A stretch of DNA of 64,000 nt. Source: Xylographa opegraphella (lineage: Eukaryota). The position numbers and the translations under genes were made by a program. A model generated the notes under the pieces. The model was not told the DNA's origin, did no database searches, and worked only from the letters and a program-made list of their open reading frames with translations. Positions 1 to 64,000 of this stretch are shown piece after piece. The first letter of the stretch is position 1, and every line of letters starts with the position of its first letter. Location of the stretch: contig JALDZX010000016.1 of the NCBI GenBank assembly GCA_022813865.1, positions 1 to 64,000 of the forward strand, written 5' to 3'.

Positions 1-188
1 CCCCCCCGCAGCTCCACCCTGCGCTGCGAAGAAACTTTTCCGAGGCTACTGTATATCGTACAACGGGTTCCCACAGCGCCGGACTCGGCGGCTGCGCCCA
101 TCGGCTCATGTCCTCTTCTCCGCTCCTTCCCCTTCCCATGTATCCCACACCAGCAGCCGCCCCTCCGCCCTCCACCCTCCTCACCACC

Positions 189-1063
189 TCACGAGCGCGT
201 AAACAACCTGCTAAACAACCCCCCGGCAATATTCCTCGCCAACCCGCCCGAATAGCCGACCCTCGACGCCAAATCGGCCGCCTGGCTGAAGCGATCGCAG
301 CGCGAAAAAGCTACCGTGTTCGTGATGGTGAGGATCAACGCGATGACTACAGTAGTCCCCAGCACGAGTCAGCCCCAATCCGTTCATCCATTCCCCAAAA
401 CCATCCCCCCCTCCCCATCCCCCCCTCCCCATCCCCCCCTCCCCATCCCCCATCCCCCGCACCCCCACGCGCGCGCGCCCAATAACTCACCCACGATACT
501 CAACCACTTCGGACTCAAGAGATACAAGACCCCCAAGCCGGCCCACAGCACGGGCTGCACGTACAGCGCGAGCCAGAAGAAGCGGCCATCGGTCCTGTTG
601 CCCGGCGGCGCCGAGGGGGGCGCGGACTCGAACACCCACGTGCTGGCGCCCGAGGCGGGGTCGACCTCGTTCCACCAGCGCAGGCCGACGAGGCGCCGGC
701 CGGCGATGTTTTTCAGGTAGTAGAAGTCGGCGGCGAGGAGGAGGATGGTGAGGATGAATATTAGGACGCTAGGAAAATTGGGGGTAAGGGGTTAGTTGGG
801 TGGGGATGGTTGGGGAGGGGGGGACGGGGACGTACAAGTTGTCGGTGACGAAGAGGCCGCCGAAGAGGTAGACGAGGAGGGAGGCTGTGGGGCCAGAGGG
901 GCGGAGGGTTAGTTTGGGGAGGGCATGGCTTGCGGTGTATAGGGAAGGGGGGTGGGAGACGGGGGACCGTACAGATGCGGAATCCGAGGAAGCAGAGCAG
1001 GGTGACGGGGTGGGAGCTGAGGCGCCAGCTGAGGTCGCCTTGGCGGGCTTGCTGCTGCTCCAT
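189..1063 (-). CDS. TVP23: Golgi apparatus membrane protein Tvp23 (4 exons: 1063-973, 884-836, 768-491, 346-189)
   Basis: Hand-spliced product reads [18 protein letters not shown]...[23 protein letters not shown]...WVFES...FFWLALY, the Tvp23/FAM18 signature; all introns GT-AG. Confidence 0.93.
399..458. repeat. C-rich tandem repeat (~14-bp unit CCCCATCCCCCCCT, ~3 copies plus partials) in TVP23 intron 3; G-run array on the transcript
   Basis: Directly visible: ccatccccccctccccatccccccctccccatccccccctccccatccccc. Confidence 0.85.
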
Positions 1064-1825
1064 TGTGGGAGTGGGGAGGTGGAGGATTGGGGGATGGTGC
1101 GGTTGGCGAGGGAGGATATCGAGGCAACGTGTCTGGGATCCCGCGTTTGGAAGCTTGCGCTGGCTCCGTCGCCGGGTAGGCTGGCTAGGTGAGTGCTTGT
1201 CGGGATGGGGTTAGCGTGCTTGTGGTAGACTACTTGGCGCGGATGAGCGTTTCGAAGGAGCCAGAGTGGTTCTTTCGATCGCCATTCAACAGTAACTATT
1301 GGTTAGCGACCAGATTCAAATCACATATAGGGTTGTAGGGTGGAAAGTTTCTATGCTAACACAAGCCACTGTTCGCGGCCTCTAGATATTATCGCTGACT
1401 AAAGATCCCTCTGCATGTTCAATTACAGGTCCATCGTAGTGTAATCTATTCAAAATCAATCGCATTTTTTGGCCAACCTCCGCCCATTAATTCCACCACT
1501 ACTCTCACTCGCACAGGTCGCTCTGTCCTCCCTCCTGGTGACTCTGGTGATCCTTATGTTTCGGCTGTAGACACTTCCTTGAACGCACGGAGTACAAGAA
1601 GATACAAGCGCTTATTCAACAACAGTAACAACAACAACAAAATCAACAATAATTAGAATCCTAAGCGGTTAAGCAAAGAAAATAGCACGTGTGTAGAAGT
1701 TGGGGTATCTAAGGAAAGGAGACTCGTGTAAATGAAGGTAGCCTGGATGCCAGGCGATGCTTATTCGAAGGAGACCGGTACTACTGAATGATCTGGAGGG
1801 TGTTGCAAGTGAGATGGCCGAAAGA

Positions 1826-4800
1826 TTAGGCTTGCATATTTCCGGTAAGCTCAGCGACACGGGCCTTGATGCGTGCGACACGGGATTCGATTGCTAGGTT
1901 CAATCAGCAAATTGTCTTTAGATCATGGGTAGAACTAGAAAGTACTTAGAGACAACTCACTTTCTTCGCCGCTTGTTTCGCCATCATCAGTTCGATCAGT
2001 CTTCCTAGACTGCTCTTCGCTTTGTCTCTCATTCTGCATTGCGGCACGTGCAGCAGCATTCTTCCTGATTTGTGCCCAGCGATCTTGAACTGGTGAAATT
2101 TGCTGTGTAAGCTCATCAGAGTGCTCTGAAGCATCGTCATGTGACTCTTCTTCGTGCTCTTCAGTAGCATGTTGGGCGAAGGTATGGGAATTCGACGACA
2201 CCCGAGGCGAGTCTTCAGGAACGAAAGCGGGTACATCTTCCAGTGGCCCTTGATCAAAAGTCTGGAATTCGTGCTCCGCATGACGTTGTTCATTGGTATC
2301 AACACGGCTCAGACTTGCTTGAGACTCCTGGAATTCTTGGTTGGCATAGTGCGGCGAAGGTAGGGGCGTCGGCTCGGACGGAGGAACACGAGGTTCTTCT
2401 GTCATTAGCGGCATCGACGGTGGAAGAGTTCTGGTTGGTGCAGCAGGAGCAGCATCCTTTGATCTGCCCAATCCCGAGAAACGTCGGCCGGATTTGATTT
2501 CTTTTGAAGCGACTGGAGCTGGCTGCTCAGGTGGATTTTGACGGGCCTCCAGGGCCGCCCGAGCGGCTGCTACTGCTGTAGTGCTCGTCTGTGGTGGTCC
2601 GGACCGCACTGGAACTTCGGTCTTCTTTCTGCCAAACATCCCTTTGAAGCCACCAGGTCCAGCTTTTTTCTTGAGCCTATTTCCACTGGCTTTCTTACTG
2701 TCCGGACTCGTATCTGGCGTCAGGATTGCGTCATTCCTTACTGTTGGATTTGCATATTCGGGTCCAGATGAAAACTGTCTCGGGTCTGAGGTGGAGTGCT
2801 TCTCTTCCGCTGCCTTAGGAGGAGGTAACGGCTTCCTTTCCACTGACATCTGACGTGGATATTCTGCTGGGGTGTTGGCAGGCAGCGGAACTTGAGATGC
2901 TTCGGCGGCGATTTCGTTCACGGCTACCATATCGACTGCGGGTACTGCAGGTAAAGGAGTTGGGTTGTGATCAGGAGGGTGGTACTCGTTGACTTGATTG
3001 TGAGACCCAGTTGTTGCGGCGTCTGGGCTCTGATAGATGCGGTTACTGACAGCACTATGGCCTCCAAATTCTTGCTGTAGAACGGATGGTTTCCCGCCCG
3101 GAGCAATATAGACTTGCTCTTGAGGCTGAGGGACAGGCGCAGATACTACAGGTGTTTCCTCCTGAGGCAGATCCGGAAGGTTTCTGTCATGCTTATTGTC
3201 CATCGCGGGAGCTTCCGGCTGAGTAGCATTCTCTACAACAGGAAACCCGTACGATTGGTTTCGGGGAGCGGGAAGCGGCTGAGATTTCGCGGCGGCCATA
3301 GGAGCAATGGTCGTTTGTGCAGTTGCCATCGGCGTAATCGTGCCATTTGTACTCGTACCCTGCTGGCTTTGACTTATGCTGGGCGGCGACAAATTGACAG
3401 CTGAGCCTTTTCCCGCAAAGTTATCACCAAGATACTTTGCTCGTACAGCATCTTTGTCATAACTGTTGGCCCACTTCATCGCAGGTGCAGCTTCAGTCAA
3501 AATAACCGGCTGCAGAGTGAAAACGCTATTAGTCTTTTGGGATACAGTGTCTTCAAACCGACCACGACGAGGACTATCCGTGGGTATCTCCTGTACATAA
3601 TTCTTTTGCTGTAGTGCTGCAGCAGCAGCTTGAATCCTTGCGTGCTGATCAGGAGCAATGTTGCTCTTGCTGAGTGGCGAAGGCTGATGAGCTTTCTGCC
3701 CTAGCTCTGCTTTTCGATGCGTCAAAGTTTTCCTGCCAGTTGTCGATTTACTCCGACTCATTTTTGAACGCTTACTGAACCCGAATCTACCCTTTTTCTC
3801 GGCAATATAAGCTCCATCTTCTAGCTCAGGTGCGGCTGCTTTGATTATCTCCTCCATTAAGAGCCATCGGCCACCTCTAAGATTTGTTTCGACGAGGGCA
3901 CATCGTCCAAACACTGCCTTACGTGCTACTGGTTCTTCTCCAGCAAGACTCGATATCCACACCCACCAAAAAGCATCGTCAAGACCGAAAGTGGCGATAC
4001 TGGCTAGCTCGCCCGGTTCAAGGAGAGAGTCATCGTCGGTCATTCGCTTCTGCGATTGCGAACTCTGGCTGCGTGTATTGATTGGAGGCAGAAGCTTATC
4101 TGGAGGTAAGAATGAGCTTGGAGCTCCTTTTGCAGAATCCTCCACAAATCCTGAAGAAAGAAAATCTGCCCAAGACGGGGTGGTGGGTCGACCAAGATCG
4201 ACTTTTGAATGTGCGGTCGTTCTCAACCCACGAGGTTGTTGTTGACGCCTTCTTCCAAGTGCAGACCCGTCGACCTCGTCATCATCGGAGTCGTCACCCA
4301 TGCCCCCAAAGCCGATATCCTCGAACCGAGACCATGACGCATCTCGTAGACTTGTAGAGGCCTTTGAAGTCGACGAGTCATTTGCGGACGAGATATTTTT
4401 TAGAACACGCCTGCACTCGTCGGTCAAAGCTTGTACAGGATCCTCGTATTCAGAAAACTGTTGAAGTGCCTGATCTTCATCTCTGTATTGAAAGTGCTTA
4501 GCCCGACGCAGGAGGGCAAACGGTGTAGGTGATACGGTATCAACGATCATGGCCACCTTTGTTGTCGGACTTTCCATCAAAGTGCCATGGGATGGTGGGT
4601 ATTCAGTCGTTTGAAGAAGATTCTGGAGAGAGAGTGGAAGGGCTGAAATGCCATTGGTACCTTGGACTGAATCAGGAGACAAGGATCGAAGGTATGCGAA
4701 GAACAAATGGCTCGTCGCATCAGCGGCACTGGATTGTCGTCAGATAGCTCACGAGCTCTAGTGAAAATTGTTACGGACCTCGTCCATGCTTTGTAACCAC

Positions 4801-5643
4801 CATCGAAACCGCTGCCCGTATCGACCTGCTCAAAGGCATACCAACCACCAAGTCGAGACAACTTACGACCACCCATCCCGTTGATCTTACCGTGAGCCGC
4901 AATCGCTGCCATCAGGTCGAAGAAGTCGAAGATTATTTTCGTTCGCGCATCAGAAGCGATGCTGATAGGAATGAATGTTGCAAATGCGTCGCGAGCAGTG
5001 TTTGAGTCTGGTAATCATGAGCTCATGTATGGTCGAGTTTGCGGCCACTGATCATACCTTGTTCTCCAATTTTGAACAGCTCGTAGGCCTCCCAAGTCAC
5101 AATACCGCCCGGCAACCTGCTCCAACACCATTTCATCACACTGCATAATACCTATAAAAGTCAGTGGATACCAATGACGTCGTGTATTACAATCCTTGGA
5201 CACCTACCAAAGGTTCCGTCAGTCGAAGCTCCTGGCTTAGACGTTCGCCCTCCAAAGGGCCACCCTTCTCGGCATTTGGATTGAAGTAGTTGCGAATGAA
5301 GCTGCGCGCGGCGCTCGGGTCTGAGGCTGGCCTGAATGGGAGAAGAAGGAACGGCATTGCCAGCGCTAGGACGAAGGTTTTCATCAGTATGCGCGGTCTC
5401 AGGTCGCCAGAGTCTGTGCGGACGAAGCAACAACGCCATTGACTAAACTATACCTCTTGATTTGATCTCATACGTGCAACATCTTAGAAGCTCTTGCACC
5501 TCCTCCGGCTCGACATCCTTGCGCGACCATGCATCCTCCCATGCGGGTTTGGGTGGAGCCACAGGCGCCGCTCCCGTTTGTCGCGGTTGCTTCTTCGTCA
5601 AACTGGCGTCCTTTCCCTTGAAGATATTGGAGAAGAAAGGCAT
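1826..5643 (-). CDS. MSB1: Msb1/Mug8-like morphogenesis protein (DUF1708, RhoGAP-like N-terminal domain; long disordered C-terminus), multi-exon
   Basis: Exons give WEDAWSRKDVEPEEVQELL, PFLLLPFRP, AHGKINGMGGRKLSRL, PTPFALLRRA, DDAFWWVWISSL; last exon 1894-1826 encodes IESRVARIKARVAELTGNMQA*. Confidence 0.8.
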
Positions 5644-6796
5644 TTCAAGGTCTGGGCTTCGTCGGTGGGGTCACAGGTCGATATTGGCTCGCATCGAGGA
5701 ACAAGTTGCGCTAACTAGGCAGAGCGTAATAATCCAGCAGGCTGACAGATTGATTTGCGACCCGCCCCTTGGTATAGATACTACCTCCGGGATGTTTCTG
5801 ATTGTTGATTGACGTCGTGGTGGTGAGGCGTTGACTGTGCCGGACGCCCTAATCTGATAGGAGGGACGCGAAATCAGAGGCGACGTGACGTGGGGAATCA
5901 AGCACGGTGGCACGGGGGTGGTATGTACCGTGAGGCTGCAGATGTCCACAGCTACAAATACGACAGCAGACGCACTGATGATTGTGTTTGAAAATGGTCA
6001 AAGGAACGTGGGAGGGTGGGTTGTGATGCTCCGGGACCGTCGATGCCCTCAAGGATTCTGGTAGACGGGCTCTTCTATTTTACACGGTGCAAATTACCTG
6101 TGACGGAAGTGAATGAAAGGAGGTCGGCTTTTCGTTCAAACCCCAAACCAGGGTTCGGCAGCCTGCCCGCGCCCGCACTTGTAATTCGTCCAGCACTAGC
6201 GCGGTGGAAAGCCCGGTGCTGGCCTGACCTGATCTTGCCTATCTAGGCGTGAATTGCACCCGAAACCTCCTTAGCGGCCAGCCCGTTTAACGCCATGTAA
6301 TTATAGCATCCTTGCCACGCGATCAACGCACGGTGAAGTGGCATTGGTGGACCTCGAGAGAACGGCCAACCTCTTATCGTTATTGTTTATTGGGGCGAAC
6401 AGGCATGCGAGCGTCTGCCCGTTCTCTTCAAAGTTCAGACGCTCCAAAGTCTGGGCAGAACAAATGCTAAGCCACACGGTAACCAACTCTAGAGACCAAG
6501 TCAACTCCTATTCTAAATACCTACTCCGTACCTACAGATAGGATTGCTGGACTACCAACGATAGCACCCAAGACGGCTCTTCCCTCTGTTCTACTTGTCC
6601 AACGTCACAACTCCTTCTTACCGTCCAAGTCCGCGTTCTGCACCCGAGGAGCTGGTATTACAGTAATCATGTCAGGACAGTGACCGGCTCCGATTGGTAT
6701 TCCTACCACCGCGTGTGCTACACGGGTTGCTGAGAAAATGATGGCAGCCGGAAGGGCGGCCAGCCAAGATGATGGTCCGCTTCAAGCTTACACGCT

Positions 6797-7854
6797 TCAC
6801 TCCGGTTCCTGCTCTTTCCATTTCTTCTCTAGAGCCTTGATATCAAATCCACAGGCGGCCGCTTTGCGCACCGTCGCCTTTGCCTTCCCGACCACTGGAG
6901 CATCAATCATCTTGCCCTCCAAAGTCCATGCTCCCCTCCCAAGTTTCGCTGCCTTTGCATCCGCAACCGTGACTCTGACAGCCCATTCCACCTCCTTCTG
7001 CCCTGGCGCGAACGCGCTCTGGGTGATGTCAACTTGACTCGGATGAATGCATTGCTTCCCATTGAAACCGAGTCCTCTCCCTCCAAGACACTCTTCTTGC
7101 AAAGCCCGCTGCCCCTCTTCGCCCTTGTAAGCTGTGCACACAAGATCAATTGCGGAGGGCAAGTCATGAGCGCGGCATGCAGTAACAATCGCTGATCGCG
7201 CGTAGAGGAACTCGGTCAGAGCCGGGGTCCGAGTAAGAGAAAGGTCGAGGGCGAAATCCTCTGCTGCGAAGATCAGGCCTGAGAGAAGTGGGGTTGCAGT
7301 ACATATAGAAGAAAGCGAAGAAAGTGCTTTTGCAGATTCAATGAGGGCGAGCACTTGAATGGACGTGCTCTTCTCACCGACCGCGCTTGAAGGTTGTCGA
7401 GAATGCCGGATCACGTCTGTAACAAAGTGTAGATCTGCTGCGGAATTGACCTTTGGAACCACAATGGTATCGACATGTCTGGCTTTAAGCTAAGTGAAAT
7501 GAGCGCGATAAAGCCGATCGATGCTAGTATTGGGAGAAGTACCACTTCTGTAAGGTCGTCGAGAGCCAGCCCACTCTCCACTGCATTTATCCTCACGGAT
7601 TGCTCCTTGATGCCGGCCGCCCGTGGTTGATCTAGGAAATGGCGGACATTCGATCTGGCCTCGCTTTTTCTGCTCGGAGTGACCGAGTCCTCAAGATCGT
7701 AGGCTACACAGTCTACGATGAGCCCGCGAGATTTCTCAAGCATCTTTTGAGACGATCCAGGAACTTGGAAGCTCTTAGCCAGGGTCGAATTGGAACATCA
7801 TAAAGGCATACCATAAAGTAACGCCCGCCTGACGGTTGATCCTGATGAAGCCAT
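6797..7854 (-). CDS. Citrate lyase beta-subunit-like (CitE/CLYBL, HpcH/HpaI family) lyase, multi-exon; alternative in-frame ATG at 7866
   Basis: RRALLY|VPGSS, YDLEDSV, VRIN, VPKV, LIES, FAAEDF, GFNGKQCIHPSQV, GKMIDAPV motifs. Confidence 0.9.
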
Positions 7855-8118
7855 CGTCCAAACCATAAAGGTCCTGTTTTGAAATATCCTCAAACCTTCG
7901 AGATGATCACCTGCGCTGTTACTTCAGAGAATACATTTATTATTCGAGGACTTCAGAAAGCGGTATCAAGAATATTGACCCTCCAATTGGTCTCGTCCGG
8001 GAACATTGTTTCTAGACCGAAATAAGGTGTTCAGTACGTGGCAATCTCTTCAATCTATCATATCTACTACTGCGATGCACTTGTGGTTTGTCTATTCGTT
8101 CACCGAAAGAGCAAGCTT

Positions 8119-8128
8119 GTCACGTGAC
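8119..8128. promoter_or_regulatory. Perfect palindromic E-box GTCACGTGAC (bHLH, Cbf1-type site) ~265 bp upstream of the CitE-like gene
   Basis: Sequence match only; function not shown. Confidence 0.3.
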
Positions 8129-8290
8129 GCAGATCAGAATAGCAAGCATTGTATGTTGCATGGCCATTTGCTTGGAAATGGACTCTGGGACCGCTCCCTG
8201 TCATACTAAGGTTTTGAAAGCCCATCATACACTATTTGTTGGTCAATAAAATCTCATCCTTCTGTTTGAATGTGCCGTATACCACTGGTC

Positions 8291-9098
8291 CTATAAGATC
8301 AGCTCTTCCTGCCAGAACCCAACAACCCCTTCCGCAGCCTCTTCTAGCCACTCCTTTAAAGAGAGGTATCCTTGTTCTGAGGCCGCGAGCTTCGATACAT
8401 CCGGCAGTGAATGGCAGATATCGCTCAGAACATTTGTATCATGTTCCGACATTGGATGGGAAGGTGCTGACAAGGTCGTATGTGGGAGAAGATTGGTCCG
8501 TGCGGAATATTGTGGAAACGTAAGGTATGAGTATCGATGGAGAGACTCCGTATACGTATTCAACTCAGAAAGCAAGCTGATTGAGCTGGTTATGGGGAGA
8601 ATTGGAATGGACGAAAGGTTGGGCTGTCCTAATATCCTGGAGGCTTGTCAGTAAGAACACATACGAAAGCATATTGAGGTAGTAGACATTAGCTGTAGCG
8701 TCAAGAACGCGCGATGTCCATCCATGGTTTCAAATGAGGGGTGGGCACGGGTCGATAACACGAAGGCCACGGCGATACTCTCAGCTCCTAATGCAGAGAA
8801 ATGCTCAATACGAGTCATGGTACTCATTTTGGCTTTGTCGTCAAGAGATGCTGATGTCAAGACAAGAACTTGAAGTCTACGGGAGGTCTTGTTCGAGCCG
8901 GATCTAGGTGGAATGGCAAGTGCCAAATCGAATGTCTTCAGATTGGACTCTTTCATCAGATAATCAGTAGGCGCTCGCCATACGGTATTGAAGAAGACTA
9001 TTCTTACCCTTGAAGTCATGAAGCTTGGGGGAATCGGTCAACGCGGTTACAAGCTCTTGGAGGTCAGAACGTCTTCTCAGCGACGAGCAGAACATCAT
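8291..9098 (-). CDS. 232-aa ERCC4-like plus (HhH)2-like protein, candidate Spo16/SCRE homologue (exons 9098-9008, 8949-8688, 8636-8291)
   Basis: Two GT-AG introns (58 and 51 nt) join three ORF pieces into one 699-nt frame; the family call is inferred from MMFCSSLRR..ELVTAL, RIEHF, FLTLQL..IPILPI and the C-terminal VVGFWQEE. Confidence 0.6.
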
Positions 9099-9311
9099 GT
9101 AGCATGGAATACAACGATGAGTCAAGTATTTATATTTAACTTAGCACATTGATCTGAGATGGGTAACTTCCGAAATTTATCATACAATCTTCAATCGCAC
9201 GTATCATGAACGCCTCTATGATGCATAGGTAGGAAGAGCCCAAATAGTGACCGAGGATATAACCTGTCGGCTAGCCGAGCTCAAACGAGCTGGTAGTGCG
9301 AGACAGAATCC

Positions 9312-10078
9312 TCAAGATTTAGCTTCAGATTTGGCTGGTATGGTCTGTAATTGACCAGGTTTTGTGATTGAAGAGGTAGAGTTCTGCTTCATGGCTGTGG
9401 GCGGATTATTGGGCAAAGGCTGCTCCTTTGCTGCGGATCTTAGCACTTCAACTTCCCGTTGTAGCTCATCCAAAAGTTGCCATTTGGCCTGGTCCTGCTC
9501 TTCAAGATTCCTGAGCTTCTCAGCAACGTCTTCCCGTCTATTGTTCTCCTTTCGTCGAGACCTCCATGTCTCAAAAAGGATTGTACTCAAAGTTACGCCA
9601 AAGAGGAAACCCTCACTAATGAATGTAGCTCCAGAGTCAATTGCCTTGGCTTCCGAAAGCGGCCGAATTTTTGGTTTTGCCTGTGGTGTGGGCTGGGCTT
9701 TATCGCTGCTTCTCTCTTTCTCCTTTGTAGCTGCAACTTCGTCCGCCTTACTTTGCGCTTCGGTCTTTACTGTAGGTATCTCTGCCTTATGCCTTTTTAA
9801 TTGGGCCTCTTTGGCTTCTCGAGCTATCTGCCGATCAATAGCTGCCTGATCCTGGAGAAGTCCAAGGCGAAGTCGCATGTCCCATTGATGTAGACGTTGA
9901 GCAATTGAGACACATCGTTTTCGGAAAGCTGGGTGTTCCCGGGCTTGAGCTTTGATGTAGTTCTGATAGTCATTTAGTAAGACACCAGGATACGTAACTG
10001 AATAGTTCAACATACTGCTATAGGCTTCGAAAGTGTGCGAATTATCAGAGATGTGGTTTTGAGTGCTATGCTGGACAT
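9312..10078 (-). CDS. OPA3: OPA3-family mitochondrial protein (exons 10078-10016, 9962-9312)
   Basis: Spliced N-terminus MSSIALKTTSLIIRTLSKPIA|NYIKAQAREHPAFR and IRPLSEAKAIDSGATFISEGFLF, followed by a coiled coil. Confidence 0.92.
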
Positions 10079-10606
10079 TCTTGCACATATTCAGCAACCA
10101 AAGCTGCGCTGGCGGCAACGACGCTGTATATTCATGCCCTGGGAGTGCACGATGGCACTAAAAGTTCCAGAGCCTCGAGACCGACGGCGAACCACATAGT
10201 TTGTATCTGCGATTATGTACGGATTACCGCAAATTATGTACATTGGTCCAGCGTGAGACGTCTCGCTAAACAGGCAACTGCCTGTCACTGATATTCATTA
10301 AATCCTTCACAGGGGAGATCCCCCCTGGACCGCTCTTTGCAGGACCCTTTTGAGAGAGCTAATTTGTATTTATCACGGGTGAGAAGCCCGTGGACATCCC
10401 CCCTAAAATGGTCGATTTAGCGACCGATGGCGGTCAAAATCGCTGTTTGTCGGGGAGTCGGGCTAGCTCAGCCTTAAGAATTAGCGTTACCCTCCAGAAA
10501 CAAAACAAAACAAACACCGAATTCATCACAGGAATGATGCTTGAGAAGACATTGCCAACTATAGAGATCACTGGCATAACAGGTTAGGTCCTTGAAGCTT
10601 ATGAAC

Positions 10607-13544
10607 ATGAAGGAATGCCTCTCGCCGCGATCGGCCAATATTCCATCTAAAGCACTTCCAACGGCGAATTCTAAAGACAAGAACCATGCTTTCCCACCAC
10701 CCAAGTGTGTTATACAACCACGAGGACTCCTTGGAGAACCTGGAGAGAAATACTCCATGGGAAGAGAACTTGGTAAAGGGGGTTTTGCCATATGCTATGA
10801 GGGAACCTTGCTCGGACAAAAGTATGGAAAGAATATCACATTCGCTCTCAAGATCGTAAAGGCGAAAATGGGAATGAAGAAGATGGAGGAGAAAGTAAAG
10901 GGCCCTTGTAATCTGACAGCTGCTGTAAGCTTACTCGTTACCAGTTCCGTACAGAATTGCAGATTCATTCGAAGATGCGCCACCCTAACATTGTCGAATT
11001 CCATCGAGCATTCACTTTCGAGGAGAATACCTATATCGTCTTAGAACTTTGTCCTAATGGATCTCTGAAGGACATGGTACAAAAGCGGCGTTGTTTGAGT
11101 TTACCTGAGGTCAGGCGGTACGGCATTCAATTGTGTGGAGCAATAAAATACCTGCATTCGAGGAATGTTATTCACAGAGACCTGAAGATGGGGAACATCT
11201 TCCTAGATCGCAATATGGATATCAAGCTTGGAGATTTTGGATTGGCAGCGATATTGATTACTGAAAGCGACGTCACGGCGGTGTCAAGGCGGACGACATT
11301 ATGTGGTACACCGAATTACATTGCACCAGAGATTCTAGAGAGAGGTCGAAAGGGTCATGATTATAAGGTGGATGTTTGGGCATTGGGAGTCATATTGTGA
11401 GCCTTCTATTTGTTGTGTTTTGTTGCTGGTGAATGACTGGTCAAGCTGATTGATGTTCTAGTTTTGCATTACTCACAGGTTATCCTCCTTTCTCGGACAA
11501 GGTGCAAGAAGAGATTTATCGCAAAGTTCGTTGTCTCGAATATACTTGGCCAGCTAATGCAAGAAACGACTATCCAGAAGAAGCAAAAGCACTGGTCAGC
11601 TCACTGTTGAAAACCAGTGCGGAAGAGCGGCCCGAACCTGATAAGATTGTTGGGCATTCGTTCTTTTCTATGCATGGTGCTGATGCCATACCAGCTATCA
11701 TCGAAACTGGGCATTTCTCTAAAAAGCCGGAATGGCTAGAAGATAGATCACCTCGTGGTGATGCCATCGCAAAGACCGCCACTCGAGTCTCAGTGGAAGC
11801 ACTCAGTGAACAATGTGGAGTGGGGTGTTTCTCGGAGATACCCTATGCAGTTGTGGGCGAACATGTTGGCAGATCAGTCTACCAGGAATTGCTCTGGGAA
11901 GAGTCCGTTGGAAGAGCTCCCACAGTACCACTGCCAGAAGACTTCGTATATGCTTCGGACAACTCGTTAGCGTTCGAAAAAGAGTTCAAGCCAAAGCGTG
12001 TAGTAAATCGGCACCCAGAATCAATGCGAATACCTAGCACTCGGCTCAAGTCTATAATACCAGCGCCATCGGAAGCCGGCGATCCCAGGAGAACATTACC
12101 ACTGCGATCTACTTCTTCTCGAAGTGTTGCGTCAAGTGTTACATCAATGCGTATCACGAGCAGCCGTATGAAACCCAGCGTCAAGGCTGTCTCAATAGAG
12201 GTGAAAGAGTCCAAGAGCGTTCAACCGCAATCAATTTCAGCCCTGACCGACTTTTCGACTCGAATACCAAGCCACACTTCGAAGTCAAGCATTACAGCCA
12301 TAGAATCCTTGCCAGAAGTTTCCAGGCCGGCCAAACCACAATGTACGTTACCAAGTGGAAATCAGCCTTCTACTTCTAGTGACTCGAAATACGACTCGAA
12401 GCCTTCTTGTTCTCCCTCTGCACTTATCGGACCTCACGATGCCTCTGATTACGTGGCGGGATCCAAGCCAAGTGAAGTCATTATGATGCTGGAGAGATTC
12501 TCTACTACCCTGGCAAAATGCTTGAGAGACATCACAAGAGCCAACTCCGCACCAGCTTTCTCAACCTCAAGATTTCGTAGTATCGAGAGTCGTCCTCACG
12601 TCGTTAAATGGGTTGACTACACCAACAAGTTCGGAATTGGCTATATACTCGCCAACGGCAGCATCGGCTGCGTCTTCAATGGCACTGATCAACGAGCCTC
12701 TACCTGCGTTATGGTACCCAACGCCGAAGACCACCTCCGACGACGAGACTCCCCAGTTTACACCGAGCGCCACCAAATAGTTCCCCGCAACGGTGCTGCT
12801 GTCGTTTTTCTCGAAAACTGCAGTGAGCAAGGCCTCACCCGTACTCTCATCCCACCACAGCACTTCTCAATCAATATTGGCAAGACCGGCCTGCCCGAAA
12901 GACTCGGCCCGGTTCCCAATTCCTACGACAACGAGAAACGTCGGATGCTCAATTTATGGGATAAGTTCGCGAAATACATGACCCAGACCCTCGGTGAGAA
13001 GACCGACAGCATCTCCCATCTCCCTTCAACGAACCATCGGCGCTCGAGCGACACAGGCACGTTCGTTAAGTTCTACCAGCGCCTCGGCAACGTCGGCGTC
13101 TGGGCCTTTGTAAACCAGACCTTCCAGTTCAACTTCCCCGACCACACCAAACTCGTCCTCTGCGCCGCCGACGGCGGGGCCGACTTCTACCACCTCTCCG
13201 TCTCGGCGGCCCTGCTTCTCAAGAAGGGTCGTCTCCTCCCGAAAGCGGCGCTCGAGGAGCGCGACGTGCTGAGCTACCCGCTCGGCGTCTTGCTTGCGGG
13301 CCGGTGCGAGGACAGAGACTTCAGCGGTCTCATAGCCGCGAACGAGCTGGTCGCGAAGGTGAGGTTTGTGCGGGAGGTGGTGGGTGTGTGGGCGCGGAAT
13401 GGGGGGCTGGGCTGTATGGGCAAGAGGGAGATGCGGTGGGAGGGGTTGGCGGAAGTGGGGGCGCGGGAGAGGGCGGTGTGGGTGACGGTGGGGAAGGGAG
13501 GTGGGGATGCGAGGGTGGAGGGAGTAGGGAAGAAGGTTTCGTAG
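10607..13544 (+). CDS. CDC5: Polo-like kinase (Cdc5/PlkA), 3 exons; an in-frame ATG also at 10601
   Basis: ELGKGGFAICY, HRDLKMGN, DFGLAA, TLCGTPNYIAPE; polo boxes KWVDYTNKFGIGY and QFNFPDHTKLVL. Confidence 0.96.
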
Positions 13545-14086
13545 TTGTTTGGGCGACGCGGGTTTGGATAGGGAGCTCGTATGATTATATGAGATTACGA
13601 CGTGTGATTCGTCCACTGCTCTGGGGGCGTTTGCAGAAGCATTGCCTTCAGCGCTTGCTGCGGTGTATTTTACTGCGGTGCTCCAATGCTATGCTCTTTT
13701 GGACACTTGGTGGGCTTCAGTTCTGCCGTCGGTGGAAGCTTTGTTCTCGAGAGGGCATCAGATAATTTCAGAGCACACCGGTATCAGATATTGCCAATGT
13801 ACCCTGATGAGCAGTCCTGAATGAGCTTCATAAGCTAACGAAACATGTCACAAGATACACCAGCGATCTATGCAGTGCTGAAATAGCCAGAAAGAATGCA
13901 GCCGCCGCTGAAACCAGGCCCAGGGGTATCGTCTGAGCGCCAGAATGTTACCGCCACCGCCACAGCCAGTTATGCAAAGTCCCCACGAAATTCTCCCGTC
14001 TATATGCCTGGAGAGCCCACGCTATGCACAAGGAAGAAACAGCACGTGCCGTGCGGGCCATGCCGAACCGGCTCAAAAACGAAGCT

Positions 14087-17007
14087 CTAGTTCGTAGCGA
14101 TGCGGTGCTGTTGTATGAGTGACCACAAATCAAGTTGGAGATTTGTTGGAGGCCCTCCTTCCTGCGTAGGGAGAGATTGTTTCACTATCTCTTCTAATGC
14201 AGTTTCCCATGCCTTCATTTCTTCTATGGTGCAGTGGAGGCCGTTTGAGAGTGTTCCCAACCTGATGAACGAATCGTATTCTGCCAGTTCCACTGCATGT
14301 TTCATTATAAATTCTGGTGTTGTGCTGATAGTGTGTACCAGATCATGGACGCCCTCGTCGAGAGGGACTTTTTCGAAAGGCATGTTTGCCGTTTTGCGCC
14401 TTTTTGGTGGCTGTCGTTCAGTCGTGCCTGCGTTCGGGCTCTCGCGTGAATCTGAGCTCAGCACGCGAGCAAGATAGCCTCGGGGATCGCCGGGCTCAAA
14501 GACAAGTTCATGGGGTTTGGAAGGTTCTTCGGAGAAGCTAAGAGCTGCAACGGCCTTATTGTAGCGATTCTTGTGAGGTGATGATACACTTCTAGAAGTG
14601 CTTGCTGCATTTTGCGAAGCGTTTGGAATGATCATGTCAAGGGTTTGCTGGCGTGATTGTTCCCTTCTTCTCTGCATTGCGAGCTGCTTCCTCTTTTCGA
14701 AATCCATGGTAAAAGCCAGATCGGGATGCATGGCATGCCCTCCACTGTGTAAACTTTCATCTGTATGCGGCGTGACATCTTGGCTTTCCACACTAAAAAT
14801 ATATGAAGGATTAGCTGACTCATGGTCAACCGGCTGCCGTTGTCGTTTTGAAGTACCAAAATGCCGAGGAGGTCCAGGTAGAGATGGCGCATTGTGGATT
14901 GGAGAAACGAAGGGCTTATGGAGCTTTCCATGCAGCTCTTGCCTTTGCCCTCTGTGCTGCGATTGTTTCCGAGTTCGTTCGGATATGTCAGGGATATCGC
15001 TAAGAGCTGTTCCGATTTGGAGGGTTCTAGCGGAAATAAAGCCATTCGAGTTCGAACAGCTATTTTGCATGTGTCTTTCAGGGAGCTCGAAAACATTTCG
15101 AGGCTCTTGTGGACTGCTCCCATTGAATTCAGGTGGGTTTTGAGTTCTTCCTGTCCAAGGATTCGTTGAGAATGGTAGTGGAATTTGCGGTGAGGCATTG
15201 TGGGAGGAAGGAGATAGTCCTGGGCTTAGAAGTGTAGATGTAGATAAGTCAACCATCGAGATCTGCGGGCTAAGGTAACCATGTCGATCTGCACTCGACT
15301 TGGCTGGAGTCAAAAGCTGGCTATGTCTGCGAGAGTTGTGAAACTCGGTTTCTGCTGCAGCTGCCTTTTCTCTCCTAATTGGGGCGTTGAGTTTAGCAAT
15401 TGTCCACGGATTCAGATTCTGCACATCTCTTGATGCAGCTTCGTCGTCCTCAATGAGTGTTTCGTCAGGATCACCAAGACTCTCAATGGCATAATCGTTG
15501 TCTTCGTCTACATCATACATACCAGAGATCCAATGTCTGTCGACCGTACTCAATAGGCTTGTAGGCTTAACCGTAGATCTTTGAATTGTTTCTTTCGAGA
15601 TAGCCGCAAGACTAGCTGTAGGGAGGATATTACTGTCGCCCCCACCTGCTACTACTGGTGAGCTGTTCGTTTGTCCTTGGTTCTCATGTTGTTGCATGGT
15701 AGGGGTTCTTGAGCTGAGTAGTACGTCGAAGCCATTCCGTACACAGCTGGACTCATTAGACTTGGACACTTTAGTCGCAGGGTCAACTCGCTCTCCATAA
15801 ACGTTGCTGAAGAATTTGTCGACGATCCGAAGTAGCGTCTCCGGTTGGGTAAACAGAACGTCATCTTTAGCTGGCTCTATGTTTGGGTCGTAGCTCTCAG
15901 TTGGACATATGATGTTCATGCACAGGAAAGGCTCCATCAGTTTGTCTTGACACCCAACAGATCTTGACGACTGAAGATACGATTTGTATATACTTATAAT
16001 CTGCTTCAAGACGCCGCGAGTACCAGAGACTGGCCGAGAGTCAACAGAGATGTATTGTCCAATGCGGCTGATAGTAGGTATGCCTGTAGGACGGTCAGAC
16101 ACACATCTGCATCGGGCAAATACGTGTATGAACTCACTGCAGTCCTTTCGTGGTAATAATGATTCGATTATGTATCCGCCGTCAGGCTGCTCGGATGAAT
16201 TCATCGCTATACCCTGGGAAGCATTCTGCTCTCGTCCAACTGACGAGTTCCAGACGTGCCAGTCACATTGAGACACTACCTGCTGACTGACAACCTTTAA
16301 GACTGCATCAGCAACGGTAGCCCCGGGTTTCGGAGCATAGATCCATTGATCTTTACTATTCTTTGCCTTGAGAACCTTGAATGAGAATCTCACCGATGGC
16401 CGGGCCAGTGCATATGCCAGAAGCAACGACCTAATCTTAGATGGAGCTTTTACTGTCGATTTTAAGACAGTCTGCTTACGGACCGGAAAATGTTTCAAGA
16501 AGTCCACAACCCGTACAGTGGTCCCAACAGGGTGAGAGACCGATTCTTGACTATTGGTAGTTTAGCGCCATACTCAATCATATGACGAGACTTACACCAC
16601 CTGATGACTTTGCCTGCTCTATCAAAATTCATACAAGCAGCGACAGGCTCTCCTTCTATCTTGGTGGTCAAGACGAGGCAGCCGCTTGTTTCTGCTGCAC
16701 TTGCCAAAGCCTCACCTCGAAATCCAAGCGAAGAGCCACCAATCCTTGCGATATCGTCGAGACCTCTGATCTTGCTAGTACAATAAGGCTGACAGATCAA
16801 GCCTCGATCATTCGGTGCAATACCGTGCCCATTATCCTTGACCTGAATAACATCTAGAGCGTTCACTGATATTTCAATAACTATAGTCGACGCTTGAGCA
16901 TCGAGAGCATTATCGACGAGTTCTTTGACTACCGAAACTGAGTCAGTAAGCACTTGAGTAAAGCTAATTGCACGAGTAGTGGTGGCTGAAAGAACTGTTA
17001 TAGGCAT
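14087..17007 (-). CDS. MLH2: MutL-family mismatch-repair protein of Mlh2 type (no endonuclease motif); includes an in-frame 54-nt intron at 16137-16084
   Basis: GHKL motifs KELVDNALDA, DNGHGI, TSKI, LGFRGEAL, GTTV; YDPNIEPAKDDV transducer motif; no DQHA(X)2E(X)4E in the C-terminus. Confidence 0.8.
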
Positions 17008-17670
17008 GCCGATACACGAATTTGTGGAGGAAGAAATATAGATGTTAATTATAGCGGTTATAAATACATAGCATTTACAGGTCCACCGGTTCAGTGACAG
17101 TACATGTGTAAAAATGTGATAACCACGCATTAATATTGAAAAAATGTATTATTTTTTCAGGGCTCGGAGTTGCCCTAATGGTATGCCAAGAAGGATACTT
17201 CGTAGGGTCGCGCGAGTCTGGGTGATCAGGGTGATATAACCCTTGCGAGTGTAAGCTACTATGGTCGCAGCGGGATATTCATCTACAATAATAGCACGCT
17301 GCTATTGTTTTACCATTTTGTAGCTTTATTTTCTGTATTTATTACGGCTTGACAGCAATTATGTATTTTTATCGCGCCGTCAATGCCCTTTTTATATGTA
17401 TATTTCTTAAGATAATATTATTTCTATATGCTGATGCATTGGGGAATATTAACCTGCGAGCTCAGTTACTTTGTATAGTAGTGCTTTCGCACTTTACAGA
17501 AATCAACTCTTATTTCCACTAACAAATAAACTTGTTGGAGGTATTCACATAACCATGTGTGCATGTTACGAACTGCCAAGAGATCCATGAACGAGCAAGA
17601 CCTGAAAGGCCGGCCAATGGATGTTTCAAGATGTCAAGAGATTCCACAGTTACACAAAGTTCCAGTGTTC

Positions 17671-17733
17671 ACTAGGGACACTAGGGACACTGGGGACACT
17701 GGGGACACTGGGGACACTGGGGACACTGGAAAC
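17671..17733. repeat. Minisatellite, 9-bp unit ACTRGGGAC x ~7
   Basis: actagggac x2, actggggac x4, actggaaac x1 seen directly. Confidence 0.95.
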
Positions 17734-17930
17734 CATAGTGGTAAAGCATTTGTATGGACGGCGTAAAGTCTATTCGCGGCCCAGCGTGTTCAACTCAAGT
17801 AACCTAGGCATATAGCTAGTTCCTCGACAAGGGGGAGTTCTCCTCGATAGTATCCATCCCCTTCCGTGGCATACCTGTACTTAACCTCAGCCCCTTATCC
17901 ACAAAACCCTTTGTCACACACAAGCGCTCC

Positions 17931-18630
17931 TTAATTCTCAATGACGAACTCTCCGTCTTTATTGTGTAATACACTGACCGGACTGTCCAGTGCTGAAAAG
18001 TCGATCTTGAGCGGGTTTCCACTTATTTCGGAGATCACGGTAGCTCCCTTAATCTCATCCACGAAATTCAAATAGAAGACTTGGCTGGGAATAATTTGAA
18101 ACGATGAGGCAGGCATGGGCGTGAAACCTTGGTATGGCTGATCCTTGCTTCCATAGCCGATGAGGAAATTGCCTGTCTAACAATGAATCTCGCATTAGAG
18201 AAGAGGAAGTTCTGTCCTGCTTACCTTTCTTGGCATCCTTCTCAGTGAAGTCGCTACCAGTTCGGATCTCAAAGGCGTTCACCTTGCCCTCCATGGGCAA
18301 AGCGCCGACTGCCAGGTCTGGCACCTTATCAGTTACCACATACTGAACAGTGGTACCGAGCGTTTGAGTGCCATCGTCCTGCACTTTCCCAAGAGTGATT
18401 GGTCGTTTGGCGATGGTCTCCACACTGGAGCCATGAGAAGGCGCTTGATACGTGATGGCGTACGCATAGTATGGGTCCGGAATATCGAGGGTGATCATGG
18501 CAGACCCTTCTTGAGGGACTTTGACATTAGCAAGGAGCAGAGGCTTCGGAGGTTGAACTGCATCTTGAGAGAGGATATAGTTGTGGGTTTGTCCAGTTTG
18601 ATTCTGAACCTGGACGACGAGAGAAGACAT
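17931..18630 (-). CDS. Uncharacterised ~215-aa beta-rich protein without signal peptide (2 exons, intron ~18224-18173)
   Basis: GTAAGC..CAG intron joins MSSLVVQVQNQTGQTHNYIL... in frame to GNFLIGYGSK...VLHNKDGEFVIEN*. Confidence 0.75.
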
Positions 18631-19808
18631 CTTTGCTGTGATCGCTGGATCAGTATTGCGATTAATGGAGCTGTGCTCTGTGTGCTGTCGGTCGAATTGG
18701 GTTTATAGCACTTCGCTGTCCCCGCAATGTTGAGACAGATCTGAGCGACATGATCCTGCGGCTGTTTTCAGCTACATAGATACTCCGACTTCAGCTCAGC
18801 CACGTCTTCTTAGGTCCACGCTTTGAGTGCGACCATTTGACGCCATGCATTTGCTCATATGGCACGAAGAACGTACGGTACGAAACGAAAAGTATCCAAG
18901 CGTAGGCGTAATGAGCCGTCGACTAAGTTGTACAAGGCCTTCGACCCACAGAAGCCAGAGCACCCAGATCGCGCGGTCCTCTTTCACAATACACAATAGA
19001 AATATAGCTACCTAAGGTACATCGCAAGGTGGAGCCGCTAACGGCTAGCCCGACTACCCTAACAGCCGAGCTGCTAAATTGGGTAAGGACCGGCGGACAC
19101 TTCGATAAAAGCCATTTAATCAGTCCGTATCTGGGCAACATCGAAGGCGACTAACCAGTAAAAGCTACAATAAAGTACAGCTAGCTGTACGGGAGATCTA
19201 GCGTGCCAGTGCCTGGTGCAGGATTACTCTCAATCTCGTTTCCTCCTGGTTTAGAATATAGCCAGAAAAAACATTAAATGATATGATAGCGGACTTTAAC
19301 TCTAAATGACCGGCCAACTGATCTGGAAGCATGATCCGGAAATAGGGACAAAATCTATGCTGGGTGAGTTACGGAAACGCGGCCGCGATTTCTGACACCC
19401 GGCACTCGAGCGCGTTCAGGCATGTTGCCAATGCTTGGCGCTCAACCTTGACTCTTCCCCCACCAAAAAATGGCATGGAATTTCGAGGATGCTAGGTTTG
19501 TAAGGAGCTTTCTGGCACATAGAATCATAGCATACTGGTTACAGCTGCTCCAGTCACTCACACCCTCATTCAAGTATCTCGCTTCCCAAGACCTAGCAAA
19601 ACCACTACCGAATCGCTCACGTTGTGGACTCACCGTCACAAACCAAACGCAAAAACGGTCCTGTCTTGTTGGATGGTGAATTAGATATACATATGCAGAA
19701 ACCCTCCCGGGGGATATCGCAAAGAAAAGTGTGTATCCAATGTGTTCCCTCCAATATACCCCGCCAAAAATCCCTATCAACCCCCCCCCCTTGCCCTCCC
19801 ACCCGTCT

Positions 19809-21004
19809 CTACATCTTCACTCCCCTCAAATGCTCCCCCAAATGCCTCCTCCTCCTCGCCGGCGCCCCCTCCTCCTTTGTAATATTTCTCGGCGGCCCCT
19901 GATACCCAAACGCCGCCTCCGCCTCCGCCTCCGCCGCCGCCTCCCTCCCCTCGAGCCCCCCCTCATCGACATCCCGCTTAAAACTCCCCTGCATACTATA
20001 CACCTTCAAGCTATTCACCAACCAATAGCTATCCGTAAACGCGCCTGGATTATTCTGCACGAACGCATTGCAACTCCCGCCATACTGCGCAGCACAGCTC
20101 CCGCCCCACGCAGCCCCCGCCCACGACCCGCAGAAGGTATTATCGAAGACGATCTGATGGTTCGCGAAATGGGCATCGATATTGCACCCGCCCTGCAGCA
20201 GAAACGCTGGCTCGCCCCACGTCCACGGCTCAGGGTTATTGGAGAAGACGTCAGCGGGTGCAGCGCCCGCGGGCCAGAAGAAGACTTGGATGTAGTAGGT
20301 GGTCCACTCCATGGCGTAGACGCCACCGCCCTGGGCGTTGAAGCCGGAGCCGTAGGAGCGCGAGTCCGGGTCCACGGTGCCGCAGCCCTGGTTGTTGTTG
20401 ACCGCGGTGTCGCAGTCGGAGCTGAGCTGGGCGCCCTTGAAGGCGCTGGCGGGGTAGGTGGCCGAGCAACCGGGCGTGGTGTGCCCCGTCATGGTGTTAG
20501 TGTTGGCGTTGTTGACGCCCTCGATGATGTCGATCTCGCCGGACGCGGGCCACTGCGGGCCGAACATCCAGAACGCAGGCCACGTGCCGCAGATGCCGCC
20601 GGGCATGTGCGCGAGGGAGAGGACGACGAGCGCGTGCGTGTACGTTTTTTTGGATTCGAGCCGCACGCTGTTGCGGCCGCGACCGGAGGCAGTGTTAGTG
20701 TGGTCGACGCCGATGTATACTTGGCCGGAGCTTTGGACGCTGATCATGCCGCCGTTTTGGGCTGTGCCTTGGTCGACGTAGTTGACGTAGCCGCCGGTGG
20801 GGTCGTTTTCCTGGAGTATGTTAAGGAGGGGTAAAGGGTGACAGGTTGGAAGGAGGGACAGGATGACCAGTGGGTGCATACGGTTTGGAAATTGAACATG
20901 TTGAAAAAGTTACTGGAGCTGTAGTCATCCTGGAGCGTGTACCAGCGTTGAGCCAGACCGAGGCGGGCCAGAGCCGCGGTGATAAGGAGTGTGGAGAAAT
21001 ACAT
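19809..21004 (-). CDS. Secreted GH16 endo-1,3(4)-beta-glucanase (laminarinase-like), 2 exons
   Basis: Signal peptide MYFSTLLITAALARLGLA; DPTGGYVNY, GRNSVRLES, CGTWPAFW, catalytic GEIDIIEG, FDNTFCGSWAG. Confidence 0.95.
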
Positions 21005-21734
21005 ATTCGACTAAGGAGTGTGGGGTGCAGATATGCACGTACTGTAGAGACTGAAAAGCCAGACGCAAGATCTCAGATATTGCAAGACTGCAGACGATGT
21101 TGCTGGAAAGGAGTAGAGGCATTTTGGAGGAGATAGTTAAAAATATATAGAGATCAGCTAAAGAATCAATGAACAGGCCATAGAGTGACAAATCTGCCAT
21201 TTTGCCGGCCTCCTGAAGTCTCCTTTTGCCGGCCAGACCTCACTCCGGGCTGCTTGATGTGCATGGGGTATAAACACGGCATACAAGCCACTGGCGGCGT
21301 GATAGCAAAATATCAACCGACGAATCACAAGATTACAAGGCAGAAAAAGGAATGAAAGCGCGAGGCTGGAGCATGGGCTGGAGCCACATAGCAAGCAGGA
21401 GGAAGGAGCTCGGCCGTGCAGGTCATGCTGAAAGCAAGCGAGGACGTAACCATCATTTCATCGGCCACGGACGACTGACCAATTGAGAAGTTTAGCAGCG
21501 TTCTGCGAGATATCTGACAAGCTGCAAGCCAGCCCCAGGATTCCGGAAGAAGTGCAGCATGGCAAAGTCTCCGTGGGATAGCAGTGATAGACGGTTCAAC
21601 GTTTCTTAGTGGTCAGCGTCAGATTAGACCAGCGGATTCACGACAGAACGGTCTGGTCCGTACGGCACGTAGACTGGGTGCGGCGATCCTCTCAATGACG
21701 ATTCCCGGGGTCGAGGGAGCCCAGGCGCCCGCTC

Positions 21735-23090
21735 GTGCAAGCCATAACCCGTGCGAAGGTCCATTTCTCGACGAAGCATTGGGCAGTCGTCGACACGTTC
21801 GATGTGTTTCAGCTTTTCAGCCCGCAGGGGGGAGAACCGGGAGCCGAAGTGCCGACGTCCTATCAGAGCCCCAGCCGCGGAGATTGCGCACTAGCGCCAC
21901 TGCCATTCCTTGCTCGTGGAAGAAAGCCATCCCTTCTACAGGAACAAATAATAATGCCGGTTTGTACACTCATAGATCCGAGCAATGAGGTATACTATTC
22001 AGCGTAAACATCCACAATTACGTGACGCAATATTCTTGCAAGCCAATTGATGAAACTCTTGATCGACCCCCGGCGTTGGAAGCTCTTGCACGAGCTCATT
22101 CTTCGGAACAGAGAGGCTTCGTTATTCAAAACGCATGGGAAGAATTCTGTCGCTGTTCTAGGCATCTAAGTGTGTTGTTAATTGCTTTGGCACATGTTAC
22201 TAACCTCGAAGAACTTGACGATCTCATGGTCAGTGGAGTTGATTTCTCGGACATGTTCCAGCACAGCTTGGTCCAGCAGCTCGAGGAGTGGAGAGGAGAT
22301 AATCCACTCCGTGTAAACGATGACGCCTGGCTCCAAGCTATAGCTGTACCTCTTTTGAAGCAGCGAGCGAACATTTGGAAACTTCCATGGGAGAGAGTTT
22401 GTTTGATTTCTGAGAGAGGCTGGAGCGCCTGGACACCAACATCTAGTAACATGGATCCAGCTTATGTAGTTAGAGGCTCAGTTACTATTGGTCGTGGAGG
22501 TCCTTCTCGGAATGGTGTCTGGAAAACAGGTGTTTGGGACAGCCATCAACAGATTCATAATTTCATGACCGATCCTCAAAGAGCTGAATCATGCGGGCAG
22601 ATTGCCTCTTTGCATTGCGCGTTTAAGGTTACTCTCGATAGTCCTTATTGTGGAGAGGGAAGCGACGTGTTCTTTGATTTGCGCTCGATTCAAATGTCAC
22701 CGAAGTGTACGAAAAGAAAGCTCTATCGAGCGAGTCGGCTATAGGGAGCTCCATAGATTCTTGTGGTGGACACATGATACTAACAGCTGCTCGCATGGGA
22801 GCCGACTGAATGACAGTGTGAAGCTAACCTTAGACTGTGCCACCGTTGCCGGTTTCGGGAATCATCTTTATCTCGAGGAAACCGAGGAACGAATATTGAT
22901 CTACCTTACAGCTCACAGTATTGGCGCCCGGTGGATGGCCCTCGCTCAAATTCCCTATATATCCATCTGTGTCGAGACCGTGGGAGATGGCTCTGCCCGT
23001 CAAATTTTACTTCGACAAAATGACTGCTGCTTCCAGTGTACGATCGATCCGGCAGCCGAGCGACGAGGAAATTGGTTTGTCGTTTTGTAA
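21735..23090 (+). pseudogene. Degraded gene of a fungal uncharacterised family ending in LRxxxCCxxC...GxWxxxL; 5' part broken, frameshift near 22672
   Basis: Three protein-like ORFs in alternating frames with no intron signals at the joins; removing one T in TTCTTTGATTTGC fuses ...GEGSDVF to LICARFKCHR... Confidence 0.6.
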
Positions 23091-24324
23091 GGAGATATGA
23101 CTCGAGCTGTGTAACTGTAAAGCAACAGCAGAAAATGGAGGCACATGTTGAATATAGGTCGTAAAGCTATATAGCTTTCTTTCAGGCCAAACTACTGTGC
23201 TAAGTAGCAACTCAGCCTTCGTACGTCGCGCTCGATTTAATCTATACATCGAGAAGTTGCTCTTTAGCATTGTTTCAATCGGTCCGCCCAGGTTTCAAAT
23301 ATTTTGAGTCCTCAACGGTTGTGGACTCGCAAAATGCCGAGGAAAATGGCTTCTTGCGGATCGAAGATACAGACCAGGGGAGTGACGGCGCCAAGGGCTA
23401 CGATATCAATCAAGGATCGTGTATTGGTACGAACGGTGCATTGGGTGTCGAATTTGATAGCTCGGGTGCAGGCAGATATGGGTCCAGTAGGTCGGATAAA
23501 TGCTGTAACGCGTTATCGACTCAGAGCTGGAAAGGTATAGTGAAGCCTGATTTGACATGGAGAGAGGATCGGGCTTGGATAGTGCTGAAGGACGGTGAGT
23601 AGACCTTGCCAGTCGAATGGAGAGGGGAAGGAGGTTCTTGTCAATAGGAGCTACTGCTTTAAAGAACAGTGTAAATGAACAGAAGGTGAGAAAACGATCG
23701 ATGTTGAGCAACAGACTGCAGTCTGTTTGGTATCAATATGGGACGATAGAGAGTATTCCGAGTCACTGAAGCAGGTCTGCGCCACATAGTCGCCAACGTT
23801 TGACAATCTTATGTCGGCCGAGAAATCACTAGAAGCTGTGGACATTGAAAGCTGTATCTCACAGCAGTGGTTAATGGTAGGGATGGGTATAGCTACAAAG
23901 ATTCACAATGAGCGTAAGGCAGAAGGCAAACTAAAAGGCACTGAATCCGATGTCACAGCTCTCGATCTCAGCTGAACGTTCCATATTGACACCGTCCATA
24001 AGGTACCCTTTTACTAACCGCATGTGTCGGCACGTTCCAGCTCGAACGGTGTTTTGCACATACCGATCCAGTATTGCAATCGATAGAGGGACAGCTGTGA
24101 GTAAGCTATGGACCTGCTCAATCTCTTGAAATTGTTCAAGCGTCAAGAAACAGCGTATCTGTAGAGGCCGATTTTCCTCCGATAAGACCCGCCCGAGCCC
24201 TTCGTCGAAGCTTCACCCCGTGCCAAGTCATTTAGCGCTCGTCAATCGCGGAATTGACGCGAGAGCTTCTGATAATTCATTTGTGCATATCAAGTCCCAT
24301 CAGAGCTTGCAACGGCTCAGGAAC

Positions 24325-25795
24325 ATGCTCCATTTATCCATCGCCAAGCTAGCACCGCCTGGGGTGTCCTTACTCGTATGTGTCCTCGCGTACGGATCGC
24401 AGATATTCTTTCGATTCATTGAACCGTACAGGTTAGAGAACGATCAGGTGGTGATCTTCAATGGTCTGGTATGCTGTATTTGGATCTGCTACTTACGAGC
24501 TTGCCAAAGCGATCCCGGCCGTGTACCTCACGGGTGGACGCCCAATGGGGCATCCGAAGGCCTATCAAAGAGAGAAAACGAGGATGGGGCCAAATCTAGA
24601 TACCGCTGGTGTAGGAAGTGTGATGCATTCAAGCCCCCCCGAGCCCATCACTGCAAGAGCTGCCAGAGGTACCACGATAGCGATTGCATCTCTTCTCTTA
24701 GCGTCCTCTATCTGACTCGATTCTCCATAGATGTATTCCCAAGATGGATCATCACTGCCCTTGGACAGTGAATTGTGTTTCTCACCGTACTTTCCCTCAC
24801 TTTATGCGATTCCTTTTTTATGCAGTTGCGTCTATGACATATCTCCAATACCTGATACTTTGTCGGTGCGCTATTTTATGGAGAAAGCGATATTTGCCTA
24901 GCGTATGTATGGAGAATTCCTGCATCAAGCGGACTACTGAATTGACACAGTATCTCGGTCCATCTCCAGCTGTGCTCATCTCACTTGCCTTATACTTGGT
25001 GCTGAACTTTGTCACCCTTTTCGCCTTAGCGGTGATTTTCTTGCGTTCGCTATGGTCGTTATCTACGAATGTCACTACCATCGAGAGCTGGGAGATCGAA
25101 CGACACAAGACTCTCCTTCGTCGCTCAAGGGCGCTTGGTGGGTATTTAGAAGGTTCTGATGGGTCTAGAATACGCATCACGAAACAAGAATTTCCTTACG
25201 ACATTGGGATCTGGAATAATATCACACAGGGCATGCACGGTGGGCCGCTAATTTGGTTCTGGCCCTTAGCCTCACCGGTCCCCATGGGTAGTGGTTTGGC
25301 CTTTGAAGTCAATGAGTTTGAGGGTAAGATATCTAGTTTGCCTGAATATCGAGTGTACTGAGACATAGCATAGACCCATGGCTCACTTGGCCGCCTCCTG
25401 ATCCAGACCGAGTTGCAAGAAAGCCGGTATTTGTCAGTACAGATGACGCCTTCGTTCATCAAGATCCCGATGTGTCCAGCAGGGACCAACTCGATGCCTT
25501 CCGACATAGACAGCAGGAGGATCTCCGGAGACGCGCGGCGATAGAACCGCCCGCTTATCGACGCCAGCCATTCCATCAGCGCTATCAAGAGCTTACGTTG
25601 AACCAAGGGAACAAGCAGGACAGGTCTCCGAACTTCGTGAGCGCCGAGGGAGAGGAGGCATGGAGAAACTCCGAGGGCGACCGATTGAACGATTTTGGGG
25701 TGGACGAGGACGTCGAGTTCTACGATGAGGATGACATTCCTCTCGCGGAGTTGCTGTCCCGCAGAGGTGCTCAGCGCTCCAGCCATCCGACATGA
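24325..25795 (+). CDS. PFA4: DHHC palmitoyltransferase Pfa4, 4 exons
   Basis: WCRKCDAFKPPRAHHCKSCQR|CIPKMDHHCPWTVNCV, NVTTIESWEIERH, FPYDIG, WRNSEGDRLNDFGVDED. Confidence 0.95.
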
Positions 25796-27483
25796 TGCCA
25801 CTCTCGCGCCGACGGTCCGTCAGGTCGGTAAGGACGGAAGGTTAATATTGCGCAGCAGGTATGGAGGCCGCCAAGATGAACATATGTCTTGCAGTCGTGC
25901 CAGACGGGTCGGGAAGGTGGTCCCAACCAATTGGTCCACCTGCACCGTCCGAGTAGCGTTTCCGCCTCCCGGTCCAATCGATGCACGACTTCCACGCCCC
26001 CGCACCAATGCCACCGTGCGCTTTGACCGCACCCGGAGGGTTCAGATAGATTTCATCGATTTACCCGGCATATGTTTGGCATGGGATGTGGCAGTGCCGA
26101 AAAGAGGCTGACGAGTTTGTGTGCCGAAGGGAAATGTGACGATCGCCGACCGGAAGCGAGGGCGGATGGCAGACCGAGGCATTATTCGATCATTATGCAA
26201 CAGGTTCAGGTTACACACGAACGGGTGGATGCCACGGAAGGGTCCAGACTGGGCGCGGGACGGGGGCAAAGCGTGGGGGATTGGCAAATGCTAAAGCAGG
26301 AACGGCCGGGAGACACACTCCTGCACCGTGAAGGACGGGAGCATATGAGGAGATATCCCACAGCAGTGTGGCCCGTCCATGCATCGGCTTCCAACGTCTT
26401 CTCCACGTCGTCGATGCTGGGTTCGACGTGCATCGCCAGTTGCTGCCGCAGCGTGCTGCAGCGAAGACGGCGGACACCCCCGTGCCAGAGACGATACCTA
26501 CCTCGTACTGCTTACGGTATCATCAACCCATGACCTCGGCGTGCGCTCGGACCCCTGCCCAGACATTTGGAGGTTGGAGAAGGTTCTTTTCAGCAGAAAA
26601 GGCTCGTATGTAGCTGCCTCATTGGGCAAAGGGGCACCTTGGAGGTGGAGGGGGGCGTTTGGCCGAAAATGGATCGGACGGAATCAGGACCTGGCCCTGC
26701 GTCACCACGTCCAACCCCCGCATTTCCCGGCTTTTCCATGGTGCCAAGCCTTCTTAAGCCGCCCCCCCCACACTAATTCACGTGGGCGTGTGACTACGGA
26801 CCACATCGTCGACCGGCTGGACCTGCAAAAGCTAGGAATAAATAATCCACCGATGGAAGGGCGTCGACGCCGGTAGTCTCATTTTATACTCGCTTCTCCC
26901 AGAAGTCGGAACTGCGCTGGCTCGATGAGATCGCGTATCTCTCCGCTCCCTACGTAGTACTCATCTTGCGAGCCGGCCAATGAGAATGCTCGCTATCGAC
27001 CTATTCCCGTCCACCGCCTTCCCCCACACAGCCCCGGATCACCGAGCATCGGAGGACACGGCCATAGGCCCATGGCTCATGGTGCTTGGCCGGCTCACGT
27101 CACGAGAGGTACGGCCTTAGGGTTTCCTTTACCTCTTCCAGCATGAGACGCGTTGATCCCACCTCGCCATGCCACCCAATCCCCGTCGCCACCGTTGGCC
27201 TCGTCAAACGTCCCTCTTTGGGCCAGTCTTGACTCCAGCTCCGCTTACCACCTCAGCTGCCATGACGCTCCTCTTCCGACCCAAAGTGAATGATGGGCTC
27301 GGACCCTCAAACTCTGTATCCTTCCGTTGAATAAAGTCAACCTCACTGCCGCCTGTCCCCTTCTCATTTGCGCGGCTACCATCTCTGATCTTCTGGTCGG
27401 AGGCTCTTCCCTTTCCTCATCTCCCTGCTCCCAATCTTCAGCCTCTTGTTCCCTGTCGGTTACCTGACCTAGTCCTGCCCTAC

Positions 27484-28599
27484 ATGTCTCGCGCTAGTAG
27501 TGTACCCTCACCCGCAGGCGGCCTTGACCAGCACGCACCACTGCATCCCGGACACTCTCCGCTCCGATCGGAGCTCGTCAACTCCATCTATTCGCAGTCC
27601 AGCTACGGTGACTCGCCCGACAGCACCGCCGCATCCAGTGTGGAGGATATCCGGATCCATCGTTCTCTTCCCACCGGCGTTTACGTCCCCACTGTTTGCT
27701 TTTTCGACGAGCACACCGAGGACCTCGACCTCGACGCCATTGCCAGCCATGCGGTCCGCCTTGCCGAAGCCGGAGTGGCGGGCATCACGACTCAGGGCTC
27801 CAACGGCGAAGCCGTGCATCTGACTCACCAGGAACGCAAGATCGTGACGAGCGTGACCCGTCGGGCCTTGAATGAGGCTGGCTTTGCTTCGATGCCCATC
27901 ATTGTCGGATGTGGAGCGCAGTCGACGCGAGAGACAATCGAGTTGTGCAGAGACGCTGCCATCTCGGGAGGAGATTACGCCTTGGTCCTCCCTCCGTCGT
28001 ACTACAAACCATCGCTCAAGCCGAATTCGGTGATCGAGTTCTTCGAAGACGTAGCGACCGCGTCCCCCATCCCAATCCTCATATACAACTACCCGGGCGC
28101 GGTGTCCGGCACAGACCTGGATTCCGATGCCATTATCAAGCTGGCCGGTCATCCTAACATCGTGGGCTGTAAACTCACTTGTGGTAATACCGGGAAACTC
28201 AACAGGATAGCGGCCGCAACGCAGGCCGCCACTCCGACGGACCACGGATCGGGCTTCCTGTGCATGGCTGGCTCGGCCGACTTCACTCTTCAGATGTTGG
28301 TCGGAGGCGGATCGGGCGTGATCTGCGGACTGGCCAACGTTGTACCCAAAGCTTGCGTGGAGATCTTCAACGTCTATCGGTCGGGGGATTTGGCAAAGAC
28401 GCAAAAGCTGCAAAGCGTTGTTGCCCGTGGCGACTGGGCAGCCATCGCAGGCGGCATCGTGGGGACGAAAAGTGCACTGCAAACGTACTTCGGGTATGGT
28501 GGCCTCGCCCGCAAACCTCTTCCGCGGCCGACGGTCGAGGACGCCAAGCGGTATGCCGAGGGGTTCCGAGAGGTAGTGGCGTTGGAGAAGTCATTGTGA
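27484..28599 (+). CDS. DHDPS/NAL-family class I aldolase (related to GaaC/LGA1 and HOGA), intronless, with ~57-aa Ser/Pro-rich N-terminal extension
   Basis: GVYVPT, QGSNGEA, LPPSYY, YNYPG, Schiff-base Lys in HPNIVGCKLT. Confidence 0.92.
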   Translation: MSRASSVPSPAGGLDQHAPLHPGHSPLRSELVNSIYSQSSYGDSPDSTAASSVEDIRIHRSLPTGVYVPTVCFFDEHTEDLDLDAIASHAVRLAEAGVAGITTQGSNGEAVHLTHQERKIVTSVTRRALNEAGFASMPIIVGCGAQSTRETIELCRDAAISGGDYALVLPPSYYKPSLKPNSVIEFFEDVATASPIPILIYNYPGAVSGTDLDSDAIIKLAGHPNIVGCKLTCGNTGKLNRIAAATQAATPTDHGSGFLCMAGSADFTLQMLVGGGSGVICGLANVVPKACVEIFNVYRSGDLAKTQKLQSVVARGDWAAIAGGIVGTKSALQTYFGYGGLARKPLPRPTVEDAKRYAEGFREVVALEKSL

Positions 28600-29000
28600 T
28601 ATGGAAGCGTGGGAGGTGTTCTCAGGCTGGGTGGTGCTTTGCTTCTGGGAGGGTTTCTGCTTCGAAAAGGGCAAAAGTATGCATCACGTGCACTGCATTG
28701 TACTCTGCATGGCTTCTATTATACGAAACCTCACTTGCGATGGTGGACTACGGGAGCGAATGAAAGTGGTATGCGTCATTGGGAGGAGCGGCACTTGAGG
28801 CGTCTGCACTTGTACCTCGGACATCATTCTGATACCTTAACCAATAGAAGAACAAGTGCTGTCCTGTTCGACCTTGACATGCGTTACCTTATCCTCGGCC
28901 TCGTGCACCAGGCTTACCTGATGCAGACTGTGTACAGCCACTTGAGGCGTAGTGGCTTGGCGCGGTCAACTGGTACGAGGCAAGGTACAATGGCAAGCAG

Positions 29001-29026
29001 ACACGATGACACGATGACACGATGAC
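29001..29026. repeat. Short tandem repeat (ACACGATG)x3
   Basis: acacgatgacacgatgacacgatgac seen directly. Confidence 0.8.
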
Positions 29027-29671
29027 AAGATTCATGTTCAAGCCCTCCGTACGACCGTAAACTGTCACTGCCAGCGGAAGAACCATGCACAGCTTAGGAG
29101 AACTGGAGGGCGCGGGCTGGATTGTGGGAGTACTTTCAGTCTGGCATACGAGGAAATCCCTCGATTCCAAAAAGCACGTTGCTATTGCCGGATTTGGTGA
29201 TCGTCTCGTTAAGATAAGCATGAGAGTCCCCGGAGGTGGTTCGACTCCCTACTGTGGTACCTACCTCCTTACTGACGCGCTCGGATTGGCTTGAATGGAG
29301 ACTCGCAAAGCCTGAAAGCCGAGCTTGGAAATAAGCTGTGCCGATCTTAGAATAGTTTCTACAATGTCGATTGCGAGCCGACGCTACCCGTCAACGTCAT
29401 GCCTATCTAATCCTGGCTCGGGGGTCTCTGTTGTCAATTGCTAGCAGTGGGGTTTGGGGCCATTGAGGGCTATCGATCCTGCACAATCCTACTCCATACG
29501 ATAACCATGGCACACAAAGTATTAAGAAGCTCGTTCCAGTGTAACTTCTCCCCTTCCCTCCCGCGCCTCCGCTGGTACTGCAACATCACTAACGAATGCC
29601 CCAGGAAAGAGACCATCCTGATTCACGAAATAGCTACCTCACGCCTCGCTCGACCCGCATCCACCCTCGCC

Positions 29672-31018
29672 ATGGGAGGTGGACCCGACAAGACCCCCGA
29701 GCATCTGCTCTGCACGCTGCCCTTCCCCGAGCCGAAGGCGGTTCTCGACCGAATCAGGAAGAACCACCCCCAAATCCAGATCACCTATCGTGACCTGTCC
29801 CACCAGGACGCCTTCGCGAAGGAGTCGGGTATACCAGATGGTCGGGCGCCTATCCACCCAATAATCTCCGAGCACTCAAGCTCAGGCGAGAAAGCACATC
29901 GCTTACACATGTCCCTACAGATCTCTGGCGTGAAGCCACCATTCTGGTCACCCTGTCCGCCTTGCCCCCGACGCCCGCTGCGTGCCCCAAGCTTGGTAAC
30001 CGTCCCACCCCCGCTCCGTCGTCGCCCTTCCCACTAACCCTCCCGTCCAGAACTCATCCACTTCTTCTCCGCCGGCACGAACCATGTCCAAACGCACCCC
30101 ATCTACAAGGACTCCACCATCCCCCTGACGACCTCCTCCGGCATCCACGGGCCCCAGATCGCCGAATGGGTCCTCCTCACCTCCCTCGTCGCCTCCCACT
30201 CCTACCACACCCTCCACTCCTGGCAGACCCAGCACCTCTGGCGCCAGCAGAGCCAAATCTCCCGCCTGCGCACCATCCGCGACAACGTCGGCCAGCGCCT
30301 CGGCGTGCTCGGGTACGGCTCCATCGGGCGGCAGGTGGCGCGCGTCGCGCACGCCATGGGCATGGACGTCATCGCCTTCACCGCCTCCGCGCGGCCGACG
30401 CCCGAGAGCAAGCGCGACGGCGGCTTCATCGTGCCCGGCACCGGCGACCCGGACGGCAGCATCCCCAGCGCGTGGTACAGCGGCCTCGACCGCGCCGCGC
30501 TGCACCGCTTCCTCGCGCAGGACATCGACTGGCTCGTCGTGAGCGTGCCCCTCACCGCCGCGACGCAGCACCTGCTCGGCGCGCCCGAGTTCGCCATCCT
30601 CGCCGCCCGCAACGCCTTCGTCTCCAACATCTCCCGCGGCCAGATCGTCGTGCAGGCCGACCTCATCGCCGCGCTCGAGGCCTACGTCGACACCGACGGC
30701 GACGTCCCCGCCCCGCCGCCGCAGGGCAGCGCGACGGACGACGAGCCGTCGCCTCCTCCTGTCGTCGCCGAGCGCGGCTCCGGTCTCGGCGCCGGCAAGA
30801 AGGGCCTCCGCGGCGCGGCCCTCGATGTTACGGACCCGGAGCCGCTGCCGGCGGGGGATCCGCTGTGGGACGCGCCGAACTGCATCGTCACGCCGCATAT
30901 CAGCGGGCTCAGCGTCATGTATGCCGATCGCGCCTTTCAGGTGCTGGAGGTTAATCTGCGGCGGAGGGAGGAGGGCAGGGGGTTGATTAATGAGGTGGGC
31001 AGGGAGAGGGGGTATTAG
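29672..31018 (+). CDS. D-isomer-specific 2-hydroxyacid dehydrogenase (introns ~29841-29920 and 29996-30050)
   Basis: SGIHGPQIAEW, Rossmann GVLGYGSIG, VPLT, NISRG, AALDVTDPEPL, TPHISG (Arg/Glu/His triad intact). Confidence 0.93.
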
Positions 31019-31944
31019 GTTTGGGTTGTGGGAGGGGGGAGGGGGTGGGGGGGAGATGGGATGGGATAAGATGGGGGATATATATGATCACTGGCGGCAG
31101 GTAGAATCCCTCGCGCCAGGGTGGTGGTATTGTTTTTTCCCCTTAGTTATCGCGTAACGCCCGGGCGGACGGTCGGTCGTTTACTGGTATTTGGTATTTT
31201 CGTTTCGATACGGGGGTGGTATATATTCTCATTGGGTATGGCCGAACGCTCAGACCGGGCATTTGCTACTCTACCTACTCTCCTCTTTCTACTACAGACC
31301 GTCACGCGGAACCCCGCGATCTGCCTCGTTGCTGGTGGCGTTTTCATATGTAGGTCATGTCTGATGCCTCTCCCGCCAACGTCTTCCACAAAACTCCCGC
31401 CCTCCCTAGTGGCGCTAGCGCCTGCAGAGGCCATCCCTCCCTTCCACCTCACCGCTCCACCCGAACTAGAAGATCTTACCGCGAGCTGCTCCGCCTCGCA
31501 ATCCCATTTCCCCCGCCGCGGGGTTGGACGGTGGTGTAGTGTAGTATAGTATAGCAGGCGACGAAGTGCGAATGGCCTACGTGCGGGCGGGGAGAGGCTT
31601 GAAATGTGGTAAAACAATTGCATTGTAATCGAGTATATGCCTGCAAGGAGCCTGGCTATTGCTCGGTGTCCTCGATGTACTTTTGATGGACAACACGTTG
31701 TGAAAGAATGAGTTCTTGATTATTGGTCGGAAACCTATAGAGCTAACGATGCGGGATTTCCTGAGGCGAAATTATGGGCCTGGGATGGATATTGAGTGGC
31801 TGGTTGGCTTGATATGAGCAGGGGAGCCGCATAGGTGAGATGTGGGTATTTGATTTGATGTGGTTGATATGGTGGATAAGATCCTTTTCACTCTCCATCG
31901 TGCGATAGCAGGAAATCTTCGTCGTCAGTCGACGGCTGGGTGTG

Positions 31945-32845
31945 TCACTTCTCCAACTTACCCATCTCGATCTCGTCGGTGCCTCTTCCAAGAGATCGTC
32001 CAGTATCTGCTTCGATCCCTGTCGTTGAAGCCTTCTTGCCGGGCCGACGCGCCGTCCTTGCTACCATGCCCAGGACCCGTTCCGTCAGCCACACTCTGGT
32101 CCATATAACTCCCCATGCCAGACCGAAAATAACACATTCCGCAACCAGGATCCCGATTATATAGCCCGCCGTCTTTCCTGCGCCCTGCGCCGGATTGAGG
32201 AACCCGTACACGTAGAATCCTTGTACCGCATAGGTGATGTATGCAAGCCCGAGGTAGAGCGCCAAGAGCAAAGCGAGAAACAGCAGGTGGAGGGGCGCCG
32301 GCGGTAATGTCGCGGGCAATAGAATCTCAGTCAGGGCAAAAAGGGAATTGAGCGCATGCTGGGATATCTGCCAACGTTGTTACCAAACACTCTCCATACG
32401 AAAGGCTCCGTTTCCTCACGTTCGACCACGCATCCACTGTCTTCGGAAACCAAGGTCCCCGGTACAGCACCGCCCAGAAAACAATTGTCACTAAGAAAGG
32501 AAAGGTTACGATCGTTGAGTAATAGACCGCGTGTAATGTTTGGAGAGGCCGAGGCCATCGCTGTAGCCAGGAAACACCGCTGCGCGCGTAGGAGAGAGTA
32601 TGGAAACCACTGAAGAGGAAGTAGAAGGCCAGGCCCCAGTAGGTGAGCACGGTAAAGTAGCTGAAGCTGTGGGGCGCTGAGAGGGGCGTGTCTGTGGCAA
32701 GGACGGTAAACGTAGTCACGAAAGCGTACAGAGATAAGAGGAGGCGGAGGCAGGCAAGCGCGAGGGGCGGAAGTAGCCAGGAGGTGGTGTATCTGTGGAG
32801 ATGGGTTGGAGAGATCCCGAAGAGAGTGGTAGTCGGAGGAGCCAT
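31945..32845 (-). CDS. FAR-17a/AIG1-like polytopic membrane protein, 2 exons
   Basis: About six hydrophobic segments; SYFTVLTYWG and SN|ISQHALN carry the Thr and His positions typical of AIG1/ADTRP hydrolases; GFYVYGFL. Confidence 0.75.
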
Positions 32846-33407
32846 ATTGAGGACTGATTTCGAGGGGTTGACAGCAGGCGATGTGTGAAGGAAAAGGGAT
32901 GCTATTTCGACTTAGACACTGGACACGTGAAATCTCATGTTGGATAGTACCTGAATCCTGAAGGATTACAGGTCCAGGACAGACATATAGACTGCTATGT
33001 TGACAGCCTTCCCATTCATGGTCAGGATTCAGATATGTGGTCCGTACTCAGTCCGATTTGAGTTACCGGGCACTAGCGTAGTCCTACGGGGCTGGGGTCA
33101 TTAACCCCTGCGATACTTCGTACGGAGTACTTCCTTGCAGTGTTTGCGAGAAAAAAACCCGAGGCCTTCCGGTCACTGACTGTTCATTTATGGGTCCTCC
33201 CATGCTGCTTCTGCACCGCAACACTGTGTATGGTGTACACCAGTGACACGTTCATTTCCTCTGCCTTCTTTATGTGCCTTCATATTGTACTACGTCCACT
33301 TGAGTTTTGTTGATTGGCTGTTGTCAATCTCTGTCTTTAAACTCAGAAGAAGCATACTTCTCTTGTCCAGTGAAGCTTCAATCCCTAAGAGGAGGGTGCT
33401 AACAAAC

Positions 33408-34517
33408 ATGGATACATACTGCAGCCGGTGCCAGAGGCACTTTCCACATGGCCAGGCATTGCGGCAGCATCTCCTCAATGCGCAAATCCACAATTACTGC
33501 CTAAGATGTCAACGGGATTTTGCCACGTTTGCAGCGCTAGAACAGCATGAGAAAAACAGCTCGAGCCATAACATTTGCTCCAGATGCGACATCGATTATG
33601 CTGATTCTGATGACCTTGTGGCTCACTACGAATCAGCTCATTGGAGGTGCTCTCAATGCCGTATTGTTTTCATGACTGCTCAGGCCCGGGAGAATCACTG
33701 GGCTGAAGATGACGGCCATAATTATTGTGCTAGTTGCGATAGACATTTCAATAATGCAGATAATCTACGCGCTGTTAGTATACCCATTCTTGCTCGCAGG
33801 GACAAAACGGAACAGAAGTGTTATAAGGGCTCAAAGGGTTTGAGATCTCTATGGAGACTGTCGGCAGGGCTCGCGAACTCCCTCAAAGCCTTCAGCACTC
33901 TCGAGGGTCTTTCAGACCGGAGCAGTTTAAGCACTTCCGGTTTGCATTTGTCACCCACGAAGCCTTGTAAAGCAATTGGAACACCTTTTGCTGATGCCGT
34001 GTGGCTCTTTTAGCACCTTCGCTCGACCTTGCACGTTGGCCAAACAGTCAAATGCCCAGGCTGTACTCGTCAATTCCCTACACTCTCCGCCATGACGATT
34101 CATCTTGAGTCTGGCACCTGCGTTTCCGGTATCACTCGTCACATGATCAATGACAAAATTCGCGCCAACGACCAAAACCATCTCATAACCCAGCGGCTTC
34201 TCACATATCCGGATGATAATGGACAATCGGGACGAGCCGAAACGTGGGCTACAACAGCCGCCTGGAACGGCCATGGCTACGAGTGTTATTTCTGTTCCAA
34301 GCAGTTTGGCTCTCTCCAGGGTCTGAACCAGCACTTGAGCAGTCCGGCGCACGAACAGAAGATTTACCACTGCCCGAAATGTATGATCAAGTTCAAGCTC
34401 TTCAGTGGTTTAGTACAACATGTCGAGAGCGAGTCGTGCGGCATCTCTAGGTTCCAGGAAGTCAAATCGGCTATGGACCGTCTTACCTCCTCATTTCCTC
34501 GCATGTTGACTGTCTAA
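33408..34517 (+). CDS. Multi-C2H2 zinc-finger protein (exons 33408-33773, 34014-34517)
   Basis: Repeated CxxC-x12-H-x3-5-H/C units; HLESGTC, YECYFCSKQF, QHLSSPAH, HVESESC. Confidence 0.9.
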
Positions 34518-35700
34518 GCTATGAGTACGTGGTTCTTATGAGTAGCCTCGAAGACTTATACGGGAAGATGAAGGAACTTAGTCAATATCTGCATACGTCG
34601 CTGCTTCCAGAGTCATATTTATACTGGAGGCTGCCACAAGAGCGTGATCTGTTCAATATGGGGCAACGACTGACTCAATAACAAGTTATCTTTGCTCCAG
34701 GCTGAAGAAATACTTGTAGCTAATTGGACCTGTGACGTACAGGGATGGGCTAGCGCAGGGATCTATTCAGCTTTTCGTACACTTAAGAAGATGGAATCCT
34801 GACACGGTGCTAGATCACCGAGCACACTGCTCCTCAGCGACCAATTTCCTTGCAAATTCGGTAATGTTCGAATACTCTATCTTTACCAATACACAATATT
34901 TCAGAACTCTTTCCAAACCGTGGTGAAGTGAACCTTCAGACGAGCCCGATGCAATCCAATCCCTTACGTCCCGAGATTTCGATTTTTGAACATTATTCGG
35001 CCTTGTATGACTGCACCAGCTCAACGAACTGCCTTTTGGGTTTGCTGCCTTCCACTTCTTTCTGTACGAAAGATAAGGGGCAATGTTGATGAAACCCATA
35101 CCTCTCCTCTTTAAATTAGTCGTCCTATGACCAAACACTCCTGCGCCGTCAGATTTGGAGATAAACTGCCGACATATTTTTCTATTTGTATCATTCAGGT
35201 CAGATCGTTTGCGTCTATCCTACGTGGCCCGATACTGGATCCATTGATCACTGTCGACAAAACACAAGGTGTTCGTTGCTCATATGCCACAATTTAGTAG
35301 AATCAAGCAACCTTTCTAGAAAAGTGACGGTCAATTAGATTTAGTTATATATATTATCGACAGCCCCAAAACCCGGGTCCACCCAAGCCTCGAAAATTCC
35401 TCGCTAAGCTCAGATGTATGTACACGTAGAATCGAAAAGTGCAGCTACGGGTCCAGCCGAAAGCTGACTTGTGTGATGGTCGCTGCTAATGCAGCGCTCT
35501 CGCTTTCCACTTCCTCCCCCGAGACAGGAAATATTGCTTTAGTGTACCGGATGTACACTCCGGCGTTGTAGCGCGCAAGAGGTGCCGTCTATCGGTTCCG
35601 CCAGGCGGTTGTGGCATGCTCGCTTTCCAACTCCGGAAGGTATTCCTCGCTCCCTGCACCGAGCGCAAAGTCCGGAAGGCCCATGGTGGCCGCGGCGAAG

Positions 35701-36516
35701 TCACTCGCGGTAGGCGGAGCCGGAGTAGTGGGTGCGGCCGCTGAACGGTCTCGCCACGGAGGAGGAGTAGAACTTCGAGAACGTGACCTTTTCGGTGAGC
35801 GAGGGCCCGTTCGAGCGGGCCGTTCGTGGGGAGATGTCTGGAGAGGGTTCGGTGGACTGGATTTGGGAGGTGCGGTCTGTCGGCTCTTTGAACTGGAAGG
35901 TCGCGAAGACGGCGGTGGCGGGAGTTGCGGGCTGAGATTTGAAGATGCCGGGCGAACGCGCGGAGGCTGCAAAGACATTCATCAGAACGGATGACTTGAG
36001 CAACGTTAGAATTGGCTCGGTACGCAGGTCGACGGGCTTCTTTGATTCTCGTCCCTGAGTGGTGTCAAGTGCAGGACTGGATGGACTCACGGAGTACAGT
36101 CCGACGTCTCCCAAGGCGTCGTCCACCCGCCCGTGTGCAACGGAGCTCGCGGACATGCCAGTCTCATCTTTTCCAGCATCGATACCACTATGGTTAGATG
36201 CGTAGTTGAATCCAGTACCTTTCAGAATTGGCAACATGGGCGGCAATGGTTTGTTTCTTCCTTGCTGCCACGAGTTGCCCAGTGGCGGCATTGCTGGTCT
36301 TAGCCCGGGCTGCTCATTCTCGACACGGTCGTCCCTGACAGACGACTGGAAAGCCGTTGCAATGTCCCCGGTCTCCTCAAGATCCCGTGTACGATCAAAG
36401 CTCTCGGTATTAGTATTTCTGCTTTGGTTGTTGTAGGCTGTGGAGGTATTTGGGGTGTAAGAATCTCGACAGCGGAGTAAGAAGCAGCAAAAGGTTTCGC
36501 AGAACCATGAGCACAT
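35701..36516 (-). CDS. Hypothetical low-complexity protein with N-terminal Cys cluster; probable in-frame 57-nt intron at 36023-35967
   Basis: Long ORF starting MCSWFCETFCCFLLRC; GTACCG..CTGAT..GCAG intron signals; no recognisable domain. Confidence 0.55.
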   Translation of the reverse strand: MCSWFCETFCCFLLRCRDSYTPNTSTAYNNQSRNTNTESFDRTRDLEETGDIATAFQSSVRDDRVENEQPGLRPAMPPLGNSWQQGRNKPLPPMLPILKGTGFNYASNHSGIDAGKDETGMSASSVAHGRVDDALGDVGLYSVSPSSPALDTTQGRESKKPVDLRTEPILTLLKSSVLMNVFAASARSPGIFKSQPATPATAVFATFQFKEPTDRTSQIQSTEPSPDISPRTARSNGPSLTEKVTFSKFYSSSVARPFSGRTHYSGSAYRE

Positions 36517-37626
36517 AGTTTGCACGGAACAAGACGAGGTGTATAGCGATAATGAGGAAGATAGACATTGAGGAGAGGTCAACGTATATTAATTGGATGC
36601 CAGCGTTGGTTCAATGTTGGTGAAAGATTAAGTAATGCGATAAAGAGGTCTGAATACAGGCCGAGAGAAGATTACTAATTATGAATTGGGGGATTATAAT
36701 CCGCCGTTACTATTATTGCCAGTACTGCAGCACTGCTGTACAGCTTTGGGTGATGAAATAGATGAAATGTGGCACGAATGATGCGAGCAGACTAGATATA
36801 TGAGGCTCTCCGACGTGCCAAATAACAGACGTACAGGATATTGGTTGTAAGCAACATAGTAACAAAAGGACGGAAATAACAATCGCAAAAGGGAAGTTTT
36901 TCCAACAGCCTACCGTGTGGGAGTTGTGAATTGACAGGCAAGCCTGCTGTATGGAGCATTAAGGTTGACCTTGGTTGTGTTTACAATGCGTCTGAGCAGC
37001 AGACACGCGTGAGAAGACGATACCTGACAGTGCTGCTTCAAACAAGATGGAGGATATCCGAGCCTGTGAGGCAAGAAGTTCCTTGATGTGGTTTCAGGTT
37101 GGTTTGGCCGGGCCCAGCCAAGATCCTGGCATGTATTGATACACCAGTCTAAGCGCCGACTTTTGAATGCGTGTTCCAACATCTTGTAAATTATTACACT
37201 GTCCGCTGTCCATGGATAAAAGAGAAGCTGGCGTTTTGTGGAGCTAAGAAAAGACACTCATCAGTCGGAGTGAGCGGCCACTTTAGTCAGTGCCTCTGGA
37301 CACTGCTCCGATTCTTTCTTCCTCATAGTCCAAGACCCGAATTTGAATATATAACGGACTTGAAAGTATGAAAATCCGGCATTTTCTGATCACAGTATAA
37401 TCATAGCTGCCCTTTGTATGAAGATAATGAAGCCGACGTCCTCGAGGTCATTCTATGGTTCCGCAGCGGACCAACCTTCGTCACTGCCCAATACGGCTGC
37501 GCACAATCATGTATCTAACAACAGCCAACCCCACTTCATTCCACAAATAACCCTTCCTGATATCGCTCCTCCTCCGAACCAGCACTACTCATAATTACCA
37601 CTTCAACATCGAGTTTCCAAGTAAAC

Positions 37627-38172
37627 ATGCGTCTACCCTACGTCCCCGATCCTCCGCCGACCAATTCTGCAGAGGACAGCGCGATAGTAGACCGAGTCCG
37701 AGCCCGTCGAGGCTCACGGGGCCTGACGCCGCTCGACCGCGCCCTGCTACACGCGCCAGCAGTGGCCGATGGATGGAATTCCTTCCTCGGCGCCATCCGC
37801 ACGAAGACGTCGTTGCCGGACGACATCAGGGAGATAGCCATCTGCCGGGTTGCCGTGCTAAATGAAGCCTGGTACGAATGGAAGCATCATGCGCCCATTG
37901 CTCTGGCGGCTGGTGTCAGCGAAGAGTCACTGAATAGCCTGAAGAGCGATAGGGCGAAAGGCTTCAATCAGAAGCAGATGGCTGTGGTGGAGTACACGGA
38001 TGCTATGACTCGAGACGTCAAAGTGCCGGATGCGGTGTTCAATAAGCTACGCGCATTGTTTACGGAGCGGGAGATGGTGGAGATTACTGCGACAGTGGGA
38101 GCCTACAATACCGTCTCCCGATTCTTGGTGGCACTAGACGTCGGAGAGATGAATGAAACAAATGAACACTAG
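37627..38172 (+). CDS. Carboxymuconolactone decarboxylase/AhpD-like protein, intronless
   Basis: LDRALLHAPAVADGWNSFLGAIR, REIAICRVAVLNEAWYEWKHH, TATVGAYNTVSRFLVALDV. Confidence 0.9.
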   Translation: MRLPYVPDPPPTNSAEDSAIVDRVRARRGSRGLTPLDRALLHAPAVADGWNSFLGAIRTKTSLPDDIREIAICRVAVLNEAWYEWKHHAPIALAAGVSEESLNSLKSDRAKGFNQKQMAVVEYTDAMTRDVKVPDAVFNKLRALFTEREMVEITATVGAYNTVSRFLVALDVGEMNETNEH

Positions 38173-38437
38173 ATAGCAGGGGCACCCTCGAATGAGGGAA
38201 GTCTAGATGTTGTACATAAGAAGCCGGCCCTCTGGTTCGACAGGAGTAACCTGCTCCAACTTATATAAAGGCTCATTGGCCAATCATGTCATTTGAGACA
38301 CGTAACCCAACTTTCCAACGCCTTGAGCTATGAATGTATGCAGACCAATGCGGCAGCCTTCTCGTTGCTACAAAAAACGCCCGTCAATGCTACATAGCAT
38401 ACCTTTGCGATAAAACAGTACCTTTTCTTCTCATATC

Positions 38438-41017
38438 TTACTTCTCAGACATTTCCTTTATCGGAACACTGCCCTTTCCTTGCGTTGGCGCTTCGTCCTT
38501 GTATTGGGTGTCTTCGCCTTCACTGAATATCTCTTCATCGCTCTCACCCGCGAATGCATCGTAAAGCTCTCCACCTCTCCTCTTCTTCCTCCCTTGTCCT
38601 CCACTAAGCGGAGCTCCAGCCGCCCCGTCTTGGTCGTCGAGCATCTCGAACTCGTAGTCTGCCCGATTGATGCGTGCGCTTCGTCGCCGCCAAGTGAAGA
38701 AAAATGCTCCGAGTGCGACACAAAACAGCAATATCGCTGTCGCGGCGCCATAAATCCACACCTGAGTGCGCGCAGAAACGCCAAAGGTGGGGAATATAGA
38801 GGGTAGATAGGATGATGGGGTGGAAGTTGCGGAAGTATCGGATCCTGGAGTAGTTGTCGGAGATGCTGTTGTTTCAGTATTGGAGCTTGATTCAGACGCT
38901 GATGCAGACACGGTCGGAGAGGCGGTGCTGGTCTCCATAACAGAAGGCTTGGCATTAACTGGTCGATTAGGATGATCGGATGGTTGAACTGGTATCTCGG
39001 TCTGCTTAGATCCCGGTGCCAAGGTAGTGGTGCTTACCGCCGCGGTGACTGCATCGTGGTCGTCGTCATCGTGGTCGGTTGGCATTGGGTAAAGCTCTTG
39101 CTTAGTCTCATCAATACACTCGCCCCACAAGATCATTCTCCAGTCGGTAAAAGTTCCACTATGTTCGTTTTCGTTTGTGTCTTTAACCAAAATAGTCCAT
39201 TCGCCAATGCCACTTTCGCCCCTGCAAATGGTCAGGAAAGGATCGTCAACAGGGATGAATATTACTGACCAGTGGACTACAGACATAAACGTCCAATCCA
39301 CGTAACCGCTCTTATGTGCATCGTTTCTTCTTGTCGTACTTATATGACTGACAACACCGTCGGGACTGATGAGATCTACATTGAGATCCCCGCGTCGGGT
39401 GTGGTCAATGTTCATCGTAATAGTAACATGTTCCAGACGCTCCACATTCGCCTTCTGTAGCATTTCCTTGGTGACAGTTAGTGAGCTGGACAATCCTTGG
39501 TCGCCTTGTGGGATCTCATGGTTGACGTGCTGCCATGCTGACTTGAACCAAGCTTGAGGCTTGACGGATACGAAGGACTTCGCAGCTTCAACAAGAGCGT
39601 AGGCGTCCAGTTTTCCATAGCCATACGTGTGACTGTATTTTTTACCTATTGTTGTCGTTGCCCATTCTTCGTGCTCGTTAACTGGCACAGCGGTCTGCAC
39701 ACAAAGATATTGAAGATCGCGCCAGGATAAATCAGGGCGGACACCAAGAACCAAAGCAAAAATTCCGGCTCCTAGTGGTGCGGCAGCAGATGTACCTCCA
39801 TGGTTGGTATAGCACTTGTCGCTTCCAACGTCTGTGGTATGGATTGCATCCCCACTACCACTGCTATAGGTTACCACTAATTGTGCTGAACACTTCTCCG
39901 AGTAGTATGGATGTAGACCTTTTCTATCGATAGCGCCAACGGTGATACTGTATATGCTGTTGGTGTAACCATCGAAGTTGCAGTTGTCGTCCGCTGCTGC
40001 ACCATTGCCCGCGGCGAAGACGAAGATGCTACCTTTTCCTCCCCTCCCATTCTGGATTCCATTCACCATTGCTCGTTTTATTAGAGTACCGGGCGCATCC
40101 ATCGACATTCCATTGTCTGGGGGCCCCCAGGAGCAAGAATAAATCTGATTTTTCTGCATTTGATAATTGATAGCTACTGCTTCATCTTCATCGGAGATCG
40201 ATTTTGAGAGGATTCTGAGTCCGGCGACCTTGGCGTCGTATGCAACCCCAACTCCGCAAACATTGTTCCTAACAGCAGCAATCTCTCCGGCACACCTGGT
40301 CCCATGCTTATCATCATTTAGTCTAGGTCTCGGCTCGTCGGTATGATCGTTGAAATCGTAGGATCCCTCAGCAAAGTAATTATCCTTCAAGTCGTCACTG
40401 TACATGTCGAGGCCATCATCAACGACTACAACTGTAGCATTATGGCCAGTAATACCCTCCAACCAAAGCCCAGTCACATTAACATCATGGCCTCGTTGCA
40501 CGGAGTTGAAGAGATGCCATTGATCCGCGAATATGGGATCTCGAATGCTCAGCTGTCGTGCTATCTCCTGTCTTTGGCCAATCGCTGCAGTCGTGTAGTC
40601 ACCAGTGCTGTCAGGGGAGCCTTCAATAACCGGCGGAGCTCTCTCCGGGGCTGGGGGTATAACACTTCTCTTCTCCATCCGCGGCTTCAATCGTTGTTGT
40701 CGGGACCAGAGAATTTTGTCAAGTGGATTACTACTGATTCCAACTGCCCTCTTCCTTCGTCGAATCTTCAGCTCATCGAGCTTATCACTAACCCCTTGAT
40801 TACTGGCGATTGGTGCCGAGAAGTAGTAGTGATCTTTAAGCTCCCCAACCATTCCCTCGTACTTAACGCCAAGAGCGGATGCGACATCCGCGGGGGATAC
40901 ATCGCTTTCGAGATGAAGGGTATAGTAGTCGTGGGTGTTATAATCTCGTGGCTTAAGGACTTCTGCAGAGGCCAAGGCGGCCAGAGCGAGCAAACCTAAG
41001 CAGCTGGAGTAATGCAT
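38438..41017 (-). CDS. KEX2: Kexin, subtilisin-like proprotein convertase; in-frame 48-nt intron at 39269-39222
   Basis: Signal peptide, prodomain ending MEKR, catalytic DDGLD/HGTRCAGE/GTSAAAP, P-domain, Ser/Thr stalk, TM helix, cytosolic YEFEML and ELYDAF motifs. Confidence 0.97.
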   Translation of the reverse strand: MHYSSCLGLLALAALASAEVLKPRDYNTHDYYTLHLESDVSPADVASALGVKYEGMVGELKDHYYFSAPIASNQGVSDKLDELKIRRRKRAVGISSNPLDKILWSRQQRLKPRMEKRSVIPPAPERAPPVIEGSPDSTGDYTTAAIGQRQEIARQLSIRDPIFADQWHLFNSVQRGHDVNVTGLWLEGITGHNATVVVVDDGLDMYSDDLKDNYFAEGSYDFNDHTDEPRPRLNDDKHGTRCAGEIAAVRNNVCGVGVAYDAKVAGLRILSKSISDEDEAVAINYQMQKNQIYSCSWGPPDNGMSMDAPGTLIKRAMVNGIQNGRGGKGSIFVFAAGNGAAADDNCNFDGYTNSIYSITVGAIDRKGLHPYYSEKCSAQLVVTYSSGSGDAIHTTDVGSDKCYTNHGGTSAAAPLGAGIFALVLGVRPDLSWRDLQYLCVQTAVPVNEHEEWATTTIGKKYSHTYGYGKLDAYALVEAAKSFVSVKPQAWFKSAWQHVNHEIPQGDQGLSSSLTVTKEMLQKANVERLEHVTITMNIDHTRRGDLNVDLISPDGVVSHISTTRRNDAHKSGYVDWTFMSVVHWSVIFIPVDDPFLTICRGESGIGEWTILVKDTNENEHSGTFTDWRMILWGECIDETKQELYPMPTDHDDDDHDAVTAAVSTTTLAPGSKQTEIPVQPSDHPNRPVNAKPSVMETSTASPTVSASASESSSNTETTASPTTTPGSDTSATSTPSSYLPSIFPTFGVSARTQVWIYGAATAILLFCVALGAFFFTWRRRSARINRADYEFEMLDDQDGAAGAPLSGGQGRKKRRGGELYDAFAGESDEEIFSEGEDTQYKDEAPTQGKGSVPIKEMSEK

Positions 41018-41953
41018 CGTTCCACACTGTGAAGGGTTTCCAGAGTTTTAAGACAGAGCCATGTACAAGCTGATGAAGTCGCACGCTTTTCAATATCTGG
41101 TCAGATGATGGATGAAGTTCTGCTGGCCTCTTCGAGTTGTGGGGTGTTAGGAGTCGAAGAGTCCCTTTGTTAGTGCTGAGTTGGCCCAAGGAGTAGGTCG
41201 GATACAGTTATGCGATGCACGAGCAAAGAAGTTCTGATGAGGAGAGGAGGAGACAGGAAATCAGAAAGTCAGGATAGCAAAAGACAGTTGCAAGAAGAAC
41301 ATGGATAATATAATTGCATTACCAACATTCGGTGAGATCCATCAGCAGTGCGCAGCAGAGTTGGTCTCTCCGTGGCTTCAAGTAAGGTAAGGTAAGTAAC
41401 AATTCCTGGAGACACGCTAGTGCCCGCCGGTGAGCAAGGGTCACTCCCCAAAGTAGCCTAGTGCGGAACATGCCTTAATAGTAGGTACCCTTGTTACTGA
41501 ACCCTGTCTTGTCCGTCATGCCTGTCATTATTGTCGTTCCACTGCAAGTCGTCGGCAATAATTCAGGTGGCTAGTAGTCGAGGTCGCCGACTGCCATATC
41601 GATACAGGCTTTGTTTTGTGATTGAAATGTCACAGTGCGGCCCACCTCCTCTATATTGCGAGCGTGCACTCTACTCGACAAGCTAAAGCTGTACGATCGG
41701 CTTTCCGCGACAACGAGCTTTTACACATACTCAACAGCTTCAAGCTCTCATGCCAACGACGAATGAGCTCGATGTTGTCGAGCACTTCCTCGGCGACAAA
41801 TAATAGGACCAAAGCTGAAGCTCTAAGGTCTTGAAGGGCCTATAGGTACGGTGTTTCAGCATTCAAGCTCGCGCTTGCAGTAGTCGCTGTTGTCCGATCA
41901 AGAAGCTTGGGGAGCTAATGCTTCGCATTCGATGTAGTACTTGAAAGCTCAAA

Positions 41954-44900
41954 ATGAACCACACAAGGCGCGAGGCATCCGAAAATGCAGGTGCCAGAGC
42001 AAAAACTACACTGATTGATCCCGGCTATCGTCCACCAGTGCAAGAATCTGTTACACCTTCAAGATATGTTTATGGATCGTCAACTGAAGACGAGTTCCCA
42101 CCGGGTCAAGATATGCAAGTAGGAAAACCAACTTCGCGAAGGAAAAAAGCAGGTGAACATAATCATACGCAAAGCCCAAGGGAGAATCATATCCTGCCAG
42201 CGGCTCCAGATGTGCCAATTTCTCCGAGAGGACCTCCGGTATCGTACCGAGTTCCCTATAACGATGGCGATACTGTACCAGTCCGGAGTAACTCCAACAA
42301 GTCATTTGCCGCAAGGGCTGGTGGAAAGCTAGATAAAGTTGATCCATTGCTAGCCAATTCAATTGCAACCAAGGGAATGCCTGCAATAGAGAAAACTCGG
42401 ACGTTGCGTTCTGCAAAGAGTGATCAGCCTTATGATTTGACTTATGCTCAAGTCCAACAGCCGGTCGCTCCCTCTTACTCATCTTCGAGCATCGAGCCTG
42501 CTTCTCCGCATAATTCGTCAATTGCGACAACTCCACGGCTTCTAAATCCCGCTCCGGATCGCAAAAGAGTCCAACCAAAACTGGACACGAATATATCTCC
42601 TGCAGCAGACAAAGTTGACTCACCGTCTTTAGCACGTTCAAGGACGGGCCGCCAAGCCACAGAAGCTTCGGAACGCAGAATCGAGTGGGCTCCGGACCGG
42701 TCACCGTTACAAAGGCTTGAGGTAAAGCTAAATGACATCAGTAAAGAGGAAAAAAGAGCTCGAGTGCAAGAGGCTGAGCAACTACTAAGAGAGTCCAAAG
42801 CTACCAAGGCTCCAGGGATGACTACCACAGAACCACGTGAAAAGCAACGCTCTGTATCCGAGCGAACTCCCATACGCAGTAAGGGTTTTGAGGAAAAAGG
42901 TCCTCGGACCCGAGTCGCTTCAGCTAATGAAGCCAAAATACATGATGAACTTCAACATAACATTGTCGATCGTGAACAGTCTCGCTATCCCGATGAGACA
43001 GACTCTCAATCGAGAGACAAGTCTATTAAGCTCCTTCACAATTCCTCGGAGGCTACGCAGAAACGGATTTCAAGGATACCAATCCGTACTGCATCTCAAA
43101 CCCAGTCTCAGCAAGCTTGGCGGCACCCTACGGCTGCAAGATCCTCGAACCATGAAGATGACCGTAGCGTCAGATTTCAGAATGATGGTAATGGTAGCGC
43201 AAGCGAGGAAACCATTGAACGTTCGGACACAATACTAAAAAACCCCCGGCCACGCAGCCCACCCAATCGAGCTCAAGCTCAAAAACAAAGCCAATCGTCG
43301 AGTAACTCAGGACGTGATATCCCAGAGCAACAGCAGCAGTTATACATGAACAGACTGGATAAGCCGCGAGGAGATGATTCTGCAGCCACCTATAATGGAG
43401 TACCTGATCCCGTGTCTAGTCATAAGGACCGAAATCATGAGTTTGCCCCTAAATACGAGGTGCCCCCTCAAACAGCCTCGGGAATTACGGCTAGGCAAAG
43501 GATCGGCTTCGGCAGCAGAACTGATAATGTTGATCACGAAGGGGATCATCATGGACATCATCTTTCTGACATTTTGCATCTTAATCGACATAAATCGGGA
43601 CAGACGAAAGTAACAGATGACACCACATCTAAATACCTTAATGATTGGAGGACAGGCGGCGTTGCAAGACTTGCGTTGGCAGATCTGACATCGGACGAAG
43701 AGATCCCTACCACTAAAAATACCTGGTGGGAACGAGATGGGTTGAAAACCGCAAGTAGAGGCAGTGTCGCACAAAGACGAGAGATGGACTCATCTACCAG
43801 AAATGGAAGTCAGGAAGTTGTCAATGGTATGGTACCAATCTCCTCTTCAGATCATGCAGCTGTACTGTTCGCACCAGTTTTGCCCGTCAGGAAGTATATT
43901 GAGAACAGTGAGGCTTTGCCGAAACGGCACGGAAGTCACTGGCTACGTCAGCCAGCTTCGATCATTGGACTCTACCGGTCCACATCAATGCAGCGTTCTC
44001 TGTCGTCATTTTATTCTTATTCCTGCCCAGAACTTGCTGAACATGATCCCTCCCATCTTAGTCATATTTGTAAGCCATACATGAGCAAAGAGCTGACTAA
44101 AAGTATGCGGTCTATCCGCGTACGTGTACCAGCAGTTCCTACCACGTTTGATCCACCATTATTTTTAAAGTGTGGACCATTATTACGGTACACCGGTCTA
44201 AAACGGGACAAGCTCGACCGGCCTGCAAGTCGAAATGCTTCAGCGATAGACCGGGAGACATGGCGAGGGAGTGTTATGATAGTCACTATTGATTCGGAGT
44301 CAACGTATAGTCCTGTACCTACGCTACGCTTGTTTCATCAACCTATGGATCTCTTACCGCCACCTCCTCAACAATTTGATGGTGTAGGAGAAGAGGATTT
44401 GCCATCAGAATACGTGGATCCGGTCGCAGGGCTTCCAAAAATGACGAGAAATGGCGGCACTGTCTATGTTAAGCCAGTGGAGGACTTAGAAGAGGGGGTG
44501 GACGTTTCGCGCATTGAGGATGATGATGGATTGTATGAAGTTACACGAACCGCTAACGTACCCACTGGATATGGCAAAGCCGATGAAGTTTTGGGTCGGA
44601 GTCCGCATCCAATTCTCAATAAGCCAAGAGCAACTCAGACCAACAACCGAAGACCGGGAAAGTTTCAGGAGGTCAAAGGTGTGAGGCTTCATGCCGAGCG
44701 CGGAGTCACTTTCTGGCGCTTCAATATGGAAGTCGAACTTGGAGACAATCAGGCTCGTATTGCATACAGAATCAATAAGGCGGCCTCAATCGGATTTTGG
44801 GTTCCCGCAAGAGGGCAGAGCATGAACATTATGTTTCACAGCTGCAATGGTTTCAGCTCAAGTGTCAAGTATGCCGTCTTATTGCAGAGTCGAAAACATT

Positions 44901-47900
44901 ACTAATAGTATGCAGTCCTGCCGATTTTTCTGGACCTGATCCCCTATGGCGCGATGTACTCAATGCTCACCAGACCCGACCGTTCCATGTTATGCTTGGT
45001 GGTGGAGACCAAATCTATAATGATGCTGTGATGAGGCAGACGACGATCTTTCAAGAGTGGCTAAGTATCAAAAATCCTCATCGCAAGCACGAAGCAGAAT
45101 TCACCATCGATATGCAGAATGAACTGGAGACCTTCTATCTAGAACGATACTCTATGTGGTTTTCGCAGGGTCTTTTTGGTATGGCCAATTCGCAAATTCC
45201 CATGATAAACGTATGGGATGATCATGGTACGTATTATTCTCTAGCATTGAGTGCAATATTAATCTTGTGGCTTGGAGCCCGTCGGGAGGACACTTGAAAG
45301 TGGCATGATTGCTGACCGCTTCGCTATAGATATCATAGACGGTTTTGGTTCCTATCCCCATCATTTTATGAGTTCTCCAGTCTTTTCCGGTCTTGGAAAT
45401 GTTGCATTCAAGTACTACATGCTCTTCCAGCACCAGAGTGTCATCGATGAAACGACCGCAGACGAGCCAAGTTGGCTTCTTGGTGCTTCTCCTGGACCAT
45501 ACATCAATGAGCTAAGTAGAAGCGTGTTTATGTTTCTTGGTAAACACGTTGCTTTCCTTGGTCTTGATTGTCGAACGGAACGCATGGTAAGCACCCGAAA
45601 TGTCACGGTGACTTCTTCGTCTAACGACTGAGATAGCGAGACGAGATTCTGAGTGGGGCTTCATATGGTCTAGCGTTTGAAAGATGCCGCCGGGAGATTG
45701 TTCGAGGAGAAACAAAGCACTTGATCGTTTTGCTTGGCGTTCCTATTGCATATCCAAGGCTGGTCTGGCTTGAAAATATTCTGACCAGCAGAGTACTGGA
45801 TCCAATTAAAGCAATGGGTCGAATGGGACTACTAGGCGGATTCTTGAACCAGTTTGATGGAGGAGTAGAAATCCTCGATGATCTCGATGATCATTGGACT
45901 GCGAAAAACCACAAAGACGAACGTAATTGGTTCCTTGAGAAATTGCAGGACTTGGCCGCTGAGAAATCTGTCAGAATTACGATCCTAGGGTATGCTCTAA
46001 CAGGTCCAAGAAATCATTCAATTTTACTAACCGTCTTTACAGTGGTGATGTGCATTTAGCAGCCGTTGGTCAGTTCTACTCTAACCCAAAGCTCGGGATT
46101 CCGAAAGACCAGGACCCTCGATATATGCCCAACGTAATATCTTCTGCCATTGTCAATACTCCCCCTCCAGAGATGATGGGAGATATTCTCAACAAGCGCA
46201 ATAAGGTCCACCATCTTGACGATGATGTGGGTGTAAATGTCCCTTCACACGACGCTTCAAATGCTAAGCTATTTAGACCGACGAAGACATGATCCCAATG
46301 TTCACCCATGACGTAAATGGCAAAGTAAGAAACAACAAGCATTTACTTCCAAGACGAAATTGGTGTTCCATCGCGGAATATCTTCCTGGTATGTTGTTTT
46401 ATTCGATTCCAGCATGGCTATGGTCAGGAAGACTAACTCATTACGAGGCTCCACACCACCTCCAACACCTCCACTATCTTCAGCAGGCATATCAGAAGAA
46501 TCTCTACCTCAACGTCCACCAAACAGACTCCAGAGGACCTTATCCTTAAACCAGGGAGAATCCCGGCCTGGAAGTCTGTTACGACGGCTATCCTTATCTC
46601 AACGGAGACCCTCCTCTCCTTCTTATTCTCCCAACGAGTACACTTCTCCATCAGCGCAGGCTCCACTAGATCGCACATCGTCCGACGGCTACTTTCCTTC
46701 TCAAGCAAAGCCCTCTGATACAGCTACGAACGGAATTGGATCGTCTCGCAATGTTTCTGCACCACTTCCAACGCGTCCTATAAGTTCCTTTCACCGTCGT
46801 CCGACAAATCTAAGCGATAAAGCGGCGCTAAAAGGAGGTGTTAACAACCCACCTGAAATAAATCTTGAGTTTGGGCTGGATATCAAAATCAATTGTGAAG
46901 TTCAACAGAAAGACCCTGCAGGCTGCACAGTGCCATATCGGCTGCTAGTGCCCGCGTTGTGGCATCAAGGTGGCGTTGAAGGACTGATGACAAAAGAGAG
47001 GAAGCCAAGCTTATTCAAAAGACTGGGAAGTCTACGTGGGCGCAAGGGAGGGGCGTCACGACAAAATGCTGGAGAATGGGGAGGCGCTCAAAGTGAGACA
47101 GGTAGCGAGAGCGAGGCCGAAAATGTGCAACATGGACCAGGGAAATTAACCAAACGGAACCCAAGCTTACGACAAAACTACAACGAGCCTCAATCTCGCA
47201 GTCAAACCCAAGACCTTGTGGCTAGTCCTGTGGTAGCTGGTATACGCACCGTCAACCAAGGTCAACAGCAGACACAAAATCGCGATACGCATTCAGCATC
47301 TGGAGGAGCATACACTTATAGCAACGGCCAATCGACTTCTACCCAATTTATGAGTCCCCACTCCTCGAGCATCGATCCTGGCAATCCCTTGATATCCAAT
47401 TACCAAGCAGTAGGACCGCCACAAAGGAATCGGAGCACGATATATCCAAATTCTTCAAATGCGACCGCGGAAGTAGATCCAGTTGTACAGCGCACCAGGA
47501 GCAACTTCGATACTGGGGGAAACAGCAAAGTCTTTCGTGGTTCACCTGGAGCGGTGAAGGAAGCGGATTCGTCGTTGCAGCGCACCCGAAACAATGTCGA
47601 CACAAATGGTAGTTATAAGTCTTTTGACACACCACCTGTGACAGGGGACGGGATCGATATGCCAATCGCTAGAACTCGAAGTAAATTTGAACCCAACGGA
47701 AACAGCAAGTTCTTCGGAAGCCCTCCGCCCGCCAGTTCGCCAACGGAGCTACCTGGCCAGAGACGGGGAAGCAAGTTCGACAGCAACGGGAATAGCAAGT
47801 TCTTTGGAGCAACAAATGATGTCCAAAGTGGTGGTGGAGGCGGCTATAATGGCATCGATGCATACAAGGACAATAATAAAGTGTGGGACAGACTTTTCAG

Positions 47901-47925
47901 AAGGGGGAGTAAGAGGGGCGCATAA
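41954..47925 (+). CDS. Large protein with central PhoD-like metallophosphatase domain and long disordered N- and C-termini, multi-exon
   Basis: CGPLLRY, MFHSCNGFS, GGGDQIYND, WDDH|DIIDGFGSY, DCRTER, DDLDDHW, G|GDVHLAA, SSAIVN motifs joined by canonical introns. Confidence 0.85.
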
Positions 47926-48259
47926 TGCCGTTCGGAGAAATAGCAGAAATTCATGCCTTATGACTAGCACGCATGGTTTGTGTTGTTATTATGAGGTTGT
48001 ATAGGGTTCCAGCGACTTGTATTGGTCTGGGTAATTATATATTGTTTGGGTATCTGTACTATTCAACGCAGTATGCTAAACTTGGGTATCGAAGTCAACA
48101 AGAGCAGTTCATAAGTGCTGATTATGGACGTGTCCGGGACAACTCCAACCTTGTATCCATGCAATATGCTACCTACAGAATCGCCGTCCAGAGCACCAAC
48201 GCGACGCTATATGATGTTAATGCCTTTCCCGTCACTAAATCCCGAACTCCGTAAAAAGG

Positions 48260-49547
48260 CTACGAGCTTTGCTTCATAGTCCCACATCCAGCACATGTCC
48301 ACCACTCGCTTTCCATGAAGTTTCCGCACTGGTGGCATACCCATCCCAGAGGCTTCTTGCTGTTCACGGCCGAAAGCGAAGACAGAGATTTGATAGACTT
48401 GCTGGGTGGATTCTTTGGCTTGACCGAGGAATGTGGCGGTGGTTTGGCCGTAGATTTTGAATATGCTGGAGAGTTGAAGGTTGGGAATGTTGAGGCAGGA
48501 CGCCCGGTACCACAGGCATCGCACAGCAGGTAATTGGAGGGGTTGTGAAGGGTGCAGATATCACAAGACCATCCATGTGTACTCATATCGGGCATTGTAT
48601 ATGCTGCTTGTGGCGGCTTTGAATTGGTCGGTATTGACGGCTTCGTGAACTCAGGCACAGGTGTCGGCAAGCCTGGTTTAAATCCTTGGGGGATTGATCT
48701 GCCCTGGGTACCTGCCGGATTGGACTTACTGGGCTGGACGTAGTCGTTGCCATACTTTTCCCGCTCCTCTTCTTGTATCATCTCGATGTAAGCTTGCATG
48801 ATTGCGTCCTCGTTCGCATCATCCTCCTCAGCCTTTGTCCGGAACCCGTTACGAGTCGTCTCTTCAACTAGGCCTTGCCCTCTTTCTGTGCCGCTAGCGC
48901 AGCCTCTCTCCACAGTACTGCGTCTGGTAGCAGCGTCCGCGATCACCTTTCGAATATCCTCGCCCCGCCGGACAGATCGACCTCCGAGCTTCTGGCCGCT
49001 GCCGGCGTTAAGGGTCTGACGTTTCTCCGCTGCAGCACGAGCCCGCCGCCGGGCTTCGTGCATAGGTATGCGACCTCCACCCAGTTTATGACCGTTTGAG
49101 AGGAACCCTTCTCCTGTATAGCCTTTGCGAATGAGGTTTTCGTGCTCGTCGCGGAGTTGGTTCCACAATTTATGGAAGGGCTCATCGTGAGGTCCGTGAA
49201 CGATGTGGCATAACCTTGAACCCTTAGTAATGGGGAATAGTTCAGTTGCTAAAGACGTCTCACTCGTGTAGCATTGTATCCACCACCTCTTCTATAGGTA
49301 GAAATTGTCGTTCGTCAGAAGGATATCGTAGTCTCAGGCATATCTTCTGGCCCTTGTTCCAGTTCACACCGAGAAGGTTCTTTTCTGGCGGCCAGAACTC
49401 CGCCAGAGTCCCGACTGTCCATCCTCTTTGCCTCATGATGGGCTTCACCAGAGAGGCTACCTTGCGAAGCGTCTGGAGGGCCTCGGCCTCTCGTGGGCGG
49501 AATTTTTCGTGCTCATATTCTACAATTTGGGGGTCGTGCTCGTGCAT
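48260..49547 (-). CDS. WSS1: DNA-protein crosslink metalloprotease Wss1 (WLM domain plus two RanBP2-type zinc fingers), 2 exons
   Basis: LAEFWP, LLGVNWNKGQKICLRLR, HE|LCH zinc motif split by an intron, GxKLGG SHP-like boxes, WSCDICTLHN and WVCHQCGNFM fingers. Confidence 0.95.
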
Positions 49548-50119
49548 GTCGAAAGTGTCGAAAGCGATATGCAGTATCAAAGTCTTTTTTCAGAGAAGAC
49601 GTCAAGCCACGCTCGAGGCAGACAATGGATGTGGTGGTAGAGCCTCTAGAAGCGAAGGGAACGATGGACCTGCTCTGACAAATCAAAGAGAAACACCTCG
49701 AACGCCATGACACAGACCACGAGATAAAGAATAAAGTTATAAAGTGGATGATTTTATTACATAGAGTATATCCAAGTGGTGAGTCGTCGCTCCAGAATCA
49801 CGTGAGCTCTCTCCCGTTGATTTTGCGGGTTGTAAGTCCCGGGGCAGCTTCAATCATCATGCGAGGCGTTCCACGAGGTAGAATTACGAAACCGAGTGTT
49901 AGAACAAGATACAAAGATTGAGTCACAGAACTTGATCGGCTTATATATCCTACTCCCTTATGCGCTACAGAAACAGCATCACAGATCTGAAGAGCAAGCC
50001 ACAGTGGCGAGGCATGCGCAGGGTTTAGGAAAGCTAGGATATGGCTGAAGTCCCTCCTATCCAAAACTGACGTCAATCGTCTTACTGAATGTTTGCTGCT
50101 GTCAACCTATCGAGCCGGC

Positions 50120-51363
50120 ATGCCGCCGTTCAAGGCGCCGACATTAATACGACGACCTCGGCTGGGGGTATGCCTCAGAGGTCGACGATGCGTCTTCTCG
50201 CAGGCCATCACGAGCGACGGCATAACAACTCCGGTCCCCGATGAAGCGTTATTGCAGAAGACCAAATCCCCTTTTTACTTCGACACCGGTTACGCTTTGT
50301 ATGCGAAGAGACCCCCACGGCCGTTTCCGCCTCCCTTCTCGTCACCGCCTTCTGGCTCGTTCTCCGACCCTCTCAGTACACATAACCGAAGTAGAGATCG
50401 CCGCCCCTATGTGAATGGAGAGATGATACGGGGTATCACCAATGGTGATGATGCTGTACTCGTTGGAGAGAATTTTATCGGTGCCAATGACGGAGTAGGA
50501 GCTTGGGCTACGCGTCCAAAAGGCCATGCTGGGTATGTTCGGAATGTGTGGTGAAAATGACTGTAGTTGTGCTAAACGACAACAAACAGCCTTTGGTCCA
50601 GACTTATACTTCATTTCTGGGCTTTGGAAGCTGAACGCTACGCTTACATGTCTTCTTCGAACGACTCTGATCCCGAACCGGACCCAGTACACTACTTACA
50701 AAAGGCATACGAGCAAACACTGAGTGCCACATCTCAGCCGACCGAGTGGCACGGTACAACCACGGCCTGCGGTGCTTTACTTCATCACACAAACAACAAA
50801 TATCCTGCTGAGCCAGTCCTCTATGTCACCAATCTAGGAGATTCCCAAATCATGGTCCTACGCCCAAAGGATCAAGAAGTGATTTACAAGACATCGGAAC
50901 AGTGGCATTGGTTTGATTGTCCGAGACAGCTTGGGACAAATAGTCCCGATACTCCTAATACAAACGCAGTCATGGACAAGGTCACTTTGCAGGAGAACGA
51001 CGTCGTTCTAGCGATGTCTGACGGTGTGCCGGACAATCTTTGGGAGCATGAGATACTACAAAATGTGCTCGGCAGTATTCGAATTTGGGAACAAAAACCA
51101 GATTTAGAGTCTTCGGAGGATCGAGCTGGCGGCGCTGGTGGTGGTATGCTGTTCGTTGCTCAAGAGCTTGTTAAAGCTGCCAGGGCCATAGCCGAAGACC
51201 CATTTGCAGAAAGCCCTTTTATGGAGAGGGCGGTCGAGGAGGGGCTAGCAATGGAAGGAGGTAAGGAAATGGAGTCATAAAGTTGACCACAACTAACAAG
51301 AAAGTAGGTAAACTTGATGATATCAGCGTCGTTGCTGCTCTGTGCAGGCGAAGGAAAGGGTGA
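50120..51363 (+). CDS. PTC7: PP2C-type phosphatase of the Ptc7 family, probable mitochondrial presequence, 3 exons
   Basis: NGDDA, ANDGVGAW, GTTTA, NLGDS, HWFDCPRQLG, SDGVPDNL, GG|KLDDISVV. Confidence 0.9.
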
Positions 51364-52511
51364 ATAGCTGGTGTACAGCGGAGTCAACTCGAATATATTC
51401 ACCAATAAGACCCGTTGGGCACGAGAAATTTCACCGGGATACTGACACCTCAGGAAATGGTACACGCATGTAATCACCATCCACGTGTAAGTCTCATTCT
51501 GTGTACAAGGATTCTAATCCTGAAATAAATGCTTATAATATTGCTGCTTCACAGGCTACCTCCCAGAGCACTTGTTGCAACGGAGTGTTTTCTCGCCTGG
51601 GGCCTGATAGTCCCGCCCAAATTGCGTTCACTGTGAATTACACAGCATAATTGAGGATTTATCTGATCATCAACGCTGAGGTCACCCATAAATTATCTGG
51701 TTCATAATATCAGTCTTCTCTCCTTGGAGCCGGCTTTTATGTACGTTACCTTATCGTCTGCTTGCAGCGAGATGTCTACTATTCACACCTGCATTTTAAG
51801 TGAAACGTTTCTTATGCTCAGGAATCTAGGTATGCTGGTGGGCTTGCCCCCAAGTCACCGCGCTGAGCCTAGCTATATCTACAAAATGACGACATGGAAT
51901 ATGGCTCATATCTAAGAAGATGACTCTCAAAAGCATCAAAAGCATAACCTCTGGTATATCTCCGGTAGCTGTGTTTCTGAAGCGTTTCCAATTTTTGCTT
52001 TTCGTCCTATCTAGACATTATATATACAAGAGCAATATGAGCTCTAGATTTTCATGAAGGTGGATGGAACAGACACCGGCTGAGGGTTGCTGTTTATTCT
52101 TTCGCACCACGAGCACAGAGATACAGATCATCGATTCTGCTATATTTCATACAACATGAAAACTCCAAGCTAATCATTCGATTGTTTGTTTTCCTTTCTA
52201 TTCTCCAACCATTGGCGGTGCGAAACAAAATCGCCCATGGAGAGGGGTGCCGTGCCTAGCGTCAACCTGATTGGAGCCGGGTGAATTGTCCACCACGGAA
52301 CATTTAAAGCAAACATGAAAATCATTGTCAACCGTTGCAGTACCAGGCCTATGAGGCTCTGATCCTAACACAGAAGACGTCAGACTTTGCATACGATTTC
52401 GCGTTACGTAGTGGACGAGGCTACTGCCTTAACCATGGCCCCGCGACTTTCTTCAGTTCACACCCCACTTCCTGCTTCTCCCCACTCCACATTCAGTCAC
52501 CACTTTTCAAA

Positions 52512-53769
52512 ATGTCCTCCAGTACGCCAAAAACCATCCGATGGGGCATTCTTGCCACCGGATTAATTGCACAAACATTCACTAAAGATCTTCTTGTTGA
52601 TCCCAAGACTCGCAATGTTCACTCTGTGGTACACACGGTTGGGGCAGCCGCCAGCTCGTCCAGCAAATCACGCGCGGAACAGTTTTTGAAAGACGTTGGA
52701 GCATCTTCGTCTGCAAAAGCCTATGGTACTTACGAGGAATTGGTCAAAGATCCTGAGATTGATATCATCTATGTCGCTACACCACATTCTCATCATTACC
52801 AGAATGTTATGCTATGTTTGGAAGCGGGCAAGAATGTGCTCTGCGAGAAAGCCTTTACTGTCAATGCCGCTCAGCTGAAGATTTTAGTCAAGAAAGCGAA
52901 AGAAAAGGTTTGCGACACGGACAAGAGTATGAAATGTTTGTTGACATTGTATACAGAATTTGTTCCTCATGGAAGCTGTCTGGACTCGCTACTTCCCTAT
53001 TTCGGCCTATGTGCGTGATCTCGTCACCTCCGGCCGGCTGGGCAACGTCACCCGTGTATATGCAGACTTCTCGATGAGCATGGATCCCGAGAAGTCATTC
53101 GCCGACAACAAGCATCGAATGGTTAATGTCAATCTCGCAGGCGGCGCCCTACTAGATCTTGGGATTTACTCCATAACGTGGTGTTTCCAAACCTTATACC
53201 TCACTCAACCAAAGGAGTCCCGGAAGCCACCCAAGGTTATGGCGGCAATGAGCCATTTCCGAACCGGTGCTGACCAGCAGACAACAATCCTCCTCGACTT
53301 CCCACGCTCCAAAGAGTTGGGAGGTAATGCGCACGCCATAGCGACAACAGCCATTGTTGTGAGTGGCGACCCTGACGAGAAAGGGACAGCTGGGCCTGGT
53401 GCGCGTATTCAAGGCGACAAGGGCGAAGTGCAGATAAACGGCCCTATCTGTCGACCCACAAAGTCAAGGCTTATACTCCAGGACGGAACGGTAGAGGATA
53501 AGGATTGGCCACAGCCTGGACCAGGGGAGGGTAGTGGATGGAGGAATGGATTTGGGGGTGATATGAATCCTGAGGGCGTCGGACATGGAATGTTCTGGGA
53601 AGCTGACGAAGCGGCTATGGCTCTTATTGAGGGACGAAAGGAAGGCAAGTATGAGGATCTTGAGGAGAGTGTGGTTATTATGGAAGTCATGGACGAGGTG
53701 AGGAGGCAAGGAAACTTCAAGTACCCGGAGAAGCTTGAGAGTACAGAGTATCCGCTCAAGTTAGACTGA
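52512..53769 (+). CDS. Gfo/Idh/MocA oxidoreductase (dimeric dihydrodiol / D-xylose dehydrogenase-like), intron 52908-52957
   Basis: IRWGILATG, YVATPHSHH, VLCEKAF, FLMEAVWTR, GGALLDLGIY. Confidence 0.93.
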
Positions 53770-54221
53770 GGTCAAGTCACAGAGTTCAAACCGACCTATA
53801 TTCGGATGCATCACAAAGTATCCGTATGTCGATTTGAGCGATACAATTTGTAAGACGCTCTAGCGTTCACCCACATTGAGGATAATTAACCCGCAGTGAA
53901 ATATATTCAATGACACCCAAGTTTCAGAAGTACAAATCACCTCCATGCTGGAAGCCGAACTGCAGAAACAAATCATGAAGCCATGACAACTACGTCACCA
54001 AAGCTGCTAGTCTTGAGCCCGAGCCTCCAGCTTAGTGCCCGGCACTAGGACCGTAGGGTACCGCTAGCATTGCGGACCGATAAACCTCCGCCTTAGCCAA
54101 GCATCAGAACACGTCGTGAAGCAATTCCCAATCGATCAACGCAGAAAGCTCAAAACCACCACTGCGGTCTCCGTCTCCATCCCCCCACCCTAGCAAGCCG
54201 CCTTCATCCCATCTCTCCACC

Positions 54222-55052
54222 ATGGCGCCCAAAAACCGCTCCGCGAACACCCCCAACACATCCACAGCGACACCTACCACCAACATCCCTACAGCCTCGA
54301 GAGCGCCAACCCGAGACGGCTCAATGGCGAGCAAGGGCAAAGCCACCACCGGGGGCGCCCCTAACTTGTATGAAATAATGCAGGGCGTGTGGGACAGCTA
54401 CGTGGACAAGACGCCGCAGCGCACCAAGCTGGTCGATGTCTTCATGGCGTTCTTGGTCGTCGTGGGCGGCGTGCAGTTCGTGTACTGCGTGCTGGCCGGG
54501 AATTATGTGAGTGGGCGGGGGCTTTGCCCCTTTTTGCTTTCCCAATGCCTTGTTCAGAGGATGAGGGGATGCCGGCGTGCGCGGTAGGACAATTGCTCGG
54601 GTGGTGGGGAATTGCTTAAGCTCGGAGGCCTTGTTTGGAGTGGGCCAGCGCTGACTGTTCGTGTGTTTGTGCTAGCCGTTTAATGCCTTTTTAGCCGGCT
54701 TCAGCGCGACAGTCGGCCAGTTCGTCCTTACGGCTGGCCTGCGGATGCAGACGAATCTAGAGAATAAAACGGAGTTTAGTACGGTGTCTCCGGAAAGGTA
54801 CGTTCGGATAGATCACGCTTCTCATTCCGTGGCTATGCACATCGGTCACTCTGGTCTGTCGACGTTCGTGCTGAGGCTACCCGTTATATCTATGCCAAGA
54901 ATTGTCACTCATCTTATACAAGCTGAAGCAACCGCTCGCTGTACACCGAGATGATCTTGTGCTGACAAACAACTTTTACGAACAGAGCCTTTCTAGACTA
55001 CGTGCTGTGTAGCTTGATTCTGCATTTCCTTTGCATAAATTTCATCAATTAG
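54222..55052 (+). CDS. OST2: Oligosaccharyltransferase subunit Ost2/DAD1 (exons 54222-54506, 54676-54797, 54986-55052)
   Basis: TPQRTKLVDVFM, QFVYCVLAGNY|PFNAFLAGFSATVGQFVL, SPER|AFLDY, LHFLCINFIN*. Confidence 0.96.
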
Positions 55053-55314
55053 ATCACGGGACCGGCACTGAGGGGGCGGGCAAAATATACGTTATTGGAT
55101 CGAATGAGCACTACGGAGTTGTACCAAAATCTGGGCTGTGAAAACGTAGTAGTCCTCCCACAATGTACATTAGCCATTGCGCATGTGCACTACACTAGAA
55201 GCAAAAAGTCTTTCAATATGGACGATTGTGAATTCATCAAATGCGCCGGAAACTAATCTATAAACATGACACCTCCTATCCTATCATCGTTTCCCCATTC
55301 AAATGCAACAACCC

Positions 55315-57334
55315 TTATTCTAACCGGAATATTACCCTGAGAGCCTCACCTAGCCTGCGAATCGCCTCTCTGATATTGTCGGCGGAAGCGGAGGCGAAGG
55401 TTGTTCGGAGGAACATGTCTGTCCCACCGTCCGCCTCGGCGCGGAACCAGCTTCCCTTGGTGCATAGCACCCCGCGCTCGATGGCGACGTGAAACACCTC
55501 ATCTTCGATATCGAGCATCGGCACCGAGGACGCTTCCGGATGCAGGCGCCAGTTGATCTTTATCCAGTGCTAAAATTGAGTCAATTTCAAGGATGACCAG
55601 AAAGCAAGAAAATAAGAACACGAAAGGCCTAGAGGAACTATTAAACAAGACTTACAAACATTCCCGCCGCTGGCGGATTCCAGCTTGCCACCTGCGACGG
55701 CAGAAATTCCTCACAAGCACGGCAGATGACGTCCCGGCGCTTCGTGTACTCAAGCCGTAGGTTAATCAGCCAGTCTAGGTAGCCTGCGTGGCCCCACGTC
55801 TCATCCAGTAGTTTGTATAGCGTCATTTGGCTGAAGCCACTGGGGCTTTGCGTCGAGACCTCCTGGTGGCGTATGAAGCGCTCGACGATCTGCTCTGGAG
55901 CTGTAATCCATCCTACACGCGCTCCAGGCGCAATCACCTTCGAGAACGAGTCCATGCGCATGACGCGCCCATCCACATCCATACTAAGGAGGGAGGGAAC
56001 GATCGATTTAAGAAACTCAGCGTGGGAGGCGGGAGGTGGGACATCTGGTGCATTGGGGCCGGTATACGGCTGCATCTGTAGGAAGTAGTACGGCTCGTCC
56101 TCGAGGATGTAGAGGTCGTGCTTCTGTGCGACGCGATATATATCACGGCGGCGCTGTTCTGACTGCGTCGCGCCCGTTGGGTTGCCACCGGTCGGGACGG
56201 TGTAGAGAAGCCAAGGCTTCTTGGCGCCGCGGGAAGTTTCATCCCAGGATGAGAGGATTTCATTCAAGGAGGTAGCAAGCATGCCTTGGGCATCCATTTG
56301 GACTCCAATGACTCGTACGCCCATCGGTGCGGCGGTCTCAACGGCCGTGGCAAAGGTGTATTCTTCTGAAAGGATATAATCGCCACGAGTAGTGAACATG
56401 CGGTAGGCCATGTCCAGGGCGGAAGTGCTGCCGACAGTGGCACAGCACTGCCAGTCACGGTAGGGGGGGTTATGAACGATCTGGGTAAAGGAAACTGGGA
56501 TTAGCATCGGGTTGAGTCTAATAATGAATATGAAAGCTGTACCTCAGTGTGTTCAGTGATGAAGCGAAGTAGCTGGGGGGTCCCTGCGGCCTGACTGTAA
56601 TTGAGAGCTACGTGGATATCTGCGGTTTGTTAATAGAGAAAGTTCAGTTATTAAGGGAAGACTTACCGAACAAGCCCTTGCCTTCAGCAATGTCATGCTT
56701 TCCTATACTCGTGACAACGCCCGTTTCTTTGGTGTCATCTTCTGAAAAGCCTGGAGGAACGGGAACTTTGGTATCGATACATTCGAATGGGAAGTATTCG
56801 CTTGATGGTAGACCTCCTCCTAAAGATATGATACCTATATCTTGCTTTTAGAGGAGACGATTGCACATTGAGAATCAGGAAATACTAACCAGGATTCTTG
56901 AGATATTTCGCTACGCCTTTAATAGCTGTTGGCTATCTGTATTGTCAGCAATAGCTTACTATCTACTGTTTTTGGGTATAGACCTTTCTTGATTTACTTT
57001 CTTCGTTCAAGCGATCTAAGAAGTTTGTTAATATATCAACATACTATCAACTACATGGTTTTTGAAAAAATATTACGTACGATCCCATCGCTTTGCTTTC
57101 GGTTTGCCATAGCCCTATATGAGCGTCAACTCCAACACATTCCGAGTGAAGTTCAAAACGGTGACTGACGGGACCCTTGAACATCTCACTGCTTGATGCA
57201 GCAACTAAACCACCATCCATTCTAGGAGCCTTGTTCCGACGAGCAAAGACGCCATTGACACTCAATGGACCGGATATTGTGGCAACCTGCGTATCGGTAA
57301 CGCTCTGGAGGTCTATAGCTGTAGGAGGAGCCAT
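55315..57334 (-). CDS. ARO8: Aromatic amino-acid / 2-aminoadipate aminotransferase (PLP class I), many introns including three very short 5' exons
   Basis: ISLGGGLP, ALNYSQAAG, PTGGNPTG, EDEPYYFLQ, PLP-Lys in DSFSK, PAAGMF. Confidence 0.92.
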
Positions 57335-57966
57335 ATTTCGAATTACACGAAACTGAGCAACTATGTAGAGGAAGGTGTGAAAAGTAGAAGATCAAATTTA
57401 CGAAAGGTAGATTTAGAAATCGCTGATGAGACTTTCACTGACTCCCGTAACCAAGAATTTGAAGAAATGCTTAACTCTGTTCAAAGTGGCTGACTGTTTG
57501 AGATACACGGGCAATATTTGAACCCGCAAACAGTCAGAGATTATTGAGTGCCAGTATAATTGAGTCCCAGTAGCATCAAGGTTTTCTACTTTGCTTTCTG
57601 ATGGAAAACCCGAGTCCTAGAAAGCATTACAAGCAGGAAGGAGTGAACGTTAGTTCTTAGCGCGCTATTCTAGCCCTTATCGGGCAGCTCGGGCCACCGA
57701 TAAAAGAAATTTCGTTCCTAAAATAGCCGCTTGTAAGCGCATCCTACAAAAAGTCTTCGGGTGCTGTTGAATACAGCCTATCAGATGCTGTGAATTGTTA
57801 TGGCTGTACGAGTTCTCGAGAATCGGCAAGCATTCAGATTACCCTAATCCGTGTACTGTAGGAATATCTCTGAATAGCACACCACGCCGTTAGCTTAGGA
57901 TCAAGCTCCATTACTCCAGTGCCTTGACTCCAAGCTCGGTAACAGCTCGTTACCTTGATACACAAC

Positions 57967-59054
57967 ATGAGAGGGAAACGTTCAAAGCAGTACCGCAAGC
58001 TGATGCAGCAATATGGCCTCACATTCGGATTCCGGGAGCCTTACCAAGTGCTCAGTTAGTATTTCCCTTGGCCACTCTGTTCCTAAAGCTCGCTAACCCG
58101 TGCTGCTAGTCGACGCGCAAATGCTACAAGATACCTCACGCTTCAAGATGGATCTCGTTACTGGCCTAGAGCGGACGCTCCATGGACAAGTCAAGCCCAG
58201 TAAGACTCATCGGATTGTCGAAACCTCTCTGAAGCTTGACACAGTGATACAAATCAGTATTTTTCTTCAGTCAACTGACATTGTACGCAGTGATCACACA
58301 ATGTACTATGCGACATTTCTACCTCCTACCAACATCCACACCTACTGATGCCACACCCTCCACTTCCACCATGACCATGAGCAGCAAGAATGCCCTTATT
58401 GACCTCGCCCGAACCTTTGAACGCCGCCGCTGTGACCACCACACCCTGGATGAGCCTCTTTCGACGCTTGCATGTTTCACCTCGGTGGTTGATCCCAAAG
58501 GATCCAGAACAAACAAGAACAGATATATAGTCGCCAGCCAGGAAGAAGAGGTACGGCGATGGGCTCGAGGGATCAAAGGCGTACCAAGTGTGTACGTGAA
58601 GAGAAGTGTCATGGTCATGGAGCCTATGAGCGAAGGGAGCTTGGGAGTGCGAGAGGGTGCAGAGAGGGGGAAGTTGAGAGGAGGGATTAGAAAATCAGGA
58701 GAGCACGAGGAGAAAAAGCGGAAAAGGGTTGAGGAAAGTGAAGATCAAGTCCAGGATGAGAAGGAGGCGAAGAAGAAAAGGACAAGAGGGCTGAAAGGGC
58801 CAAATCCTTTGAGTGTAAAAAAAGCAAAGAAGGAAATTATCTCAGAAGAGAAGGCTGGTCCTATCAACAGCTCTCATGGGATCGAAAAGGCGGCCGCCCG
58901 CGATATATCGGCGGAGGGTTCAATGGCAGCTGGGCCAGATTCTACATCTTACAAGAAAAAACGGAAGAGGAAGCACAAGTCGGGAGCATTAGCTCAGGAA
59001 AACGATTCTGCCGTGGATGTGGATCACGTTCAAGAGGAATCTATTAGCACATGA
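57967..59054 (+). CDS. UTP23: SSU processome PIN-domain protein Utp23, 3 exons
   Basis: MRGKRSKQYRKLM..FGFREPYQVL|VDA, ITQCTMRHFY, ERRRCDH, NKNRYIVASQ, KGPNPLSVKK. Confidence 0.95.
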
Positions 59055-59253
59055 ACTCCGATATTTTAAGATGATCGCCTTTTAAGATTCGCTCGATATC
59101 GTAGAGTCATTGTTTCAGTACCCCTTTTCAAGCCTTTCAGAGAATTGGCTGGCGCTCATCTATCCGACCGTCGGTCGTCACTGCTACCAACAGTATCACA
59201 ACATCCAATGAGCTTCAACAGAGCGGACATGGTCGACCAACCATCATCTTACC

Positions 59254-60474
59254 TTAATCTACAGTATAGGGCGGCGGAACTTGGGACATTTCGTTGTCTC
59301 TGATAATTTTGACTTGCTTCACATCCCTCACATCCACATCCTGCAAGATCCTGATGTTGATCGTCGTTGTCTTCAGCCTCTCCATCAGCTCTTCGCGCTT
59401 CTCCAATGGCCAGTCTTTCGTGACCTCTTCGCTTATATCCAGGGGTTTTAGGCACACAGACACGCCGCATATACTACAGAATTTATGCTCGTATGTCCGT
59501 TTGCCAAAGACATAGCCTGTGAGATGCTCGCCGCCGTGTATAGCGATTTGGGTGTTTTGTGGATATATGAGGATATTGGCGTTCTGCAGGAGCATCAGCG
59601 TGCCAATTTACCAAAAAGGTCTCTGTTCCCGTTGAGAAAATGGCAGAGTAATAGGGAGAGTGCTTATGCTGGGGACACAAGGCGGTTTTGCGGATTGCAA
59701 AAGCTATTACACACGAGGGGAAATGCCCTTGTGTCAAGAGAAGAGATACTGAGGGCCAGAGAAGAATTTGAGTGTGGAAAGAGAGTAGGCAGCAGGAACG
59801 CACCCGAACGCAAATACTACAATCATCCTCGTTCACTTCGACCTCCGAGATGGGCTTCGATTTGAGAGCAACAATCACTGCTCCACAATGACAATTGCCA
59901 GTGTAGAGCTTGAGCTCCTGTTTTTCAGCTTCGGTCCTGATGTCCGGGCCTGGGTTCTTCGGCGGTACATATGGATCCCCGAAAGCCGCCCCATTGATTG
60001 GTGGGTTGGGATTGGGGTAGGGATCCACAGCCCAGACGTCAAAATCTCGAAGCGTGCGCACCTGGCGACCCGATTAAATGCATTTCACCGCAAAGATACA
60101 GAACATCAGGGGCCGCTCAGCATACGTTGACTGCAATCATTTCGGTCCCATTGATCATCCCCACGGCCATTACCGGCGTGCCGCATGTCGGACAGAACTG
60201 CAAACGGAATATGAGTCAGGCATTCCACGGGTCTGGGGCCGCTCCGCACCTTGTGAGTGAACGCTTTGCTTGCAGAATGGTACTCCGCCAAAGCATCCTC
60301 GCCTCGCTCGATGGTGAAGGCTTCCTTGCGCGGGTAGACCCAGAGGTAGCCTTTCTTAGAGCAGATGCTGCAGTTGCAGGTCTGGACACTGGTGATCTTG
60401 GGGACCGTGAGCGAGAACTTGAAGGCGGCGCAGTGGCAGTTGCCGCAGTAGGTTTTAGGCGGGGTGGTCGCCAT
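59254..60474 (-). CDS. Tandem two-domain GFA/CENP-V (Mss4-like) zinc protein, 4 exons
   Basis: Domain 1 GNCHC..CNCSIC..FCPTCG; domain 2 GNCHCG..DDCSIC..FCSICG. Confidence 0.9.
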
Positions 60475-60844
60475 GGTGAGTGATGAATCTGGGGAAGACG
60501 GGTTGCAGATAGCTCGTCCTTCGAAGGGGTTCTTAAACGGCCGACGCGTTGCAGCTGCGCTATCAGTTGGCGTCTGCCATTCGGGACGGATGACTCACGG
60601 GCTTACCAATAATAATTCAGGCGCGCTGTCATGTGGGGACGCGCCTCGCGCGTTCCACTTATACCCTCGCTAGACTAAAACTAGGATAGTCAATCGAAGT
60701 CTAGCTCCAGCGTGGGATAGCTTTCTGTAACCAGCACTATCTAAGGTATTCAAGGTACTATTGAAACTAATCACTAGGCGCAGGTAATGGCAGCAGGTAA
60801 CAGTGCATTGCTTAATCACTAAGAAGGTGAAGAGTTCTTCTGGA

Positions 60845-60877
60845 NNNNNNNNNNNNNNNNNNNNNNNNNNNNNNNNN
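60845..60877. other. Assembly gap (33 N)
   Basis: Run of n in the sequence. Confidence 1.
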
Positions 60878-61540
60878 ACTAAGCTAGGCCTAATCGGCTA
60901 TAGTAAAGGACCAACAACACAGACTGCTAACGCCCTGATTTTCAACAGGTACCTTATTACTGATTGGGTAGGTACGCAAAGTTTACAAATGTTCATTTTC
61001 CACGCTCTGCGGCAAAACTTTAGTCCGAGAAAAAATATCCTCAGAATTTACTGCGGCAACTGGAAGATCCTGCAACGTCGAAAGGTCCTGCGGTGCTAAG
61101 TGTGAAAACGCACAGCAGCCGAGTCGTGGATCGCCCCTCATCATTTCATCAGTCGTTGAGCTTCGATCTTGATGGGAAAATTCCGTTCGGAAAGTCCACG
61201 AAGCCGAACAGACTATAGTTGAATGAGAAGACTTTATGTATCTTTCCCATCAATACTCCGCAGGAATTCAGCGATGACCGTGCTGCCAAAGCCTACCTGG
61301 AATGGTTCTGACGAGCTAGAAATCTTTGCTTTGGCCTAGCGATGCATCACAAGCAATAGCCTAAAGAAGGACGAATCAATATTGATCTATTGCATGTAAG
61401 ATATTGCAACAGTCCGGACCTCATCGCCAGGACTACCTGAGGATTTTTCATCCTCCGGATTACAAAAGCTAAACGTGTAGAGTGAACAACGAAAATCATG
61501 GAAGCACTGTAGAGCGAGACTTAACAACTATGAATTGTCG

Positions 61541-64000
61541 CTAATAGAGCTTGTTCGGCTTCCAAAATCCCACCGGAAGTGCATCCACTTCTCCGCATTG
61601 AGCATTTTGCATGGTTGCGCATTCACCATTCAATTGGCTTCCTCGGGTCGGAGGATTCAAGGACCCTAGCTCGTCTGCGCAGCCTTGAATACTCGACAGA
61701 AGTGTGGCACTCGAAAGGAGAGGAGCGAGAAATGCTGGTATTGCGGAGTGTTCATGATCTCCATAATAATCTCTGGAAGCAGGTCCAATGGTAGCGTCGC
61801 ACTGAGTCTCGAACCCACTGGGCCAGTCTCTTTCGACAGAAGCCCAGTAATTGCCTGGCGTACCAGGAAAAGAAGGTGAAAATACGGACTCTCTAACATG
61901 ATGCGGATCATCAAGCTTCGCATCTACCAGCTGAGAATGAGTAGGATGTTCTAGTGGCACAAGGTCTTGACTCATGCTGTCCTCTCCAATGAAGTGGTTT
62001 GCGAAATCAAGACGCTCATTTGCTCTATTGTTCAAAAGATGCCGGTGAGAATGCGAAGCACTCCAAGGCAGCTGTTGCTCATATAATGATTCTGTGCCTC
62101 GGCAGGTACTGTAGCTCGAGTCTTGGAATGGGGAGTAGGCGGAAGCACGATCCCGCGTCTTCCTTGGATCTGTCCAGCTGTATTGGCTCTTGGCAGCTGA
62201 TCCTCTGGAGACAACCGAAGTCGGTCTCACAATTTTGGGTGCCTCAACTGAACAGTGATTATCCACGATAGTAATAGGAGATGGTATTGGCACTTTCTTG
62301 AAGTCGACGTCTTCGATAACTTGAGGATGATCTTCGAAAATGGACTCTGGTTGAATGTCCGTTGTTTGCGGGACTGGCTGAAAGGTGCTCAAATTATCTG
62401 CAGTATTCATACCCAAGCTCGTAGCGGTGTATGGTTTCTGTAAACCATCGGCAAAAGTGATCGGAATTTTGATTTTGTCTTTCCACTGGTCGAGCAGCTC
62501 TTGAACGGCAATTGCGAATTGTAATTGAGGAGTCTGCTCCTTAGGAGACGTGGTTTCTACGGACTTTTCCTGGTTGCTCATAGAGTTATTCATAGGCAAG
62601 ACATGGTTCGTAGATAGCTCAGTGGGTTGCGCAGAATGGACAAAGTCCACGACCTGGGCTTTAGGAGCTATGTTGGGTAGCTCGGCTATGGTCACATCTT
62701 CATTGTGCGGACTAGCATTCTGATCCTGGTGGTTGTGATTATCCAATTGGACACTTTCTTCAACATTTTGTATATCAGATAGTGTATCCGCAACTGATGT
62801 GTTGGCCTCATGTATGGGAGTTCGGATACGTTTGTGCGGTCGTTCTATTTTGCGATGTCCAGCATGGTGCAGAACTGGTAATTCTGGAATTTGACACTTC
62901 TCTCGGTCCGCTTTCCCTGGTGAGCTTTTGAACAGGTCACTCACAGTTCGCTTGTGAGGAGATGATCTTTGATTGTTTGGGCTTGTCGACCACGGAAAGT
63001 AACTTGTTGCGATAGATGGGCTTTGGCGCAAAAGCTGTTTGGCTGGCGACATGCTGGCCTTATAATTACTCGATGGCCCTGGAGAGACAGGAGGTTGTGG
63101 TCCTCTTTCTCCAAACCCCAAGAATGGTCTGATTGGAGCCTTCGCAGGTGTGGTTGAGTTCGTAGCTGTAGAGTACCTGTGTAGCTTTCGGCTCGGTGAA
63201 CGTATTGGTGGAAGTGGAAACGCATAGCCGCTATTGTTATAACTGTTCAGATCTCGCTCAGTCAGAGAGGCCTTTGTTACGGCGAAAAATCGTGAGATTT
63301 CGTCGTCATTTTCAAGTGTATTGTGCTCCCTGTGTCGCTTGCTGTGGTCTGAGTCTCGCTTTGGCACCGGTGGCTTGTCTCTATGAGTACTTAGGAAGTT
63401 TATTTCGGAAAACGAAAGGTCCGGCACTGTCACTTGGTCAGTTCCCCAACATGAGCTGGGCTCCGTAAGATCTCACATCCTCCCCGTCTGTATGGTGACG
63501 ATGCGCGGCCTTTAGTGAAGAGGCCTAAACTTGTACCAGGTCTAAGCTAGCAAGCAGTCAGCGCAACTGACCAAGAACAAGAATCTACCTAGCTAAAAAA
63601 CCATCGCCGGGTGCGCCATACTGTAAGTCTGTCCGAGGAGACATTGTCTGCTGCAAAGTTGTGAAGTAATGCAGCACCAGTCTTTTCTTTTCGTGAAGGT
63701 CTCGTAGATTTCATCGTTTTCCTTTCCTTAGGTGCTTGAACATTTGTCACACCGTGTTTCAGCTCGTATCGGTCTTCCTTCGTCTTGTGCCGTGCCCTAC
63801 GTTCATACGACTTCGATGGTTTCGCGGGAGAAGAGGCTACCTGTGACATTGATGCATCTGAAATAGCTGAGGCTAGTATCGTCAATCCTCTTTTATCACC
63901 TCGAACCTTCGCGTCGCCGTCGGGAGAATGGCCACCTCTGTCATGCTGGTAGGCGGTATGGGCATCAGCGATGGCAGGCCCAAGGTAGGAACTTGAAGAG
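61541..64000 (-). CDS. 5'-truncated, mostly disordered protein with short conserved-looking motifs; candidate PRR19-like meiotic factor (exons >64000-63622, 63546-63477, 63426-61541)
   Basis: Canonical introns (75 and 50 nt) join YERRARHKTKEDRY...NVSSDRLT|LRPGTSLGLFTKGRASSP..|LPDLSFSEINFL to a long exon ending GFWKPNKLY*; frame stays open to the window edge. Gene existence is well supported; the family call is inference. Confidence 0.75.

Follow-up and report, generated by a model that had tools for sequence, protein, structure and literature searches.

In Metazoa, the proline-rich protein 19 (PRR19) is the partner of the cyclin-like protein CNTD1 (Bondarieva et al. 2020, PMC7303132). According to that paper, PRR19 is expressed specifically in meiosis, is found at crossover sites and is needed for MLH1 foci and chiasmata, and its chain carries scattered proline-rich segments and no known domains. 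The conserved regions described there are the arginine-rich CR1 (R19-A32), CR2 (L61-S91), CR3 (V144-V191), which lies within the CNTD1-binding fragment 100-217, and CR4 (S344-Y356), the last 13 residues, which closes the 356-aa protein with a tyrosine (PMC7303132). In a later report, the CR3 region is said to bind CNTD1 through two helices (PMC13192651). An HMM of CR2 and CR3, run by the authors of the first paper against eukaryotic reference proteomes, is described as retrieving animals only, and the range given extends from cnidarians to vertebrates and does not include Ecdysozoa (PMC7303132).

Uebel et al. (2026 preprint, PMC13192651) describe COSA-2 of Caenorhabditis as a disordered crossover-site protein of low sequence conservation, proposed to scaffold a repair compartment and to share the cyclin-binding mode of PRR19 although the two are hardly similar in sequence. 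As a precedent it shows that kinship or analogy may exist where sequence searches detect nothing; its defining features are charge patterning and a pair of cyclin-binding helices, not the motif set of the fungal family that we describe here, which sets it apart. The disordered factor HEIP1/REDIC1 (C12orf40; 10.1101/2025.08.25.672081; PMC10447524) promotes crossovers in plants and mammals and, like the members of the fungal family, is a long chain in which short parts are conserved; it binds several crossover factors (10.1101/2025.08.25.672081).

A spliced gene at the end of the window

We analyzed a window of 64,000 nucleotides from Xylographa opegraphella. On its minus strand, bases 61541-63999 hold three exons, one of them a 70-nt micro-exon. 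When spliced, they encode 777 aa that agree without exception with residues 134-910 of P0001, the 910-aa database model of the gene; the N-terminal 133 residues of P0001 are encoded beyond base 64000, outside the window. The parts of the gene are as follows.

61541..63999, minus strand: part of the gene in the window, three exons with residues 134-910 and the stop
63622..63999, minus strand: exon A, open at the window end, residues 134-259, ending in NVSSDRLT
63547..63621, minus strand: intron 1, 75 nt, GTATGG...CTAG, with a CTGAC branch-like site
63477..63546, minus strand: exon B, the 70-nt micro-exon, encoding LRPGTSLGLFTKGRASSPYRRGG and the first base of Leu283
63427..63476, minus strand: intron 2, 50 nt, GTGAGA...ACAG
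61541..63426, minus strand: exon C, residues 283 (last two bases) to 910, with the TAG stop at 61541-61543

The first-pass annotation had described here a spliced gene with four motifs in order, the second of which would appear only when a 70-nt exon is included, and we found the four motifs in their places. Because NVSSDRLT, continued by LRPGTSLGLFTKGRAS, crosses the junction between exons A and B, the micro-exon is indeed required for the second motif. Many database models of the family break off near this micro-exon, by which a key motif is split. Of the sequencing runs listed as containing this DNA, none is registered as RNA.

Conserved motifs of an unnamed fungal family

The protein is a member of a large unnamed disordered family kept across Pezizomycotina, widespread there and uncharacterised. 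With E-value limits of 1e-3 and 1e-10, a profile search matched 1339 and 734 representative proteins, respectively; the named members (the best 150 of the 1339 matches were listed individually) all belong to Pezizomycotina, in the Lecanoromycetes, Dothideomycetes, Leotiomycetes and Eurotiomycetes, and all are annotated as hypothetical. The ESM Atlas gave nothing but unnamed ascomycete clusters at 0.83, with no named match, and the literature search found no paper that mentions the locus tags of six named members. The remark of the first-pass annotation that it knew of no described fungal PRR19 agrees with our literature search, which likewise found none. The family is intact in many records of Hortaea werneckii and in rock-inhabiting black fungi. 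To our knowledge, no sexual cycle has been observed in these fungi, and the retention of the family in such lineages is a weak argument for a non-meiotic role.

Scanned against Pfam at E up to 10, 56 queries (3 exon translations, 8 proteins, 41 proteins and 4 motif-bearing segments) gave no convincing match of a family member to any domain. A match of the basic region to RDD1 (best E 0.023, in two of the 41 members, and E 0.37 on one segment) lay below any threshold, and a match of one member to Top6b_C (E 0.12) was too weak and was dropped. A sequence search of the PDB gave no match at E up to 10. AlphaFold2, supplied with an alignment of 66 sequences, predicted just four short helices in the 910-aa protein, with a mean pLDDT of 48.2 and 666 of the 910 residues below 50; one of the helices (residues 582-600, pLDDT near 88) is the amphipathic helix of the first-pass annotation. 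Proline makes up 8.1% and serine 11.4% of the chain.

Conservation in the 66-sequence alignment is limited to short blocks, and those encoded within the window are listed here.

63757..63813, minus strand: basic motif, CR1-like, KSYERRARHKTKEDRYELK, residues 196-214, consensus YERRPRHKTR.DRYE
63377..63678, minus strand: composite CR2-like block, residues 241-299, across both introns
63278..63304, minus strand: residues 324-332 (DEISRFFAV), where a predicted helix (312-330) ends, with EIS.[FY]F as the family pattern
63095..63148, minus strand: PAKAPIRPFLGFGERGPQ, residues 376-393, family pattern LP.KPFLGFGS.GP
62981..63007, minus strand: TSYFPWSTS, residues 423-431, family pattern SY.SWSES
62453..62521, minus strand: amphipathic helix QFAIAVQELLDQWKDKIKIPITF, residues 585-607, with a loosely kept L/V-G-x-[LIV]-L
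61544..61573, minus strand: C-terminal motif VGFWKPNKLY, residues 901-910, consensus GFW[RK]P[NH].LY at the carboxy terminus

The motifs first noted are all contained in these blocks: the basic motif RRARHKTKEDRY within 63757-63813, the helix motif AVQELLDQWKDKIKIPITF within 62453-62521, and FWKPNKLY with its stop at 61541-61567. The composite block follows the pattern G.ALL..F.A.NV...RLTL.P...LGLF.KGRASSP...GLPDL.FSE..FL and contains all the invariant residues of the family (P284, D285, L286, F288 and L294), and R203, K205, T206, R257, L258, G267, S275, P906, L909 and Y910 are nearly invariant. The basic motif, the RLT..GLF..S block and the C-terminal FW.P..LY are among the top conservation peaks. 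Three of the four motifs originally singled out are thus among the best-conserved blocks, whereas the fourth, the helix, retains only a looser pattern, reading P..SS.LG.LL..C..AF in Dothideomycetes and PELLGAVLDALL in other lichen fungi. Five further blocks, missed in the first pass, are conserved beyond these four, namely an N-terminal I..WL helix, KRKR.SSDSS.LE, LPDL.FSEM.FL, EIS.[FY]F, and PFLGFG together with SY.SWS.

Among 258 family proteins examined for motif order, 75 carry both the basic and the C-terminal motif, and the order is retained in every one of them; RLT is present in 73 of the 75, GLF..S in 66 and LPDL.FSE in all 75. Of the 179 proteins that have the C-terminal motif, 147 close with RLY or KLY. 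Since a failure of the motifs to be conserved among fungal orthologues had been named beforehand as something that would count against the first-pass proposal, the alignment and the order counts remove one objection to it.

Comparison with PRR19 and competing readings

In the order of the basic motif, the RLT/GLF block, the helix and the C-terminal ..LY, the fungal protein follows the CR1-CR4 layout of PRR19. By patterns picked after both sides had been seen, its four motifs appear to fit those regions one by one: R.R[RH]KT[KR].[DE]RY, RLT...G[LI]F.....S, an L/V-G-x-L-L helix, and an aromatic residue followed by ..P..LY. Both proteins are largely disordered, have no known domain and are conserved in short ordered regions, and both close on a carboxy-terminal motif ending in Tyr. 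At the level of single residues we compared the fungal sequences by hand with the motif letters that the first-pass annotation gives for human PRR19, which are presumed here. Against these presumed letters, the basic motif is identical at 5 of 11 positions in the window's protein and at 9 of 11 in another family member, P0061; the RL[ST]/GLF block matches at 6 of 20 positions, or at 9 of 20 in P0061 with one 3-residue gap; the helix matches at 5 of 18, ungapped and with its hydrophobic register presumably kept. At the C-terminus the residues that we take to be shared are P, L and Y in the window's protein and P, R, L and Y in P0061. Some members, P0061 among them, would be closer to these presumed human motifs than the window's protein is, and the residues presumed to be shared are largely the near-invariant fungal positions. 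The basic motif and the RL[ST] block are separated by 51-66 residues in fungi and, presumably, by about 46 in human PRR19.

The differences are also clear. The fungal proteins are about twice as long (median 720 aa, compared with 356-366 for PRR19), and they have five more conserved blocks and an N-terminal helix. LPDL.FSEM.FL, the strongest fungal block, has at best a degenerate counterpart in PRR19, whereas EIS.[FY]F, PFLGFG, SY.SWS and the N-terminal helix are unmatched among the four conserved regions listed for PRR19. In the region of the helix motif a single confident helix is predicted, whereas PRR19 is said to bind CNTD1 with two, and the fungal family belongs to Pezizomycotina, whereas the reported range of PRR19 is limited to animals. 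Pfam is presumed to include a PRR19 family, and none appeared in the scans of the 56 queries at E up to 10. When 8000 candidates were scored with the profile of 41 members, 105 proteins reached E up to 10, and no animal protein was among these; the protein library comprised 5.8 billion sequences, and PRR19 was estimated to score far short of the E ceiling of 10. HEIP1 was considered as an alternative identity and set aside, as a basis for it was not found. We know of no motif resemblance between HEIP1/REDIC1 and the fungal family, and it serves only as an example of the same kind of molecule.

We consider that the fungal family may be a remote relative of PRR19, or may share at least its motif set, a plausible and unproven reading of the sequences to which we assign a probability of roughly 45%. 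The competing explanation, to which we give slightly lower odds, is a disordered scaffold specific to Pezizomycotina and unrelated to PRR19, whose motifs would dock fungal partners in a nuclear process of vegetative cells, for example the repair or replication of DNA or the control of the cell cycle, the likeness to PRR19 arising by chance or because short basic and hydrophobic motifs are low in complexity. Every formal search for a PRR19 link (Pfam, PDB and the family profile) was negative, at least five conserved fungal blocks are without a PRR19 counterpart, and the basic motif lies in a stretch rich in Arg and Lys, in which some identical positions are easily obtained, all of which favor such an unrelated origin; so does the persistence of the family in lineages with no known sexual cycle. 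Relatives of PRR19 are moreover reported only from animals (PMC7303132). What a scaffold unrelated to PRR19 explains less well is that four motifs, including one tied to the carboxy terminus, agree in order, that the matches to the letters we presume for the human protein land on near-invariant fungal positions, and that these matches improve rather than worsen in other fungal classes. We consider it unlikely, as a judgement rather than a calculation, that four ordered sites would agree by chance.

An adaptor for mismatch-repair or translesion factors is an improbable further reading, compatible both with kinship to PRR19 and with an unrelated scaffold. The S-x-[FY]-F of EIS.[FY]F would then be a putative Mlh1-binding MIP box or a Rev1-binding RIR-like motif, and degradation or cyclin docking could be signalled by RLTL (RxxL) and L.F, as compared with the consensus patterns of the MIP, RIR, D-box and LxF motifs. 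S327 and F330 are invariant or nearly so in the 66 sequences, and a predicted helix ends at the motif, but Ile precedes the Ser where the MIP consensus has a basic residue, and four-residue patterns of this type are common.

A possible role in crossover maturation and the value of the family

The fungal protein most likely works as a scaffold, in which a chain with little fold would carry about ten short conserved docking motifs, each binding one folded partner. If the PRR19-like reading is right, the protein would be brought to recombination sites and would hold a cyclin-CDK-type partner there during crossover maturation, although we know of no CNTD1-like cyclin in fungi. Kinship with PRR19, a nuclear location, any partner and any meiotic role are what we infer for the protein. 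The first-pass proposal that Pezizomycotina keep a PRR19-like pro-crossover protein therefore stands as far as a conserved Pezizomycotina family with a PRR19-like motif order is concerned, and goes beyond the data in that a statistical match to PRR19 was not obtained. A bolder extension, which we regard as rather unlikely, is that PRR19 is not an animal invention and that the opisthokont ancestor already had a disordered crossover-maturation scaffold, kept by Pezizomycotina with extra docking motifs.

Even if the link to PRR19 fails, a large unnamed family with 1339 representatives, for which neither a Pfam entry nor a paper was found, is valuable in itself, with some ten sharply conserved docking motifs on a chain that otherwise runs free, and it offers a clean case for mapping motifs to partners. 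The CNTD1-PRR19 module, by which designated sites become crossovers, has been treated as animal-specific. If the link is true, a fungal counterpart would trace the module to an ancestor shared by animals and fungi, fungal crossover sites would also use a cyclin-CDK-type partner that nobody has sought, and the CNTD1-PRR19 question would be opened to fungal genetics and cytology.

Gene structure and predicted fold

The minus strand at 61541-63999 carries the 3' part of a spliced gene, a further 133 residues being encoded by its 5' part outside the window. The first-pass annotation had read this gene as spliced with a 70-nt exon, and its parts are as follows.

Exons and introns of the gene
Window end to 63622, minus strand: exon A, ending ...NVSSDRLT
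Between exons A and B, minus strand: intron 1, 75 nt, GTATGG...CTAG
63546-63477, minus strand: exon B, exactly 70 nt, encoding LRPGTSLGLFTKGRASSPYRRGG
Between exons B and C, minus strand: intron 2, 50 nt, GTGAGA...ACAG
63426-61544, minus strand: exon C, followed by the TAG stop at 61543-61541

Joining exons A, B and C by script gave 777 residues, identical at every position to stretch 134-910 of P0001, the 910-aa product that the protein library gives for this gene (residue numbers below refer to it), so that the proposed splicing is borne out and the micro-exon was already part of an existing model. Hypothetical proteins from five Xylographa species are most similar, with 50-62% identity over exon C, which points to a lichen-forming Lecanoromycete close to Xylographa as the source. 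The downstream neighbours (52308-60594) are ordinary and unrelated, and none bears on meiosis: a GFO/IDH/MocA oxidoreductase (two ORF pieces), DAD/OST2, a class I/II aminotransferase, Fcf1/UTP23 and two further ORFs, one weakly matching a GFA domain. A run of 33 N at 60845-60877 (an assembly gap or masked) lies ~660 bases downstream of the stop.

AlphaFold2 with a 66-sequence alignment gave a mean pLDDT of 48.2 and a pTM of 0.29, and pLDDT was under 50 in 666 of the 910 residues, in keeping with the earlier description of the protein as otherwise disordered. Helices were predicted at residues 7-22 (pLDDT 84-91), 96-110, 312-330 and 582-600 (pLDDT near 88), the last being the amphipathic helix noticed at first pass; for the basic motif, the RLT/GLF block and the C-terminus no regular structure was predicted. 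Across the family helix 582-600 varies as a looser pattern, PELLGAVLDALL in Teloschistales-type lichen fungi, DP.TSS.LG[KR][LI]L.[ED]C[ND].AF in Pleosporales-type and TP[TS].[KL]L[RK].A..A[VI] in Mycosphaerellales-type sequences. The N-terminal helix (residues 7-22), encoded beyond the window end, keeps I..WL from lichen fungi to Dothideomycetes (MDI..WL..T).

Range and motif anatomy of the fungal family

With a 17-sequence lichen-fungus profile, 1339 of 1.84 billion representative proteins were matched at E up to 1e-3 (734 at 1e-10 and 279 at 1e-30), the best 150 of which were listed, without names. A 41-sequence profile, used in a word-indexed search that scored 8000 candidates, matched 105 proteins (E up to 10), and the named ones are all fungal and 'hypothetical' or 'uncharacterized'. 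They come from Pleosporales (Lentithecium, Karstenula, Exserohilum and others), Mycosphaerellales (Hortaea, Zymoseptoria, Cercospora, Zasmidium, Baudoinia and others), Aureobasidium, Helotiales (Drepanopeziza, Cadophora) and lichen fungi, and span four classes if a Phialophora protein is included. No member from Sordariomycetes or Eurotiales appeared among the named proteins; this does not speak for their absence, since scoring was confined to the 8000 candidates with the most words in common. Exon translations and eight full-length relatives matched no Pfam family (E up to 10), and six locus tags of members did not occur in searchable papers.

In the 66-sequence alignment, conserved positions cluster in short blocks only, and the family's only invariant residues all lie inside the composite block at 241-299.

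Conserved blocks (P0001 residues)
9-17: N-terminal block, I..WL
127-139: KRKR.SSDSS.L
196-214: basic motif, YERRPRHKTR.DRYE
241-299: RLT/GLF composite block, G.GL.Q.F.AKNV...RLTLKP...LGLF.KGRASSPV.G.GLPDL.FSEM.FL
324-332 (window 63278-63304, minus strand): EIS.[FY]F
376-393: LP.KPFLGFGS
423-431: SY.SWSES
901-910, carboxy terminus: C-terminal motif, GFW[RK]P[NH].LY

Regular expressions run over 258 family proteins found the basic and C-terminal motifs together in 75, and the motif order is kept in 75/75. Among these 75, LPDL.FSE is present in all, RLT in 73, GLF..S and EIS.[FY]F in 66 each, FLGFG in 55 and [YF]..W[SP] in 53. The C-terminal motif occurs in 179 proteins, ending in RLY (94/179) or KLY (53/179). 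One or both end motifs are missing in 183/258, many of which are truncated gene models.

Many database models break at the micro-exon region (window 63427-63621), so the RLT/GLF motif is often split or lost in annotation. The basic motif stands without the C-terminal one in 56/258 proteins, 24 of them under 340 aa, and the converse holds for 104/258, where LPDL.FSE falls within the first 62 residues in 26 and 48 start after it. P0022, a 1384-aa relative from Pyrenodesmia, has the family body followed by a long, hydrophobic, membrane-like and unrelated C-terminal part with a GMN-like motif (alignment columns about 1130-1647); its gene model has probably been fused with that of an adjacent transporter.

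Several blocks resemble known short motifs. In EIS.[FY]F, S-x-[FY]-F is invariant or near-invariant and sits where a predicted helix ends; the MIP box, which binds Mlh1, and the RIR motif, which binds Rev1, are look-alikes of this candidate. RLTL (residues 257-260, window 63622-63630) has the RxxL pattern, like the APC/C destruction box, and LPDL.F (residues 283-294, window 63377-63424) contains LP and L.F, similar to cyclin-docking motifs of yeast. Weak matches to Pfam RDD1 (PF15828) in the basic-motif region (best E 0.023, 2/41 members; E 0.37 on one cut segment) are all under the curated cut-off, in an Arg/Lys-rich stretch, and we dropped this identity; they are probably compositional.

Taken together, the blocks and helices describe a long disordered chain in which some ten short linear motifs are set, along with three or four helices that stand alone.

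Comparison with the crossover factor PRR19

The first-pass annotation had likened this motif order to that of PRR19, the metazoan crossover factor that partners the cyclin-like CNTD1. In the accessible portion of its description, PRR19 is 366 aa long in mouse and ends at Y356 in human, with scattered proline-rich segments, no known motifs and four conserved regions, CR1 R19-A32 (arginine-rich), CR2 L61-S91, CR3 V144-V191 and CR4 S344-Y356; fragment 100-217 binds CNTD1 strongly (PMC7303132). Homologues found there by a CR2+CR3 HMM on eukaryotic reference proteomes, then BLAST, occur in most animals, Ecdysozoa excepted, and that portion mentions no fungal relative (PMC7303132). Our literature searches likewise found no fungal PRR19, as the first-pass annotation had stated. 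The layout of these regions matches the fungal order, and in both the chain closes with a motif whose final residue is Tyr.

The letters quoted for the human motifs at first pass are consistent with the eight boundary residues and the length in the published legend. Aligned by hand, with match patterns picked after both sides were known, the basic motif has 5/11 identical residues in the window protein and 9/11 in P0061, a family member closer to the human motifs; the RL[ST]/GLF block has 6/20 and 9/20 (the latter with one three-residue gap). The window helix has 5/18, ungapped and with the hydrophobic register kept, and that of P0061 ends ..AF against human VGQLLAEL......AF. At the C-terminus P, L and Y are common to the window protein and P, R, L and Y to P0061. 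The common residues are mostly near-invariant in fungi (R203, K205, T206, R257, L258, G267, S275, P906, L909 and Y910), and the likeness grows rather than fades in other fungal classes, both of which favour kinship.

That the fungal scaffold is unrelated to PRR19 is nevertheless a serious contender, at somewhat under even odds. For LPDL.FSEM.FL, the best-conserved fungal block, PRR19 offers a degenerate counterpart at most, and for four further blocks and the N-terminal helix none among its four listed regions. PRR19 is said to bury two helices in CNTD1 (PMC13192651), where a single one is predicted at the corresponding place in the fungal protein, and the chains in fungi have about double the length. 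Pfam has a PRR19 family, though the copy scanned may lack it; none appeared in scans of 56 queries, including four short motif-bearing segments, at E up to 10, with HMMER filters that conceal most weak matches. No animal protein was among the 105 matches at E up to 10 (41-sequence profile, 8000 candidates), and PRR19 is estimated to score far too low for the protein search's E ceiling of 10 in a library of such size; a PDB sequence search gave no match and an ESM Atlas search no lead. We know of no CNTD1-like cyclin in fungi. Many records of Hortaea werneckii and of rock-inhabiting black fungi carry intact members, and to our knowledge no sexual cycle has been observed in these fungi.

A preprint on COSA-2 shows that proteins pairing with CNTD1-type cyclins can drift too far apart to be recognised by sequence (PMC13192651), which keeps kinship with PRR19 open and is not evidence for it. 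We regard that kinship as a reasonable and testable hypothesis with a probability of roughly 45%, and a meiotic crossover role for the fungal family is one that we wholly infer. What stands of the first-pass interpretation is that Pezizomycotina keep a conserved, uncharacterised, disordered motif scaffold, which, judging from its motifs and disorder, would serve as a docking platform.
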